Of a stretch of 64,000 nt of DNA, positions 1-64,000 are shown piece after piece. The stretch lies in the NCBI GenBank assembly GCA_965250285.1, contig OZ252299.1, forward strand, positions 3,584,001-3,648,000, in the 5' to 3' direction. This DNA comes from Myxococcota bacterium. Lineage in GTDB: Bacteria; Myxococcota_A; UBA9160; UBA4427. Numbering within the stretch: the first letter of the stretch is position 1; every line of letters starts with the position of its first letter. A program made the position numbers and the translations under genes. Under the pieces are notes generated by a model, which was not told the origin of the DNA, ran no database searches, and was given only the letters and a program-made list of their open reading frames with translations.

Positions 1-168
1 ACGCCGACTTCGTCACCGACCCCGAGCGCTACAGGGTCAACGCGTCGGCGTAGGTGTAGCCCGGCTCGCGCACCGCCTCGCCCCGAGATCGCGGCCTCAC
101 GCGCCGGCCGCCACCCCGTAGACCGCCACGACGCCCCCTGCGATGACCAGCTCGACGACGAGCGCGCG

Positions 169-783
169 TCAGCTTCCCAACAGCTGCGACATCGCTGCGC
201 GACTCTCTTGTGCGGTCTCGAGCTGGAGCATCCGGTCGGCGTAGTCACCGAGCTGGCGCGTGTCGTCGAGCAGATCCGCTGAAGCGCGTTGGCCCAGAAC
301 CCGCGCGTAATGGAGCGCGGGCAGCAGCGCGCAATCGGCGAGGCTCCAGGTGTCGCCCACCGCGAACGAGCCGACGCCCACGAAGTGATCGACGACCCTG
401 ACAGCGGCACGCGCCCCATCGGCCGCCTCGCGCGTGGGCTCCGAGACCATCAGGGGTCGGAACGCCGGGAACAGCGTCGTATCGACGAGCTGGCAGATGA
501 GCTCCATCCGACTTTGCGCGATCACATCCTCCGGAACGAGCGCTGGCCCGGGCAGAACTCGATCCAGGTAGCCGCAGATCACCTGCGATTCGGGCAGCGC
601 CGTTCCGTCGTCGAGAACGAGGCACGGGATCTTGCCGCCCGGATGAATGCGGAGGTAGGCGTCGCTCTTCAGACCGCCCTCGGGCAACCCGACCAGCTCG
701 ACTGCGTCGGGCTTGCCCTTGAGTGTCCATACGAGGTGCACGCGTTCGAAGTACGGCGAGAACCGAGCGCCGTAGAGCTTCAT
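169..783 (-). CDS. Glutathione S-transferase family protein
   Basis: N-terminal MKLYG..SPY, HPGGKIPCL and LPESQVICGYL motifs; C-terminal GDTWSLADCAL. Overlaps the upstream gene's stop (ATGA). Confidence 0.9.
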   Translation of the reverse strand: MKLYGARFSPYFERVHLVWTLKGKPDAVELVGLPEGGLKSDAYLRIHPGGKIPCLVLDDGTALPESQVICGYLDRVLPGPALVPEDVIAQSRMELICQLVDTTLFPAFRPLMVSEPTREAADGARAAVRVVDHFVGVGSFAVGDTWSLADCALLPALHYARVLGQRASADLLDDTRQLGDYADRMLQLETAQESRAAMSQLLGS

Positions 784-1565
784 GCGGGGCTCTCCGAAGG
801 CAGAACCTCGGCAGCCGCCCGTCGGGCAATCGCCGCGACGGGATACCCCGCGTAGTAGGCGAGGTGGAGCACCAGCTCTCGAATCTCGTCGGGACGCACG
901 CCCGCGCTCAGCGCGCCCCGCATGTGAAAGCGAAGCTCTTGCTCACGGGCGAGCGCCGTGAGTGCGGCGACCGTGATGAGGGAGCGGTCTCGAATCGCGA
1001 GCCCCGGGCGCATCCAGATCTCGCCGAAGAGGTGCTCGAGCCCGGGCGACAAGAACCCGTCTTCTGAGGTCTCGGGGATCGCTTCGATGCCCCACAAGCG
1101 CTTTGCGAGCGCGCGAGCGCGCTCGTTGCGCTCTTCGGGCCCGGGGTTCTCGCCCGCGTTCTCGAGGTCAGGCACCCGGATCATCCCGATCTGCTCGAGC
1201 ACCGATGCCAGGTTCCAGTTGTCCTCCTTGCGCCGAATCTTGTCCCCGCGAAGCCAGAAACGCGAGCTCGACCTGACAGACCATCGAGCGCCCGATTCGG
1301 CGGCGCTGCCCGACATCGTGAGTTCGACCGAGGCCTGGTCTTCCTCGATGAGCATGCTGTGGGGCTCGAGCTTCAGATCGGGGGCCATCGCCGCGCTCGA
1401 GCGGACGAACGCTCGCAGTGCGTCGAGCCCCTCGCTCGTGCGGTCGAGGGCATGGTCATGAAAGACACAGTCATCCGTGAACACGGCGGCCACGGCATCC
1501 GGGTCGAGCGCGTTGAACGCTTCGTAATACCGATTCAAGATCGCTTCGACGTCGCTTCGCAGCAT
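780..1565 (-). CDS. SnoaL/NTF2-like domain fused to carboxymuconolactone decarboxylase (CMD)-like domain
   Basis: N-half YYEAFNALDPDAVAAVFTDDCVFHD is SnoaL-like. C-half HLFGEIWMRPGLAIRDRSLITVAAL...HLAYYAGYP is CMD-like. Start moved to the ATG at 1565. Confidence 0.85.
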   Translation of the reverse strand: MLRSDVEAILNRYYEAFNALDPDAVAAVFTDDCVFHDHALDRTSEGLDALRAFVRSSAAMAPDLKLEPHSMLIEEDQASVELTMSGSAAESGARWSVRSSSRFWLRGDKIRRKEDNWNLASVLEQIGMIRVPDLENAGENPGPEERNERARALAKRLWGIEAIPETSEDGFLSPGLEHLFGEIWMRPGLAIRDRSLITVAALTALAREQELRFHMRGALSAGVRPDEIRELVLHLAYYAGYPVAAIARRAAAEVLPSESPA

Positions 1566-1590
1566 GGCTCGGTTCTCCAACGGGGCGCGC

Positions 1591-1641
1591 ACTTGCTTAT
1601 CGATACTGACAGGCTAGAGAAGTCAGTCTCGATATGCAAGT
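1591..1641. promoter_or_regulatory. 20-bp inverted repeat (probable operator of the tandem HxlR regulator)
   Basis: ACTTGCTTATCGATACTGAC-N11-GTCAGTCTCGATATGCAAGT, 18/20 complementary, in the short divergent intergenic region. Confidence 0.7.
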
Positions 1642-1649
1642 ATTGGGCG

Positions 1650-2594
1650 ATGGGCGCCCAGAGAGTCGATCCGTTCGAAGCGGCGGTCGCCGAAGTGGGC
1701 GACGAATGGACGTTTCTGCTCACGCGTGAGGCGTTCTTCGGCGCGCGGCGCTTTGGCGACTTCCTCGAGCACACGTCGATCCCGCGGTCTCGATTGAGTG
1801 AGCGCCTGGCCCGCTTGGTCGCAGTCGGCGTGTTCGACCGGCTGAAGTATCAGTCGAACCCCGAGCGCTTCGAGTATCGGCTCACCGAGAAGGGGCTCGC
1901 GATCTATCCGGTCGCGCTTGCGCTGCTCGCCTGGGGTGATCGATGGCGGCCGACCGAGAACGGCGCCGGGCCTCTGCAGCTGACGCACCTGACCTGCGGC
2001 AAGCGGCTTCGTGTCGAGATGCGCTGCGGCGATTGCGGGCGACCGCTCGACGTCGACCACATCGATTGGCCGACGCCCGGTGCGCAGCCAACGAAGAACG
2101 CAACGAAGCGGCGCCGACGCATTCGATCCGTGGTCGCCGCAACGAGTCGCCCCGATTCGGTGGCGAGGGCCCTCGATTCGCTCGGCGGCCAGTGGACCAT
2201 GTTGGTCATGCACTGCGCGCTTCGGGGAACGAGTCGGTTCGTAGACTTCGAGCACGAGCTCGGGATCGCCACCAACGTGCTGTCCGACTGCCTGGCGCGC
2301 CTCGAGGCCGACGATGTGCTCACGCGCCGGGATCAGGCCCCGGGCTCTCCGGCCGGCTACGCGCTCACCGCTTCGGGTCGCGATGCGCTGGCGGCGGTGT
2401 TGACGGCCCGCCACTTCGGCAAGCGCTGGTGCGCCGGCACCGCGCGATCTACGCCGCGACATACGCTCTGCGGCGCCCGCACCGACGGCATCCTGGTCTG
2501 CCGAGCCTGCGGCGAAGAGGTCGTTGCGACCGAGGTCAGCTACCGACAGACCGAAGCGGCGAAAGCACTCACGGCGCCTCGCCCGGAGGGCTAG
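1650..2594 (+). CDS. Tandem (double-domain) HxlR-family winged-helix transcriptional regulator
   Basis: Two HxlR units (VGDEWTFLLTREAFFGARRFGDF...EYRLTEKG and LGGQWTMLVMHCALRGTSRFVDF...YALTASG). Each is followed by HxxCG...CxxCG. Confidence 0.88.
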   Translation: MGAQRVDPFEAAVAEVGDEWTFLLTREAFFGARRFGDFLEHTSIPRSRLSERLARLVAVGVFDRLKYQSNPERFEYRLTEKGLAIYPVALALLAWGDRWRPTENGAGPLQLTHLTCGKRLRVEMRCGDCGRPLDVDHIDWPTPGAQPTKNATKRRRRIRSVVAATSRPDSVARALDSLGGQWTMLVMHCALRGTSRFVDFEHELGIATNVLSDCLARLEADDVLTRRDQAPGSPAGYALTASGRDALAAVLTARHFGKRWCAGTARSTPRHTLCGARTDGILVCRACGEEVVATEVSYRQTEAAKALTAPRPEG

Positions 2595-2607
2595 TCGTGT
2601 CAGCGCC

Positions 2608-4179
2608 CTACGGCTGCGCCCTCTCACGCGCAGCATCGACCCAGGTGGCCCGGTCTTCTTCGCCCCCGAACGAATCGGGATCGAGCAGCCCATCGACGAT
2701 GCTGAACTCGGCGGCCCCCGCCCGCGGCCAGGCGTCGAGGGCCCCGACCAGATCGGCAACCAGCTCCGGCCGATCAGCCGACTGGTCACTTTCTTCGAGC
2801 GGGTCTGCGTAGACGTCGTACAGCCTGGGCGGGTCGCCTTCGATGAGCTTCCAGGGCGGGCGATAGAGGGCTGCGCCTTCGAGCAGACCCGTGACGACGT
2901 AGTCGGGTGTCTCGCTGCCGGTCGGATCGCCCCGAAGCGCGGCCCACTGGCTTCGGCCGTCGAGGTCGTCGGGGATCGCGTCGGGCGCGCCGATCGCCTC
3001 GAGCAGGGTCGGCAAGACATCGGAGACCGTCATGAACCCATCGTGACGGCCGGCTTCGAGATGCCCGGGCCACAGGATCGCCGCCGGCACGCGGGTGCCG
3101 CCCTCGGCGACGCTGCCCTTCCCTCTCGACAGCGGGCGGTTGTCGCTGCCGCCGTCGAGCACGTTCGCCGCGAAGAACTCGAGCCCCGGGTGAAAGAGCG
3201 GCCGACCGAACCAATCGGTCAGCTGGCGCAGTACGATGCCCGGAAACGTGCCTTCGTAGACGCCCGAGTTGAGCCCGCCGTTGTCACTCGCGAACAGCAC
3301 GAGGGGGTCGTCGAGCATCCCCTCGGTTTCGAGTGCGGCGAGTAAGCGACCGATGGCGACATCGAGCTCGTGCACCATCGCTGCATGCAGCCGGCGCTGC
3401 CGATCTTCGATGTGCGCGTAGCGCTCGACGACACCCGCCGGCGCTTCGTTCGGCAGGTGGGGCGCGCTGAACGACGCGAAGAGAAAGGTGGGCCTCGACC
3501 GGTCACGCTCGGCCAGCAGTCGCACGGCCTCGTCGGCGAGCAAATGCGTCACGTAGCCCTCTTCGCGCAGGGTCGTGCCGTTTCGCTGCCAGTCGTAGCC
3601 GCCCCCGTGCACCCGATCCCAATAGCCGACGCCGCCCGAGAGAAAGCCATAGAACGACTCGAAGCCCCGCGCGTTCGGAAACAAGTCGGGCGTCGAGTGC
3701 CCGAGATGCCACTTGCCGACCATGAGGGGCTGATAGCCCTGGCGCGCCAGGTGCGTTGCGAGCGTGGTCTCGGCCACCGGGAGCCCGCCTTGCTGATTCT
3801 TCGAGATCGGCCGCTCGATGCCGAGACGCTGCGGCGACTTGCCGGTCATGAGCGCAGCGCGGGTCGGGCTGCACGAGGGCTGCGCGTAGAAGCGGTCGAG
3901 CTCGACGCCCTCTCGGGCGATGCGGTCGATCGATGGCGTGTCGATCTCGCTGCCGTGATACGACACGTCTCGCCAGCCGAGGTCGTCCGCGAGAATGAGC
4001 ACGACGTTCGGCCGAGCGGCCGGCTCGGGCCCGCTCGCCTCGGCGGCGCCCACGGGCGGCGCCAAGGCGAGCAGAGAGGCGAGCGCAGACGCCAAGACAA
4101 AGCCCGGCCCCCTCCCGACCCACGCATCTGCCGAGCCCTCCGTACGACGAAGCGAGGCCGCCGTGCCTCCCGTCGACAC
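2608..4179 (-). CDS. Secreted arylsulfatase (start approximate)
   Basis: RPNVVLILADDLG, Cys-type CSPTRAALMTG (CxPxR), GKWHLG and SDNGG motifs; signal-peptide-like LASALASLLALAPPVGA. Confidence 0.9.
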   Translation of the reverse strand: MSTGGTAASLRRTEGSADAWVGRGPGFVLASALASLLALAPPVGAAEASGPEPAARPNVVLILADDLGWRDVSYHGSEIDTPSIDRIAREGVELDRFYAQPSCSPTRAALMTGKSPQRLGIERPISKNQQGGLPVAETTLATHLARQGYQPLMVGKWHLGHSTPDLFPNARGFESFYGFLSGGVGYWDRVHGGGYDWQRNGTTLREEGYVTHLLADEAVRLLAERDRSRPTFLFASFSAPHLPNEAPAGVVERYAHIEDRQRRLHAAMVHELDVAIGRLLAALETEGMLDDPLVLFASDNGGLNSGVYEGTFPGIVLRQLTDWFGRPLFHPGLEFFAANVLDGGSDNRPLSRGKGSVAEGGTRVPAAILWPGHLEAGRHDGFMTVSDVLPTLLEAIGAPDAIPDDLDGRSQWAALRGDPTGSETPDYVVTGLLEGAALYRPPWKLIEGDPPRLYDVYADPLEESDQSADRPELVADLVGALDAWPRAGAAEFSIVDGLLDPDSFGGEEDRATWVDAARERAQP

Positions 4180-4187
4180 GACCGCGC

Positions 4188-4712
4188 CTACTCGGTTCGC
4201 CAGGGGATCCGCGCGCCCAGCCCGTGCAGCGGCTCGTCCGCATCGGGGTCGGCGTCTTCGACGTCGTGCACCGAGGGCGAGTGAAACGTCGAGTCGGGCG
4301 TGATGCGCACGACGACACGGTCTTCTTTCTCCATCACCTTGCGAATCACGGGGCGGGCTTCGTCGGGCACCGGGTTGCCGCTCATGATGGGGATGATGCG
4401 CGTGGCGACGTCGACGACGTGATCCATGTCGTTCGACAGACTCGCCTTGCCATCGACGACGAGATACTCGGGCGGCCATGAGAGGCCCGCCTGCTCGCCG
4501 GCGAGAATGCAGGCCGAGAGCTGGCCGAGTCGGTTCACCGCCTTCGCCTTCTGGCGGGCGGCCATCGTGAGAAAGACGATGTCGTCGCCATCCATCGCGT
4601 AGTGCACGATCGACATCGAGGGCGGGGCCGTCCTGCGTGCGTACGAGATGACGCACGTGTGGTTGCTGCGGACGAAGTCACGTCGGGTCTTGGCATCGTT
4701 CATCATGGCCAT
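4188..4712 (-). CDS. Pyridoxamine 5'-phosphate oxidase-like (PPOX/flavin-binding split-barrel) protein
   Basis: Family-like pattern: CVISYARR..PPSMSIVHY...RQKAKAV...YLVVDG...DRVVVRITP. Start may be 4703-4712. Confidence 0.75.
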   Translation of the reverse strand: MAMMNDAKTRRDFVRSNHTCVISYARRTAPPSMSIVHYAMDGDDIVFLTMAARQKAKAVNRLGQLSACILAGEQAGLSWPPEYLVVDGKASLSNDMDHVVDVATRIIPIMSGNPVPDEARPVIRKVMEKEDRVVVRITPDSTFHSPSVHDVEDADPDADEPLHGLGARIPWRTE

Positions 4713-4784
4713 TGAGGTTCTCCTTCGAATGGCCTCAGGATGCGGCGACCGGGTATGTTCAGCTATTTCGCCATGCGACTCCGA

Positions 4785-4801
4785 TATACTTTCATGGCAT
4801 A
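4785..4801. promoter_or_regulatory. Putative LysR-type binding site (TATAC-N7-GCATA)
   Basis: T-N11-A dyad upstream of the PPOX gene, resembling the site at 5723-5739. Confidence 0.45.
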
Positions 4802-4825
4802 ACCCTAGAGTGCCTCACACGCGCC

Positions 4826-5713
4826 TCAGCCGCCCACCGAGTCGAGCACGCTCGTGAGAAGCAGCTCGACGGCCGGCGGCAGCACCTCTTGCCGGTGGAT
4901 GAACCCCGCCGCGAGCTTGGGCAGCCCGCCGATTGCCAGCGAAGCCACCTGGCCGGCTTCGAGCTCGCTTCGCATCGCGCCGCGAGGCAGCGCCGTCAGA
5001 AAGTGCTCGCGCATCACGAGCGCCTTCAGCAGATCGAGCGAATCGGTCTCGACGCTGATGCGAGGTGAGTCGATGCCCCGCGACGCAGCGATCGCCCGAA
5101 ACATCTCGATGATCGAAGGCGGTCGGCTGATCAGCGCCCATCGCTCGTCGGCGAGCGCAGCGAGCTCGACCTTTCTCTTCTTGCGCAAGCGGTGCTCGGG
5201 GTGGCAGAGCACGAGCACGGGGTCTTCGACGAGCCCGTGCACCGTCAAGCCTTCGTGCGCCTCACCGGGCACGAGCAACGTAAACGCCCCATCGATCTCA
5301 CCGCTGCGGAGCGCGCGCACCAACGCATCATACGTACCCTCGATCACCGTGAACGTGATGCCCGAGCGTTCGGCCGAGAGCCGCTCGATCGCGCCCGGCA
5401 ACAGACTCGACAGCGCCGGCGCGATGCCGATGCGCGCGTGCCCCTGCACCCCGTCGCGCAGCGACTGCAGCTCGTCGAGCGCCTGCTGCCGATCTCGAAG
5501 CACGAGCCGCGCATGCCGCTCGAGCAGCGCGCCGTACACGGTGGTGGTCACGCCCTGACTGCTTCGCGTGAGCAGCTGGACGCCGAGCGCCTCTTCGAGC
5601 GCTCGAATGCGACGGCTGAGCCCCGGCTGCGCAACGCCCCGCTGCTCAGCAGCGCCGAGGATGCTTCCGTGCTCGACGACCGCGAGGAAGTCTTCGAGAT
5701 CGCGTATATCCAT
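4826..5713 (-). CDS. LysR-family transcriptional regulator
   Basis: MDIRDLEDFLAVVEHGSILGAAEQRGVAQPGLSRRIRALE HTH plus a substrate-binding domain. Confidence 0.93.
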   Translation of the reverse strand: MDIRDLEDFLAVVEHGSILGAAEQRGVAQPGLSRRIRALEEALGVQLLTRSSQGVTTTVYGALLERHARLVLRDRQQALDELQSLRDGVQGHARIGIAPALSSLLPGAIERLSAERSGITFTVIEGTYDALVRALRSGEIDGAFTLLVPGEAHEGLTVHGLVEDPVLVLCHPEHRLRKKRKVELAALADERWALISRPPSIIEMFRAIAASRGIDSPRISVETDSLDLLKALVMREHFLTALPRGAMRSELEAGQVASLAIGGLPKLAAGFIHRQEVLPPAVELLLTSVLDSVGG

Positions 5714-5722
5714 GGATGAGAG

Positions 5723-5739
5723 TATGCGAAAAATGCATA
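5723..5739. promoter_or_regulatory. Putative LysR autoregulatory site (TATGC-N7-GCATA)
   Basis: Perfect dyad about 10 bp upstream of the lysR start. Confidence 0.55.
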
Positions 5740-5896
5740 TCCCGCGCTTGGGCACAGGTCCAATAGGGCATCGCCGCGAGCGCGAGGCCCGGGCCGAACC
5801 CCAGCATGATGCCCGGGGTGCTGGCGATCTGCCGTTCGAGAGGATGGCGCGGCACTTTTTTGAGCACTGATACGGAAGATCTCCTTGGGAGATTCA

Positions 5897-5958
5897 GATC
5901 ATATGATATGCTTTGGCTCAACCGCCCGGTCCGTCTAGCCGAGAAGGATCATATGATC
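5897..5958. promoter_or_regulatory. Two palindromic operators, GATCATATGAT(C), upstream of the toxin-antitoxin operon
   Basis: GATCATATGAT at 5897-5907 and a perfect 12-bp GATCATATGATC at 5947-5958, 50 bp apart. Confidence 0.65.
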
Positions 5959-6024
5959 TATTCGGGGAGGCAGTGTGGGAAGAGATGAACTCCGAGCAAC
6001 CACCATCACGATGGCGACTGAGCA

Positions 6025-6390
6025 ATGCGTGAACCACCCAACGACCATGATCTCGAGTGGGTCCGGGAGCAGATCATCATACGGGCGCGCGCCAGAAAGC
6101 GTCGCCGTCGAGGCTTCACGAGCGAGCGACCCACGCGATGGGCACCCCGCGCGGTTCTTACACCGACGTCACACACGTGCTTCAACGACGCCGATGCTTG
6201 GCGGTTCATTGCAGACCAGGCCGAAGCCGGTGCCGAGATTGGAATCGTGGCTCTCGAGAAACCACCGGACTGCATCGGCTACGTGATGCTCGTACCGGGC
6301 GGTGACGGCCGGCGCAAGATCTACATCAAGGTGGAGTTGGCTCCCGACGGTTCGATCATCGCTCGGAGCTTCCACTACAGCGATTACTAG
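6025..6390 (+). CDS. Putative MqsR/RelE-like toxin
   Basis: Small protein ending KIYIKVEL...IIARSFH, an MqsR-like C-terminus. It lies directly upstream of an MqsA-like antitoxin. Confidence 0.65.
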   Translation: MREPPNDHDLEWVREQIIIRARARKRRRRGFTSERPTRWAPRAVLTPTSHTCFNDADAWRFIADQAEAGAEIGIVALEKPPDCIGYVMLVPGGDGRRKIYIKVELAPDGSIIARSFHYSDY

Positions 6391-6400
6391 AGGTTTGACG

Positions 6401-6958
6401 GTGCTAGACGAGAACATCACTGCTGATTCCAGCTCGATGCACTGCCCGAGGTGCGACGGTCGGGCAGGGGCCCGGTTCGAGATCGACCAATTCGACTACG
6501 GGGCCGGTGAGGATGCCGTCGAGCTGCAGGCACGCGTCGTGGTGTTTCGGTGCGATGCTTGTGACTACGACTTCATGGACGCATCTGCCGATGATGCGCG
6601 GCATCGCTCGGTTTGCGACCACCTCGGGCTCCTCGCACCGGACGACATCAAGTCGATCCGGAAAGCCTACGGGCTCTCAAGGGTGGATTTCGCTGCGATC
6701 ACCCGACTCGGCGAGGCAACCGTGGGTCGGTGGGAGCGCGGCGAGCTGCTTCAGAACGCTGCGTACGACAACTATCTGCGGCTCTTGAGTGACGAGCACA
6801 ACTTCAGCTTCGTACGTGACCGCGACCGTCGCGAGTCGGTGTCGACTCAGAGAGTCGCAAGCGGTGGCGTTGGCCAAATCGTCGAGTTGAGAGCGTTCAA
6901 GGATTCCCCAGACCGATTGGAATCGTCTCTGCGTAGGCAGAAGACCTTCCAGCTCTAG
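6401..6958 (+). CDS. MqsA-like antitoxin (Zn-ribbon + Cro/C1 HTH)
   Basis: CPRC...CDAC zinc ribbon, then IKSIRKAYGLSRVDFAAITRLGEATVGRWERG HTH. GTG start at 6401 (alternative ATG at 6437). Confidence 0.85.
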   Translation: MLDENITADSSSMHCPRCDGRAGARFEIDQFDYGAGEDAVELQARVVVFRCDACDYDFMDASADDARHRSVCDHLGLLAPDDIKSIRKAYGLSRVDFAAITRLGEATVGRWERGELLQNAAYDNYLRLLSDEHNFSFVRDRDRRESVSTQRVASGGVGQIVELRAFKDSPDRLESSLRRQKTFQL

Positions 6959-6969
6959 GTGTACAGATA

Positions 6970-8799
6970 GTGTTCGTAACGACCTTCTACTCATTCAAGG
7001 GCGGTGTTGGACGCACGCTGTCGATGGCGAACGTCGCGGTTCTCCTGGCACAGTCGGGGCGAAGTGTCCTCGTGGTCGACTTCGACCTTGAAGCGCCCGG
7101 CATCGATACTTTCCGCGAATTCGCCCCTCTGAAGCCCAACCGTGGCGTCGTCGACTTCGTCCATGATGCTCTGGAAGATGGCGCGACTCCTGATGTGTCA
7201 GCGTACGTCTATACGTGCACTGGGATCGGAGCGCGAGGCGGCGTACTTCGGGTGATGCCCGCAGGTATACGTGACGAGGGATACGCCCGACGTCTCGCGG
7301 ACATCAACTGGAGGCAACTCTATGAACACGGAGACGGGTTCCTGATTTTTGAAGACCTCAAGCAGCAATGGGAAGATCGGTTCAGTCCTGACTACGTCTT
7401 GATCGATTCGAGGACCGGTCACAGCGACGAGGCCGGCATCTGTACTCGTCAGCTTCCCGACTGCGTCGTGGCGCTCTTCTTCCCGAACGCGCAGAACCTC
7501 GAAGGTCTAGAGAAGGCGGTGTCCGACATTCGAGCAGAGAGTCAGGGCGTGGATGGGCGGCGGATCGAGTTGGTCTTCGTCATGTCTAATGTGCCTGATT
7601 TGGACGACGAGGATCACGTAATCAGCGACCGCCTGGGGGAGTTCGGCCGACGGCTTCAATTCTCTGAGCCCCCCGAACGGATTCATCACTACAACAGTCT
7701 CGCTCTGCTCAATCAGTCGATTTTCGCCATCGACCGTCGGCGCAGTCGACTCGCCCAGGAGTACCGGCACCTCACTACTCGGATTCGACGACTCAACTCG
7801 AGCGACCGCGAGGGGGCACGACGATTCCTCGCCGACCTCGGCAGGGCGCGGACTCGTCGCCCCATCGAAGAGGAGATGTCCGCGAGTGCGATCGAGGACA
7901 GGCTCCTTCGAATCCAAGTTGAGCATTCGGAAGATGGGGAGATACTGTACCTACTCGCACGGCACAGAATGCAGCAGGGTGAGCTCGAGCAGGCACGGGA
8001 GATCTTCTGGGATGCGCAGCGAACGGGCGAAGCGCCAAGCGACGTTTGGCTTCGGCGCGCTGAGTGTGCTCGCAGCCTCGGCCTGAAGAACGAGGCTCGC
8101 GATGACGCGTTGGCCTACCTACGCGAAGACCACGGCGACCTTCAGCCGTTCGATGTGATCGTCGCTCTAAGGATCTTGAGGCAAGTTGACCCCGAATCTC
8201 TCTCGGAGATCGCAGAGACGAATGCGGTCGAGAAGCTGAGAAACGTAGACCGCGTGTGGATCGCCAGGAATCTTGCGCGGTCCGCTCGCGAGCTGTCCTC
8301 GGCGTGGACCATCCTTCAGCCTGCGCTGGACGACCGACGAACGCATGAAGATGCACTGCAAGCTGCCAAGCTAATTCTGATCGGTCTAGGACGGTTCGAC
8401 GAGGCTCTCGAGGCGTTCTCTGACAGTAGCGAAGCGCAGCCCAGCCTCCCTGATGCGTTCAATCGAGCAATGGCTACCTGGGGGAGGGACGGTCAACCAG
8501 ATCGATCACTCTTCGCCGAGATCGTGCGACTGTCCGAGGGCTACGATGAGCACGAGGCCAACTTCTTCCAGTGCATGGCGCTCGCCAATCACGTAATCGG
8601 GAACTCGGCTGACGCCAACGAGTTCTTGTCGCGCGCTCGGACGCGTGCGATCGGATCGCCGCAGCCGATGTTCAGCTGCTGGCGGTACCGCGAAGTCGGA
8701 ACAGACGCATTTCTTGACGACTTGAGGTCCATCGAATCCCTAATGGAAGGGGCGGACGAAGTGCCGAAATTCATCTCACGGCTGGCGGCGGGGGAATAA
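6970..8799 (+). CDS. ParA/MinD-like ATPase (KGGVGR variant) with C-terminal TPR-like helical repeats
   Basis: TFYSFKGGVGRT deviant Walker A, VLVVDFDLEAPG and DYVLIDSRTG. The C-terminal half is helical/TPR-like (ILYLLARHRMQQGELEQAREIF; LIGLGRFDEALEAF). Confidence 0.85.
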   Translation: MFVTTFYSFKGGVGRTLSMANVAVLLAQSGRSVLVVDFDLEAPGIDTFREFAPLKPNRGVVDFVHDALEDGATPDVSAYVYTCTGIGARGGVLRVMPAGIRDEGYARRLADINWRQLYEHGDGFLIFEDLKQQWEDRFSPDYVLIDSRTGHSDEAGICTRQLPDCVVALFFPNAQNLEGLEKAVSDIRAESQGVDGRRIELVFVMSNVPDLDDEDHVISDRLGEFGRRLQFSEPPERIHHYNSLALLNQSIFAIDRRRSRLAQEYRHLTTRIRRLNSSDREGARRFLADLGRARTRRPIEEEMSASAIEDRLLRIQVEHSEDGEILYLLARHRMQQGELEQAREIFWDAQRTGEAPSDVWLRRAECARSLGLKNEARDDALAYLREDHGDLQPFDVIVALRILRQVDPESLSEIAETNAVEKLRNVDRVWIARNLARSARELSSAWTILQPALDDRRTHEDALQAAKLILIGLGRFDEALEAFSDSSEAQPSLPDAFNRAMATWGRDGQPDRSLFAEIVRLSEGYDEHEANFFQCMALANHVIGNSADANEFLSRARTRAIGSPQPMFSCWRYREVGTDAFLDDLRSIESLMEGADEVPKFISRLAAGE

Positions 8800-9938
8800 T
8801 GCTAGATCCCGCGAGCCTTGAAGCGCTGCAGCTCCAGATCGATGAGGCTATCGAGGCCGACCGAGGTCGATTCGATGAGCTGTGCGCAGAAGTGAGTCCC
8901 CTTGGGCGGTCGACCAGGCGCATCAAGCCGTACAGGACTACCGCGATCTCGCTCGTTGGTACTGATGGCGGGAACAACCAGGTCTCGTTCGATCCATTCA
9001 TGGTTCAGCTTGTACGAGTCGTCGACTCAAGCAACAACGAGTACTGCCTGGAGGCCGTTACCCCGTCAACCCCCTTCGATGTTCTTCATGCTCGTCACTT
9101 GTCGAGCGAGGGCAAGGGTCTGACGGCGCTTGGTCGCATGATGGAGCTACTTGGTGTCCGCACGCTGCACGAACTTTCGATGATCTCGCCGCCTCCGGAA
9201 GAACCGAAGCCCTCATGGGTTCAGGTTTACCGTGAGCTGACCGAGTGGGCGATTCTCCTCGACCTCGTGCGCTCGCGGAGTTTCGCAACGGATACGTTGA
9301 TCATCCAAGATGGGCTGCTGCGGAGCAAAGTCTTCCGAGGGTACCTGTTTCGCGACTATCGACGAGCTCTCGAGCAGGCGATCGAGGACCAATACAAGAA
9401 AGACCGTCGGCGTGTCTTCGTCGCTGGCGTTTCGAAGCACAGCAAGGTTCTACAGACTTACAATCTCGCGATGCACTCTAAGGGCGTGCTCCGGACAGAG
9501 TACCCGGCGTTCGTTGAAGTCCCGCGCGCCATCGAGCTCTCTGTCTACAAGTGGGAAGAGTATGCGCGGGGCGGTGACGATGAGGGCGCTGGAGGTGAGG
9601 GGAACAAGTTCGTCGCAGGCCGCATGTACTTTGTGAAGTTCGGGACGAGCCCAATCGACCCGGTTTGGGCGGTCGACTTGTTCGAACCCCAAGTTACCGA
9701 GGCGGACAGGATTTTCGGCTACATGCTCGAGGATGCGATTGAGGGGTTTCCCGTCCCCTTCTACCCGCAGTGTCTACAGCGTGCCCACGACAATGCCGCG
9801 CTGGCGGGCTTCGACATGGAGATTCTCTCGGATCAGATCAAGACAGGCGTCAAGGCGTCGCTCGGCGAAGCCGGCTCGATCGTTGATGAGCTCGCGGTGA
9901 TGGTCGACGACCCCGCTGCGCGTCGATACGGAGCCTGA
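8799..9938 (+). CDS. nurA: NurA-family nuclease
   Basis: Acidic motifs LVGTDGG and IIQDGLL, VAGVSKHS, and C-terminal FYPQCLQRAHDNA. TAATG coupling to the upstream gene; lies next to HerA. Confidence 0.78.
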   Translation: MLDPASLEALQLQIDEAIEADRGRFDELCAEVSPLGRSTRRIKPYRTTAISLVGTDGGNNQVSFDPFMVQLVRVVDSSNNEYCLEAVTPSTPFDVLHARHLSSEGKGLTALGRMMELLGVRTLHELSMISPPPEEPKPSWVQVYRELTEWAILLDLVRSRSFATDTLIIQDGLLRSKVFRGYLFRDYRRALEQAIEDQYKKDRRRVFVAGVSKHSKVLQTYNLAMHSKGVLRTEYPAFVEVPRAIELSVYKWEEYARGGDDEGAGGEGNKFVAGRMYFVKFGTSPIDPVWAVDLFEPQVTEADRIFGYMLEDAIEGFPVPFYPQCLQRAHDNAALAGFDMEILSDQIKTGVKASLGEAGSIVDELAVMVDDPAARRYGA

Positions 9939-9939
9939 C

Positions 9940-12066
9940 ATGTCCGATCTGTTTCCGAAGGAGATGGTCATCGGGGCCTTTCGGGGGTTTTCTCAAGGGG
10001 GGCTCGAGTTTCACGCGGACCTCGCGATCCCGTATCGGCCAGATCTCCACTCAGTCCCCATGCACGGGCAGTTCGTCGTGGTCCAACTCGAGAACCCCGA
10101 TGAGGGTGTACTCGGCCGAATCACCTCCCTCTCCGCAGACGGCCGACTCTCAAGCAGCGTTGGAGAGGACTACAACATTCGTGCGATTCGCGAGGATCGA
10201 CCGATCTCGGAACAGCTTCGTAGCGACTACCTGAAGTACCGAGTCGGCATTCGAGTGCTCGGCTTGCTCCATGTCAGGGACGACGAGCCTGCTTTCGTAC
10301 CGTCGCATCGACGTTTGCCGCATGTGGGCAGCCCTGTTGCGTTCCTAGATCCGAAGATTCTTCAGACGCTTGTTGGCCACCGCGGAGCAGGGGCCGACAT
10401 CGGCGTGTTCGCGCTTGGCGAGTACGTGTACGGACGGGGCAGCGATCTGATTGAGGCGGAGGACTGGATGCAGATCGAGGATCCGGAGATCGTAGTCCGG
10501 TTCCCAATCATGAATCTCGTCTCGCGTCGGACGTTCGTCTTCGCGCGGGCGGGCTTCGGAAAGTCGAATCTAAACAAGCTGCTGTTTTCGAAGCTCTACG
10601 AGAAGACTCCAACCGTTTCCAAGCGAGGCGGGCGAGAGGTTCCTGTTGGGACACTAATCTTCGACCCAGAGGGTGAGTACTTTTGGCCCGACGACTCAGG
10701 CCGCCCTGGCCTCTGCGACTGCCCGCAGTTGTCGGACCAGATCGTCGTGTTCACGCCCCGAGAAGCACCCAGCCCGTTCTATGGAAGCTTCGTTGCAGGC
10801 GGAATCAAGCTCGACGTCCGGAGACTTCGCCCTCGTGACGTGATCTCGATCGCGCTGCCTCCCGAGAAACAGGACCAACAGAATGTCGGGAAGCTGCGCA
10901 GCTTGAACTCGGGCGCATGGGCGGAACTCGTGGACCTCATCTACGCGCAGGGGCGGGGTGCCGACCTCGACGAGATCCAGCGCATCCTGAATCTAGAGAG
11001 GGACCAACAGAAGGCCGAAGCGCTCGCTGCTCGCTCGAACATGGCTCTTGTAGTCGGCGGACTGCATGATCCATCTAGTCAGTTGATGGACAAGCTGCTT
11101 GCCGCTCTTTCGGACGGAAAACTCTGCATCGTTGACGTCTCGCAGATGAGAGGCAACGCTGCTTTGATTCTCTCAGGTCTGATTCTTCGAAGAATCTTCG
11201 ACCGGAATCAAGAGGAGTTCACCCGGGCGGAGCCGAGAACGATTCCTACGATCGCGGTTGTGGAAGAGGCACAGTCGGTTCTAAATGAGAAGGCATCCGC
11301 GGCCGGGCCATACATCGAGTGGGTAAAGGAAGGGCGGAAGTATGATCTCGGGGCCATGCTCATTACGCAGCAGCCGGGCAGTATCCCGAAGGAGATTTTG
11401 AGCCAGGGCGACAACTGGTTTGTCTTCCACTTGCTGTCGGAGGACGATCTAGGCAGGGTGCGATCTGCGAACGCACACTTCAGTCGAGATCTGCTCAGCA
11501 CTCTTCTCAATGAGCCGATCAAGGGGCAAGGTCTCTGCTGGAGTTCAGAGGGCACGGCCCAGTTCCCCGTTTCTCTGCGTGTGGCATCGTTCGAGTCACA
11601 ATACTCGAGACTCGACAAGTCGTACTCTCGAGATGCGGTCGAGTGCTATGCGGGGACGCTAAGAGACCGTTTCGATTCGAATCGCTCGGTGTTGGCACCT
11701 TCGATCCGCGAGAAGGCCGAAGCTAACGTTCCGGATGCGTCCGACGACGCGGCTGGGTTCAGGCTGACTGGATCGCCACCTGACCACTTCCGATCGCACC
11801 AAGACACCGCTATCGACACTCTGCGAAACGATCCCAGTTTCTGGGCCTCGATCGACGCCGGCGGTATCCCGTATGGCAAGGTGGTTGGAATCCTAAAGGA
11901 TGCCTTGCCGGAAGACCTGGATGGTCGAGGCGACCTAGCCTTCAATTTGGTGCCGGCAGCCCTGGACGAAGTCTTCGATGGTGAGCAGGAAGTCGCCTGG
12001 GCGACCGAGATACGCACCACGAGAAGTGGTAAACCAACAAGATTCGTCGTGCGCGTTCGGAGCTAG
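9940..12066 (+). CDS. herA: HerA/FtsK-family ATPase (HAS barrel + DUF87-type domain)
   Basis: N-terminal beta-rich HAS-like region, Walker A FARAGFGKS, IFDPEGEY, Walker B VVEEAQ, and KEGRKYDLGAMLITQQP. Confidence 0.88.
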   Translation: MSDLFPKEMVIGAFRGFSQGGLEFHADLAIPYRPDLHSVPMHGQFVVVQLENPDEGVLGRITSLSADGRLSSSVGEDYNIRAIREDRPISEQLRSDYLKYRVGIRVLGLLHVRDDEPAFVPSHRRLPHVGSPVAFLDPKILQTLVGHRGAGADIGVFALGEYVYGRGSDLIEAEDWMQIEDPEIVVRFPIMNLVSRRTFVFARAGFGKSNLNKLLFSKLYEKTPTVSKRGGREVPVGTLIFDPEGEYFWPDDSGRPGLCDCPQLSDQIVVFTPREAPSPFYGSFVAGGIKLDVRRLRPRDVISIALPPEKQDQQNVGKLRSLNSGAWAELVDLIYAQGRGADLDEIQRILNLERDQQKAEALAARSNMALVVGGLHDPSSQLMDKLLAALSDGKLCIVDVSQMRGNAALILSGLILRRIFDRNQEEFTRAEPRTIPTIAVVEEAQSVLNEKASAAGPYIEWVKEGRKYDLGAMLITQQPGSIPKEILSQGDNWFVFHLLSEDDLGRVRSANAHFSRDLLSTLLNEPIKGQGLCWSSEGTAQFPVSLRVASFESQYSRLDKSYSRDAVECYAGTLRDRFDSNRSVLAPSIREKAEANVPDASDDAAGFRLTGSPPDHFRSHQDTAIDTLRNDPSFWASIDAGGIPYGKVVGILKDALPEDLDGRGDLAFNLVPAALDEVFDGEQEVAWATEIRTTRSGKPTRFVVRVRS

Positions 12067-13175
12067 CCTGTCACAGCGTACACGTCGAACTCCTGGCGCG
12101 ACCTCCCGATACCTCGCGCAAACTGGTCGGATTGGCGTTTGCCATCTGTCGCCGCACCCGCGTCGCGACGTGTGACGATCTTCCAGCCCGAATCCTGGAA
12201 CGACTGCATGCACACGTCGACGGGGTCTGCTCTTCGATCATGGATGCCTCCAAAGCGGCACACGAGGCGCGCGCTGGAGTTGGAAACAGCCGCGCAGGCA
12301 CGCCAAACATCCCGAAGCTGCGCGGCGAAGCTCTCCGGGCTGTCGTGTTGAAGCTGGCCCGATTGCTGGCGGTAGTCGATTTCATCCGATGCGCCAACGA
12401 ACCAGTCTCTGAGCCACTGGTCCTGCACGTATGTGCGGAGGCCGTAGTACGGTGGTGACGTCACGATCCAGTCTACGCGATCTACGTCACGAAACGAATC
12501 AGGTTCACGAGCGTCACCGCACACAATCGTGTTGTCCGCGGTCGGAAGGGCGTCCGCCAGGTACCACGTCGCCCGCTTGCGTACGACGTCTAAGACCCGG
12601 ACACCCGGCGGGCGGAGCCCTCGCCTTGACCAAAAGCCGATCGCGTAGCGAGGCTTCGGCGCAAACGTTCGAGGTGCTTGGTTGGAGAAGTAGGATGGCT
12701 CTCCTACGTTGAGCGGCCCGTGTAGCGCGCCGAGCATGATCCCTCGAAGCGCGGCTCGGGCGGGGCTCCGGCAATCGCGCATCAGCGCTTCCCGGACCTT
12801 GCAGATGTCGTGGAGAGTCCGAGACGAGAAAGCCAACCGCCAGAACATTCCCTTCGGAATGTCGGGTGAGTTCGATTCGTCGTCCAGAATTCTCTGCGCC
12901 GCCCTAACAACCTGAGCGGCGGTAGTCGCCTCCATCTTCGATCGAGAGATGGCAGCGGCTACAGAGCTGCTGTCGATTCCTACCGACGGCAGGCCAAGCA
13001 CCCGGGCCGCGAAGGTAGTCGTCCCGCGCCCGCAGAAAGGGTCGAGGACACGGTCGCCAGGCCGTGCGCGGCGCGCAAGTAGACGCAGCGGGAAGTCGAG
13101 CGGGAACATCGTAAAGTAGGGGCAGATCGCGTTCAGACGCGGCTGGCGAGTCGGTACCTGGAGTTGATTGATCAC
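12063..13175 (-). CDS. Site-specific DNA methyltransferase (N4-C/N6-A class)
   Basis: CPYFTMFP, SAM-binding VLDPFCGRGTT, catalytic VTSPPY. Its stop overlaps the herA stop in CTAG. Confidence 0.88.
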   Translation of the reverse strand: MINQLQVPTRQPRLNAICPYFTMFPLDFPLRLLARRARPGDRVLDPFCGRGTTTFAARVLGLPSVGIDSSSVAAAISRSKMEATTAAQVVRAAQRILDDESNSPDIPKGMFWRLAFSSRTLHDICKVREALMRDCRSPARAALRGIMLGALHGPLNVGEPSYFSNQAPRTFAPKPRYAIGFWSRRGLRPPGVRVLDVVRKRATWYLADALPTADNTIVCGDAREPDSFRDVDRVDWIVTSPPYYGLRTYVQDQWLRDWFVGASDEIDYRQQSGQLQHDSPESFAAQLRDVWRACAAVSNSSARLVCRFGGIHDRRADPVDVCMQSFQDSGWKIVTRRDAGAATDGKRQSDQFARGIGRSRQEFDVYAVTG

Positions 13176-13515
13176 GGGGCCCCCGGCGAGAAACTAGATT
13201 GCGACCTGGTCGCTCACAACGTGTTCAAACTTAGCGCCGACCACGAGGCGCCGTGGCGATCAGCTCGACCGGTCACGAGAACCGGCTTCCGCAGACTGCC
13301 AGCAGCAGCTTCAGGGCGACCCGAAGCAACAGACGATGTGCCATCTACGCCGCGTCCGCCTGTTCGAATCGAAGTCGCAGCACTTCGCGACGCGTGCGAT
13401 ACACCTGACCTACCGCCTCATCTGAATCATCGGCGGCGTGATTGGCGTTGAGTTCTTGCTTCGAGCCGGCACGAACTGATAGAACCGATAGCACCCATTC
13501 TCGAAAGGGATCGCA

Positions 13516-14214
13516 ATGCCGGGTCTATTTCGATGCGTATTGCTCTCGCTATTGGCTGCTGGAGTGGTTGGTTTCCCCGCGGCCTCCCGCGCCGCCCTCC
13601 TGATCGACGGCTTCGATGGCTCGCAGCAAGCCGAGGGCGGCCTCACGAGCCATCTGCTCGCGAACGTGCTCGGCGGTGAGCGCGACGTTCACTCGGGCTT
13701 CCCCAACTCGACGGCGCGGGTCGAGAACGGGCAGTTCATCGTCGAAGCCGCCGAAGGCGACATCGAGGTCGAAGGCTGGTTGATCTACGACGGCATCGAC
13801 GACTCGCCCGTGCGCGACGTCGACGGTCTCGGGGGCGTCGACCTGACGGCGGGCGGCACCCTCGACGCGTTCGCGATCAGGCTCGATTCGGCGAGCGCCG
13901 AGTTCAACATCCGCATCTGGATCTACTCTGCGACCGATCTGAGGATCTACCAGTCGCCCTCGATCGATCCGTCCGAGCTCGTGGCCCCTGTCGACCTGAT
14001 CTTCCCGTTCGCCGACTTTCCGCCCGGCACACCGCTGACCGAGGCCGGGCTGATCCTCGTGAACTTCGAGAACGACAGTCGAACGACCGGCCTCGAGCTG
14101 GCGGTCTCTTCGATCAAGCTGATCCCCGAGCCCAGCACGGTCCTGCTCACCGGGGTCGGGCTTCTGTGGCTCGGCCGATGCAGTCGCCGAAGCGGTCGGC
14201 GACTCATCTTCTGA
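13516..14214 (+). CDS. PEP-CTERM sorting-domain protein
   Basis: Signal peptide plus C-terminal IPEPSTVLLTGVGLLWLGRCSRRSGRR. Confidence 0.88.
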   Translation: MPGLFRCVLLSLLAAGVVGFPAASRAALLIDGFDGSQQAEGGLTSHLLANVLGGERDVHSGFPNSTARVENGQFIVEAAEGDIEVEGWLIYDGIDDSPVRDVDGLGGVDLTAGGTLDAFAIRLDSASAEFNIRIWIYSATDLRIYQSPSIDPSELVAPVDLIFPFADFPPGTPLTEAGLILVNFENDSRTTGLELAVSSIKLIPEPSTVLLTGVGLLWLGRCSRRSGRRLIF

Positions 14215-14272
14215 GGCCTGCCTGACGACCAGCTGCTCTGTCGAGGATGCGGGGTGAGCGCAGGCCGCCTAC

Positions 14273-14608
14273 CTAGCCCGACGATCGCAACCCCGGAAGA
14301 ATCGCGAAGCGGGTCTCTCCCGTGAGCTCTTCGACGCGGATCTTCTTGAAGGGCGCGTAGGCGTCTGATTCGTAGAGCTCGCGGGCGACCTGGGCGCTCG
14401 GCACCTTGACGATGACCGTCCAGTTGCCCGACCACTCGCCCTCGAGCACTTCGGGCTCAGACGTTGCGACGAGAATCTCGGCACCGGCCTCGGCGAACAT
14501 CCGACCCACGGGCATGCCGTATCGCTCACCGTAGGCTTCGAAATCCTTCACATCGATCATGGCGACCATGTACACGGGCGATTCCACTGCCGTCTCCTCT
14601 GTGTTCAT
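14273..14608 (-). CDS. DUF1330-family protein
   Basis: YMVAMIDVKDFEAY...EVLEGEW...ARELYESDAY..IR pattern. Confidence 0.82.
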   Translation of the reverse strand: MNTEETAVESPVYMVAMIDVKDFEAYGERYGMPVGRMFAEAGAEILVATSEPEVLEGEWSGNWTVIVKVPSAQVARELYESDAYAPFKKIRVEELTGETRFAILPGLRSSG

Positions 14609-14665
14609 GCGAATCGAATCTCGGCGACGGTCACTGACCGCCCGCGGCGCCGCCCTACCCTGAGC

Positions 14666-15310
14666 TCATTCGCTCGCCCAACGCTCCCAATGCGTGCAGT
14701 CTTCAGGCGGTTTGCGTCGCGGTCGCCCCCAGCCGCCGACCGGGTATCCGACCGGGATCAGGGCCACGGCGCGAACGGTGTCGGGCAGCTCGAGTACTTC
14801 GCGCACCGGCGTGCACTCGAGCGCGCCGGCGGGGCAGTAGTCGGAGCCCAGCGTCAGCAACACCGTGCCCAGTCCACGCGAACGAGCGGCCAGCATCAGA
14901 TTCTGGATCGCCGGATAGATCGAACCGAACAGACCCGACGCCACCGCGGCGCTGTCGGGGCACGGCACCGTCAGGCAGGGCACGATGATCGCCGGCGCCT
15001 CGTCGAGGTGCTCGACGTTGTGCATGGCCTGGCCGTACACGCGGCGCTGCTCGTCGCCGGTCGCGGGGCTCGCCAGCACCCCGTCGCGGATGTAGCGGCG
15101 CCCCGCCTCGCGATACGCGACCGCGATCTGCTCGCGTTGGCGAGGCTCGGTGACGACGACGAACGACCAGAGCTGAAGGTTGCCGGCGCTCGGCGCCATG
15201 GTCGCCGCCTCGATGACGTACTCGAGGTCGGCGCGCGGCACGGCATCGGGCAAGAGCCGGCGCATGGAGCGCAGCGTGAAGATCGCATCATGCGTCGAAA
15301 GATCGGCCAT
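14666..15310 (-). CDS. Nitroreductase family protein
   Basis: RSMRR, APSAGNLQLWSFVVV, SIYPAIQNLMLAARSRGLG and LIPVGYP motifs. Confidence 0.9.
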   Translation of the reverse strand: MADLSTHDAIFTLRSMRRLLPDAVPRADLEYVIEAATMAPSAGNLQLWSFVVVTEPRQREQIAVAYREAGRRYIRDGVLASPATGDEQRRVYGQAMHNVEHLDEAPAIIVPCLTVPCPDSAAVASGLFGSIYPAIQNLMLAARSRGLGTVLLTLGSDYCPAGALECTPVREVLELPDTVRAVALIPVGYPVGGWGRPRRKPPEDCTHWERWASE

Positions 15311-15412
15311 GCAGGTCTGACTCCTTCGCGTGCGCGCGGGGCGCTTCCGCGCCGATCGGTGTCGATCGACCCGGCGAAGCGCCTCATCGGGGCCACCCGA
15401 GCGGCGACGAGC

Positions 15413-16267
15413 TCAGTCGAGCTGGATGATGTCGAGCCCCTCGACGTCGCCGTAGGGGTTCGTCGGGTTTCGGCTTGCTTCGATGTCGGCATAGCGAACC
15501 CGAAGCGCCTGCTTCGTGATGTCGTGGGTGAAGATCCAGAACTTGTCCTGGCGCATCGCCTCGACGATGTCGCCCGCGACCTGCGTCGTCGTGATGCCCA
15601 TGGCGGTGATCGCTTCGCGCAGGGGCGCGATCGTCGCGGTCTGCGCCGCGGTCATCTCGGCGCCGTCGTCGCGGTTGCGCTCCGAGTGAAAGATGCCGGT
15701 GTTCACCAGGTTCGGGCAGAGGCAGTGCACCGATACGCCCGTGCCCTCGAGCTCGCGAAAGAGCGATTCTGAGAGGCCGACGACCGCGTGCTTCGTCGCC
15801 GTGTACATGCCGAGCACGGCGCTCGATACGTGACCCGCTTCGCTCGCCGTGTTGATGATGTGGCCCTCGCCCGCCTCTTTCAGGATCGGTCCGAAGGTCG
15901 TGACACCGTAGGCGACGCCGAGCACGTTCACGTCGACGATCCACTTCCAGTCGGCCGGGGTCGTCTCGAGCATCGGCCCGACCGGCGCCACGCCGGCATT
16001 GTTGACGACGACGTGCACTGCGCCGTAGTGCTCGAGGGTGCGGTCGGCGAGCTCGCGGACCGACTCGGGGTCGCGCACGTCGCAGACGACCCCGACGACG
16101 TCGGCCCCCTCACCCGAGAGACGCGACGTCTCTCGGTCGAGCGAACCCTGCTCGATGTCGGCCATCACGACCTTCATGCCTTCGGCGACGAAGCGCTCGG
16201 TGACCCCCAGACCGATGCCACCCGCGGCACCGGTCACGACGGCGACCTTCCCGTTGAAATCCTGCAT
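15413..16267 (-). CDS. SDR-family NAD(P)-dependent oxidoreductase
   Basis: TGAAGGIG, NNAGV and YTATK motifs. Confidence 0.92.
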   Translation of the reverse strand: MQDFNGKVAVVTGAAGGIGLGVTERFVAEGMKVVMADIEQGSLDRETSRLSGEGADVVGVVCDVRDPESVRELADRTLEHYGAVHVVVNNAGVAPVGPMLETTPADWKWIVDVNVLGVAYGVTTFGPILKEAGEGHIINTASEAGHVSSAVLGMYTATKHAVVGLSESLFRELEGTGVSVHCLCPNLVNTGIFHSERNRDDGAEMTAAQTATIAPLREAITAMGITTTQVAGDIVEAMRQDKFWIFTHDITKQALRVRYADIEASRNPTNPYGDVEGLDIIQLD

Positions 16268-16492
16268 TTCTCTCTCCTCGTCGCAGCGCTCGATCGAGCG
16301 CTCGTCACGCGATTCGTCCCGCGGCGAGGCGCGCGGGGCCCCGAGTCTAGCCGCCGCGGAGCCGGTCCGACGGCGCGGGTTCACGCGTCGGCGAGGCGCA
16401 ACGTGCGACTGCGCGGGGCCACGGGCCGGCCCGACCCGTTCGACCCGGGTCGGAAGACGGGCCACCATGTCGAAGCGACGCCCGAAGAAGCC

Positions 16493-17191
16493 ATGGAGAC
16501 GAGCGTGCAAGCCGATTTCTGGAAGAACCGCTGGGAGCAGCATCAGCTCGGCTGGCATCAGCCGAAAGCAAACCCGGCGCTCGTGCGCGAGTGGCCCGGG
16601 CTCGGCCTCGACGCGAGCGCGCCGGTCTTCGTGCCGCTCTGCGGCAAGAGCCTCGACATGCACTGGCTGCGCGAGCGGGGCCACGAGATCGTGGGGTGCG
16701 AGCTCTCACCGATCGCGTGCCGCGAGTTCTTCGCCGAAGCCGAGATTCCGGTCACGCCGGTGCCCGACGGCGCGCGTGAGCGCTACGAGGCCGCGGGCTA
16801 TCGACTGATCTGCGGCGACTTCTTCGACCTGACGCCTGAAGACCTCGAAGGGGTCGGCGGCGTCTTCGATCGCGGCGCACTCATCGCACTGCCACCCGCC
16901 ATGCGCGCCCGCTACGCCGAGCACATGGCGCACATTCTGCCCGCGGCGGTCGAGATCTTGCTCGTCACCCTCGAGTACGACCAGTCGGTGGTCGACGGCC
17001 CGCCGCACTCGGTGCCGACCGATGAGGTCGAAGCGCTCTTCGGCCGAAGCTTCGCGGCCGAGCGCCTTCATCTTTCCGAGCCGTCGAAGCCCCAGCAGCC
17101 GCGCTTCGAGGCGGCTGGCCTCGAGGTGTGGCAGGAGGCGATCTGGCGCATCACACGCACACCGGGCGGGTCGACCGGCGCGACGAGCTAG
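16493..17191 (+). CDS. tpm: Thiopurine S-methyltransferase
   Basis: FWKNRWEQHQLGWHQ, VFVPLCGKSLDM, GDFFDL, DRGALIALP and GPPHSV motifs. Confidence 0.9.
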   Translation: METSVQADFWKNRWEQHQLGWHQPKANPALVREWPGLGLDASAPVFVPLCGKSLDMHWLRERGHEIVGCELSPIACREFFAEAEIPVTPVPDGARERYEAAGYRLICGDFFDLTPEDLEGVGGVFDRGALIALPPAMRARYAEHMAHILPAAVEILLVTLEYDQSVVDGPPHSVPTDEVEALFGRSFAAERLHLSEPSKPQQPRFEAAGLEVWQEAIWRITRTPGGSTGATS

Positions 17192-17640
17192 AGGTGGGTC
17201 AAGCCGTACCAGCCCGTCTGGAAGAGCATGATCACCAGACACACCTCGGCGAGGAGGAACGAGCCCGAGCGCCACGGCTGCATCGCCTTCAGGTAAGCCA
17301 CCGTGAAGACGGTTCGCAACAGGGTGAAGACGACGAAGACACCGGTGGCAAGCCCGCTGCCAGGATCGGTCGCGAGATAGATCATGCCGAGGATCAAGAA
17401 GGGATACGTACTCTCGACGTGATTTCGGTGAAGCCGCTCATAGCGTGAGATCTCGGGGTGCGGCGCGCCGACCTCGCCATCGTCGAGATTGAACGCAGCA
17501 AAGTCTTCTTCGTTCGTCGCGTGACCGACGGCGATTCGCCGAAAGCCGGTCAGATGCCCGACCCCGAGCATCAGCAGAATCAGGTAGCTCGAACACAGGG
17601 CGAACATCGGAAAGGCATCGTGTTGCAGGAGCTGGCTCAC
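17188..17640 (-). CDS. MAPEG-family membrane protein
   Basis: RYERLHRNHVE motif with four hydrophobic segments. Confidence 0.85.
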   Translation of the reverse strand: MSQLLQHDAFPMFALCSSYLILLMLGVGHLTGFRRIAVGHATNEEDFAAFNLDDGEVGAPHPEISRYERLHRNHVESTYPFLILGMIYLATDPGSGLATGVFVVFTLLRTVFTVAYLKAMQPWRSGSFLLAEVCLVIMLFQTGWYGLTHL

Positions 17641-17698
17641 GGTGTTTCCTCCAAAGCTTGAGTCGGCCGGTGCGCGTCGAGCGACGGCCGATCGCCCG

Positions 17699-18472
17699 TC
17701 AGGCGCAGAAGCCGCCGTCGACCGGGATCTCGGTGCCGGTGATGAAGCTCGACTCGTCCGAGGCGAGATAGACGGCGAGCGACGCGACCTCGCCCGCCTG
17801 CCCGAGCCGGTTCATCGGATGAGCCGCCCCCAGCGCAGCGCGCGCGGCCTCGGGATCGCCCCCGGCTTCGAGGAACGGCGTCACCATCGGCGTCTCGATC
17901 GCGCCGGGATGGATCGAGTTGCAGCGAATCGGCCAGCCCGCCTCGGCACAGCGCAGCGCGACCGACTTCGAGAGCATCCACACCGCCGCCTTGCTGGCGC
18001 CGTAGACCGGGAAGAGCGAGCCACCTCGAATCCCCCAGGTCGACGACACGTTGATGATCGAGCCCGGCGCCTCGCTGCGGCGAATCGCTTCGAGGCCGTA
18101 CTTGCAGCCGAGGAAGACGCCGTCGGCGTTGATCGCCATGGTCTGCTTCCACTGGGCGTAGTCGACCATGTCGATCGGCCCGCCGGTGCTGATGCCCGCC
18201 GAGTTCATCACCACGTGGATCGCGCCGAAGGCGGCTTCGGCCTCGGGCACGTGCTCGATCCACTGGGCCTCGTCGGTCACGTCGTGCTGGATGAAGTGCG
18301 CCGCTTCGCCGAGCTCGGCCGCGAGCTTCTCGCCGCGTTCCTGCTGCAGGTCGAGCAGCACGACGCGCGCGCCCTCGGCCAGCATCTGCCGCGCAGTCTC
18401 TTCGCCGATCCCCGAGGCGCCCCCGGTGATGAGCGCCACCTTGCCTGCCAATCGTCCGGCCTCGAAAGCCAC
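17699..18472 (-). CDS. SDR oxidoreductase (hydroxysteroid dehydrogenase-like)
   Basis: TGGASGIG, YGASK, IRCNSIHPG and VDGG motifs; GTG start after GAGGAGG. Confidence 0.9.
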   Translation of the reverse strand: MAFEAGRLAGKVALITGGASGIGEETARQMLAEGARVVLLDLQQERGEKLAAELGEAAHFIQHDVTDEAQWIEHVPEAEAAFGAIHVVMNSAGISTGGPIDMVDYAQWKQTMAINADGVFLGCKYGLEAIRRSEAPGSIINVSSTWGIRGGSLFPVYGASKAAVWMLSKSVALRCAEAGWPIRCNSIHPGAIETPMVTPFLEAGGDPEAARAALGAAHPMNRLGQAGEVASLAVYLASDESSFITGTEIPVDGGFCA

Positions 18473-18694
18473 GGCTTCCTCCTCTGTGAGAGCCGGCGAT
18501 GGTAACCCGCCCGGCCGACACGGTGGAACGCCGAACGGAACGAACGTCCACAACGAATCGGACATACCCGAAGCGCGATGGGGTATCCCAGGTGAGGCGA
18601 CCCAGCCCCGCGCGCCGGCGGATCGGTCGACGGTCGAGTCCTGCCGCGCGCGGTGTATTCTGAGAAGCCACTCCGCCCTGCTACGGAGATCCAG

Positions 18695-19783
18695 ATGAGC
18701 ACGCACACATCCTCGCCCCCCGCCGGCCTGCCCCGAGACTACGCGAGCGCGCGACGCGATTTTCTCGCGGCGTGCGAGACGGCCGGCGCCACGGTCCGCA
18801 GCGCGGTGCACCCCCAAGCCGGGCCCGATGGCGAGATCGCCATGGACATCGCATCGCTGGGCCCCGCGCATGCAAAGAGCGCGGTCTTCGTCGTGAGCGG
18901 GACCCACGGTGTGGAGGGCTACGCGGGCTCGCCGCTGCAGACCCATTGGTTGCTGAACCACGCGAGCTCGCAGCCCGAAGGCGTGCGCAGTGTCTGGCTG
19001 CACGCGCACAACCCGCATGGGTTCGCCTGGACGCGTCGTGTGAACGAAGACAACGTCGATCTCAATCGCAACTACATCGACTGGGCGGAAGCTCCCGTGC
19101 AGAACCCCGGGTATGACCAGCTCGCCGATCTCCTTGTGCCCGCCGACTGGAGTGAGGCTTCGCAGCAGAGCTCGACCAAAGCGCTGCTCGAGTTCGCGGC
19201 CGAGCACGGCATGGCGCAGATGCAGGCGCACATCAGTCAGGGGCAGTACGCACATCCGACCGGGGTCTTCTACGGCGGATCGGGGCCGACGTGGTCTCAT
19301 GAGCAGATGCATGAGATCACGCGCCGCGAGCTCGCAGGCCTCGACCGCGTGGCGGTGATCGATCTGCATACCGGTCTCGGCGAGTGGGGATACGGCGAGA
19401 TGATCAGCCACCACGCGATGGGTTCGAATGCCTACCAGCGCGCGGCGCAGTGGTGGAAGGGCGTTCGCTCCATGGTCGATGGCGACAGTGTGTCGGCGCG
19501 GCTCTACGGCGACTGGCTCGATCGCTTCGACGACTGGATGGCAGGCACCGAGGTCACCTCGGCCGCGCTCGAGTACGGCACCGTCGATCTGATCGCGGTG
19601 CTGCAGTCGCTGCGCGCCGATGCGTGGCTACACGGTCATGGCGATCCGCACGGCGCCGCGGCCGAAGGCGTGCGCCGCCAGGTGCGCGCCGCCTTCGCCG
19701 ACGACGACCCCGCTTGGATCGCGAAGCTCTGGCCGCGATTCGTCGAGGTCCTCGAGGCGAGCTACACGCAACTCGCGCCGTGA
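18695..19783 (+). CDS. M14-like metallocarboxypeptidase (DUF2817-type)
   Basis: SGTHGVEG, NEDNVDLNRN, IDLHTGLG and LEYGT motifs. Confidence 0.85.
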   Translation: MSTHTSSPPAGLPRDYASARRDFLAACETAGATVRSAVHPQAGPDGEIAMDIASLGPAHAKSAVFVVSGTHGVEGYAGSPLQTHWLLNHASSQPEGVRSVWLHAHNPHGFAWTRRVNEDNVDLNRNYIDWAEAPVQNPGYDQLADLLVPADWSEASQQSSTKALLEFAAEHGMAQMQAHISQGQYAHPTGVFYGGSGPTWSHEQMHEITRRELAGLDRVAVIDLHTGLGEWGYGEMISHHAMGSNAYQRAAQWWKGVRSMVDGDSVSARLYGDWLDRFDDWMAGTEVTSAALEYGTVDLIAVLQSLRADAWLHGHGDPHGAAAEGVRRQVRAAFADDDPAWIAKLWPRFVEVLEASYTQLAP

Positions 19784-19866
19784 GACCCTCGTGATCTTCG
19801 CTCTGAGCGCATGAAGCCCAGCCCTCGCTCCGGATCATGCCAGGGCGAAGCGCGTCGGCCCAGCGT

Positions 19867-22197
19867 TCACGGCCTCCGTGCGTCGCCCAGCGCGTAGTCG
19901 CACACGCCCGTCGGGAAGATCTGGTCGAGTTTGGCCCGCTGCGCCGCGTCGAAGACGACGCCCCCGTAGACACCCGCATCGATCGCATCGTCGACCGACT
20001 GCAGATGGCACTTGAAGACGTCGCCGGTGACCGGCCCGCCCGCGACGATGCGACTCGTCGAGTACGGCGGCAGCGCCTGTGCGCAGGGGCCCTCGGGCTC
20101 GTCGTTCAAGATGCCGTCCCAGGCGTCTTCACCCGCGTAGATCAAGGTGCCGTCGGGCGCGAAGCAGCTGTCGACGGCCATGGCGGGCTTGTTCTCTGCG
20201 ACGCTCAACCAGGGCTTCTCGGCGATGTTGCGCATCCACTCGTCGATCACCTCGAAGGCCATCGGCGTCTGGTCGAACTGCTCGAGGTCGGTCATCCAGA
20301 TCACCTGGTTCGACGCATCGCCGTCGTGATCGAGCAAGCGCTGGCGTGCGGCGAACGACTGGATCGAGTTGTGCATGTCGAGATCGGTCTCGAGATAGTT
20401 GCGCCAGTCGATGAGCGGAATCTCCACGTCGCCCGTCATCACGTGTCCCATCTCGTAGGCCCGCTCGATCGCGCTTGGGTCTGCCTCACGCCGCGGGGCC
20501 GGTGTCGCGCCGCCGTCGGGCGAGAGCGCCATGTTCCGCGCGCTCCAGTAGTCGATCGTGTTCGGCCAGATATCGGGGAACGGCGGCAGCACGAGTAGAC
20601 CGCCGAGATCCGTCGGGCACAGCTCGAAAATGAACGGGCAGCCCTCCTGGAGCATCTCCGACTCTTGCTTCCACGAGCCGACCTCGGCATTCAGCTTCAG
20701 AAACTCGTCCACGCCGATGAAGCCGTTCGTGAGGGCCTCGAGGCCGTACTGCACGCCGATGTTGTCCCAGGTGCTCGCCGCGAAGCCGTCGTCGGCCACG
20801 CCGTAGACGTTGATCGCGTCTGCGTAGTGCGTCCACTCGGTGGCGACCTGGTCTTCGAGCGAGATGCCCGGCGCAGTGCCGAAGAGCGGGTTGAGCGCGA
20901 GCGGCGACAGGCCACGCCATGCGTTCACGCATTCACTCGAGCCAGGCGGAAGGAAGGGAAAGAGCTGCAGAAAGTCGTTGTCGAAGCCGTTGATCGCGTT
21001 CAAGCCCTCGATCTGCGAGCGGCTCGGCCAATCGGCCCACTTCGTGTTGCCCGCGGCGACCTCGAAATCCATCCAGCGCTCGAGCAGCTCGCAGTCGCCG
21101 ATGTGAATCGTCTGCGAAACCATGTCGGGGTACGAGTACTGCGGCACGCCGGCGTCGATCAGCCCGCGATGATTCTGCCCGTACACGTACTGCTGGATAC
21201 CACCCCCCGAGCCGCCGACGCCGACGGTGTAGTCGGGGTCGCCGTATGCGGTGACGAAGCGATCCTTGACCATGACCGCCGTCTCGCCGCCGAGCACCAG
21301 GTTGTAGTGCGTGCCGGTCTTCGTGCCCGTCGAGTACGCGATGGCGTAGCCCAGACCGAGACCATGGTCGTAGAGCATGCGGCTTCGACTCGGGTCGCCC
21401 TGGTAGTGACCGATGCCGACACCGCCCTGGAAGTAGTAGATGAGGCGATGGTTCCAGGCCGAGAGATCGGGCTCGTCGACGTTCTGTGCATCGGGCGAAA
21501 GCACGGCGATCGAGTAGATGAAGCGATTGATCGTGCCGCGCTCCCAGCGAACGATGTAGTCGACCGTGTCCCCATCCATGGTGGTGGTCTGGGCGAGATC
21601 GGCGGGCGCCGGCGCGGCCGGATCGTAGTCGGCCCAGCCTCCACTCGTCGTGCGGTACTTGAACGAGACCACGGTCTCGACCGCGCAGTCTTCGTCGAGC
21701 GCTGGCCCGAGCTCGGCGTTCGCGCGGTCGCCGTCATCGGCGCACAAGAACACGTCTTGCTGCGGGCCCGAGAACATCGGCCCGCTCGAGGGATGGTTGG
21801 TCAGCACGACCTCGGTCTTCGGCGCATGGCCGAAGAAGCTGCGCGTGCCGACGCTGAGCACGTTGTCGCCGACGTCGAGACCGTCGACCACACCTTCGAG
21901 CACGAGCGGCCAGCGCTCGGTCACCTCGAAGCCGTCCTTCACGTCGCGGCCGTCGACCTCGATCTCGAGCCAGCGGCTCGAGAACGCGAGCGGTGCGATG
22001 ACGAGAACGCGCGCATCGCCTCCGCTCACCTGATCGGGCGGGCTCGACAGCACGTCGACGTAGTAGAACGAGCACGACGTCGGTGCCCCTGTGCCCATCA
22101 ACAAGAGCGCGGTCAGCGCGAGGAGCGCGGCGCGCGTGTGCCTTCGCATTCCATCGACTCGGCGATGCTGTTCTCGGTGCGACTGCAGCTCGGTCAT
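19867..22197 (-). CDS. Secreted DUF6351-like (tannase-like alpha/beta hydrolase) protein
   Basis: Signal peptide; ERGTINRFIY, WNHRLIY, GGSGGGIQQ nucleophile elbow, IFPTGVCDY. Alternative start at 22149. Confidence 0.75.
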   Translation of the reverse strand: MTELQSHREQHRRVDGMRRHTRAALLALTALLLMGTGAPTSCSFYYVDVLSSPPDQVSGGDARVLVIAPLAFSSRWLEIEVDGRDVKDGFEVTERWPLVLEGVVDGLDVGDNVLSVGTRSFFGHAPKTEVVLTNHPSSGPMFSGPQQDVFLCADDGDRANAELGPALDEDCAVETVVSFKYRTTSGGWADYDPAAPAPADLAQTTTMDGDTVDYIVRWERGTINRFIYSIAVLSPDAQNVDEPDLSAWNHRLIYYFQGGVGIGHYQGDPSRSRMLYDHGLGLGYAIAYSTGTKTGTHYNLVLGGETAVMVKDRFVTAYGDPDYTVGVGGSGGGIQQYVYGQNHRGLIDAGVPQYSYPDMVSQTIHIGDCELLERWMDFEVAAGNTKWADWPSRSQIEGLNAINGFDNDFLQLFPFLPPGSSECVNAWRGLSPLALNPLFGTAPGISLEDQVATEWTHYADAINVYGVADDGFAASTWDNIGVQYGLEALTNGFIGVDEFLKLNAEVGSWKQESEMLQEGCPFIFELCPTDLGGLLVLPPFPDIWPNTIDYWSARNMALSPDGGATPAPRREADPSAIERAYEMGHVMTGDVEIPLIDWRNYLETDLDMHNSIQSFAARQRLLDHDGDASNQVIWMTDLEQFDQTPMAFEVIDEWMRNIAEKPWLSVAENKPAMAVDSCFAPDGTLIYAGEDAWDGILNDEPEGPCAQALPPYSTSRIVAGGPVTGDVFKCHLQSVDDAIDAGVYGGVVFDAAQRAKLDQIFPTGVCDYALGDARRP

Positions 22198-22372
22198 GAC
22201 GGCGCCCTCCTCGATCCGCGGGGTCGGTCCATTCTATGAGCCAGATCGAAATCGGGACAAGCGAGAAGAGACCGAGGCGTGAGGGGAGGAGCCAACACCC
22301 TGTGGGCGAGACTCGCCGACGTCTTGCTGAGCGCGCGGCGCCCGCCGTAGCACGCTGACCCGCGACGCAGAC

Positions 22373-23317
22373 TCAGTCGCTGGCTGCGCGCCGCAAGCGA
22401 TCGCGAATCGCCGCCCAGGCCGGTCCTTCGGGGGGCGCGCGTACGACGATGCGCTCGACGTTCGCATCCGCCTCGAGCCGACGCAGCTCGGCGTAGAGCA
22501 TGGCCCCGGCGCGCGCGGCGTCGGCGGGCAGCTCGATCACCCCCACGCCGGGCGCGGTCGCCACTGCGCTCGAAGAGGCGTCGACGATCGACAGCGGCTT
22601 GCTGGGTGCGTAGTGGCGAAGCCGTTGGCCGGGCGAACGTGCGGGCTCGGTCGCTTGCGCGCTCGAAGAGCTCGAATCGACGGCGTCGCCCGGCTCGACG
22701 ACCGAGGGGTCGAGGCGCAGCATGCCGGGGCGCAGCACGCGCGGCGGCGAGACGGTGACGTCGACCACGGTGCTCTCGATGCCCACCGCGCACGGCCCCC
22801 CGTCGATCACGACCAGATCGTCGACGTACGGGCCGAGCGAATCGACGACGTGCTGGGCCGTCGTCGGCGACACCTGCTCGGAGCGGTTCGCGCTCGGCGC
22901 CGCGATGGGCAGCGCCGCAGCGCGCAGCAGCGCCTGCGCCACCGGGTGATCGGGTACGCGCAGCGCGACGGTCGGCCCCGAAGCAGTGACTCGGTCGGGG
23001 ACGCTGGCCGCCTTCTCGACCACGAGCGTGAGCGGCCCGGGCCAGTGGGCCCGCGCGAGCTCGTCGGCCGCCGACGGCCAGGTCGACGCGAGCGTCCGGG
23101 CCGACTCGATGCCCTCGACGTGCACGATCAGCGGGTTGTCGGCCGGACGCCCCTTCGCGGCGAAGATGCGACCCACGGCCGCCGGGTCGAGCGCATGGGC
23201 CCCGAGCCCGTAGACCGTCTCGGTCGGGAACGCGACGAGCCCGCCCGCGCGCAGCACGCGCGCCGCTTCGGCCAGACCGGCGGCGTCGGGTTCGAGGATG
23301 CTCGGGGCCATCGCCAC
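22373..23317 (-). CDS. tsaC: L-threonylcarbamoyladenylate synthase (Sua5-type)
   Basis: VAFPTETVYGLG, KGRPADNPLIVH, APSANRS, GIESTVVD and SPG..RHYAP motifs. Confidence 0.93.
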   Translation of the reverse strand: MAMAPSILEPDAAGLAEAARVLRAGGLVAFPTETVYGLGAHALDPAAVGRIFAAKGRPADNPLIVHVEGIESARTLASTWPSAADELARAHWPGPLTLVVEKAASVPDRVTASGPTVALRVPDHPVAQALLRAAALPIAAPSANRSEQVSPTTAQHVVDSLGPYVDDLVVIDGGPCAVGIESTVVDVTVSPPRVLRPGMLRLDPSVVEPGDAVDSSSSSAQATEPARSPGQRLRHYAPSKPLSIVDASSSAVATAPGVGVIELPADAARAGAMLYAELRRLEADANVERIVVRAPPEGPAWAAIRDRLRRAASD

Positions 23318-23449
23318 GAGGGTATCCCGTACGCACGACGCCGCGAGCGCCGGTCGATGTCGACCGGTCGCTCGAACGCAGTGTCTCGGCTGGCCCGGCC
23401 CTGCGCCGATCGCGCACGCGCGACCGCCCCGTGCTTCGATCGACCTCGG

Positions 23450-23902
23450 TCAGCGCCTCGGGCGGGCGCCGACTGCGCCCACGGCGAGTCCGGTCGTGAT
23501 CGCGACCAGGGCGATCCACGAGAGCCAGTTCATCGTCGCGGCCAGGCCCGAAAGCGTGCGGCCCGCGCCGAGAAACAGATGCGCGCCGAGCAGCGCGGCC
23601 CCCCCGCCATTGCTGACGATGCCCATCGCGACGATGCCCCACGGCATGCGCCCTGCGCGCACCTCGAGCAGCCCGGCGGCGTACCCCACGATCAGCGCGA
23701 CGTAGCACCAGCCGAGCAGTCGAAGCGAGAAGAGCGGCGTCGGGACGACGCCCATCAGCGGCTCGAGCAGATCACGCGAAAAGAACAGAAACGGCATCGC
23801 CCAGAGCAGCGTCGTGAGGATGATCTTCAGCACGAGGGTGCGTTCGAGCAGCCGAAGCGAGCCTGCCTGCGTTCGTTCGAGGCCGCGAAGCAGCGATGAC
23901 AT
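23450..23902 (-). CDS. Hypothetical membrane protein
   Basis: Four hydrophobic segments; GGAG upstream of the ATG; divergent from an AraC regulator. Confidence 0.7.
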   Translation of the reverse strand: MSSLLRGLERTQAGSLRLLERTLVLKIILTTLLWAMPFLFFSRDLLEPLMGVVPTPLFSLRLLGWCYVALIVGYAAGLLEVRAGRMPWGIVAMGIVSNGGGAALLGAHLFLGAGRTLSGLAATMNWLSWIALVAITTGLAVGAVGARPRR

Positions 23903-24049
23903 GTGGCGTTCTCCCTGGCGACGACGCGCCGCGCGCTCCGCTGAGGCCAGGGGGCGCACCGTGCACGGCGGGTGTGTGGCGCCGATCATCGGGTCTCCGG
24001 GCCCGCACCGACACTGGCGCGAAAGACGTTTTCTGTGCAAAATGCGCCA

Positions 24050-25069
24050 ATGCCGAAGCTCGCGATCCTCACGCTCGACGGGTGCCACGCCGGCACGGTG
24101 TACGGGCTGCGCGACCTCGTCGCCGCCGCGAATCGCGTGAGCGAGATCGCGGGCCGCGGGGCGGAGGCGCGGATCGACGTGCGCCTGCTCGGGCTCTCGA
24201 GATCGGCGGCGGTCGCGGCCGACGGCGGGGCGATCGAGGTCGACGGAACGCTTGCACGCGCGCGCAGGGTCGACGCGGTCGCGGTGCCCGGGTGCATGAC
24301 CGACCCGGAGCGTCTCGAAGAATGCATCGGCACCCACCACCGAGCCGCGGCCGCACTCGACCGCGCCCACGCCGCCGGTGCGATCGTGGCCGGTCACTGC
24401 AGCAGCATCTTCTTGCTCGGACAGGCTGGCCTGCTCGACGGACGCCGCGCCACCGTCACGTGGTGGGCGCAGCCGCTGTTTCGAAAGACGCACCCGCACG
24501 CCCGCCTCGACGAAGAAGAAGCGCTGACCGAGGACGGCCGGGTGCTCTGCTCGGCCGGCCCCTTCTCACACCATCGGCTCGGTCTCCGCCTGATCGAACG
24601 ACTCGTCGACGCCGAGATCGCTCGCCTGACGGCCCAGTTCTGCATGCTCGATCTCGCGTTCCCCGGCCAGTCGGCGTTTCGGTCGGCGGAGATTCAACAG
24701 CACGAGTACCCGCTCGCCTATGCAATCGAGCTGGTCGTGCGCCGCCGGCTCCCCGAGGTGCCCTCGGTTCGAGAGCTGGCGCGAGAGCTCGGGCTCTCGC
24801 ACCGAACCCTGCAGCGCAAGCTCGATCAGCTGGGGCTCGCGAGCCCCCGCACCCTCATCGAGCGCGTGCGCATCGACCGCGCCCGCGAGCTGCTCGGCGC
24901 CACCGAGACGCCGCTCGCTGAGATCGCGAGCCAGGTCGGCTACGCCGACGCGAGCCGGTTCGGTCGCGCATTCGCACGCGTCGTCGGCACGACTCCCGCC
25001 GATCACAGACGACGTCTTCGGCGAACGCAGAGCGCGATGTCGGCCCCAGCTCGCCCGCGCGGTCGCTAG
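24050..25069 (+). CDS. GlxA/FtrA-family AraC regulator (DJ-1/amidase domain + HTH)
   Basis: AGLLDGRRATVTWW, ELGLSHRTLQR and IASQVGYADASRFGRAF motifs. Confidence 0.9.
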   Translation: MPKLAILTLDGCHAGTVYGLRDLVAAANRVSEIAGRGAEARIDVRLLGLSRSAAVAADGGAIEVDGTLARARRVDAVAVPGCMTDPERLEECIGTHHRAAAALDRAHAAGAIVAGHCSSIFLLGQAGLLDGRRATVTWWAQPLFRKTHPHARLDEEEALTEDGRVLCSAGPFSHHRLGLRLIERLVDAEIARLTAQFCMLDLAFPGQSAFRSAEIQQHEYPLAYAIELVVRRRLPEVPSVRELARELGLSHRTLQRKLDQLGLASPRTLIERVRIDRARELLGATETPLAEIASQVGYADASRFGRAFARVVGTTPADHRRRLRRTQSAMSAPARPRGR

Positions 25070-25380
25070 GGCGCGCCCGTCTCTTCGCCGATCTGCAGAC
25101 GGACCTCGATGCGGGTCGCGTTGCCCGCCTCGTCGGTGGCCCCCAGATCACGTTGCCCCAGGCCGCCCTCGCCGATCTCGAGCACGACCGTGGCTTCGCG
25201 TGCGGTCGACTCGTCGTCGCCGATCGTGGCGACCTCGTCGAACACGAGCCCGACCTCGGCGGCATCGATCTCGAACGTATCCGAGCCGGTCGAACCCGCT
25301 TCGGTGCACGCCGCGGTCACCGTCGCGACCAGCACGAGCATGGGCAGGCCCTTGAGTATCGAGCGGGGGCGTCGCGTCAT
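25066..25380 (-). CDS. Small putative lipoprotein
   Basis: Basic N-terminus, hydrophobic stretch and lipobox-like TAAC; ATGA-coupled to the giant upstream gene. Confidence 0.6.
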   Translation of the reverse strand: MTRRPRSILKGLPMLVLVATVTAACTEAGSTGSDTFEIDAAEVGLVFDEVATIGDDESTAREATVVLEIGEGGLGQRDLGATDEAGNATRIEVRLQIGEETGAP

Positions 25381-28300
25381 GGCTGATCGGCTCCTCGTTG
25401 CGTCACCTCGACATCGACGGGCGCTCGCAGGATCTCGCCATCGGCATCACCGAAGATCAGATCGAAGGGCGCGCCCCCACCCGGCACCGCAGCACGAATC
25501 TCGAAGCGACCCTCGCTGTCGACGGGGCGGGTCTCGTCGCCGAGCGTCACCCGGGTGGCCCCGGCCGGTGCCGCACCCGACAACGCGACCCAGCCCGCGC
25601 GGGCGATCGGAGGCGCCGCGTCGCGCCGCGGCTCGACGTCGGTCTCGCAGGCGTCTCCCACGCCGTCGCCGTCGTGGTCCCATTGACCGGCATCGGGAAC
25701 GAACGGGCAGACGTCGAGCGCGTCGTGCCAGCGATCCCCGTCGGCATCGGCCTCGGGCGGGATAACACCGATGGCGGCCAAGGCAGGAGCGGGCACGGGA
25801 TCGGTCGGATCCCCCTCGGTCAGCTGCACGTCGTAGAGGAACGCGAGCGGGGCTTCGCGCTCGAAGACGAGCTCGACCGAGGCGGCTTCGCCCGGGGCAA
25901 GCACGGACCCCGCTTCGAGCACGAACACGACGGGCCGGCCCGCCGCGTCGGCCGCCGCCACGTCGGGCATGGCGACCCCCAGCCGATCGATCAAGATCGT
26001 CGCCGCGAGTGGACCGACGAGATCCTGCTCGCGCGTGTTCGTCACGGTGAGCCGCGAGGTGCTCGTGAGGGTGCGTGTCAGGGGGTCGAGGGTCGTGCGC
26101 TCATCGCCGATGCCGAAGCCCAGTGCTACCTCGCTCGAGAACGAGAAGTCTTGCCGTACCGGGCCGGCCGCGCTGACCTCGACCTCGGCCGAGCGCTCGT
26201 CGCCATCGCGGCTCGCCGTCACGAGCCACGTGCGAGGCTGGCCCTCGGGCGTGAGCGGGGCCTCGCCGAGCGAGTAGGCACCGAGGGCATCGGTCGTCGC
26301 ACTGCCGCCCCAGCCCGAACCGACGAAGACGCCCTCGATGGGCTCGCCCGTGCGCTCGTCGGTGACGGTGCCGACGACCTCGCCGAAGCCGCCGGGCGGG
26401 GACCCGAACTCGACGAAGATCTCGGCGCCGCAGAAGATCGTCACCGTCTTCGAGGCCGAGATGAAGCCGGTCTTCGACGCCGTGATCTCGACCTGCCGGG
26501 GCGAGTTCGAGAAGCCGGGCAGGATCTTCTCGAGCCGAAATCGCCCGTCGACATCCGTATCGACTCGCTGGCTCGAACCCGAAACGCGCAGCGTCGCGGC
26601 TTCGAGCGGCTCGAGGGTTTCGGCGTTCACGACGACGCCACTCACGGCTCCGCCCTCGCAGCGCAGCAGGCGGTCGAAGTCTTGCACGATCGTCTGCCCG
26701 GGTTCGGCGAACCTCGTGAACGACTCGCCGTAGTAGCGCCGCTCGACGTCGCCTTCGAAGATCGACGACTCGAGGCCCTGGATCACGAACGAGGTCGGCG
26801 TGTTGTCGACGCCGGGCGAGACGCGTTCGAGTCTGTAGAAGCCGTTCTCGTCGGACAGGACCGTGATCCGGCCATCTCGATCGTTCTCGACGCGCACGAA
26901 CATCTCGGGCAGCGCCTCGCCGGTCTCGCGGTCGCGCACGATGCCTTCGACGTTGATGAAGTCGACGGCCTGGACGCTCAGGTCGACCTCGACCGTCTCG
27001 TCGGCGAGCACCTCGAACGTCTCGCCGATAACGCCCCAATGGGCGCCGCTCTCTTCGGCCTCGACGAACACCACCTCACTTCGATCTTCACCCGTGCCGA
27101 CGAGGATCTGCAACGAGAACGATCCGTCGCCCTGCGTGCGCTGACTCGCGAGCGTCGTGCCCCGCTCCCGCGCCACGCGCACGTCGGTGCGGACGGGTTC
27201 ACCCGTCTCGGCGTCGCGGACGAAGCCCGACACCGTCGCGAAGTTGTCGACGGGCGGCAGGGGGCGCAGCTCGAGCGTGATCCGGATCGGCTCGAAGGTG
27301 TTCTCGCCGCACCGATCGGCGAGGGGCTCGTTCTCGATCGTGACTCGGAACGTCTGGCGACCCGGCGGCGGCGTCACGAAGAGGTCGGCCGTGCGCTGCG
27401 AGTTGTTGGTGCCGGGCTGGAGGACCGAGCGGGGCAACGTGAACGATCCGTCTCCCCCGACCGGGACGCGCTGCGTGTCGGACGTCGTGCGCCAGTTGAC
27501 CTGCGCGCCGACGGCGGGCGTGCCGTCGGGGTACAGGACCGTGCCCGATGCCTCGACGATGAACTCGCACTTCTCGACCAGCGCAAAGTCGAGCATGGCC
27601 GTGCCTTCGCGCGTGATGTTGACCGACGTCGAGGCGGGCCAGTAGAGGTCGTCGCGGAACGCACGCGCGAAGTAGTCGACGGGACCGTTGGTGCCCTGGC
27701 TGAGGCCGATGCCGACGACCGTATAGGCGCCGTCGGCCCCCGTCTCGCCGCGCGCACCGCCGACGTCGACGGTCGCGCCCTCGATGGGCTCGTCGGTCGG
27801 CGTCACGGCGCGCGACGCGCTCGTGTCGTCGGGGTCGGCCACGCCGACGAAGACCCGGCCGACCATCGTGCCCGTCTCGATCGGCACCATCGCGGCATCG
27901 AGATTGGCGACGTCGTCGCAGCGCACGTCGGCACCCAGGGCGAGCGAGTAATAGCCCGCCTGGTTGAATCGCACCGAGTAGCGTCGCACGTCCACGTCGA
28001 GCAGCTCGAACAGCCCGGCGGCGTCGGTCGTCGTATCGAACCCGGTCGTACTGACGCGGACGCCCTCGAGAGCGGCTCCCGTGTAGGCATCGCGCACGAC
28101 ACCCGCGATCCGACCGAAGCACTCGGGGATCAGGCCGAAGACCAGGTTCGCGGTGCCCGACGTCACCCGCACGAGATCGCCCGAGACGCCCTGCACGACG
28201 ACCGGTACGGGCTCTTCGGGTGCACTCGGGGGCGCGGTGACGACGAGGGTCGACGTCGCGCCGACCCGCACCGTGCTGCGCGAGAACCGGGCCGTCCAGC

Positions 28301-31300
28301 CCTCGGGCAGATCGATCGCGCTGAGCGTCACGTCGCGGCTAAAGCCGTTCAGGCCCGTCACGAAGACGGTGAACTCGGCCGACTCACCCGGGTTGATCGC
28401 GGCCGACGGCGGATCGAGTCGCATCGAGAAGTCGGGCGACTCGACCTTCGGCTCGGGCAGGCGCGTGATCTCGATCTCGACCGCGTCGCTGCTGGTGGCG
28501 CCGTCGGCATCGAAGACACGCGCCGCGATCAGGTGCCGGCCCACGCTCAGCTCGTTCGCTCGAACGTCGAGGCGTGGGCCCGATCCGAGATCGCCGTCTC
28601 GGCTCGACCACCAGAGGATCTGGTCGGGCGGCACACGGCCGTCTTCGCGGTCGAACGCATCGACATCGAGGCCGAGCGCCTGCGAGGCCGCAAACCGGCT
28701 GTCGGCCTCGGGCGACTGGATCAGCGCAACCGGCGGATTGTTGGCGATGCTGAACGCCTCGGATGTGACGGTCGTCGAGCGCACGCCGTCGCTCGTCGTC
28801 ACGCGAAACCGCGCCTCTTCGCCTGCTCTCAGCCGCCCGCGCGGCAACTCGAACCGCGGCGTCTCGAGGTCTAGGGCCAGCGGCACCCAGGTCGCGCCGT
28901 CGTCGTGGCTGTAATCGAGCGCGTGAAAGAGCGCGTCGCCGTCTGCATCGTCGGCCACCCAAGTGAAGACGACCTCGTCTGAAGACTGGGTGCTCGCGGC
29001 CGCCGGTGCGACAGCAGCAACCGTCGGCGCGTTCGCGCTGGCCGCCACCCGCAGCAGCTCGTCGCCGCCGCGGCGAATCACGACCTCGGCCACGTCGTCG
29101 CTCGGCTCGGGCAACGCGACCAGAAAGGGCACCGCATCGGGCTCGAGCACGGGCGGGCCATCGGGGTCGGGGCGCGCCGCGTCGGCGACCGACGGATCGA
29201 TCTCGATCAGCGTGAAGCTTCGCGACGCGAGCGTCGAGCCATCGGCCCCCACCAGCTCGGCCGTGTAGTCGCCCGGCCGATCCTCGAAGGAGGCGCTCTC
29301 CATCACGTAGACGGGCTCGAGCACGGCGTTGGTGGTGGGATCGTTCGGGCGCACCGCCCCCTTGAGCAGCACCTTCTTCTGCTGCTCGAGCGCCGGGAAC
29401 GGGAAGACTTGAGTGAAGTCTCGGCCGCGAAGAAAGTCGATCGTGGCCTGATAGGTGTCGAGCGAAATCCATTGCTGGTTGCGTGACTCGTTCGCACCAT
29501 CGACCGGCGGGTCGACCTTGCAATAGCTCATGACGGGCCAGTCGCCGTTCGGGTTCGCGATGGCGAGCGCCTGAAACGCATCCCAATCGGCAATGTGGGT
29601 GTCGACCCCCCAGCCCTCGACGTCGCTGTCGCGAAGCGCCGAGAACAAGAGCGGGCCGAGGGTCGGCCGCTCGCCGTTGTCGCCCGCGCCGAGCTCTCCG
29701 ACCCGATCACTGAAGAGCGCGAAGTCGGGAAAAGCGGTGCCGGGCACGCTTAGCGATCCGCAGGCCCCATTCACGTACTCGGCCCCGTCTCGAATCTGCG
29801 TACCGAACAGGCTGGCTTCGCCCGGGTGCTGCATGCCGAAGTTGTGAAGCAGCTCGTGCGAAGCGGTGTTTCGGTGATAGCCCGCCGCGTTGGGCGCTTT
29901 CGCTTTGCCCACCGAGCTGACCGAGACAGGCAGGCCGAAGTCGAACCCCGCGGCCTTGCCCTCGATGCCCGCGCCGCCGGCTGCGAGGCCATGGATCCGC
30001 GTCTGCGTGCAGGTCGGGCTCGAATCCGATTCGCACTGCGTTCTCAGGTAGTAGAGCAACAGCTCGGTGAGCACGGCCGAGTCGAGGCGCTCGAGCGGCA
30101 GCGCGACGCCCCCACCGGGCTCGGTCGGCACCGCAAACGCGGCGCCCTTCGGCGCATACGACTCGATCGACGCATCGATCTCGCCGACGGGGAGCATGGC
30201 CTGGGCCCGTCGAATCTGCTCTTCGATGTCGGGATCTTCGAGCTCGACAACCGGCAGCAGCGTCGGCGGCGTGGCGCCGACGTCGACCGGGCGAGCGGGT
30301 AGGCCCACCCAGACGACACTCGGAAAGTCGATCTTCTCGAACGTGAGTGTCTTCTCGCAGCGCTCGCTCACGAGCCCATCGCCACAGTCGACGCCGTTCG
30401 GCATCTCGAGGTAGAAGGTGACGTCGGTCGAAACCTGGCCTTCGGGCACGGCGAGCCAGTCGGGCGGGATGCGAAAGTTGAGACTCGACTCGGCGAAGTC
30501 GCGCGCCTCACCGGGCCGACAGTCGAAACGGCCCCGCAGACTGCCCGTCGGCAGAAGCGGCGCCCCCATTCTCACGCCCTCGCGAAAGACCTCGAGGCGG
30601 CCCGTGGCGGTGGCCGTCGCGTCGGCGTCGACGCTGCACGCTACCGGGCCGCCGGGCTGCAGAAAGGCGCGCACGATCGTCGCCTTGCCGGCGATCAGGG
30701 GTACTTCGTCGTCCCACGTCTGCACCGACTGGTTGACTTCGAGCGCGCGCAGGGCGACCGGATCGGCGAGGCAGTTTTCGCCGGCGAGCACCAGAATCTC
30801 GGGCGTGTTGGTAGCGAAGACGAGCTGGCCATCGCCGTAGACGGCCGAATCGAAGGCCTCGATCGCCGCGATCTCGTCGAACTGGCTATCGGCAAACGCC
30901 GCCACCGAGAGCCGCTCGACCGTCTGATCGGCCTCGAACCGAACGAACTGCGAGGCATCGAAGACGCTCGGGCCGCGGTTCGACGAACCGTCGGTCAGCA
31001 GACAGAGCCGCTGCTCGGCCGCATCGCCGACACCGAACGCGGCGAGGTGCGCTGCGCCCTCGAGAATCGCGGCGCCCCCTGACGTCTGATTCCGAATCTG
31101 ACGCATGCCCGCGATGACGGCCTTGATCGCATCGACGTCTTCTTCACTGCTGATCTGGGTCAGGCACTGCTCGACGCGCACGAGCGGCTCGCCCCCGAAC
31201 GACGAGTACTGCAGCACGGCGAGGGCCAGGCCGCCGTCGCGCGAGACGAGCCCCTCATCGTCGAGCAAAGCGGTGAGCGCATTGCGCTCGAGCACCCAGT

Positions 31301-31520
31301 CTTCGTCACTGATGCTGAGCGAGCCGTCGACGAGCAGCGCCACCTCTCGCACGACCGCAGACCCCGCCGGCAGGGGCTCACAGTTCGGCGGGGTCTGGGC
31401 CGCTGCACCCGAGAGCAGCGCCATCGACCAGGCGCACTGCACGGCCGCCAGCCAGAGCGCCAGGCGAAGGCCGCGAACCCGGGGCTGCGGTCTGCGCGCG
31501 CGGCGCCCTCCCCTGCTCAT
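25377..31520 (-). CDS. Giant secreted multidomain protein: VWA + metzincin zinc protease + Ig/carboxypeptidase-regulatory-like repeats + TSP3 repeat
   Basis: Signal peptide; LLVDGSLSI (MIDAS) and LLTDG; HELLHNFGMQH at 29826-29858; repeated G.VRD..TG.P...V beta-sandwich units; DADGD..DVCP..DHDGDGVGDAC. Start set at the ATGA overlap with the upstream PEP-CTERM gene. Confidence 0.85.
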   Translation of the reverse strand: MSRGGRRARRPQPRVRGLRLALWLAAVQCAWSMALLSGAAAQTPPNCEPLPAGSAVVREVALLVDGSLSISDEDWVLERNALTALLDDEGLVSRDGGLALAVLQYSSFGGEPLVRVEQCLTQISSEEDVDAIKAVIAGMRQIRNQTSGGAAILEGAAHLAAFGVGDAAEQRLCLLTDGSSNRGPSVFDASQFVRFEADQTVERLSVAAFADSQFDEIAAIEAFDSAVYGDGQLVFATNTPEILVLAGENCLADPVALRALEVNQSVQTWDDEVPLIAGKATIVRAFLQPGGPVACSVDADATATATGRLEVFREGVRMGAPLLPTGSLRGRFDCRPGEARDFAESSLNFRIPPDWLAVPEGQVSTDVTFYLEMPNGVDCGDGLVSERCEKTLTFEKIDFPSVVWVGLPARPVDVGATPPTLLPVVELEDPDIEEQIRRAQAMLPVGEIDASIESYAPKGAAFAVPTEPGGGVALPLERLDSAVLTELLLYYLRTQCESDSSPTCTQTRIHGLAAGGAGIEGKAAGFDFGLPVSVSSVGKAKAPNAAGYHRNTASHELLHNFGMQHPGEASLFGTQIRDGAEYVNGACGSLSVPGTAFPDFALFSDRVGELGAGDNGERPTLGPLLFSALRDSDVEGWGVDTHIADWDAFQALAIANPNGDWPVMSYCKVDPPVDGANESRNQQWISLDTYQATIDFLRGRDFTQVFPFPALEQQKKVLLKGAVRPNDPTTNAVLEPVYVMESASFEDRPGDYTAELVGADGSTLASRSFTLIEIDPSVADAARPDPDGPPVLEPDAVPFLVALPEPSDDVAEVVIRRGGDELLRVAASANAPTVAAVAPAAASTQSSDEVVFTWVADDADGDALFHALDYSHDDGATWVPLALDLETPRFELPRGRLRAGEEARFRVTTSDGVRSTTVTSEAFSIANNPPVALIQSPEADSRFAASQALGLDVDAFDREDGRVPPDQILWWSSRDGDLGSGPRLDVRANELSVGRHLIAARVFDADGATSSDAVEIEITRLPEPKVESPDFSMRLDPPSAAINPGESAEFTVFVTGLNGFSRDVTLSAIDLPEGWTARFSRSTVRVGATSTLVVTAPPSAPEEPVPVVVQGVSGDLVRVTSGTANLVFGLIPECFGRIAGVVRDAYTGAALEGVRVSTTGFDTTTDAAGLFELLDVDVRRYSVRFNQAGYYSLALGADVRCDDVANLDAAMVPIETGTMVGRVFVGVADPDDTSASRAVTPTDEPIEGATVDVGGARGETGADGAYTVVGIGLSQGTNGPVDYFARAFRDDLYWPASTSVNITREGTAMLDFALVEKCEFIVEASGTVLYPDGTPAVGAQVNWRTTSDTQRVPVGGDGSFTLPRSVLQPGTNNSQRTADLFVTPPPGRQTFRVTIENEPLADRCGENTFEPIRITLELRPLPPVDNFATVSGFVRDAETGEPVRTDVRVARERGTTLASQRTQGDGSFSLQILVGTGEDRSEVVFVEAEESGAHWGVIGETFEVLADETVEVDLSVQAVDFINVEGIVRDRETGEALPEMFVRVENDRDGRITVLSDENGFYRLERVSPGVDNTPTSFVIQGLESSIFEGDVERRYYGESFTRFAEPGQTIVQDFDRLLRCEGGAVSGVVVNAETLEPLEAATLRVSGSSQRVDTDVDGRFRLEKILPGFSNSPRQVEITASKTGFISASKTVTIFCGAEIFVEFGSPPGGFGEVVGTVTDERTGEPIEGVFVGSGWGGSATTDALGAYSLGEAPLTPEGQPRTWLVTASRDGDERSAEVEVSAAGPVRQDFSFSSEVALGFGIGDERTTLDPLTRTLTSTSRLTVTNTREQDLVGPLAATILIDRLGVAMPDVAAADAAGRPVVFVLEAGSVLAPGEAASVELVFEREAPLAFLYDVQLTEGDPTDPVPAPALAAIGVIPPEADADGDRWHDALDVCPFVPDAGQWDHDGDGVGDACETDVEPRRDAAPPIARAGWVALSGAAPAGATRVTLGDETRPVDSEGRFEIRAAVPGGGAPFDLIFGDADGEILRAPVDVEVTQRGADQP

Positions 31521-32248
31521 CGACGCCGGGCGGCGCGTGCGCCGCGACCTCGGGTCGACGCGCACAGGGCAAGCCCCACCCCGATCAACACGGCGGTGCC
31601 GGGCTCGGGGATCGGCAGCAGTTGCACGTCGTCGATCTGCACCGCGCTGTCCCCCGCGACAAAGGCCAGCTCGAACAGCTCGAACGTCGTTGCGACGTAG
31701 GGCGCCGGCGTCTCGAACTCGACTTCGACGTGGAGCCAACCCGCCCCGCGCTCGGCGGGCGAGACAGACCCGAGGCCTGCATACGGGCCCGACGCATCGG
31801 CCGTCAGCACCGAGACGGCGCCCGACGCTGTGCCCGAACCGGGAGCGACGTCGGCGCCTTCAGAAAGCAGAATCGATACGGTGAAGACGTCGGGAAACCC
31901 GAACGGGTCGGCCGGCGTGGTGGCGCCGAGGCCCGAGAGAAAGTCGAACGCCAGCACGGTGCGGGGCGCGAGCACCTCGACGACCTGCCAAGCCGCACTA
32001 CTCGACCCGATCGCATCGGTGAGCTGCAGCGTGCCGTCGACTGCCAGAACCGGCCCAGTCGATTGCCAGCCTTCGAGCCCGGTGTCGAAGCTGCCATTCG
32101 AGAGCGCCTGGCCGGGCGTGGCGATGCTGACCGCTCCGAGAATCAGAGCAGTCCAGATGACGCACATCGACGCCCTGACAGGGCGAACGAGTCGAGAAAG
32201 AGAGCGTCGCCACCGGCGGTCTTCCGGGGGCACGGCGGCCAGCTGCAT
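31517..32248 (-). CDS. PEP-CTERM sorting-domain protein (start uncertain; alternative 32167)
   Basis: Signal peptide, LSNGSFDTGLEGW, and C-terminal IPEPGTAVLIGVGLALCASTRGR. Confidence 0.85.
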   Translation of the reverse strand: MQLAAVPPEDRRWRRSLSRLVRPVRASMCVIWTALILGAVSIATPGQALSNGSFDTGLEGWQSTGPVLAVDGTLQLTDAIGSSSAAWQVVEVLAPRTVLAFDFLSGLGATTPADPFGFPDVFTVSILLSEGADVAPGSGTASGAVSVLTADASGPYAGLGSVSPAERGAGWLHVEVEFETPAPYVATTFELFELAFVAGDSAVQIDDVQLLPIPEPGTAVLIGVGLALCASTRGRGARAARRR

Positions 32249-32581
32249 CTGCTTCTTCAGCTCCTGCGGGTGCGACGCGGGGGCCACACAAACAAAGAGT
32301 GGGGGCACGAATCGCGAAGTGTTCAGAATTTTCATCTTCGTCGATCTTTTCCCTGCGGTGCAAACACCGAACGTGACCTTGCTGTGATTCGGGTCAGCGA
32401 GACATCCGAGCCCATCGCGCACACTGGGCGTCGGGGGTTCGCGACGGCCCCAGCGACTCGGCGATTCCGCGAGACAGAACCCAGGTGCGCCTGGGTTGCT
32501 TCTCGCCTGCATCGCTGCCCTCGCCCCCGCCGCGCCCCTGCGCAGGAGTTGCCGATGCCAGCTGAGCCACCAGACACACAG

Positions 32582-32611
32582 TTGACGAAATACATTTCAT
32601 GTTGTTAACTA
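32582..32611 (+). promoter_or_regulatory. Possible sigma-70 promoter of icd
   Basis: TTGACG-17 bp-TTAACT in an AT-rich patch about 50 bp upstream of icd; the -10 element is imperfect. Confidence 0.4.
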
Positions 32612-32659
32612 CGCCTATCTCGCGAGCTCGGCCCGACCGGCTCGAAGAGGAGGAACGTC

Positions 32660-34129
32660 GTGCAGAACGATCGACTCGAAGACGCGGCCACGAGCCGCAC
32701 CATCGCCGTCGCGCCGGGCGATGGCATCGGCCCCGAGATCATGGCCTCGACCCTCGCGATTCTCGAAGCGGCGGGTGTGCCGTTCGACTACGAGCTGATC
32801 GAGCTGGGCGAGAAGGCCTACCTGCGCGGCGAGAGCTCGGGCATCCCCGCGGCGTCATGGGAGTCGATTCGGCGCTGCGGCGTGCTGCTGAAGGCGCCGA
32901 TGACGACACCTCAGGGCGGCGGCTACAAGAGCGTCAACGTCACCCTGCGCAAGTCGCTCGGTCTGTTCGCGAACGTGCGCCAGTGCAAGTCGTACGATCC
33001 CTTCGTCGTCTCGAATCACCCGGGCATGAACCTGGTGATCATCCGCGAGAACGAAGAAGACCTGTATGGCGGCATCGAGCACCAGCAGACCAACGAGGTC
33101 GTGCAGTGCCTTAAGCTCGTGTCGCGCCCCGGCACCGAGAGCATCATTCGCTACGCCTTCGAGTACGCGCGGGCCTACGGCCGCAAGCACGTGACGTGCA
33201 TGACGAAGGACAACATCATGAAGCTCACCGATGGGCTCTTCCATCGGGTCTTCGACGAGATCGCGGCCGAGTACCCCGACATCGAGAGCCGCCACGAGAT
33301 CATCGACATCGGCGCCGCAAACCTGGCGGCCAACCCCACCCGCTACGACGTGATCGTGACGCTCAACCTCTACGGCGACATCCTCTCAGATATCGCCGCG
33401 CAGGTCGCGGGCTCGGTCGGGCTCGCGGGTTCGACGAACGTTGGGCGCGAGGCCGCGCTCTTCGAGGCAGTGCATGGCTCGGCGCCCGACATCGCCGGCC
33501 AGGGCATCGCCAACCCGTCGGGGCTGATCGTGGCCGCCACACAGATGCTCGTGCACCTCGGCCTGCCCGAACCCGCCGAGCAGATCAAGAACGCATGGCT
33601 GCGCACGCTCGAAGACGGCGTGCACACCGGCGACATCTTCGTCGAAGGCGTCTCGGCCGAAAAAGCGAGCACCGAGCGGTTCACCGCCGCGGTGATCGAG
33701 CGACTCGGCCAGAAGCCGCGCAGGCTCGAGCCAGTGCACTACGCGGGCGCAGGCATCGAGATGCCCGAGTGGCAGGCAGCCGAACCCAATCACCGCGAGC
33801 TCGTGGGCGTCGACGTCTTTCTGGCCTGGAACGACGCCGATCGCTCGCCCAAATCACTCGGCACCCGGCTCGAAGCGCTCGCGGGCGAGCAATTCGAGCT
33901 CTCCGTCATCACCAACCGCGGTGTGCGCGTCTACCCCGGTGGACTGCCCGAGACGCTCTGCACCGACCACTGGCGCTGCCGATTCATGGCGCAGGAGACG
34001 ATCGACTACCGCAGCGTGATCGATCTGCTGTCGGCCATCGACGAGGTCGGCCTCGAGGTGATCAAGACCGAGAACCTCTATCAGCACGAGAGCGGCGAGC
34101 CGGGGTTCTCGCAAGCGCAGGGGCAGTAG
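32660..34129 (+). CDS. icd: NADP-dependent isocitrate dehydrogenase (long form with C-terminal extra domain)
   Basis: GDGIGPEI, TTPQGGGYKSVNVTLRK, IRENEEDLYGGIE, FEAVHGSAPDIAG; C-terminal ITNRG...DHWRCRF...FSQAQGQ. Confidence 0.95.
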   Translation: MQNDRLEDAATSRTIAVAPGDGIGPEIMASTLAILEAAGVPFDYELIELGEKAYLRGESSGIPAASWESIRRCGVLLKAPMTTPQGGGYKSVNVTLRKSLGLFANVRQCKSYDPFVVSNHPGMNLVIIRENEEDLYGGIEHQQTNEVVQCLKLVSRPGTESIIRYAFEYARAYGRKHVTCMTKDNIMKLTDGLFHRVFDEIAAEYPDIESRHEIIDIGAANLAANPTRYDVIVTLNLYGDILSDIAAQVAGSVGLAGSTNVGREAALFEAVHGSAPDIAGQGIANPSGLIVAATQMLVHLGLPEPAEQIKNAWLRTLEDGVHTGDIFVEGVSAEKASTERFTAAVIERLGQKPRRLEPVHYAGAGIEMPEWQAAEPNHRELVGVDVFLAWNDADRSPKSLGTRLEALAGEQFELSVITNRGVRVYPGGLPETLCTDHWRCRFMAQETIDYRSVIDLLSAIDEVGLEVIKTENLYQHESGEPGFSQAQGQ

Positions 34130-34309
34130 AGGCGCAGCGGCGAAATCTCCCAGAGCGTGTGGGTCGCGCACCGCTGGGTCTCTCTCGAGCGAGCCGCCGA
34201 ATCGAGCGCCCCTGGCTGATGGTGCGTGCGCTCCGTCAGCCCGCGAGCGATGTTCTGCGTCGATGTCCCCGAACCCCACCGCACCCGCAATCGACGGAGT
34301 CGAGACCGA

Positions 34310-34777
34310 ATGAGCCCGACCGCGCACTCAGCGACGGCGCTCATCCCCAACCGGCGCATGCACCGCGCGACGTTCGTCGCCGCGGCGGTCTACAACGTCG
34401 TGTGGGGGCTCTACTCGGGGCTCGATCCGCAGTGGGTGTTTCGCTTCGCAGACATGCCGCCCATGCAGCACCCGGTCGTGTTCGCGACGGTGGGCATGGT
34501 GATCGGGCTCTACGGGGTCGTCTATGCCGAGGTCGCTCGCCGACCCGAGCGCGGCTTCATGCTTGCGCTCGTCGGCCTGCTCGGGAAGATCTTTGGCCCC
34601 ATTGGGCTCGCGTTCATGATCGCCACCGGCGCGTGGCCCGCGAAGACCGTGTGGGTGATCTTGACCAACGATCTGATCTGGTGGGTCCCCTTCGGTCTCT
34701 ACCTGCGCGACAGCTGGCCCGCGTATCGCGCCGATCTGCTCAGCGGGTGGCCTTTCACCCGTGAAGACGGCGTCTGA
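34310..34777 (+). CDS. Conserved membrane protein
   Basis: AAVYNVVWG, GLLGKIFGPIG and TNDLIWWVPF with multiple TM segments. Confidence 0.75.
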   Translation: MSPTAHSATALIPNRRMHRATFVAAAVYNVVWGLYSGLDPQWVFRFADMPPMQHPVVFATVGMVIGLYGVVYAEVARRPERGFMLALVGLLGKIFGPIGLAFMIATGAWPAKTVWVILTNDLIWWVPFGLYLRDSWPAYRADLLSGWPFTREDGV

Positions 34778-34822
34778 CCGCCCGGCATCGCGACCCCATC
34801 GAATCGGCGCTCGCCCCGTCCG

Positions 34823-35161
34823 CTACGGCTCTGACTTCGGCGGCCGCTCGACGTGCTGGCCCCACAGCCCCTCGTACTTCGTGACTTCGAGATCGCCGAG
34901 CACGCTGCACTGGCACGCCAGGCGAAGTCCGCGCTCGGCTCGATGCGGCGGAAAGTCGAGCCGCCACTGCTCGACCGACGTCGGCGGACTGACGGAGCCC
35001 TCGATGCGCACGGCGCAGGTACCGCACGTACCGAAGCCTCGACAGTGGATCGCGCGCGCCACCTTCGAGTAGAGCGGCACCCGCGCCCGCAGCAGCACGG
35101 TCCGCAGGTTGGCGCCCTCTAGGCACTCGATCTCGCGACCTTCGAACCGGATGATCGGCAT
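34823..35161 (-). CDS. 2Fe-2S ferredoxin
   Basis: CRGFGTCGTC...RLACQC motif. Confidence 0.9.
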   Translation of the reverse strand: MPIIRFEGREIECLEGANLRTVLLRARVPLYSKVARAIHCRGFGTCGTCAVRIEGSVSPPTSVEQWRLDFPPHRAERGLRLACQCSVLGDLEVTKYEGLWGQHVERPPKSEP

Positions 35162-35266
35162 GGCAGTCTCCTGTGCGCGCCTTCGTGCGATGCCAGGAGG
35201 GCCGGGGAGGACTCGCTCGGTCGCCTACGACTCGGTCGGGGCACACCGGGCCGCCCGAGATCCAGC

Positions 35267-36154
35267 TCACAGCCGGTCGAGGATCGGCACGGTCGGCAGG
35301 GCCTCCATCTCGCTCGGTCGGTAGCTGTCGACGGTCTCCTGAATGAAGGTGCTCGACATGAGTGAGCGGAAGAACTCAGCCCCGGGGTAGTAGTTGATCA
35401 TCACGCGATCGAAATCTGCGTCGCCTTCGAGCGCGACCGCCTCTCCCATGTGGAGCGGGCCATAGCCGCCCTCGGCCATGGCGCGCATCATCTTGCGAGG
35501 GTGGGCGCCGGTCGAGGCTGCCTGCTGTTCGGGCGTCTGATCACGCATCAGATTGACGAACACGAGCCCATCCTGTGCGCGGGCACCGAGCGAGCCGAAC
35601 AGCGCGGCGAAGCGCGCGTTCCGCGGTTCGTCGATGTCGATGCTCGTGTCGATGACGACCGGAAAGATCGACGGCTTCAGCGTCACGAGGTCGAACAGGC
35701 GCACCCCGAGCAGCATCTGCGGCAACACGAGGTTCAGCGCTGCAGGCCGCGTGATGCCTTGCGCAAACGAATGCTCGAACGGCGCGCGGACAGCGTCGAA
35801 CGATGCCAATTCATACGCTGCACGCGAATCGAACTGCGCGAGCAGCACCGCGTCCCACGCTGAAGTGTCGAGCTGGTCAGACACGATCGTGCTGCCGGCG
35901 GCGCGGCCGGCGTAGACCGGCGCGCCCTCGGCCGCCTCGATGGCGCCGACGAAGCGACGCAGCGCGGGCTCGAGCGGTTGGCCGGCAGGAAGGTCGAGCA
36001 GCCAGAGCACGTGGAACGCATCGCCGGCGTACAGAGACGGCTGCCGATCCTGCGCGTGGTGTTGCCGAAATCGCTGATAGCGGCCGTGCTGCCAGAGCAT
36101 CGCCGACCCGACGACGAGCAACACTGCGAGGGCGATCCATGTAAGCCGCTTCAT
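35267..36154 (-). CDS. Hypothetical membrane-anchored protein (tandem DUF1330-like dimeric alpha/beta barrel)
   Basis: N-terminal TM anchor and two similar units (WDAVLLAQFDSRAAY; FDRVMINYYPGAEFF). Confidence 0.6.
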   Translation of the reverse strand: MKRLTWIALAVLLVVGSAMLWQHGRYQRFRQHHAQDRQPSLYAGDAFHVLWLLDLPAGQPLEPALRRFVGAIEAAEGAPVYAGRAAGSTIVSDQLDTSAWDAVLLAQFDSRAAYELASFDAVRAPFEHSFAQGITRPAALNLVLPQMLLGVRLFDLVTLKPSIFPVVIDTSIDIDEPRNARFAALFGSLGARAQDGLVFVNLMRDQTPEQQAASTGAHPRKMMRAMAEGGYGPLHMGEAVALEGDADFDRVMINYYPGAEFFRSLMSSTFIQETVDSYRPSEMEALPTVPILDRL

Positions 36155-36508
36155 GTGCGCGGCCTCGCGGTGGTCGCCTGTGCGAAGTGGGGGCAGTGGT
36201 CATCGGGGCGTGCGGTCATCTCTTCCTCCGAGCGCTGACACGGCCAGGTCAGCCCCAAGCTGATCCGCGGAACCTCAGATACAGAACTAGAATTCTTATT
36301 CTATTTATTGCGGGATCAATGGTCAACTCGGTGCGCGCGACGGGCCGAGCCGACGGGCTGGCTTCGCCGAGGCATTCACAGGGCAAGAGGTCGCCGAGCT
36401 GGGGCGGTCGAGGGCGACCGCAACGAGACACCCGATCCGACCGAGAACAGGGACATAGATAGAGAGAAGGAAGGAGCACCGGTCGACCACCAGTAGGGCC
36501 TGACTCGA

Positions 36509-36544
36509 TTGCCATCTGTGGCGAGATGAGACATAGTTGTCTCA
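36509..36544 (+). promoter_or_regulatory. Promoter (TTGCCA-17-CATAGT) overlapped by TetR operator TGAGACA-N4-TGTCTCA
   Basis: Perfect 7-bp inverted repeat at 36527-36544 ending just before the tetR ATG at 36546. Confidence 0.7.
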
Positions 36545-36545
36545 A

Positions 36546-37100
36546 ATGGAATCACTCAGACTCAGTTCGCGCGACGCCGTTCTCACGGCCGCGCTCCAGC
36601 TCTTCGCCCAGAATCCCGGCGCCTCGCTCTCGGCCGTCGCCATGAGGGCCGGGGTCGGGCGGGCAACGCTGCACCGACACTTCGCAACCCGCGACGCGCT
36701 GATTCGGGCGCTCGCCATCGAAGCGCTGGACGCAACCGACGCCGCCGTGGCCGGCCTCGAAGCCGTCGACGATCCCACCGAGTCGCTCGCGCTCATGTTC
36801 GAGCGGCTCGTGCCGCTGGGCGACCGCTTCCAGTGCCTGGCGCACCTGCCCATCGAAGACCCTGAGATCGATCGCCGCTACGCCGCGCAGATCGACGCGC
36901 TCACCACCCTCATCGATCGCCTGCAGGCCGGCGGCGTCATCGATCCGAGCGTTCCAGTCGGCTGGGCGGTCCGCATCGCCGACTCGTTGATCTGGACGGC
37001 CTGGGGCTCGGTGGCCGAAGGCGATCTCACCGCCCGCGACGCGACGCAGCTCGCGCTTCGCACGTTTCTGGCGGGTGTCGGAGGAGAACGAGATGCATGA
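36546..37100 (+). CDS. TetR/AcrR-family regulator
   Basis: ASLSAVAMRAGVGRATLHRHFATRDAL HTH. Confidence 0.92.
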   Translation: MESLRLSSRDAVLTAALQLFAQNPGASLSAVAMRAGVGRATLHRHFATRDALIRALAIEALDATDAAVAGLEAVDDPTESLALMFERLVPLGDRFQCLAHLPIEDPEIDRRYAAQIDALTTLIDRLQAGGVIDPSVPVGWAVRIADSLIWTAWGSVAEGDLTARDATQLALRTFLAGVGGERDA

Positions 37101-38199
37101 GATGATGACCCTTCGTGCCGCCACCGCGGCCCACCCCGGGCAAGGCGTGGCGCTGCCCTTCTCGGCCTACCGTGAACCGGATGTGTTCGAGCTCGAGATG
37201 GAGCGCGTCTTCCGCGGCGATTGGGTGGCGGTCTGCTCCGCCTCGATGCTGAAGGATGCCGGCGACTACGTGGCGCTCTCGATCGGCGGCGAGCCCGTCG
37301 TGGTGCTGCGCGGACAAGACGGCGAGCTGCGCGCCCTCTCGAACGTGTGCCGCCACCGCGGCACACCGATCCTCGACGACGGGTTCGGTCACGGCGGCTC
37401 GCTCGTGTGCCCCTACCACGCGTGGAGCTACGCCGACGACGGGGCGTTTCGCGGCGCACCCCACACCGGCAACGTCGAGATCGACGCGAAGCGACACGCC
37501 CTCCCCCGCTTCGCGCTCGAGATCTGGTGCGGCGTGGTGTTCGTGAACGTCGACGGCCAGGCCGAGCCCCTCTCGACGCGCCTCGCCGACCTGAGCGACG
37601 CCCTCGCGCCGTTCGAGATGGGCCGATACGACACGGCGCTCGGCGCCTTCGACGCCAAATCATGGAATGCGAACTGGAAGCTCGTCTACGAGAACGGCGT
37701 CGAGTCGTACCACCTCTTCAAGGTGCACAAGAAGACGCTCGAGCCGGTCACCGCGACCCGCCATGCGTACTACGCGCTCGGTGATGCGCGTGGATCCATC
37801 ACCGGCGGGCCGCTCGAAGGCACGCGCGATCACCAGTTCGTCGTCGCCCTGCCCCCGTCGTTCATCGCCACGTTGACCCGCGAGTTCTTCGGATGGATCG
37901 CGATTCATCCCGTCGCGCCCGATCGCACACACGTCGTGACGGGCGCGCTGGCACCCCGCGACGTATCGGCCTGGATCGGTGCCAGCGCCGACACGAACGA
38001 CACGCTGACCGATGCGTTCCTCGAAGAGGATCGCGTGATCTGCGAGCGCAGCCAGAAGGGCATGGCCGCCCGTCACAGCCAGGGCGGTCAGCTGGTCGAG
38101 CTCGAGCGGATCGTCGGCGACTTCCACCAGTTTCTGGGTGCACGGCTCTTCGGTCAGGTGCCCGAGCCGATCCACCGCGCACGATCGGTGACGGCATGA
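37093..38199 (+). CDS. Rieske non-heme iron oxygenase alpha subunit
   Basis: NVCRHRG and CPYHAWSY Rieske ligands; NWKLVYENGVESYHLFKVH mononuclear Fe site; EEDRVICE. Confidence 0.92.
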   Translation: MHEMMTLRAATAAHPGQGVALPFSAYREPDVFELEMERVFRGDWVAVCSASMLKDAGDYVALSIGGEPVVVLRGQDGELRALSNVCRHRGTPILDDGFGHGGSLVCPYHAWSYADDGAFRGAPHTGNVEIDAKRHALPRFALEIWCGVVFVNVDGQAEPLSTRLADLSDALAPFEMGRYDTALGAFDAKSWNANWKLVYENGVESYHLFKVHKKTLEPVTATRHAYYALGDARGSITGGPLEGTRDHQFVVALPPSFIATLTREFFGWIAIHPVAPDRTHVVTGALAPRDVSAWIGASADTNDTLTDAFLEEDRVICERSQKGMAARHSQGGQLVELERIVGDFHQFLGARLFGQVPEPIHRARSVTA

Positions 38200-38702
38200 A
38201 CCGGCTGCGCAGCTGGGCGGCCGCACTCTTCGTCGCGTGGGTCACGCTCGCCAGCGCCTCTGCACAGGCGCCGGCCCCGGCTGCCGCCTTCGATGCCGAG
38301 GCGCAGCACCGCCGCTACGCCGAGGCATGGGCCTCGGCCGACGGCCTCTTCGACCTCGAAGCGCTCGGCGCACTCTACGCATCGGATCCGGGCGCCGTGT
38401 TCTTCGACGAGTACATGCGAACGCCTCAAGACTGGAGCTTCTCGCGGCTGTTCGCGCGCGGCCGTCAGCCCGTGGCACAGGGCGTGGCATCCCTGCGGCT
38501 GGCCCCTTCGACCCCAGCACGGGTCGTGGCGATGAGCGAGGGCCGCGTCGTGACCGTCGGCGCCTACCGTCTCGATGCCCGCTTCGAGGGCATGGCGCCA
38601 ATGTCGGGCACGCTCCGCCACACAGCAGTCTGGGAGCGCCGGGGCGACGATTGGGTGCTCATTCACGAGCACCGATCGATCCCGCTCGAGGATCTGTATT
38701 GA
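38196..38702 (+). CDS. Secreted NTF2/SnoaL-like (DUF4440) protein
   Basis: Signal peptide; C-terminal TAVWERRGDDWVLIHEHRS. Confidence 0.75.
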   Translation: MNRLRSWAAALFVAWVTLASASAQAPAPAAAFDAEAQHRRYAEAWASADGLFDLEALGALYASDPGAVFFDEYMRTPQDWSFSRLFARGRQPVAQGVASLRLAPSTPARVVAMSEGRVVTVGAYRLDARFEGMAPMSGTLRHTAVWERRGDDWVLIHEHRSIPLEDLY

Positions 38703-38998
38703 GCACATCGACCGCCGCACGCGAAGCCCCCACTTCGAAGCCGCGTACCCTCGTCGCCCTGTCGGCGCTCTGGCTCTCGACCCTGCTCGGCTGGAGCTGG
38801 CCGTGGGGCGTGCTCTTTCTCTGGATGACCGTCGAGTCGCTTCGCAGAGGTGAAACGAGCCTCGTCGAGTCGATCACCCGCGCCGAGAATCCGGTTGTCT
38901 TCTCACTGACGGTGGCCACCTGGTTCTCGCTCAGCGTGGCGATGATCGTCTGGGATGTCGTGCTCGTCTTCGCACCCGGCTGGCTCACAGGCAGCTAG
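38699..38998 (+). CDS. Small membrane protein
   Basis: TTG start overlapping the upstream stop; WPWGVLFLW...LVESITRAENPVVF with hydrophobic helices. Confidence 0.6.
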   Translation: MSTSTAAREAPTSKPRTLVALSALWLSTLLGWSWPWGVLFLWMTVESLRRGETSLVESITRAENPVVFSLTVATWFSLSVAMIVWDVVLVFAPGWLTGS

Positions 38999-39082
38999 CC
39001 CGGCGAGCCAGGGCAGTCGAGCTCGATCGACTGCGCCGACCTCGAGCGCCGCCTGCGGACGGGCACCGCCAGCCGGATCGGT

Positions 39083-39553
39083 TCAGAGACCGAGATCGGA
39101 CAGCGAGGGATGGTCGGCCGGCCGCGTAGGCGTCGTCCAAAGAAACTTGCGATCGGAAGCTTCGATCGGAAGATCGTTGATGCTGGCAATGCGTCGCATC
39201 ATGAGGCCGTTCTCGGCGAACTCCCAGTTCTCGTTGCCGTAGGACCGATACCACTGGCCCGTGTCGTCGTGGCATTCGTACGCGAAGCGCACGGCGATGC
39301 GGTTGCCGCCGAACGTCCACAGCTCTTTGACCAGTCGGTAGTCGAGCTCGCGTGCCCACTTGCGGCGCAGAAACTCAGCGATCTCGACTCGACCGGCGAT
39401 GAACTCTGCACGGTTGCGCCACGACGAATCGGAGGTGTATGCGAGCGCGACCTTGTCGGGATCCTGGCCGTTCCAGGCGTCTTCGGCCATGCGCACCTTC
39501 TGCTGTGCACTCTCGAAGTCGAAAGGGGGAAAGGGAGGTTTCGGCTGATCCAT
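39083..39553 (-). CDS. DUF1348-family (SnoaL-like) protein
   Basis: PPFPPF...[10 protein letters not shown]...[10 protein letters not shown]...[12 protein letters not shown]. Confidence 0.92.
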
Positions 39554-39723
39554 GCGCTCCATTCCTTGGGTCGGCGACGATTCTTGGACGCTCGGCCCGG
39601 ACGGGTCGTTTCGTGTGCGCCCCGCGCGACCGGACCGAAGGGCGGCGTCGGGGGCTCAGGCCGCATGCAGGGCGCCGGGGCCGCTCAGATCGCAGCGGGT
39701 GAGAAGAGATCGTCGAGCATGCC

Positions 39724-40776
39724 CTATGCGCCTCGGGGCGCGATCTGCAGCGAGGCAACCCGCCCGTCTTCGAGACCGGCCACGAGCCAAGCGCCATCGG
39801 GTGACCAGGCGAGCGCCGAGACGGCCGCGCCCTGACCGGGTCGGCCCGTGATCGCATCGCCGTCGATGTCACAGATCAGCACCGTGCCGTTGGAATAGCC
39901 CACCGCGAGGGTCCGTTCGCTGGGATGAGCAGAGATCTGCGTGACCACGGCGCCATAGGCGTACCCACACTCGTCGGGCATGCGGCCCGACGGCCCATCC
40001 CCCCGACAATCCCAGGCCGTCGCGACCTCGGCGCCGCTGGCAGCAAAGAATGCCCCGTCGTGGGTCCACGCGATGGAGCGCGACTTCGAGAGGAACCCGG
40101 CCATCCGCATGTCCTTGCCGTCGGCAAGGCGCCAGCAATGAAGCTCTTTGTCCTGCATCGCCGAGGCGACGAGCCGTCCATCGGGGCTCCAGGCCACGGC
40201 GATGTGCGAGCCGTGCCACTCGAGACGTCTTGGTACGTCCAGGGTGTCGACCTGCCAAATCGAGACACCCCCGTAGTGGGCGACGGCGAGTCGTCGCGCG
40301 TCCGGAGAAAAGGAGAGCCCTGCGATCGTGCTCGGATGATCCTCGAAGCACGCGACGATGCGACCGCCGGCGTCGACGATGCGAGCGCTGCTGCCCGTTG
40401 CGAATGCGCAGACGCCTCGAGCCGAGCCCACGAGATGCTCGATCCACCCATCGTTCTGCTCATAGACCGTCTCTGCGGCCGAGCCAGTCAGCCGAAGCAC
40501 GCGCCCGTCATCCGTGCCGAACAGCGTCGCTCCACCTGCACCCGGCGCCGCGCACAGGGGCATCGCACCGAGCATCGAGACCTTCTTCGCGCTCGCAGTT
40601 CCCCGAACGCTCCAAACAGCACCTGCTCCCGTGCCGACGAGCGCCTCGTTCGAATCCCCGACGAAACACACCACGAGGGGAAACCCGTCGACGGCGTGCT
40701 CGCTGAGGCGAATGCGATCGGATACGACGCGCGCACCCGCGTCGGGCGAGACACCCGGTGCGGCTGAAACGCTCAT
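39724..40776 (-). CDS. WD40-repeat beta-propeller protein
   Basis: Repeated H....LSFSPD / AWSPDG units; ATGA-coupled to the upstream COG0523 gene. Confidence 0.85.
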
Positions 40777-41753
40777 TGAATCTGCGTACATGCAAGGAAG
40801 TCCTTCTCGAGGGCGATCGGATCGAGATCGCGACCGATGAAGACGAGGCGACTCGCGCGAGGCGTGTCGGCCCAGGGCGCGCCCCACGCGCTGTCCATCA
40901 CCATGTGTACGCCCTGGAAGACGTATCGACGCTCGTGGTCGGCGACGTCCAGGATCCCCTTCGAGCGCAACACGTCGACGCCGCGCTCCATGATGAAACC
41001 GCGGATCCATTCGGAGAACTTCTCGGGGCTGACCGGCGCCGTGGCGGTGATCGAGACACTCTGGATCGACTGATCGTGCTCATGGTCGTCCTCACCCTGC
41101 AAGAGGTCGGGCTCGATCTCGAGAATGCGTCCCAGATCGAATGCGCCGCAGCCCAGCACCTGGTCAAGGTCGATGTTGCTCTCGACGGTCGGATGAATGC
41201 GCGCGAAGCGATTCAAGCTGCGCACTCTCTCCGTCACCTTGACGGCCTGAGTCGAGTCGACCAGATCGGACTTGTTCAGCAGCAGCACATCGGCGAATGC
41301 GACCTGTTCGGCGGCCTCGTGCTCGGTCTCGACGCAATCGAGGAAATGGCGCGAATCGACCACAGTGACCACGGCGTCGAGATGAACCTTCTCTCGAACC
41401 TCTTCGTCGACGAAGAACGTCTGCACCACGGGCGCCGGGTCGGCCAGCCCCGTGGTCTCGATGATGATGCCGTCGAAACCCTCGGCGCGTTTGATGAGCG
41501 TCGAGATGATGCGAATCAGATCGCCTCGCACGGTGCAGCAGATGCAGCCGTTGTTCATCTCGAAGATCTCTTCGTCGGCCCCGACGACGAGCTCGTTGTC
41601 GATGCCCACTTCGCCAAACTCGTTGACGATCACGGCGTATCGCTTTCCGTGCTGCTCGTTCAGGATCCGATTCAGGAGCGTCGTCTTGCCCGCGCCCAGA
41701 TAGCCTGTGATGAGCGTGACGGGAATCTTGGCTCGTGCGTTCATGTCTGGCAC
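40773..41753 (-). CDS. COG0523/CobW-family G3E metallochaperone GTPase
   Basis: [36 protein letters not shown] and a CobW_C domain. Confidence 0.93.
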
Positions 41754-41887
41754 TCCTGCTTTCGTTCGAGGCAGTCGCCGGGCTAAGACGCGGACCGATT
41801 GAGCGGCGCACTCGCCGCCATCGACGCCCCGTTCATGCGCCTCTGCCCTCCTCGCGTTCGACTCTCATCGACCTTCGCCTTCCCCCT

Positions 41888-42805
41888 CTACGAGATCGCC
41901 GCTTCGACCTCCGGCTCGACGGCTGCTTGCAGATCGGGAGCTTCGAGGTCTTCTCCCGGCCGTACGACCGGCGGATGGCGGGGGTCATAGCTGGGCGACG
42001 CCAGCTCCTCTGCAAACTTGGCGGACCGATTCACGAGAAACTCGATCAAGTGGTTGCGAAGCGGGTAGTAGTTCGGGTCGTGGTGCATGTCGTGTCGCGT
42101 GCGTTTCGGCGAAAGCGTATTGCCGACGAACTCACACACACGCGCATCCGGGCCATTCGTCATCAACACGATCTGATCGGACAGGAGAATGGCCTCGTCG
42201 ATGTCATGCGTGATCATGAAGACCGTCTGTTTCGTCTCGGCACAGATCGTCAGCAGCTCCTCCTGCAACGCAGTGCGCGTGAGAGCATCGAGCGCGCTGA
42301 ACGGCTCGTCGAGCAGCATGATCTGCGGCTCGATCGACATCGCGCGGGCGATCCCGACCCGCTGTTTCATGCCGCCCGAGAGCTGGGCCGGCCGTTTGTC
42401 CTCGGATCCCGTCAGACGAACCAGATCGATGTACTTCTGAGTGTGCTCGCGAATCTGGTCCTTGCCCCAGTCGGGGTGCCTCGACTTCACGGCGAATGCG
42501 ATGTTCTCGCGCGCCGACATCCATGGCATGAGGGCATGGCTCTGGAAGACCACCGCGCGGTCGAGGCTCGGGCCGGAGATCTCCCGTCCACCGACCACGA
42601 CGCCGCCCGCACTCGGTTCGTCGAGACCGGCCAGGATGTTGAGGAGCGTCGTCTTGCCGCAGCCCGAGTGCCCGATGAGACACTTGAATTCACCCGGCTC
42701 GACGGTGAACCACACATCCTCGAAGATCGCGACTTCTCCGTCGCCGTCGACCGCCGGAAACCGCTTGGCGAGCCCCTCGACGCTGATACTCGCTTGAAGG
42801 CTCAT
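41888..42805 (-). CDS. cynD: Cyanate/nitrate ABC transporter ATP-binding subunit
   Basis: GHSGCGKT, LSGGMKQRV, LDEPFSALD and ITHDIDEA motifs; in an operon with cynS. Confidence 0.85.
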   Translation of the reverse strand: MSLQASISVEGLAKRFPAVDGDGEVAIFEDVWFTVEPGEFKCLIGHSGCGKTTLLNILAGLDEPSAGGVVVGGREISGPSLDRAVVFQSHALMPWMSARENIAFAVKSRHPDWGKDQIREHTQKYIDLVRLTGSEDKRPAQLSGGMKQRVGIARAMSIEPQIMLLDEPFSALDALTRTALQEELLTICAETKQTVFMITHDIDEAILLSDQIVLMTNGPDARVCEFVGNTLSPKRTRHDMHHDPNYYPLRNHLIEFLVNRSAKFAEELASPSYDPRHPPVVRPGEDLEAPDLQAAVEPEVEAAIS

Positions 42806-42826
42806 CGAGATCGCGACCTCAACCGT

Positions 42827-43663
42827 CTACTCCTCATAGGTCACGAAGCCGGCCACGTAGCCGAGAGACAGGTCGAGAACCATGCCGATGACGCCGATGA
42901 ACAGGATCGCGGCGATGACGTTGGTGATCGACAGATTGTTCCACTCGTTCCAGACGAAGTATCCGATGCCCGTACCACCCACGAGCATCTCAGCCGCGAC
43001 GATGACGAGCCACGCGATCCCGATCGAGATGCGCATGCCGGTCATGATCGTTGGCGCGGCCGCCGGCAGAATCACCTTCACCGCCGTCCGCCAGGGGCTG
43101 ACCTCCAGGGTGCGGGCCACGTTGATCCACTCTCGGCGCACCGAGGCGACCCCGAAGGCGGTGTTCAGCAGCATCGGCCAGATCGAGCAGATGAAGATCA
43201 CGAACACCGACGAGAGGATCGAATCCTTGATCGTGTACAAGGCCAGTGGCATCCAGGCCAGCGGCGAGATCGGCTTCAGGACCTGAATGAATGGATCGAG
43301 GGCCCGGTACATCAGGGGTGACATACCCACGACGAACCCGAGTGGCACGGCGACGAGCACTGCCAGACCGAACCCGATCAGCACCCGAATGATCGAGAAG
43401 CCGAGCTGAATGCCGATGCCCTTGTCGTTCGGCCCAGCATCGTAGAAGGGGTCGGCGACGTGCTCCCAGACCTGCTTGCCGACCTCGAGCGGGCCGGGCA
43501 TGGCCGACGCACCTTTTGCCGTCGCGCCCATGAGCGCCGCGTACTCGGGATCCATCTCGACGGTCTCTTCTTTCGACCCGACCGATGCCTCCCAGATCAT
43601 CATCGAAACCACGAAGATGACGATCGAGAGTACGTACGCCTGCAGCTTGAGCGGAGAGCTCAC
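42827..43663 (-). CDS. cynB: Cyanate/nitrate ABC transporter permease (NrtB-like)
   Basis: PFYDAGPNDKGIG, LKPISPLAWMP and WLVIVAAEM motifs. Confidence 0.85.
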   Translation of the reverse strand: MSSPLKLQAYVLSIVIFVVSMMIWEASVGSKEETVEMDPEYAALMGATAKGASAMPGPLEVGKQVWEHVADPFYDAGPNDKGIGIQLGFSIIRVLIGFGLAVLVAVPLGFVVGMSPLMYRALDPFIQVLKPISPLAWMPLALYTIKDSILSSVFVIFICSIWPMLLNTAFGVASVRREWINVARTLEVSPWRTAVKVILPAAAPTIMTGMRISIGIAWLVIVAAEMLVGGTGIGYFVWNEWNNLSITNVIAAILFIGVIGMVLDLSLGYVAGFVTYEE

Positions 43664-43672
43664 GCCTCCCCC

Positions 43673-45262
43673 CTAGCTCCGCTTGATGTCGAAGCTCTCG
43701 ATGTACTCATCGGGCTTCGTCGGATCGAACCACTTGCCCATGATCTCGTAGGTCTCGTACGTCTTGGTCGGCGGCGTCGCATAGGGGCCTTCGAGCGCCA
43801 TCTCGGTCATGAGCTTCTGGGCGTCGGTTGCGAGGTACACCTGTTCCGCGACCTTCTGGTAGTCGATGTCTTCCTTGACATAGCCCCAGCGCTTCATCTG
43901 CGTGAGGATCCAGACCGCCATCGAGTTCCAGGGGAACGGGTCGAAGTCGATCCGATCGGGCACCCGTTTGATGTTGCCCAACCCGTCTGCGTACGTGCCC
44001 GTCAGCACCTGCTCCAGGACCGTGACGGGCTGATTCAGGTAGTTCTTCGGCGCGATCGCCTTGGATATCTCCTTGCGGTTCGATTTGATCGACGCGTAGT
44101 TCGTCGAATCCATGATCGACTTCCAGAGCGCCATGAACGTATTCGGGTTCTCGTTGATGAAGGCCTGACTCGCGGCGAACGCGCAGCACGGGTGCTTGTC
44201 CCAGATGTCCTTCGTCAGCAGATGAATGAAGCCGACACCGTCGTAGACCGCCCGCTGGTTGAAGGGATCAGGCGACAGGTACCCGTCGACGTTATCGGCG
44301 CGTAGGTTGGCGACCATCTCGGGCGGCGGCAGCACTCGGATCTGAATGTCGCGATCGGGGTCGAGACCATGTTCGGCGACGTAGTATCTCAGCAGGAAGT
44401 TGTGCATCGAGTACTCGAAGGGCACCGCAAACTTGAAGCCCTTCCACATCTTGGGATCGTTCTTGTCTTTGTGCTTGGTCGATAGGACGATCGCCTGCCC
44501 GTTGACGTTCTCGACCGCGGGCATGGTCCAGGGTGCGCTCGTCGAACCCGCACCGAGCGTGATCGCCAGCGGCATGGGTGTCAGCATGTGCGAGGCGTCG
44601 TACTCGCCTGACAGAGATTTGTCGCGGGAGACCGCCCAACCTGCGGTCTTGATCACTTCGACGTCCAACCCCCACTTCTTATAGAAGCCCATCGGGTGCG
44701 CCATGATGATCGGCGTCGCACAGGTAATGGGCACGAAGCCGACCTTGAGGTTCGTCTTCTCGAGCGCCCCCTTGTTTTCCATGGCAACGGCTTTCGCCTG
44801 TTCCAGCGGGAAGATCGAGCTGATTGCGGCCAGCGCCGTCCCCGACCCGACAGCGCGAAGAAAGCTACGGCGGCTGACGTCGGTCCCGAAGATGCCCTTC
44901 AGCACGGCTGACTCGACGCACCGCTCGAGCGCCGCATCCATGTCGTCGCCCGTGGGTTCGTCCGCTTCGCTCGCGAGCGACATGCTCGACGGGGCGTCGC
45001 CCGTGGCAGGGCACATGGGATCGACGCAGTCAGGATCGAGACATTCGGGCTGGCCCGCGAGCGACGCGCCCCCAGCAAACTTGATCTGTGGCGTAGGCGA
45101 GGCTCGGTCTGGCTTGACCTCTTCGCAGACGAATCTCGAAGCGGCATCCACCTCTCCCCCGGCCATCGCCATCTGATGCTCGATCAGCGAGCGGTGACGT
45201 CCACAGGGGCACCCGTTCCAGAGAAGCTTCTTGGGATCAAAGGGGTCGGCGTAGGCAGCCAC
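43673..45262 (-). CDS. cynA: CmpA/NrtA-family substrate-binding protein (cyanate)
   Basis: LKVGFVPITCATP, PFEYSMHNFLLRYY and PDPFNQRA motifs; Tat-like SRRSFL; GTG start after GGAGG. Confidence 0.85.
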   Translation of the reverse strand: MAAYADPFDPKKLLWNGCPCGRHRSLIEHQMAMAGGEVDAASRFVCEEVKPDRASPTPQIKFAGGASLAGQPECLDPDCVDPMCPATGDAPSSMSLASEADEPTGDDMDAALERCVESAVLKGIFGTDVSRRSFLRAVGSGTALAAISSIFPLEQAKAVAMENKGALEKTNLKVGFVPITCATPIIMAHPMGFYKKWGLDVEVIKTAGWAVSRDKSLSGEYDASHMLTPMPLAITLGAGSTSAPWTMPAVENVNGQAIVLSTKHKDKNDPKMWKGFKFAVPFEYSMHNFLLRYYVAEHGLDPDRDIQIRVLPPPEMVANLRADNVDGYLSPDPFNQRAVYDGVGFIHLLTKDIWDKHPCCAFAASQAFINENPNTFMALWKSIMDSTNYASIKSNRKEISKAIAPKNYLNQPVTVLEQVLTGTYADGLGNIKRVPDRIDFDPFPWNSMAVWILTQMKRWGYVKEDIDYQKVAEQVYLATDAQKLMTEMALEGPYATPPTKTYETYEIMGKWFDPTKPDEYIESFDIKRS

Positions 45263-45375
45263 GTTGTCGGATCCTCCTTGCACGTTCGACGTGCACAGTT
45301 CGACCGGTTCTGTCGGGCCGAGTCGGTCGGGGTCATTCGACCCGCTCCGTGCCTCTCAGCCCCTCTCGCCGTTGA

Positions 45376-45819
45376 CTACCAGTTTCGGTAGGGCAGGAAC
45401 TTGCCGTTGTACGTGATGACGACTCGATCGCCCTTCGGATCTTCTTCGCGTTGAATGTCGATCTCGAAGTCGATTGCACTCATGATCCCGTCGCCGAACA
45501 TCTCGTGGACGACCGCCTTCATCGATGTGCCGTAGACCTGCATGATCTCGTAGAAGCGATAGATCAGAGGATCGGTGGGGACCGATGCGTCGAGGCATCC
45601 CTTGAGCGGAAAGTCCTGGAAAGCCGATTCCGCCTCGGGAGACAAGCCGAGGAGCGCGGTGAGCTTCGACGCTTCGGCTTCGGGCATGCTCGCCTGACCC
45701 TCGATGGCAGCCGCGGCCCAGACCTTGTCGCACCCCACCGCCTCTCCGATCTGTTCGTACGTCAGCCCCTTCGCCTTCTTGGCCTCCAGCGCCAGCGTCT
45801 TCGCCTCCTGCTTGTCCAT
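45376..45819 (-). CDS. cynS: Cyanase (cyanate hydratase)
   Basis: PTDPLIYRFYEIMQVYG, FGDGIMSAIDF and GKFLPY motifs. Confidence 0.96.
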   Translation of the reverse strand: MDKQEAKTLALEAKKAKGLTYEQIGEAVGCDKVWAAAAIEGQASMPEAEASKLTALLGLSPEAESAFQDFPLKGCLDASVPTDPLIYRFYEIMQVYGTSMKAVVHEMFGDGIMSAIDFEIDIQREEDPKGDRVVITYNGKFLPYRNW

Positions 45820-45902
45820 GATCACGCCCTCCTCTTCGGTCAGATCGGTGCAGAGTGAGCACGCACACGACCGATTGAGTCGTCTCGCGCGCTCGTGCGC
45901 CG

Positions 45903-45949
45903 AAAAAAAGAAAGGGCGCAACTCTCCCGCATGGGAGAGAAGCGCCCTT
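45903..45949 (-). terminator. Intrinsic terminator (attenuator) in the cynS leader
   Basis: Minus strand AAGGGCGC-TT-CTCTCCC-ATGC-GGGAGAG-TT-GCGCCCTT followed by TCTTTTTTT. Confidence 0.85.
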
Positions 45950-45974
45950 GCCTCTCGACAGCCGTGTTGGCTGC
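45935..45974 (-). ncRNA. Putative ANTAR-binding dual-hairpin leader element
   Basis: Hairpin 1 is GCAGCC-AACAC-GGCTGT. Hairpin 2 is GAGAGGC-AAGGGC-GCTTCTCTC, with an A1/G4 hexaloop overlapping the 5' arm of the terminator. Confidence 0.65.
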
Positions 45975-45992
45975 GCCACTACAGGGCTTGGT

Positions 45993-46010
45993 AAGCACGG
46001 GTCGTGCCAA
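45993..46010 (-). promoter_or_regulatory. Sigma-54 (-24/-12) promoter of the cyn operon
   Basis: Minus strand TTGGCACGACCCGTGCTT, an exact GG-N10-GC match. Confidence 0.85.
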
Positions 46011-46468
46011 GTCGGAGGACCGCGCAGCCGGGCAGATGAGGTGCGTGGCAAACCAAGCCGAGTTGTGCAGGATCGGTACGCCAACGGCGGCGAACTGCAC
46101 GAAGCGAGTCGACCGAATGCCACGAAGCACGATCAGACGACGATCGCGGCAGGCTTTGTGCGCTGAACGTCGCGTGGCCCCATGCACAGCGATCTGGCAA
46201 CGCCTGCTCAGAAACCATGCCGATTCGAACAGCCGCCCACCCAACCGATCGCCCCAGCCGGTGCACTCGTGCTTGCAACCTCGATGAAGCGCGAGGCTTG
46301 CTTCTTGCATCGGTCGCCACGTTCAATGAACCGAGTGGACATCATCGAATCGACTTGGCCTTCGACTTCGGCCGAGAAACCGGCGAGCGCGATCCATCGA
46401 GTTCGCGACGAAGGCCAAGAACGAGCGGCACGTGCCGTTCGAATTCAAGACCTTCATGGAGGCGACGT

Positions 46469-47098
46469 GTGATCAGCGACGCGGTGACGCTTCGAGTCAT
46501 GTTGATCGACGACTGCGAAGAGCGAGCCGTAGAAGTCACGAGTCTCTTGGAATCTGCGGGGTGCGAGGTGGTAGCCATCGACTCGTCGACCGAGCATCTC
46601 GAACGGACCGTGGCCCGTGTTCGCCCCGACGTCTTGATCATCGAGCAAGAGGCGCCACGCCGCGACACGCTCGAGAGCATGCAGCGGCTGACGGAACAGA
46701 ACCCCTATCCGATCGTGATGTTTGTCGACGAGACCGACCCGGATGCGATTCGCACGGCCGTTCAGGCGGGTGTGGCGGCCTACGTCGTTCGGGGACTGAG
46801 CCCCGACCGTGTCCGGCCCGTGCTCGACGTCGCCATCGCTCGGTTCGAGGAGCATCGAAACCTGCTCGAGCGACAGCACGATCTCGAGCGAGAGCTCGAC
46901 CGCGCGCAGCAGCGCCTGACCGAGCGCCGAACCATCGACCGGGCCAAGGGCCTGCTGATGGACCACCACGGGTTGACCGAGCAGGCCGCCTACGACGCGA
47001 TGAGACGAATCTCGATGGAACGCAACCTCACGATGGGCGAGGTGGCCCGCATGACGATCGAGGCGTTGGCGAATCCCGGCCCACGACGCCGAGGATGA
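46469..47098 (+). CDS. nasT: NasT/AmiR-like receiver + ANTAR antiterminator
   Basis: PIVMFVD...AVQAGVAAYVV receiver-like domain, a coiled coil, and ERRTIDRAKGLLMDHHGLTEQAAYDAMRRISM ANTAR domain. Confidence 0.85.
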   Translation: MISDAVTLRVMLIDDCEERAVEVTSLLESAGCEVVAIDSSTEHLERTVARVRPDVLIIEQEAPRRDTLESMQRLTEQNPYPIVMFVDETDPDAIRTAVQAGVAAYVVRGLSPDRVRPVLDVAIARFEEHRNLLERQHDLERELDRAQQRLTERRTIDRAKGLLMDHHGLTEQAAYDAMRRISMERNLTMGEVARMTIEALANPGPRRRG

Positions 47099-47171
47099 AC
47101 GCGCGCAGGGCCGAGCCCACGCCACCGACTCTTCACGCTGGGGGCCCGCGCCCACCAATATGCGAAGCGCC

Positions 47172-49520
47172 CTAGGGTGAGGGCTCCCCGATCGGCCCAG
47201 GGGCGACTCGCTCGGCACCCGGTCTGCATCCCAGGATGGCGGCCGCCGCCGGCAGCAGCGTCACTGTCATGAGCAGCGACATCGGCAGCCCAACGAGAAG
47301 CAGCGTCGCCACGCTTTCGATGCCAGGATGTCGCGTCCACAAGAGCAAGCCGACACTCGCGCACGTGGTCGCTGTCGTGAGCAGAATGCTCGGCGCCACC
47401 GAGCCGACTGCGTCTTCGATCTGCCGCGTGCCGGGCTCGATCAATCGGTGGACGGTGTGGATGCCGTCATCGACGCCCAGCCCGAGCAAGACCGGAATGG
47501 CCACGAGCGTGATCGTATTGAAAGAGAAGCCGAACGCCGTGAGCAGGCCCACCGTCACGATCGTCGACGCCGTCACCGGTAGAAGCGCCAGCAGCACGAG
47601 TCGGGGACGCCTGAAATCGAGGAACACCATGAAGAAGATCGCGATGACCACGGCTGCGAGGATCGGCGGCAGCCAGGGGCGCTCGGTGCCGATCAGCGCT
47701 TCGTAGAGGACGTTCATCGAGGTGGCATCGGGCGCAATCGATTGGGCCACTCGACGCTCACGCGCCGCGACCCGCGAGTCGAGGGCCGGCTCGGCCGAGT
47801 AGGCATAGACGATCAGCTCACCATCGGGGCCGACGAGTCGGCTCCTCAGCACTTCGGGGAGGCCGTCGAGCTCGGGCGGCCCCTGGTTGTCGGCGACCAG
47901 CAGCATCGTGAGCGGCGTGATCGCGTCGCGGGCGCCCTCTGCAGCCGCCCCTTCGAGCTGCATGGCGGCGAGCTCCCGCTCACGCACCCGCCGCGTCAGC
48001 TCATCCGATATCCCGCCCAGCGTCGCGCGGCGCTCGTTGGCATCGGGCAGGAGGAGCGACGACAGGCTCTCGACGCGGTCGAAGGTGGGCTCGGCCTCGA
48101 AGGCAGCCGTCAGCGCGCGGGCCTCGTCGAGATCGCCGGCCGTCGCGACCCAGGGACTCGGATCGATGCCGAAGAGGTCGTGGATGCGCTGGGCCGTATC
48201 GACGGCGTCGATGTCGCGCGAGAAGACGCGTTCGAGGTTCGTCTCGTAGTGAATCTGGCCGAGTTCCTGGGCCGAGAGCGTCACGACCCCGGCGATCACG
48301 ACCAGGGTGACGATGGCGTTTCGACGACAGAGCCCCGCGACGGAGCGAAGCCAGAGCGTCGCGGGCAGACCGGGCCTGCGCGCGGGGGCAGCGCTGCGGC
48401 GTTCGATCGCACGCCACTGCGGCGGGAGCGCAGTGATGAGGAAGACGAGACACAGGATGAGCCCTACCCCGCCGGCGAACCCCAGGCGCCGAAACACCGG
48501 GTCGGGCGAGAACGCGAGAATGAAGAAGGCGCCGGCGGTCGTCGCCGCCCCCGCGACGACGCCACGACCCGTTCCGGTCATGGCCCGGTGCAGGCTCGTC
48601 TCGAAGTCCTCTCCGGCGGCGCGCTCTTCGCGCATTCTCATCAGCAGATGGATCGAGATGTCGATGCCGAGCCCGAAGACGAGTACACCGAACACCGATT
48701 CCATCAACGTGAGGCGACCGGTGACGCTCCCGATCAAGGCGAGCGTGCACCCGATGCTCAGCAGCATCGGCCACGCGATGCTGGCGAGCACGAGCAATCG
48801 CCGCTCGACGAAGAGCAGAATTGCGAGCACGAGCACGAGCGATGCAGGCCCGAGCCAGCGAAGGCGCTCGAGCGTCGCCTCGCGTTCCTGCGTCACGATG
48901 GCTGGCATGCCCGAGAATCGCGGCGTCACCCCCAGCGGCTCGACGGTTTCGCGCACGATGCGGCGAATCTCGGGATACACGTCGGCATCGAGGGCGAGCT
49001 CGAACGTGTCGTGACTCATCACGATGGTGACCAGTCGCTCACCGGGCGGTGCGCGAGGCGCCCGAAGGTCGGCCAGCGCCTCGAGCTTCGCGATCACGGA
49101 GCGGCTCGCAGTGGCGTCGGCGGGCGCTTCAGCCAGCGCGACCCACTCGTCGAAGACGTCGGCATCGACCAGATAGGGCGCACGCGCCATCAGCCAGTCG
49201 CGCGGAGGCGGCACGAGCACCTCGCGAATGTCGTCGCGGCCATCGAGCGCCAGCTGCACATCGACCACCGCGTCGTCGAGTCGATCCTCGGGCCCTTCGA
49301 GCAGCACGGGGATGATGCCGCCCAGCCCGAAGCGCTCCGAAGCGGCGAAGTAACGCTGTACCTCGCGGTTCGAGCGATCCATCACGCCCGCGAAGCTGAG
49401 ATCGACGGGCACGCGCAACGCCTGCAGCGAACACAGCGCAGCGATCAATCCACCGACGACCACCCAGCGCGGTCGGCGCTCGGTGAGCGTCGCAATCCGG
49501 TCGAGCACCGCCTCGATCAT
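47172..49520 (-). CDS. MMPL/RND-superfamily membrane transporter
   Basis: Two TM blocks with GLGIDISIHL and GLGVDDGIH; LTTATT. Confidence 0.88.
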   Translation of the reverse strand: MIEAVLDRIATLTERRPRWVVVGGLIAALCSLQALRVPVDLSFAGVMDRSNREVQRYFAASERFGLGGIIPVLLEGPEDRLDDAVVDVQLALDGRDDIREVLVPPPRDWLMARAPYLVDADVFDEWVALAEAPADATASRSVIAKLEALADLRAPRAPPGERLVTIVMSHDTFELALDADVYPEIRRIVRETVEPLGVTPRFSGMPAIVTQEREATLERLRWLGPASLVLVLAILLFVERRLLVLASIAWPMLLSIGCTLALIGSVTGRLTLMESVFGVLVFGLGIDISIHLLMRMREERAAGEDFETSLHRAMTGTGRGVVAGAATTAGAFFILAFSPDPVFRRLGFAGGVGLILCLVFLITALPPQWRAIERRSAAPARRPGLPATLWLRSVAGLCRRNAIVTLVVIAGVVTLSAQELGQIHYETNLERVFSRDIDAVDTAQRIHDLFGIDPSPWVATAGDLDEARALTAAFEAEPTFDRVESLSSLLLPDANERRATLGGISDELTRRVRERELAAMQLEGAAAEGARDAITPLTMLLVADNQGPPELDGLPEVLRSRLVGPDGELIVYAYSAEPALDSRVAARERRVAQSIAPDATSMNVLYEALIGTERPWLPPILAAVVIAIFFMVFLDFRRPRLVLLALLPVTASTIVTVGLLTAFGFSFNTITLVAIPVLLGLGVDDGIHTVHRLIEPGTRQIEDAVGSVAPSILLTTATTCASVGLLLWTRHPGIESVATLLLVGLPMSLLMTVTLLPAAAAILGCRPGAERVAPGPIGEPSP

Positions 49521-49542
49521 GTTCGGCGCCGGCCTGCGCGGT

Positions 49543-50673
49543 TCACCGGTCGAGCACCGCGTCGAGATCGCCCTGGGCCTCGAGACAGGCGTTGACCCCC
49601 GGCCCCTCGAAGACGACCTCGTCGTCGACGAGTCGCCTGAGCTGGACACCGACGTTCGACGTCATCGTCTCGGCCACGCGTTCGATCATCTGCTCTTCGT
49701 AGGGAGCATGCAGGATCGCGCCGTCAGACTTCTCGGCATCGACGACGAGCCGGTGCGTTCGGTTGCGAATGGCGAGATGCAGGTGGGTCTCGCTCATCTC
49801 GAGGCGTTCGAGCACGCTGCCCGTATACGTGGTGAAGCGATGCAGCTCGCCGTCGAGCAGAAACGCGATGATGTAGCCACGGAAGGTGCCGGTCAGCCAC
49901 GGGATCATCGCGACGGCGGCCGTCAGCGAGATCCCGGCGCGCGCGAAGTGATTGCTGTGCACCCACACGTATCCGGCCGGGAAGCTCCGACCCCAATCCT
50001 TCTCGACGTAGCCTCGCCCGCCACGGTAGTCGGTGGTGACGTCGTCGACCGAAAGGGTGCCGTCGAGCGCGTGGTCGAGGCTGAGGATGCCATGATTGCA
50101 TTGCATGAAGGGGACGAAGCTGTAGGGGCCCATGATCCCCGGCGAGAGCACGGTGACTGGCCATGGCTGCCAGGGGCCGAACTTCACCTCGCCCTGAACG
50201 CGCTGATCCGCACTCGAACCGCCCGGCTCGATGTCGAGGCGGATCCCCGACGTCGAGAAACGGCTGCCGGCGATCTCGATGTCGAAGCACTCACGCGCCG
50301 CGCTGAAGGCATCGATCGGAAACCGGTGATACGTCGCGGTGCCGGCCCGACCATCGAGCACCTGGATGAACGCATGGCGATCCCGACCCAGGAAGACACC
50401 GGGGATCAACGCATAGGGCTGCCGACCATCGTGGTCGACCAGCTTGACGTACCAGCCTTCGAACGGCCCGCCGCCCCGCTCGAGGAGATGGTGATAGTGG
50501 AAGACCTCCGGTCTCCAGATGTTCCGCAGACGATCGAGCACCGGACTCCGTTGCACGCCGGGCCATCGATCGTGGGCGCGCGCGTCGTCCTTGTGATGCT
50601 GCCTGAGAGTGGATCGGTTCGGGGGCTCGACTCGCCCACGCATGCTCTCCGCCCGGCGAATGACCCGCCGCAC
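49543..50673 (-). CDS. Tocopherol cyclase-family protein (true start probably near 50541-50556)
   Basis: FEGWYVK, SPGIMGPYSFVPFMQCNHG and GRGYVEKDWGRSFP..YVW motifs. Confidence 0.8.
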   Translation of the reverse strand: MRRVIRRAESMRGRVEPPNRSTLRQHHKDDARAHDRWPGVQRSPVLDRLRNIWRPEVFHYHHLLERGGGPFEGWYVKLVDHDGRQPYALIPGVFLGRDRHAFIQVLDGRAGTATYHRFPIDAFSAARECFDIEIAGSRFSTSGIRLDIEPGGSSADQRVQGEVKFGPWQPWPVTVLSPGIMGPYSFVPFMQCNHGILSLDHALDGTLSVDDVTTDYRGGRGYVEKDWGRSFPAGYVWVHSNHFARAGISLTAAVAMIPWLTGTFRGYIIAFLLDGELHRFTTYTGSVLERLEMSETHLHLAIRNRTHRLVVDAEKSDGAILHAPYEEQMIERVAETMTSNVGVQLRRLVDDEVVFEGPGVNACLEAQGDLDAVLDR

Positions 50674-50761
50674 AGCGGCCGTCGGATTCGATCGAGGCCG
50701 ATCGTGTCACGCGCGCTGCCCGCGCTGCTCGCCCGTTCGCGCCGGCGGCCCGAGAGCGATT

Positions 50762-51883
50762 CTATGCGGCCCTCGCCTCGCGCCGAACCATCCAGAGCGA
50801 AACGCCGCCCATGGCGAGAATCAGTAGCCCGAGCCCGAGCGGCAGCAGACTCGGCACGGCCGCAGGGCAGTCGGCGGGGCAGCCCGCTTCGCCGGGATCG
50901 CAGATGCCGTCCCCGCACACCGTGTTGAAGCTCACACACATCGAGGGCTGAATCTGTTCCGGAAGGCAGGCGATGCGCGTGCAGGCGGGTGTCTCACCGC
51001 ACGTGCAGTAGTTGCAGCCGTCGAACCACGAGTCGCAGGTGCCCGGGCACTCGACTCGGCAGTCGTAGCTGCAGCCGTCGCCGTTGGCGGTGTTGCCGTC
51101 GTCGCACTCCTCGCCCGGGTCGAGCACGCCGTTGCCGCAGGGTGAGCCGAACTCGAGGCACTCGGCCGGCTCGATCTCGTTGGGCGCACAGAAGCGCTTG
51201 GTGCAGGCGGGCACTACGCCGCACTGACAGGTGTTGCAACCGTCGAACCAGACGGCGCACGAGCCAGGGCAGAGCTCGATCTCGCAGTCGGCACTGCAGC
51301 CGTCGAAGCCGACGAGATTGCCGTCGTCGCACTCTTCGCCCAGCTCGACTTCGCCGTTGCCGCAGGCCGCGAAGTCGAGGCACTCGGCCGGTTGGATCTG
51401 GTCGGGTGCGCAGAACCGCTGCGTGCACGCGGGCACCTCACCGCACTGGCAGGTATTGCAGCCGTCGAACCAGACTTCGCACGAGTCGGGACAGAACTCG
51501 TCCTGACACTCGGCGCTGCAGCCATCAAAGTCGATCAGGTTGCCGTCGTCGCACTCCTCACCGAGCTCGACCTCGCCGTTGCCGCAGAGCGCGAAGTCGA
51601 GGCACTCGGCCGGCTCGAGATCAGCGGGCAAGCAGGCGCGCTTCGTGCAGGCCGGCACGTCGCCGCACAGGCACGTGTTGCAGCCGTCGAACCAGACCTC
51701 ACAGCTGTCGGGGCAGAACTCGTCCTGGCAGCTGGCGCTGCAGCCGTCGAAGTCGACGACGTTCCCGTCGTCGCATGCCTCACCGGCTTCGACCACGCCG
51801 TTGCCGCAGACGGCGTCGGCGGCGGAGGGAACCGCGGCGAAGAGAAGCAATGCGAGCGGGATCAAGAGGAGCGACCGGGCCAT
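50762..51883 (-). CDS. Cys-rich surface protein: 4 x (DUF4215/Myxococcus Cys-rich repeat + pacifastin-like module), IPTL-CTERM-like anchor
   Basis: Signal peptide; CGNG..E.GEECDDGN...DGCS..C alternating with C..WFDGCNTC.CG..PACT...C; C-terminal AVPSLLPLGLGLLILAMGGVSLWMVRR. Confidence 0.88.
   Translation of the reverse strand: MARSLLLIPLALLLFAAVPSAADAVCGNGVVEAGEACDDGNVVDFDGCSASCQDEFCPDSCEVWFDGCNTCLCGDVPACTKRACLPADLEPAECLDFALCGNGEVELGEECDDGNLIDFDGCSAECQDEFCPDSCEVWFDGCNTCQCGEVPACTQRFCAPDQIQPAECLDFAACGNGEVELGEECDDGNLVGFDGCSADCEIELCPGSCAVWFDGCNTCQCGVVPACTKRFCAPNEIEPAECLEFGSPCGNGVLDPGEECDDGNTANGDGCSYDCRVECPGTCDSWFDGCNYCTCGETPACTRIACLPEQIQPSMCVSFNTVCGDGICDPGEAGCPADCPAAVPSLLPLGLGLLILAMGGVSLWMVRREARAA
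50918..51808 (-). repeat. Four tandem ~222-bp intragenic repeats
   Basis: CG(N/D)G Cys codons begin at 51808, 51586, 51364, 51139 and 50917 (spacing 222/222/225/222). Confidence 0.9.
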
Positions 51884-52147
51884 GGGGCCTCCGCGAAGGG
51901 CTGGATCGGGCAGAGCCCCGATCGTTCTCGGCCCCGAAGGTCTCGGCGCCATCGCTCATTCTATCGGAATGCAGCCGCCCGAGCCGAAGGATCATCATCT
52001 CTGACGCAGCGGAGTGTCGTGATGCGGATCGCGCTGGCAGCTCAGCTGATCCTTTGTGGTGTCACTGGAAACCCGATGTGTCGTTCGCGGCTGCTCGGCG
52101 AGGGCCGCGCTCGGTCTCGCGCACGCCGAAGCAGGCATGAGCGCAGG

Positions 52148-52336
52148 CTACGTGTCCGTATGCCTGAAGTCGGCGGGGATCGGGCAGTCGCTGCACACAC
52201 GATCGTCACACAGGCGGCACAGGGTGCGCCGCTCGAGATCGGTCGGCTCCATCGAAGACAGCAACCTCTGCAAGAGCGTGCCCAACGCCTCCTGCTCGTC
52301 GCGCGCCAGCGGCTCGACCAGCTGTTGACCGATCGA
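52148..52336 (-). pseudogene. 5'-truncated MarR-like regulator fragment with Cys-rich tail
   Basis: LVEPLARDEQEALGTLLQRLL...RTLCRLCDDRVCSDCP, with no HTH region or plausible start. Confidence 0.55.
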
Positions 52337-52516
52337 CTGGGCCGGCTCGACGTGCTGCCGATTCAGGATCTGGGGATCCAGCGCGGCTTCACGAGTTCGT
52401 TCCGGCGGTCGACCAAGCCGGTTGCCCGCGCGATCGAAGACCGCGGCGAGCGCTGGCGCCCTTACCGCAGCATCGCGAGCTGGTACCTCTGGCGTGCAGC
52501 CGACATGACTCGGTAG
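52334..52516 (+). pseudogene. 5'-truncated DNA-3-methyladenine glycosylase II (AlkA-like) fragment
   Basis: RLGRLDVLPIQDLGIQRGF...ERWRPYRSIASWYLWR is the HhH-GPD C-terminus; the upstream frame is not AlkA-like. Confidence 0.75.
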
Positions 52517-52670
52517 ACAGGTGTTCTCATAAGCGGGCCCGCCGCGATCGATGCGGGTCGAGCCCTCGCGACCAGCATCGATCCTCCGACCCCCCACCCG
52601 GCTCGACCGACCCTCGGCGCCGACGTTGCCGCGTGCGCGCTCGGTGGGTCACCTGCGCGATCGGGTCGCA

Positions 52671-53864
52671 TCACTCGATCTCGCGGACGCGCTTGGGCCA
52701 GGGGTCTTCGAACGGCGCACCACGTTGCCAGGCTTCGATCTCGTCTTCGGTGCACAGGGCGCCGCGCAGCGCCGCTGCGAAGGCCTCGCGCGCGGCGGGG
52801 AGCCCGATCAGCGTGAGCTCGTTGTGCCGGTCGCCAAAGACGGGGTGCTCTGTCTCGAGCCGACCGCGAAGCAGCTCGGCTTCGCTGGGCGTCAGCTTGC
52901 CGTAGCGGTTGTGGACGGCTTCGGCCCGCCAGATACCCGTGAGCTCGAGCGCGATCTGGCTGCCCGATTGCTGCCAGAGCAGCACGTCTTCGGGGCGCGA
53001 CGCGAGCCACAGAAAGCCCTTGATGCGATACAGGCCGGTGCCGAGCTCGCGCTGGCAAGCGTCGTAGAGCCGCTGCGGATGGAAGGGGCGCGGATCGCGG
53101 AAGACGATCGCCTCGAGATCTTCGACGGTCGCCGCCTCTCGACTGAGCCCGAACTGCCTGGCGCGGCGTTCGAGCTCACCGAGGTTGGGCGCTGGCGTGG
53201 GGTCGAGCTGATCGAGCAACAGCCCCGCCTGGGCGGAGAGCCCGACCGTGGCCTGCGGCGCGAGCTTCTGCAGCGTGCGCACCTGGGCGTCGACGACCGA
53301 CCGGGGAAGCGTGTCGATCTTGGTCAGGATGATCACGCTCGCAAAGAGGATCTGCTCGGCCAAAACGCCGGCAGCGCGCGCGAGCGCAGGATCGTCGGGC
53401 ACCGTCGCTTCGCCCGTGAAGACGAGACCATCGGCGAAGTCGCGATGCAGATTCAGCGCGTCGACGGTCACGATGAAGTGGCGCAGGAAGAAGCGGTCGT
53501 CCTGCGTGAGCGCCGTGATCAGCGGCCACGGCCGGGCAACACCCGTGCTCTCACACAGAACATGCGGGGGCGCGGGATCGAGCGTCGCAATCTCGCCCAG
53601 TGCTCTCTTCGCCGAGGGATGGAGCTGTTCTCTGGCGTGGACGCCATGCAGAGCGGCTACGCGATCGACGAGACGGCCGGCCTGGGGCTTCACGTCGTCA
53701 TCCGACAGCAGCTCGGCGTCGAGGCCGAACTCGCTCAGATCGTGCACGACGAGCGCGGCGTCGCGCAGCGCGTCTTCGTGGCGCCAACGCCTGAGCAGCG
53801 TGGTCTTACCCGACCCCAGAAACCCGCACAGCACCGTTACCGGGATCTTCCTCGACGTGCTCAT
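52671..53864 (-). CDS. Atypical COG0523/CobW-family GTPase lacking the CxCC motif
   Basis: IPVTVLCGFLGSGKTT, ESTG, EQILFASVIILTKID, and CobW_C RPFHPQR...RIKGFLWLA...FGDRHNELTLIG. Confidence 0.85.
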   Translation of the reverse strand: MSTSRKIPVTVLCGFLGSGKTTLLRRWRHEDALRDAALVVHDLSEFGLDAELLSDDDVKPQAGRLVDRVAALHGVHAREQLHPSAKRALGEIATLDPAPPHVLCESTGVARPWPLITALTQDDRFFLRHFIVTVDALNLHRDFADGLVFTGEATVPDDPALARAAGVLAEQILFASVIILTKIDTLPRSVVDAQVRTLQKLAPQATVGLSAQAGLLLDQLDPTPAPNLGELERRARQFGLSREAATVEDLEAIVFRDPRPFHPQRLYDACQRELGTGLYRIKGFLWLASRPEDVLLWQQSGSQIALELTGIWRAEAVHNRYGKLTPSEAELLRGRLETEHPVFGDRHNELTLIGLPAAREAFAAALRGALCTEDEIEAWQRGAPFEDPWPKRVREIE

Positions 53865-54063
53865 GCGCGAGGCTCCAGCTTTGACCGACCCCCGGAAGCC
53901 TGAACCGGGCACTCGGCGGTCGGGACGGCAGTGTAGCCGGCGCGGGCTGAGTGCGATCCCCTGCATCGAAGCGCTCCAGAAGTTCGGCCGTGATGCGAAG
54001 CGCTGGTCGAAACCCGAATGAGCCTCGAGCACCGCGGCGATGCGACTCGGGCCCGCGTCCGCT

Positions 54064-54954
54064 TCAACCGGCGACGCCCGTCAGATACTCGATGAACCCC
54101 CGCACGCGCGCAGGCAGGAAGCGCCGCACCGGGTAGACGAGCCAGACGCCGCTGTCGAATGACGTGCCCGCCACCTCGTAGTCGGGCAGCAGATCGACGC
54201 AGCGATTCGTCTCGAGATCGCCATCGATCAGCCAGTCGGGCAGCACCGCGAAGCCCAGCCCTTCGAGCATCGCCGTACGCACCGTGGCCGCGCTGTTCAT
54301 CAACACGCGCGGGCGAAGGGGCACATGGATCGTCTCGCCGGTCGAAGTACGCGCGTTCAGCTGATCGCGAAGGCCTGGAAGACTCATGGCGATGCACGCG
54401 GGGCCAGCGAGGTCTTCGGGGTGCGCGACCTCGAGCTCGTCGGCGAAGCCCCGCTCGGCCACCACGCGGTATCGAACCGACATGAGCTTGCGTGCGACGA
54501 GACTCGACTCGGCGGGCTTGCCGAGCCGGATCGCCAGGTCGACGCGCTCTTCGATGAGGTCGAGCACCGCGTCGCTGAGCTGCAGATCGAGATCGAGCGA
54601 CGGGTGCTGCTGCAGGAAGCCCCGCAGCCGCGGCACCAGCCAGTGTGCTCCGAACGACACCGACGCCGTCACACGAAGATCGCCCTCGAGCGCATCGGTG
54701 CCCGAAGCCAGGTGTTCGCGCGCGTCTTCGAGCTCTTCGAGCAGCGGCTTCACGCGCAGATAGAACTGGCGCCCTTCGGCCGTGATCGTCATTCGGCGGG
54801 TCGTGCGCTGAAAGAGCCGCGCGCCGAGCTGGGCTTCGAGGCCGCTGATCGATCGTGAGATCACCGACGGATCGACGTGCCGCCGCTTCGCGACGGCCGC
54901 GAAGCTGCCGACGTCGGCCACCTCGAGAAAGACCGTGAGTGCGTCGGTATCCAT
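54064..54954 (-). CDS. LysR-family regulator (CrgA/DmlR-like)
   Basis: GSFAAVAKRRHVDPSVISRSISGLEAQLGARLFQRTTR and DLIEERVDLAIR motifs. Confidence 0.92.
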   Translation of the reverse strand: MDTDALTVFLEVADVGSFAAVAKRRHVDPSVISRSISGLEAQLGARLFQRTTRRMTITAEGRQFYLRVKPLLEELEDAREHLASGTDALEGDLRVTASVSFGAHWLVPRLRGFLQQHPSLDLDLQLSDAVLDLIEERVDLAIRLGKPAESSLVARKLMSVRYRVVAERGFADELEVAHPEDLAGPACIAMSLPGLRDQLNARTSTGETIHVPLRPRVLMNSAATVRTAMLEGLGFAVLPDWLIDGDLETNRCVDLLPDYEVAGTSFDSGVWLVYPVRRFLPARVRGFIEYLTGVAG

Positions 54955-55084
54955 TCGTGCAGATTACGCACTTATTATTTGGTAGGCACGCCATTTAATG
55001 CGATTGATTCGTTCAATAAGTTGTTCTCCGTCATCACGGCCAGCCAGCGAGCGCCTTGCGAGCGGCCCCCGAAGGGAGAACAGC

Positions 55085-55858
55085 ATGACTTCGATCCCCA
55101 ACACGACCGCCATCGTCACCGGCGCAAGCCGCGGGATCGGTGAAGCGACCGCACGGCACTTCGCGGCGCAGGGCATCCATGTCGTGCTCGTCGCCACGCA
55201 CCGGCCGCGGCTCGATGCGCTGGCCGAGGCGCTGTCGAGCGGCCCGGCCGAGACGCGCGTCGTCGCCGGAAGCGTGGCCGACTACGCGACGCTCGAGGCG
55301 GCTCGCGATGCCGCGCTCGCCATCGACGGCCGGCTCGACATCCTCGTGAACAACGCAGGCCTCATCGATCCCATCGCGCGACTGGCCGACAGCGAGCCAG
55401 CGAGGTGGTCGAACGCCATCGACGTGAACCTGACCGGCGTCTACCACGGTCTGCGAGCCGTGCTTCCGCACATGACCCGGGCGCGGCAGGGCACGGTCAT
55501 CAATCTGAGCTCGGGCGCCGCCACGAACGCGCTCGAAGGTTGGAGCCACTACTGCGCGTCAAAGGCCGGCGTCCTCGCGCTGACCCGATGCGCACACAAG
55601 GAGTCCGCACCGAGCGGCGTCCGGGTGATCGGGCTCAGCCCCGGCACCGTGCTCACGCGGATGCAGTCAGAGATTCGCGATTCGGGGATCAACCCGGTCA
55701 GTCAGCTGCCGAGCTCGGCCCACATCCCCGCCGAGTGGGTCGCGCAGGCGATCGCCTATCTGTGCGGTCCGGGCGGCGACGCGCACGGCGGCACCGATTT
55801 CTCACTCAAGACGAACGAGGGTCGGCTCAGCGTCGGCCTTCCCCCGATCGAGGCGTAG
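55085..55858 (+). CDS. SDR oxidoreductase
   Basis: TGASRGIG, NNAG and YCASK motifs. Confidence 0.92.
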   Translation: MTSIPNTTAIVTGASRGIGEATARHFAAQGIHVVLVATHRPRLDALAEALSSGPAETRVVAGSVADYATLEAARDAALAIDGRLDILVNNAGLIDPIARLADSEPARWSNAIDVNLTGVYHGLRAVLPHMTRARQGTVINLSSGAATNALEGWSHYCASKAGVLALTRCAHKESAPSGVRVIGLSPGTVLTRMQSEIRDSGINPVSQLPSSAHIPAEWVAQAIAYLCGPGGDAHGGTDFSLKTNEGRLSVGLPPIEA

Positions 55859-55891
55859 CGGTCCATCGGGCCAGCACGAAGGATCCATCGC

Positions 55892-56518
55892 ATGCAGCAC
55901 TACGGCGACATCATGTTCACCGACACCGTGAAGGCCGAGCAGACGCGCCGCGGCTCGCGCACGGCCTACGAAAAGATGACCGCGCGCCCCGCGCCGAGCG
56001 GGCTCGGCGAGGCCGAAGCCGCGTTCATCGAAGCGCGCGACTCGTTCTACATGGCGACGGTCACCGAGACCGGCTGGCCCTACATCCAGCACCGAGGCGG
56101 GCCGGCGGGTTTCTTGCGCGTGCTCGGGCCGAACGAGATCGGGTTCGCAGACTACCGCGGCAATCGGCAGTACATCTCGAAGAGCAACCTGGAGGGGGAG
56201 AGTCGGGTCTCGCTGATCCTGATGGACTACCCGGGCCGGGCCCGGCTCAAGATCGCCGGTCGAGCGGCGGTGCTCGACGCCGCCGAGGCGCCCGACCTCG
56301 CCGACCGGCTCGCCGTCGAGGGCGAGGGCCACGTCGAGCGCCTCTTCGTCATCGAGGTCGAAGCCTTCGACTGGAATTGCCCGCAGTTCATCACGCCGCG
56401 GTTCACGGCCGACGAGGTCGTCGATGTGGTCGAACGTCGACACCGCTCGCTGGTGGACGAGAATGCCAAGCTGAAGGCGCAACTGGCCGAGCTCGAGGCA
56501 GTGGACGAACGCGCGTAG
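55892..56518 (+). CDS. Pyridoxamine 5'-phosphate oxidase-related FMN-binding protein
   Basis: GWPYIQHRGGPAGF, ADYRGNRQYIS and FDWNCPQFITPR motifs. Confidence 0.9.
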   Translation: MQHYGDIMFTDTVKAEQTRRGSRTAYEKMTARPAPSGLGEAEAAFIEARDSFYMATVTETGWPYIQHRGGPAGFLRVLGPNEIGFADYRGNRQYISKSNLEGESRVSLILMDYPGRARLKIAGRAAVLDAAEAPDLADRLAVEGEGHVERLFVIEVEAFDWNCPQFITPRFTADEVVDVVERRHRSLVDENAKLKAQLAELEAVDERA

Positions 56519-56701
56519 TCGCGACCCCGACTCCGCTCCCTCATGAGACGTGCTATCACCGCTCCGTGTCAGGGCGCGTATGGACGCGCCTCGGTCTGAC
56601 GTCTCGTGAGTGGCCGATCCCTGCGCGGCCGGTCCGAGAGACAAACACGCGGCATCGTGCCCTGACGTGCGCGGTCGGCCGATCAGAAGGAACCCACTCG
56701 A

Positions 56702-57298
56702 ATGGCAATCAGCGGTCCGGTCCCCAACGTTCGTCGCATCGCGGGCACCGAGGTGCACCGCGCCGTCGATACCCTGACGATGGCCTTCGCCGCTGATCCG
56801 ACGATGCGCTGGCTCTGGCCCGAGAGCGACGTGTATCTGCGGAGCTTTCCGAGGCTGGTCGCCTCATTCGGTGGTCGCGCCTTCGAGCATTCGGGTGCCC
56901 ACGCGGACGAGGCGTTCGGCGGCGTCGCGCTCTGGCTGCCCCCCGGCGTCACACCCGACGGCGACGCCGTCGTGGCCCTGTTCGAAGAAACGATCCCGCC
57001 GCCGCGGTGCGATGAGGCCCTGAAGCTCCTCGAGCACATGGATGAGCACACCCCGGCCGAAGCGCACTGGCACCTCTCGTTCATCGGAGTGGACGCGTCG
57101 CGTCAGGGCGAGGGCCTCGGCAGCCACGTGATGCGCAACGGGGTCGAGATGTGCGACGACCACGGCACCCCGGGCTACCTCGAGTCTTCGAACCCGTCGA
57201 ACATTGCGTTCTACCAGCGACATGGCTACGAGATCGTCGGTGAGATTCAGGTCGGCTCTTCGCCGGTGGTCACACCGATGTGGCGCGCGCGCGGATGA
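56702..57298 (+). CDS. GNAT N-acetyltransferase
   Basis: HWHLSFIGVDASRQGEGLGS and YLESSNPSNIAFYQRHG motifs. Confidence 0.9.
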   Translation: MAISGPVPNVRRIAGTEVHRAVDTLTMAFAADPTMRWLWPESDVYLRSFPRLVASFGGRAFEHSGAHADEAFGGVALWLPPGVTPDGDAVVALFEETIPPPRCDEALKLLEHMDEHTPAEAHWHLSFIGVDASRQGEGLGSHVMRNGVEMCDDHGTPGYLESSNPSNIAFYQRHGYEIVGEIQVGSSPVVTPMWRARG

Positions 57299-57369
57299 AC
57301 GGGCGGCGGCGACCGCCTTCGCGTTCGGCGCGCTGAATCGGGCATCGCCGTCGACCTCGCGCGGCGATG

Positions 57370-58794
57370 CTACGCCGGCCCGGCCACGACCGGGGGCCGT
57401 CGCTTCCAGTGCTCGGTGGCCTGCTGGAAGGCGTAGGCGAGCTGCAAGACGCCGAAGTCGTCATGCTGGCGACCGACGATCTGCAGCCCCACCGGCCAGC
57501 CTTCATCGGTGAAGCCGCACGGAACCGAGATGGCCGGGTGCCCTGTCAGCGTCACGAACGAGGCCGACTTCATCCAGTCGATGTAGGTCTCCATCGCGAC
57601 GCCTTCGATCTCGGTCGGGTATTCGAGCTCGATGTCGAAGGGCGGCACCTGGTTGACCGGCATCACCACGAACTCGTTCGCCGCGAGCAGCGACGCGAAT
57701 CGCGCGACGAGCGCCGTGCGGCGGGCTTCGGCCTCGGCGAGCTCGGTGGCCGATAGACCGCGGCCCAGCTCGATGTTCCACCGAAGCGTTTCTTTGAGGG
57801 TCGCCAACGCCGCCGGCGGCAGGCTCGCGAAGCCCGATGCAAAGGTGTGCGCTCTCAGCACCTGAAACGCCTCGTTCGCACCCGACCAGTCCATCGTCGA
57901 AGGCTCGACCGATGCACCGAGCGACTCGAGTACGGGGAGAGCGGTCTCGATCACCGCCTGAACACGCGGGTCGACCGGCAGGCCGCCGAGATCGGCGTCG
58001 TAGGCGATGCGCGTCTCCTCGAAGTCGCGGTCGAGGGGCTCGGCGAACCGCGTGCCCGGTGTCTCGAGCGAGAGCGGCGCGCGCGGGTCGGGGCCCGCCA
58101 TCACCGAGAGAAGCAGAGCTGCGTCTTCGACGGTGCGACCCATGGGGCCGAGCACCGAAAGAGAATCCCAGCCCGAGGTGGCCGATACGCTCGGCACTCG
58201 GCCCACCGAGGGTCGAAGCCCCACGACGTTGTTCCAGTTGGCGGGGTTGCGGAGCGACCCGCCCATGTCGCTGCCGTCGGCGAGCGGCACCATGCCGGTC
58301 GCCAACGCGACGCCCGCTCCGCCGCTGCTCCCCCCGCAGCTTCGCGTTCGGTCGTACGGGTTGCGTGTAGCGCCGAAGACGGGATTGAACGTGTGCGAGC
58401 CCGCCCCCGCTTCGGGCATGTTCGTCTTGCCGATCGTGATCGCGCCCTGGGCGCGCACGCGCGCGACGAGCAGGTCGTCGGCGGTCGGCACGTGCTCGGC
58501 CAGCACCTCGAGCCCCATCGTGCTGCGGATGCCCGCCGTCATGACGGCGTCCTTGTGCGCGATGGGCAGCCCATGCAGCCGACCGAGCGGCTCACCGCGG
58601 GCCTGCTTTTCGTCGGCAGCGAGCGCCCACGCTTCGGCCTGTTCTGCGACGAGCGTCACGATGGCGTTGACATCGGGGTTGACGGCATCGATGCGAGCGA
58701 GGTGCGCGGCGAGCAGCTCGCGCGCCGACAGCTCGCCGCTCGCGACCCGCTTCGCCAGCTCGACCGCCGAGCGATCGCAGAGATCCGTGTCCAT
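57370..58794 (-). CDS. Amidase-signature family amidase
   Basis: LHGLPIAHKD, GKTNMPE, GGSSGGAG and GSDMGGSLRNPA motifs. Confidence 0.93.
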   Translation of the reverse strand: MDTDLCDRSAVELAKRVASGELSARELLAAHLARIDAVNPDVNAIVTLVAEQAEAWALAADEKQARGEPLGRLHGLPIAHKDAVMTAGIRSTMGLEVLAEHVPTADDLLVARVRAQGAITIGKTNMPEAGAGSHTFNPVFGATRNPYDRTRSCGGSSGGAGVALATGMVPLADGSDMGGSLRNPANWNNVVGLRPSVGRVPSVSATSGWDSLSVLGPMGRTVEDAALLLSVMAGPDPRAPLSLETPGTRFAEPLDRDFEETRIAYDADLGGLPVDPRVQAVIETALPVLESLGASVEPSTMDWSGANEAFQVLRAHTFASGFASLPPAALATLKETLRWNIELGRGLSATELAEAEARRTALVARFASLLAANEFVVMPVNQVPPFDIELEYPTEIEGVAMETYIDWMKSASFVTLTGHPAISVPCGFTDEGWPVGLQIVGRQHDDFGVLQLAYAFQQATEHWKRRPPVVAGPA

Positions 58795-58946
58795 CGTCGC
58801 GCCCTCCAGGTGCACGCCTGCGAAGGGTAGAGCCCTACCCCGCTCGATCCATGGCGCGCAGGCGCATTCCGCACGACTCAGCGATCTCGACCGGGTGTTC
58901 TAGCGTTGCGCTGTCCATGAACACGCGCGGGCATCGAGGAGACCGC

Positions 58947-59582
58947 ATGAAGACGCTCGTCATCGGAAGCCACGGCCAGATCGGCCGCATTCTCTGTCGC
59001 AAGGCGGCGACGTACGGCCTCGAGCTGCGCGCGATGGTGCGCGACGCGTCGCAGGCTTCGGCGCTCGCCAGCCCGGCCGTCGACGTGGTCGAGGGCGACC
59101 TCGAGGGCGCCTTCGCCGATGCCTTCGAGGGATGTGACCGCGCCGTCTTCACGGCGGGCTCGGGCGGCCACACCGGCGGCGACAAGACCCTGCTCATCGA
59201 TCTCTACGGGGCGATCCGCGCCATCGAGCTGAGCGAGACGCGGGGCATCGAGCACTTCGTGATGGTGAGCGCGTTGCGCGCCGATCGACCGCTCGAGGGA
59301 CCGCCGGCGATGCGCCACTACTTCGTCGCGAAGAAGCTGGCCGACGACCGCCTGCGCGCGAGCCCGGTGCCGTCGACCATTCTTCGGCCCGGGCGGCTCA
59401 CCGACGCGCCCGGCAGCGGCCGCGTGACGACCGATGTGACCCGGGCAAGCGGCGTCGACATCTCGAGAGAGAATGTCGCCGACTGCATCGCAGCCGCACT
59501 GACACACGCGAACGCGCGCGGGCGGGTCGTCGACCTGCTCGACGGAGATCAGCCGATCGACGCGGTGTTCGCCGAGCGCTGA
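58947..59582 (+). CDS. Atypical SDR / NAD(P)H-binding protein
   Basis: LVIGSHGQIG, FTAGSGG, YFVAK and LRPGRLT motifs. Confidence 0.88.
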   Translation: MKTLVIGSHGQIGRILCRKAATYGLELRAMVRDASQASALASPAVDVVEGDLEGAFADAFEGCDRAVFTAGSGGHTGGDKTLLIDLYGAIRAIELSETRGIEHFVMVSALRADRPLEGPPAMRHYFVAKKLADDRLRASPVPSTILRPGRLTDAPGSGRVTTDVTRASGVDISRENVADCIAAALTHANARGRVVDLLDGDQPIDAVFAER

Positions 59583-59761
59583 GGCCTTCGCCTGCGGCCC
59601 GGCCACGAGCGCAGCGCGTCGCTTCCTTGATCAGTCATGCTGCGGGCTCCGGGAGTGGCATCGGCTGGTCGGGTGTACCCTTTCCGATGAATTCCGTTTG
59701 CGCACTCGGCGTGATCGATGTGATCGGATTCGGTGCGAACCAATGACGAGGAGCATGCACG

Positions 59762-60223
59762 ATGAGCGCTGCCTACCAGTTCGATGGCGAGAAGATCGAT
59801 TGGACGCTGATCGAAGATCCGACCCAGCCCTACCCCTGCAAGTACGAGATGGCGATTCTGGGCGCCGACCCGGCTACGGGTCGCCTCGACCTGATCGTGC
59901 GTTGGCCCGCGAACTCGTACTGCCACTTCCACCGCCACGTCGCCGACACCGCGGTGCTGGTCCTCGAAGGGGAGCAGCACATCATCGAGATCCATGACGA
60001 CGGGAGCGAAGGCGAGCACAAGGTGCGGCCCGCCGGCACGTACGTGATGAGCCCCGGTGGCGAGGCCCACATGGAGCGCGGCGGCCCCGACGGTGCCCTC
60101 GTCTTCTTCTCGCTCCTTGCGGGAGACGGCCCGGTGTTCGAGACGCTCGACAAGGACATGAACGTGCTCGACGCCGCCACGGTCGCAGAGATGGCCGAGA
60201 CCCCGACCCTCGGAGCGAAGTGA
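59762..60223 (+). CDS. Cupin-fold protein
   Basis: HFHRH...VLEGEQH...GEAHME metal-binding pattern. Confidence 0.75.
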   Translation: MSAAYQFDGEKIDWTLIEDPTQPYPCKYEMAILGADPATGRLDLIVRWPANSYCHFHRHVADTAVLVLEGEQHIIEIHDDGSEGEHKVRPAGTYVMSPGGEAHMERGGPDGALVFFSLLAGDGPVFETLDKDMNVLDAATVAEMAETPTLGAK

Positions 60224-60350
60224 CCGCCGCAGGGCGAGACGTGTCCATTCCCGACCGCGCGAAACACGAAGCGGGCCGAGCGATGCGCCGCACCGGCGAT
60301 CGCGAAGGCCCGCGGATCGATCTCCCATCCGACGAGCCTGGAGCCACCCG

Positions 60351-61520
60351 ATGAATCAGAAGCTGTTCGAGAAGTACAAGGTCATCGACATCGACACCCA
60401 CATCACCGAGCCGGCGACCGTGTGGACCGACCGCGTCGCGAGCAAGTGGGGCGACAAGGTGCCGCACATCAAGCAGATCGAAGGCCGTGATACGTGGTTC
60501 ATCGGCGACGCGCCGGTCGGCGGACCCGGTCTCTACACGATGGCCGGCCACACGGGCACGTATCCCGACGCGCCGTTGACCTACGACGACCTTCCCGCCG
60601 CCTCGTACGACGCCCACGCTCGCCTGAAGCTCATGGACGAAGAGCAGATCCACTCGATGGTGCTCTACCCCAACCTCGGCGGCTTCGGGTCGGGCGGCTT
60701 CTTGCGGCTCGGCGAACCCGAGCTGATGCTCGAATGCGTGATCGCCTACAACGACTTCCTCGCCGACTGGGCGAGCGCCGATTTGAACCGCCTGCTGCCC
60801 GTCATGGCGTTGCCCTTCTGGGACGTCGACGCCTCGGTGAAAGAGATCGAGCGCTCGGCCGCCAAGGGGCATCGCGCCGTTCTGTTCGGGAGTCGACCCG
60901 AGACGTTTGACGAGCCGCCCCTCGCCCACAAGCACTGGGATCCCATCTGGGCCGCGGCCCAGGCGGCGGGTCTACCGATCAGCTTTCACATCGGCGCAGG
61001 AGACCTGAGCGATCTGATGGACGACTCGGCCGAGATGGGGTTCAAGGCGAACTTCGCCCGCGGCAGCTCGCTCGCTCTGCTCGACAACCAGCGCTGTCTC
61101 GCGAGCCTGATCTTCGGGGGCGTCTGCGCGCGCTTCCCCGATCTCGACTTCGTGTCGGTCGAGAGCGGCGCGGGTTGGCTCGCATGTGCGCTCGAGATGT
61201 TCGACTGGCAGTGGGTGAACGGCGAGGTCCAGAAGGAGCATCCCGAGTATGACCTGTTGCCGTCGGAGTACTTCGCACGCCAGATCTACGGCTCTTTCTG
61301 GTTCGAGAAGGGTGCGATCCAAACGGCGGTGAGCCGCTTCCCGAACAACGTCATGTGGGAGACCGACTACCCGCATCCGACGAGCCAGTACCCGAGCCCG
61401 AACAGCATCGCAGCGAGGCCGGCCGACTACGCCGAAGACGCACTGGCCGGTGTCGACGAGAACGTCGTTCGCGCGATCCTGCAAGACACGCCGGCGCGGC
61501 TCTACAACGTCGAGATCTAG
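60351..61520 (+). CDS. Amidohydrolase_2-family metallo-hydrolase/decarboxylase
   Basis: IDIDTHITEP, FHIG, VESGAGW and WETDYPH motifs. Confidence 0.9.
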   Translation: MNQKLFEKYKVIDIDTHITEPATVWTDRVASKWGDKVPHIKQIEGRDTWFIGDAPVGGPGLYTMAGHTGTYPDAPLTYDDLPAASYDAHARLKLMDEEQIHSMVLYPNLGGFGSGGFLRLGEPELMLECVIAYNDFLADWASADLNRLLPVMALPFWDVDASVKEIERSAAKGHRAVLFGSRPETFDEPPLAHKHWDPIWAAAQAAGLPISFHIGAGDLSDLMDDSAEMGFKANFARGSSLALLDNQRCLASLIFGGVCARFPDLDFVSVESGAGWLACALEMFDWQWVNGEVQKEHPEYDLLPSEYFARQIYGSFWFEKGAIQTAVSRFPNNVMWETDYPHPTSQYPSPNSIAARPADYAEDALAGVDENVVRAILQDTPARLYNVEI

Positions 61521-61602
61521 CCGGCGTCAGGCCGACAGCAAGCCACCGCCGACCGAGATCGGCCGTCCGCCACGTGAGCGTGGCGGCGGCGACAGAGGTG
61601 AC

Positions 61603-62049
61603 ATGAGCGAGTCCGTATCCGACGCCGAGCTGGTCGAGCGATTTCCCTGGGTCCAGATCTCGCACGATTCGAAGCACCACTTTCGCGGGTGGCTCGACCG
61701 GCGTCTTCTGATCAATCGCTGTACCGATTGCGGCAGCTTCCACCATCCGCCGAAGCCGGTCTGTCCCGAGTGCTGGTCCGAACGCATCGTGCCCACCGAA
61801 GTCGAGGGCTCGGGCGAGGTCCATCTCGCGATGCATCTGCATCAGGGCCCGCCAGCGCCCGGGGTCGACTACACCGCCGGGCCCCATCCCGTCGTGACGG
61901 TGGACCTCGACGGCACCGACGGCGTGCGCTTCAGCAGCACCGTGATCGATCTGCCGCGTGAAGAGATCGTCATCGGGCTGCGTGTCGAGCTCGACTGGAT
62001 CGAACGCTACGGCCATCCCTTTCCCGTGTTTCGAAAGCAGGGGGGCTGA
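61603..62049 (+). CDS. Zn-ribbon/OB-fold (DUF35/ChsH2-like) protein
   Basis: CTDCG..HHPP..CPEC plus an OB-fold; adjacent to a thiolase. Confidence 0.88.
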   Translation: MSESVSDAELVERFPWVQISHDSKHHFRGWLDRRLLINRCTDCGSFHHPPKPVCPECWSERIVPTEVEGSGEVHLAMHLHQGPPAPGVDYTAGPHPVVTVDLDGTDGVRFSSTVIDLPREEIVIGLRVELDWIERYGHPFPVFRKQGG

Positions 62050-62051
62050 GC

Positions 62052-63242
62052 TTGGCGACCCGGAACCCGATGCGGGACGAGATCGCGATCATCGGCGTCG
62101 GCTCGACCGAGTTCAGCCGGGACGCCGGCGAGGTCTCTCCGGCGAAGCTCGCAGCCCGCGCCTCGATCGCGGCGATTCGCGACGCGGGCATCGACTCGAG
62201 CGAGATCGATGGTGTCGTCGGGGCGCTCGAGCCCGGCGCACCGCGCGCGAACCAGATGTCGTCGATCCTCGGCCTCACCGACATCACGCATCACTCGAGT
62301 CCGATGCCGGTCGCGATCTTCGGGCTCGTCGACGCGATGACGGCGATCTACTCGGGACAGTGCGACACCGTCCTTCTCTATTTCGCGTTCACCCGCGCAC
62401 CCTGGAACTCGCGCTCCGCGGCGCAGGACCCTTTTCGCAGCTATCTGGCGGGGATGATGGGGGGCGGCTTGAAGGCGCCGCCCATGCCCGAATCGATCGA
62501 TCCTTCGTCGGCGTATACGGCGTGGGCCGCTCGGTACATGCATGAGTTCGACGTGCCGCGCGAGACGCTCGGGCGGGTCGCTCTCAACATGCGCGCCAAC
62601 GCGGCTCGCAACCCCAAGGCAACGATGAAGAAGCCGCTCACGATGGAGGCCTACCTCGGAGCGCGGATGATTCGCGACCCGCTCTGCATGCTCGACATGG
62701 ACATCCCGGTCGACGGCGCAGACGCATTCATCCTGACGACGACCGAGAAGGCGAAGGCGCTCACGAAGAATCCCGTCGTGGTACACGCGGCCACCGCCGG
62801 CATGGTCGGAAGGAACGACGAGGATCAGCTCCCCTCCCTCGCGCGACACGGCCAGCACGTCGTCGTCGACGCGCTCAAGGCGCGCAGCGACGTCTGGATC
62901 GACGACATCGACGTGTTCTTTCCCTACGACGGGTTCAGCATCATCACGCTCGGCTGGATCGAGAACATGGGCTTCGCGAAGCCGGGCCAGGCCGGCCGGT
63001 GGATGCAGGACCAATGGGACGACGACCTGGGTTGTGTGATGATCGACGGCCGCGTCCCCATGAACCCCCACGGCGGATCGCTTTCGGAAGGGGCGTCGCG
63101 CGGAACGGGACATCTTCGAGAAGCCGTGACCCAGCTGCGCGGCGACGCCGGCGAACGCCAGGTGCGCGACGCCGCAACCGCGCTCATCGGTTGCGGTGGC
63201 TTCTTCTTCAACTCACAGGGGGCGGTCCTCAAGCGGCTCTGA
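62052..63242 (+). CDS. SCP-x-type thiolase-family protein (probably aldolase-like)
   Basis: AIIGVGST, ARMIRDPL, YDGFS and NPHGGSLSEG motifs. Confidence 0.88.
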   Translation: MATRNPMRDEIAIIGVGSTEFSRDAGEVSPAKLAARASIAAIRDAGIDSSEIDGVVGALEPGAPRANQMSSILGLTDITHHSSPMPVAIFGLVDAMTAIYSGQCDTVLLYFAFTRAPWNSRSAAQDPFRSYLAGMMGGGLKAPPMPESIDPSSAYTAWAARYMHEFDVPRETLGRVALNMRANAARNPKATMKKPLTMEAYLGARMIRDPLCMLDMDIPVDGADAFILTTTEKAKALTKNPVVVHAATAGMVGRNDEDQLPSLARHGQHVVVDALKARSDVWIDDIDVFFPYDGFSIITLGWIENMGFAKPGQAGRWMQDQWDDDLGCVMIDGRVPMNPHGGSLSEGASRGTGHLREAVTQLRGDAGERQVRDAATALIGCGGFFFNSQGAVLKRL

Positions 63243-63382
63243 GAGACGGCCGGCGAAGCGTCGCCGAGCGCCGAACGCAACGCGTAGAGCCGCGCTGGCC
63301 GAACATGCTCGGAGCCCCTGCACGATGCCGGGTCGTGCGCCCCGGACCCCATCGCCCGGCCACCACACACGAAGGAGCTCAC

Positions 63383-64000
63383 ATGCTCGAAGGCCATCGC
63401 ATCCTCGTGACCGGAGCCACCGGCCAGGTCGCCCGCCCGCTCGCCGAGAAGCTCAACGCTCACAACGAGGTCTGGGCGGCCGCGCGCTTCTCCGATCCCG
63501 AAGCGAAGGCCGAGCTCGAAGCGGCCGGGATCGGCACTGCTCGGTTCTCGCTCGGCGAATCCGACCTGTCACACCTGCCCGACGTCGACTACGTCTTTCA
63601 CTGTGGCGTCAATCAGAACCCCGAGACACCCGGCCAGGGCTTCGAGCAGAACGCCGAGGGCACCGGCTACCTGATGCAGCGGTACCGCGACGTGCGCGGG
63701 TTCCTCCACATGTCGTCGTCCAGCGTCTACCGGGTCCCGGCGAGCTCACCCGAGCCGGTCGATGAAGACCATGCACTCGGTGGCTACTCGACGTATGCAC
63801 CGCACTACGCTTCGAGCAAGCTCGCAACCGAGGCGGTCGTACGTTTCCAGGCCCGAGCCCTGGGTCTGCCGACCGTGATCACGCGGCTCGACGTGGCCTA
63901 TGGCGCCCGCGGTCACGGCGGCGTCCCCATGGTGGTGTACGAATTCATGAAGCACGGCATGGCATACACCCGCGCCGAGAGCGGTGAGAGCTACTGCTCA
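63383..64000 (+). CDS. NAD-dependent epimerase/dehydratase (runs off the window end)
   Basis: Read directly: MLEGHRILVTGATGQVA...HMSSSSVY...YASSK; AAGGAG RBS upstream. Confidence 0.85.
   Translation, partial: MLEGHRILVTGATGQVARPLAEKLNAHNEVWAAARFSDPEAKAELEAAGIGTARFSLGESDLSHLPDVDYVFHCGVNQNPETPGQGFEQNAEGTGYLMQRYRDVRGFLHMSSSSVYRVPASSPEPVDEDHALGGYSTYAPHYASSKLATEAVVRFQARALGLPTVITRLDVAYGARGHGGVPMVVYEFMKHGMAYTRAESGESYCS

What the first reader, a model, noticed from the sequence alone, without database searches (positions are those of the whole stretch)
45820..47098. Two-layer control of a cyanate operon: sigma-54 promoter plus ANTAR-type attenuator, with a divergent NasT-like gene
Seen on the minus strand, in order: a canonical TGGCAC-N5-GTGC promoter, two small hairpins, and a strong terminator with a U-tract ahead of cynS. 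The second hairpin's AAGGGC loop is also the 5' arm of the terminator, so the two structures are mutually exclusive. Known: ANTAR proteins (NasT, NasR, EutV, AmiR) antiterminate at dual hexaloop hairpins, while well-studied cyn operons use CynR (LysR) or NtcA. Inference: cyanate use here is under nitrogen (RpoN) plus RNA antitermination control. Caveat: hairpin 1 has a 5-nt loop without the usual G4.
Basis: partly seen in the sequence, partly recalled or inferred. Interest (0 to 1): 0.7.

Follow-up and report, generated by a model that had tools for sequence, protein, structure and literature searches.

The report
Cyanate operon with orphan RNA antiterminator
A cyanate-uptake and cyanase gene cluster carries a nitrogen-starvation-type promoter sequence and a predicted RNA stop switch, which is likely held open by the neighbouring regulator, an unusual copy of the nitrate regulator NasT that probably works without NasT's normal nitrate-sensing partner.

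Summary
Upstream of cynS-cynABD lie a sigma-54 site, a hairpin with a 5-nt loop, an A1/G4 hexaloop hairpin (P2) and a terminator (-31 kcal/mol, z -6.4) whose 5' arm is P2's loop. Five of 8 cynS-bearing genomes in the class keep this leader, with compensatory changes. Three nitrate/nitrite leaders in this genome share the P2 loop. The 5-nt loop is real (three assemblies); that hairpin's loop is canonical in only 1 of 5 cyn leaders.

The divergent gene is not the canonical nasT, which sits elsewhere with nasS. It belongs to a small clade (11 clusters) with Glu at the receiver Asp position and a one-heptad insertion. Three of the four genomes carrying it lack a detectable nasS; in two it is the only ANTAR protein found. 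Likely mechanism: nitrogen limitation starts both divergent promoters, and this NasT paralog then permits read-through without nitrate sensing (inferred, untested).

Sigma-54 control of cyn genes and ANTAR attenuation are each published; my searches found no paper joining them. This scan earlier noted ANTAR attenuators before Nitrospira cynS. Verdict: new variant of a known kind.

The parts
45995..46009 (-). sigma-54 (-24/-12) promoter of the cyn operon; predicted +1 near 45983
   Evidence: matching site at the same spacing (60-65 nt to P2) in 4 relatives; rpoN present
45958..45974 (-). hairpin 1: 6-bp stem, non-canonical 5-nt loop; stem kept but loop variable in relatives
45937..45956 (-). 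hairpin P2 with A1/G4 hexaloop, the predicted ANTAR-binding antiterminator
45903..45949 (-). intrinsic terminator (stem 45949-45912, U-tract 45911-45903); its 5' arm is the P2 loop
46183..46221 (.). NtrC-type palindrome TGC-N11-GCA (46183-46199) and an imperfect second copy (46205-46221) between the two divergent promoters; likely activator sites
46294..46309 (+). divergent sigma-54-like site ahead of the NasT paralog
   Evidence: matching sites in G007, G054, G056 and ahead of DUF1348 in G059
46469..47098 (+). NasT paralog ('NasT2'): REC + coiled coil + ANTAR, 209 aa, Glu59 at the receiver Asp position, 7-residue coiled-coil insertion
45376..45819 (-). cynS, cyanase
43673..45283 (-). cynA-like NrtA/CmpA-family binding protein with a long Cys/His-containing N-terminal extension
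42827..43663 (-). cynB-like ABC permease
41888..42805 (-). cynD-like ABC ATPase
39724..41753 (-). CobW-family GTPase and WD40 protein, co-oriented behind cynD; co-transcription not shown
39083..39562 (-). DUF1348 (SnoaL/NTF2-like) gene, repeatedly found beside cynS

Best explanation
The cynS-cynABD leader carries a sigma-54 site and an overlapping hexaloop/terminator pair that likely acts as a default-off ANTAR attenuator, probably opened by the divergently encoded NasT paralog without the nitrate sensor NasS. Shown by sequence and comparison: the elements, their mutual exclusion in folding, their conservation, and the paralog's distinct clade. Inferred steps: (1) under nitrogen limitation an NtrC-type activator at the shared palindromes starts both divergent sigma-54 promoters; (2) cyn transcripts stop near 45903 until the paralog has built up; (3) a paralog dimer binds G4 of P2 in the nascent RNA and blocks terminator closure, so cynS and the transporter are transcribed. 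This forms a feed-forward gate reporting sustained nitrogen starvation, not cyanate or nitrate. Hairpin 1 is likely structural or a weak site. In this genome canonical NasT may add nitrate-dependent read-through.
For: Leader kept in 5 of 8 cynS-bearing genomes of 225 in the class. Across 8 leaders (5 cyn, 3 nrtA) the terminator base is 98% paired and P2 87.5%, with double-sided changes, 0 of 500 shuffles on cells paired. G044 has no ANTAR gene found and no attenuator. All 11 clade members have Glu-Gln plus the insertion; 0 of the other 109 listed hits have the insertion; one side of a branch, 96/79. All 4 members of known context lie divergent from cynS. A NasS profile scores 645-661 bits only in G000 and G059; the best in G007, G054 and G056 are 318-426 bits and are NrtA. 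In G054 and G056 the paralog is the only ANTAR protein found, and G056's nitrate locus has lost nasTS and its attenuators. G054 has two more P2-terminator leaders ahead of other ABC-type loci, so its regulon is likely wider than cyanate. Residues aligning with EutV's G4-contacting Arg, Lys, Glu, Tyr and with Met172 are kept. TGC-N11-GCA occurs 13 times in 13 upstream regions against 1.0 expected; a similar promoter-plus-palindrome pair precedes 1 of 4 ammonium transporter genes.
Against: No expression or binding data. This genome's nirB, nrtA and globin leaders share the loop AAGGGC, so an unregulated paralog could bypass nitrate control, yet nasS is kept here. G059 keeps the attenuator without the paralog and has NasT-NasS. 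The nasS-lacking genomes are 91-96% complete MAGs and are kin, not independent. Asp-to-Glu need not mimic phosphorylation: the clade mostly lacks the receiver Lys, and NasT is known to be controlled by sequestration (PMC3795266). The NtrC-like gene scores 519 bits, under the 558.6 cut-off. The palindrome was first spotted in the regions it was counted in, against whole-genome background. In P. putida, mutating either hexaloop lowers expression (PMC10783516), and hairpin 1 lacks G4.
Confidence: 0.55

Rival explanations
1. The attenuator belongs to the nitrate regulon: NasS holds canonical NasT, and perhaps the paralog too, so cyanate genes are induced by nitrate or nitrite.
For: The P2 loop is identical in the cyn, nirB, nrtA and globin leaders of this genome. 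nasT-nasS-nrtABCD is intact. G059 keeps the cyn attenuator with NasT-NasS as its only ANTAR system found.
Against: G007, G054 and G056 keep paralog and attenuator with no nasS found. G166 has NasT-NasS but a cyn operon with no attenuator. The paralog has been kept as a separate clade beside cynS.
Confidence: 0.2
2. The paralog is held by its own sensor that responds to cyanate or carbamate. The best candidate is DUF1348, encoded directly behind it in relatives.
For: DUF1348 follows the paralog on the same strand in G054 and G056, and as a truncated remnant in G007. A dedicated sensor would avoid short-circuiting nitrate control here. NasT and AmiR are both controlled by sequestration (PMC3795266, PMC12591593). 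Cyn operons elsewhere are cyanate-induced (PMC6627978).
Against: DUF1348 sits by cynS also where no NasT is adjacent: G044, G166, and an Agrobacterium cynR-cynT-cynS locus; 14 of 84 cynS loci have it but only 2 of those have NasT. It occurs in 41 of 225 class genomes, most without cynS. It is truncated in G007. G054's other leaders point to a regulon wider than cyanate.
Confidence: 0.15
3. The terminator is a fixed, leaky attenuator or a decayed ANTAR site; the divergent gene acts elsewhere or not at all.
For: Hairpin 1 lacks the hexaloop and G4 in 4 of 5 cyn leaders, and its linker to P2 here is 1 nt, whereas a 3-nt linker cut induction at eutP (PMC3369931). G007's P2 has G in place of A1.
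Against: G4 and the P2 stem are kept in 5 of 5 cyn leaders, with compensatory changes. The attenuator is absent from the one cynABDS genome with no ANTAR gene found (G044). A single hexaloop is the minimal ANTAR site (PMC8934654), and G007's nirB leader has room for only one.
Confidence: 0.08

Closest known systems
NasS-NasT antitermination of nitrate assimilation operons (Paracoccus PMC3795266; Pseudomonas putida NalA/nirBD PMC10783516; Bradyrhizobium PMC6759348)
   Same: REC-ANTAR protein (51% identical to this genome's canonical NasT), A1/G4 hexaloop overlapping an intrinsic terminator in a nitrogen-gene leader.
   Different: Target is a cyanase/cyanate-transport operon; the regulator is a separate clade with Asp-to-Glu and a heptad insertion, encoded divergently without nasS; only one canonical hexaloop.
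EutV/eut leaders and the general ANTAR dual-hairpin motif (PMC3369931, PMC8934654)
   Same: P2 overlaps the terminator's 5' arm; C-G closing pair; G4; RNA-contact residues kept.
   Different: No cognate kinase gene beside it, no Asp acceptor, upstream hairpin has a 5-nt loop and a 1-nt linker.
cynFABDS of Pseudomonas pseudoalcaligenes CECT5344 (PMC6627978)
   Same: Cyanase plus CynABD transporter behind a predicted sigma-54 promoter, with a divergent regulator gene.
   Different: The divergent regulator there is CynF, a sigma-54 activator needed for cyanate induction; here it is an RNA-binding antiterminator. Gene order here is cynS first. The word 'terminator' has 0 occurrences in that paper's main text.
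ANTAR-type attenuators ahead of nrtA-cynS in Nitrospira
   Same: ANTAR-type hairpin/terminator switch ahead of a cyanase operon.
   Different: Those are described as two attenuators in series after glnA; here there is one attenuator and a dedicated divergent NasT paralog.

Membership tests
ANTAR target RNA | Hexaloop hairpin with A1 and G4 overlapping the 5' arm of an intrinsic terminator (P2) | tested here: met
ANTAR target RNA | Second, upstream A1/G4 hexaloop (P1) 5-12 nt from P2 | tested here: not met
   5-nt loop, 1-nt linker; canonical loop in 1 of 5 cyn leaders. A weak A1/G4 hexaloop at +4 to +9 has pair probability 0.0 against hairpin 1. Fits the single-hexaloop minimal site of PMC8934654, not the classical dual motif.
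ANTAR target RNA | Protein-dependent read-through | not testable with these tools
   needs in vitro transcription or reporters
NasT (NasS-NasT system) | REC + ANTAR architecture with RNA-contact residues | tested here: met
NasT (NasS-NasT system) | Encoded with a cytoplasmic NrtA-like sensor nasS | tested here: not met
   no nasS beside it in 4 of 4 loci; none found in 3 of 4 genomes
NasT (NasS-NasT system) | Sequestered by NasS and released by nitrate/nitrite | not testable with these tools
   needs pull-down or two-hybrid assay
Phosphorylated REC-ANTAR (EutV, Rv1626) | Phospho-acceptor Asp | tested here: not met
   Glu59 aligns with the Asp of 6wsh and 1s8n; Glu in 11 of 11 clade members
Sigma-54/NtrC-type promoter | -24/-12 GG-N10-GC element, rpoN in the genome, upstream activator palindromes | tested here: met
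Sigma-54/NtrC-type promoter | The activator is NtrC | tested here: inconclusive
   best NtrC-like gene lies behind an NtrB-like kinase but scores under the family cut-off; several other activators exist
CynR- or CynF-type cyn operon | Adjacent LysR (CynR) or sigma-54 activator (CynF) gene | tested here: not met
   the adjacent regulator is REC-ANTAR; the nearest LysR gene is 8 kb away, divergent from a short-chain dehydrogenase

The most novel reading that the evidence does not exclude
The Glu/heptad-insertion NasT clade is a dedicated cyanate regulator: a REC-ANTAR protein that has traded the nitrate sensor NasS for a new partner, most plausibly the uncharacterised DUF1348 protein encoded behind it, giving cyanate-sensing RNA antitermination through a single hexaloop and a function for DUF1348.
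Probability: 0.12. Interest if true: 0.75.

Novelty: new variant of a known kind. Interest (0 to 1): 0.45.

Why it matters
It adds cyanate use to the ANTAR-controlled nitrogen pathways and offers a natural series for two open points. One is whether a single hexaloop is enough for antitermination in vivo. The other is how REC-ANTAR proteins are controlled when they have neither a phospho-acceptor nor NasS. Relatives show most combinations (sigma-54 only; attenuator with NasT-NasS; attenuator with the orphan paralog as the only ANTAR protein found), so the test is a simple reporter in a laboratory strain. The mechanism class itself is known.

Tried and rejected
Assembly error in hairpin 1: rejected. 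Rfam: 2 chance-level matches only. The simple terminator scan missed the element. An alternative P1 (A1/G4 hexaloop at +4 to +9, also seen in G054) was considered; it is outcompeted in folding and absent in 3 of 5 leaders. Complex prediction of the paralog with this genome's NasS gave no answer (score 0.00, controls not folded). No RNA holder was listed for the stretch. A metagenome scan with the clade alignment returned 80 ordinary NasT loci, 0 with Glu-Gln and 0 with cynS in the DNA held; many contigs were short, and my script's insertion label for those loci was unreliable and is not used. The covariance model found the element above E 1e-3 in 3 of the 80 cynS loci, all among its training sequences, and in 0 of 4 plasmid loci; flanks were 3-6 kb, so leaders ahead of cynA were often out of reach. 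The model also missed the nirB leaders, so its blanks are weak. An IUPAC pattern search in 5 genomes was too noisy to count. Genomic context of 7 of the 11 clade members could not be fetched. G035's cynS contig is too short to judge. Literature searches showed no paper on ANTAR control of a cyn operon or on an orphan NasT clade; 7 supplements of PMC3369931 had 0 hits for cyanate, cyanase or cynS. The library lacks most subscription papers and preprint supplements.

Full report
Observation. The terminator is far beyond chance (z -6.42). Folding of nascent lengths shows the expected switch: P2 forms as soon as it is transcribed, persists for about 17 nt, and is replaced by the terminator, which is favoured by 14.3 kcal/mol. 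The genes are cynS, an NrtA/CmpA-family ABC transporter, a CobW GTPase, a WD40 protein and DUF1348 on the minus strand, and a REC-ANTAR gene on the plus strand. Two other genome records with the same layout are titled Myxococcota bacterium (L004, L006).

Internal controls. The genome holds 2 ANTAR genes. The other is a canonical nasT followed by nasS and nrtABCD, behind genes I read as nitrite and nitrate reductase from their sequences. The nirB, nrtA and a globin leader each carry P2 with the same loop as the cyn leader, overlapping a terminator. rpoN is present. An NtrC-like gene follows a kinase gene, though below the family cut-off. TGC-N11-GCA palindromes (NtrC consensus recalled) occur 13 times in 13 regions upstream of these promoters, in 10 of the 13 regions, against 1.0 expected; the motif was spotted in those regions, so this overstates. 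A genome-wide scan for promoter plus palindrome gave 19 hits, among them cynS, nirB, nasT, an ammonium transporter and a CP_ATPgrasp_2 gene; most others look like chance.

Relatives. cynS was found in 8 of 225 class genomes. Four (G000, G007, G054, G056) have the divergent paralog, two back-to-back sigma-54-type sites and the attenuator. G059 keeps the attenuator without the paralog. G044 and G166 have cynABDS order and no attenuator; G166 has a clear sigma-54 site and G044 a weaker one seen by eye. G035 cannot be judged. P2 lies 60-65 nt from the promoter in all five. On 8 aligned leaders (5 cyn, 3 nrtA) both alternative helices show double-sided changes and beat all slid controls; the structure was drawn from the window's sequence and the genomes are kin, so this is support, not a probability. 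G4 is kept in 5 of 5 cyn P2 loops and A1 in 4 of 5. Hairpin 1's stem is kept but its loop is canonical only in G054. The 5-nt loop is read identically in contigs of three runs from one study. G007's nirB leader has P2 at +15, with no room for a first hairpin. The EutV-RNA structure paper redefines the minimal site as one hexaloop (PMC8934654, passages). Against this, eutP needs both hairpins and a longer linker (PMC3369931, passages), and single-loop mutants lower P. putida nirBD expression (PMC10783516, passages).

The regulator. A profile of the four cyn-linked proteins ranks 11 clusters at 277-341 bits before a drop to 237 (four of the 11 built the profile). All 11 have Glu-Gln at the receiver Asp position and a 7-residue longer coiled coil. 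Of the other 109 listed, 100 have Asp, 2 Glu, 7 Ser or Ala, and none has the insertion. The 11 form one side of a branch (96/79), next to the two Glu-only proteins (99/97), in a tree of 55 rows: the top 45 hits and 10 family proteins. The predicted model is REC, one long helix (112-167) and ANTAR (pLDDT 81). Alignment to EutV and Rv1626 places Glu59 at the acceptor Asp and the insertion in the linker. A NasS profile finds NasS only in G000 and G059 among the 5 genomes searched. G054 and G056 have the paralog as sole ANTAR protein found. In G056 the nitrate locus runs from the reductase straight to nrtA, with no attenuator in either leader. G054 has two further P2-terminator leaders: one directly ahead of an ABC ATPase and NMT1-type binding protein, one ahead of a porin-like ORF near another such transporter.

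Mechanism. Best supported (0.55): nitrogen limitation starts both divergent promoters, and the paralog, free of NasS, then licenses read-through at P2, a feed-forward gate. That the leader is an ANTAR-type attenuator I put near 0.9, and that the paralog is its main partner near 0.75; NasS independence is the weak step. The strongest objection is that an unregulated paralog could also open this genome's nitrate leaders, which share the loop, while nasS is kept. This keeps two rivals alive: nitrate control through NasS (0.2) and a new sensor such as DUF1348 (0.15). A decayed switch is unlikely (0.08).

Comparison and novelty. It works like NasT antitermination (PMC3795266, PMC6759348, passages) but fails two defining tests: no nasS partner gene and no classical first hexaloop. 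A sigma-54 promoter on a cyn operon is published for P. pseudoalcaligenes, where the divergent gene is the activator CynF (PMC6627978, passages and Table 1), and cyanate lyase is listed among predicted sigma-54 targets (PMC12316311, passages). A 2025 review of ANTAR proteins has 0 occurrences of 'cyan' (PMC12591593). My searches showed no paper on ANTAR control of cyanate genes. This scan's earlier notes describe ANTAR attenuators ahead of nrtA-cynS in Nitrospira (not checked here), so the RNA layer on cyn genes may recur. The orphan Glu/heptad clade is the new part. Verdict: real, new variant of a known kind, interest 0.45.

Noticed in passing
window 39083-39562 (-); L216-L220, L255, L314, L315 and others: DUF1348 lies at the cyn locus in 7 of 8 cynS-bearing class genomes, and near cynS in 14 of 84 loci, including records titled as cyanobacteria, Polyangiaceae, Agrobacterium (cynR-cynT-cynS-DUF1348) and Novosphingobium. 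Likely an unrecognised accessory of cyanate metabolism, for example in carbamate handling (inference). A search for the name returned 3 papers, all fungal (listing only).
   Followed up: partly
G000:C1:2152982-2153063 (-) (L270): A further ANTAR-type leader in this genome, ahead of a globin gene followed by a NirB-like flavoprotein and a heme-motif protein.
   Followed up: partly
G007:C59 (L221); G056:C24 (L222); G054:C228 (L112): Stepwise loss of nitrate control in relatives: G007 has nasT directly before nrtA with no nasS; G056 and G054 have neither gene between the reductase and nrtA.
   Followed up: partly
window 44870-45283 (-): CynA has an N-terminal extension of about 135 residues with a Cys/His cluster ahead of a twin-arginine-like motif (motif recalled); relatives also have His/Cys-rich extensions. 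A CobW-family GTPase follows the operon, hinting at metal binding.
   Followed up: no
window 45867-45886 (-): A further predicted hairpin between the terminator and the cynS ribosome-binding site; not seen in the relatives' shorter spacers.
   Followed up: no
G054:C263 (L280): An NMT1-type ABC transporter followed by two genes that look like an OsmC-like and an acyl-CoA-dehydrogenase-like protein (recalled, not scanned), then a sigma-54-like site with an ANTAR leader ahead of a porin-like ORF.
   Followed up: no
window 50762-51952 (-): Secreted-type protein with DUF4215 cysteine-rich repeats alternating with pacifastin-like repeats and a hydrophobic C-terminal tail.
   Followed up: no
L102 (G065), L103 (G060): A further divergent REC-ANTAR group with neither nasS nor cynS in the DNA held, on a long branch.
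   Followed up: no
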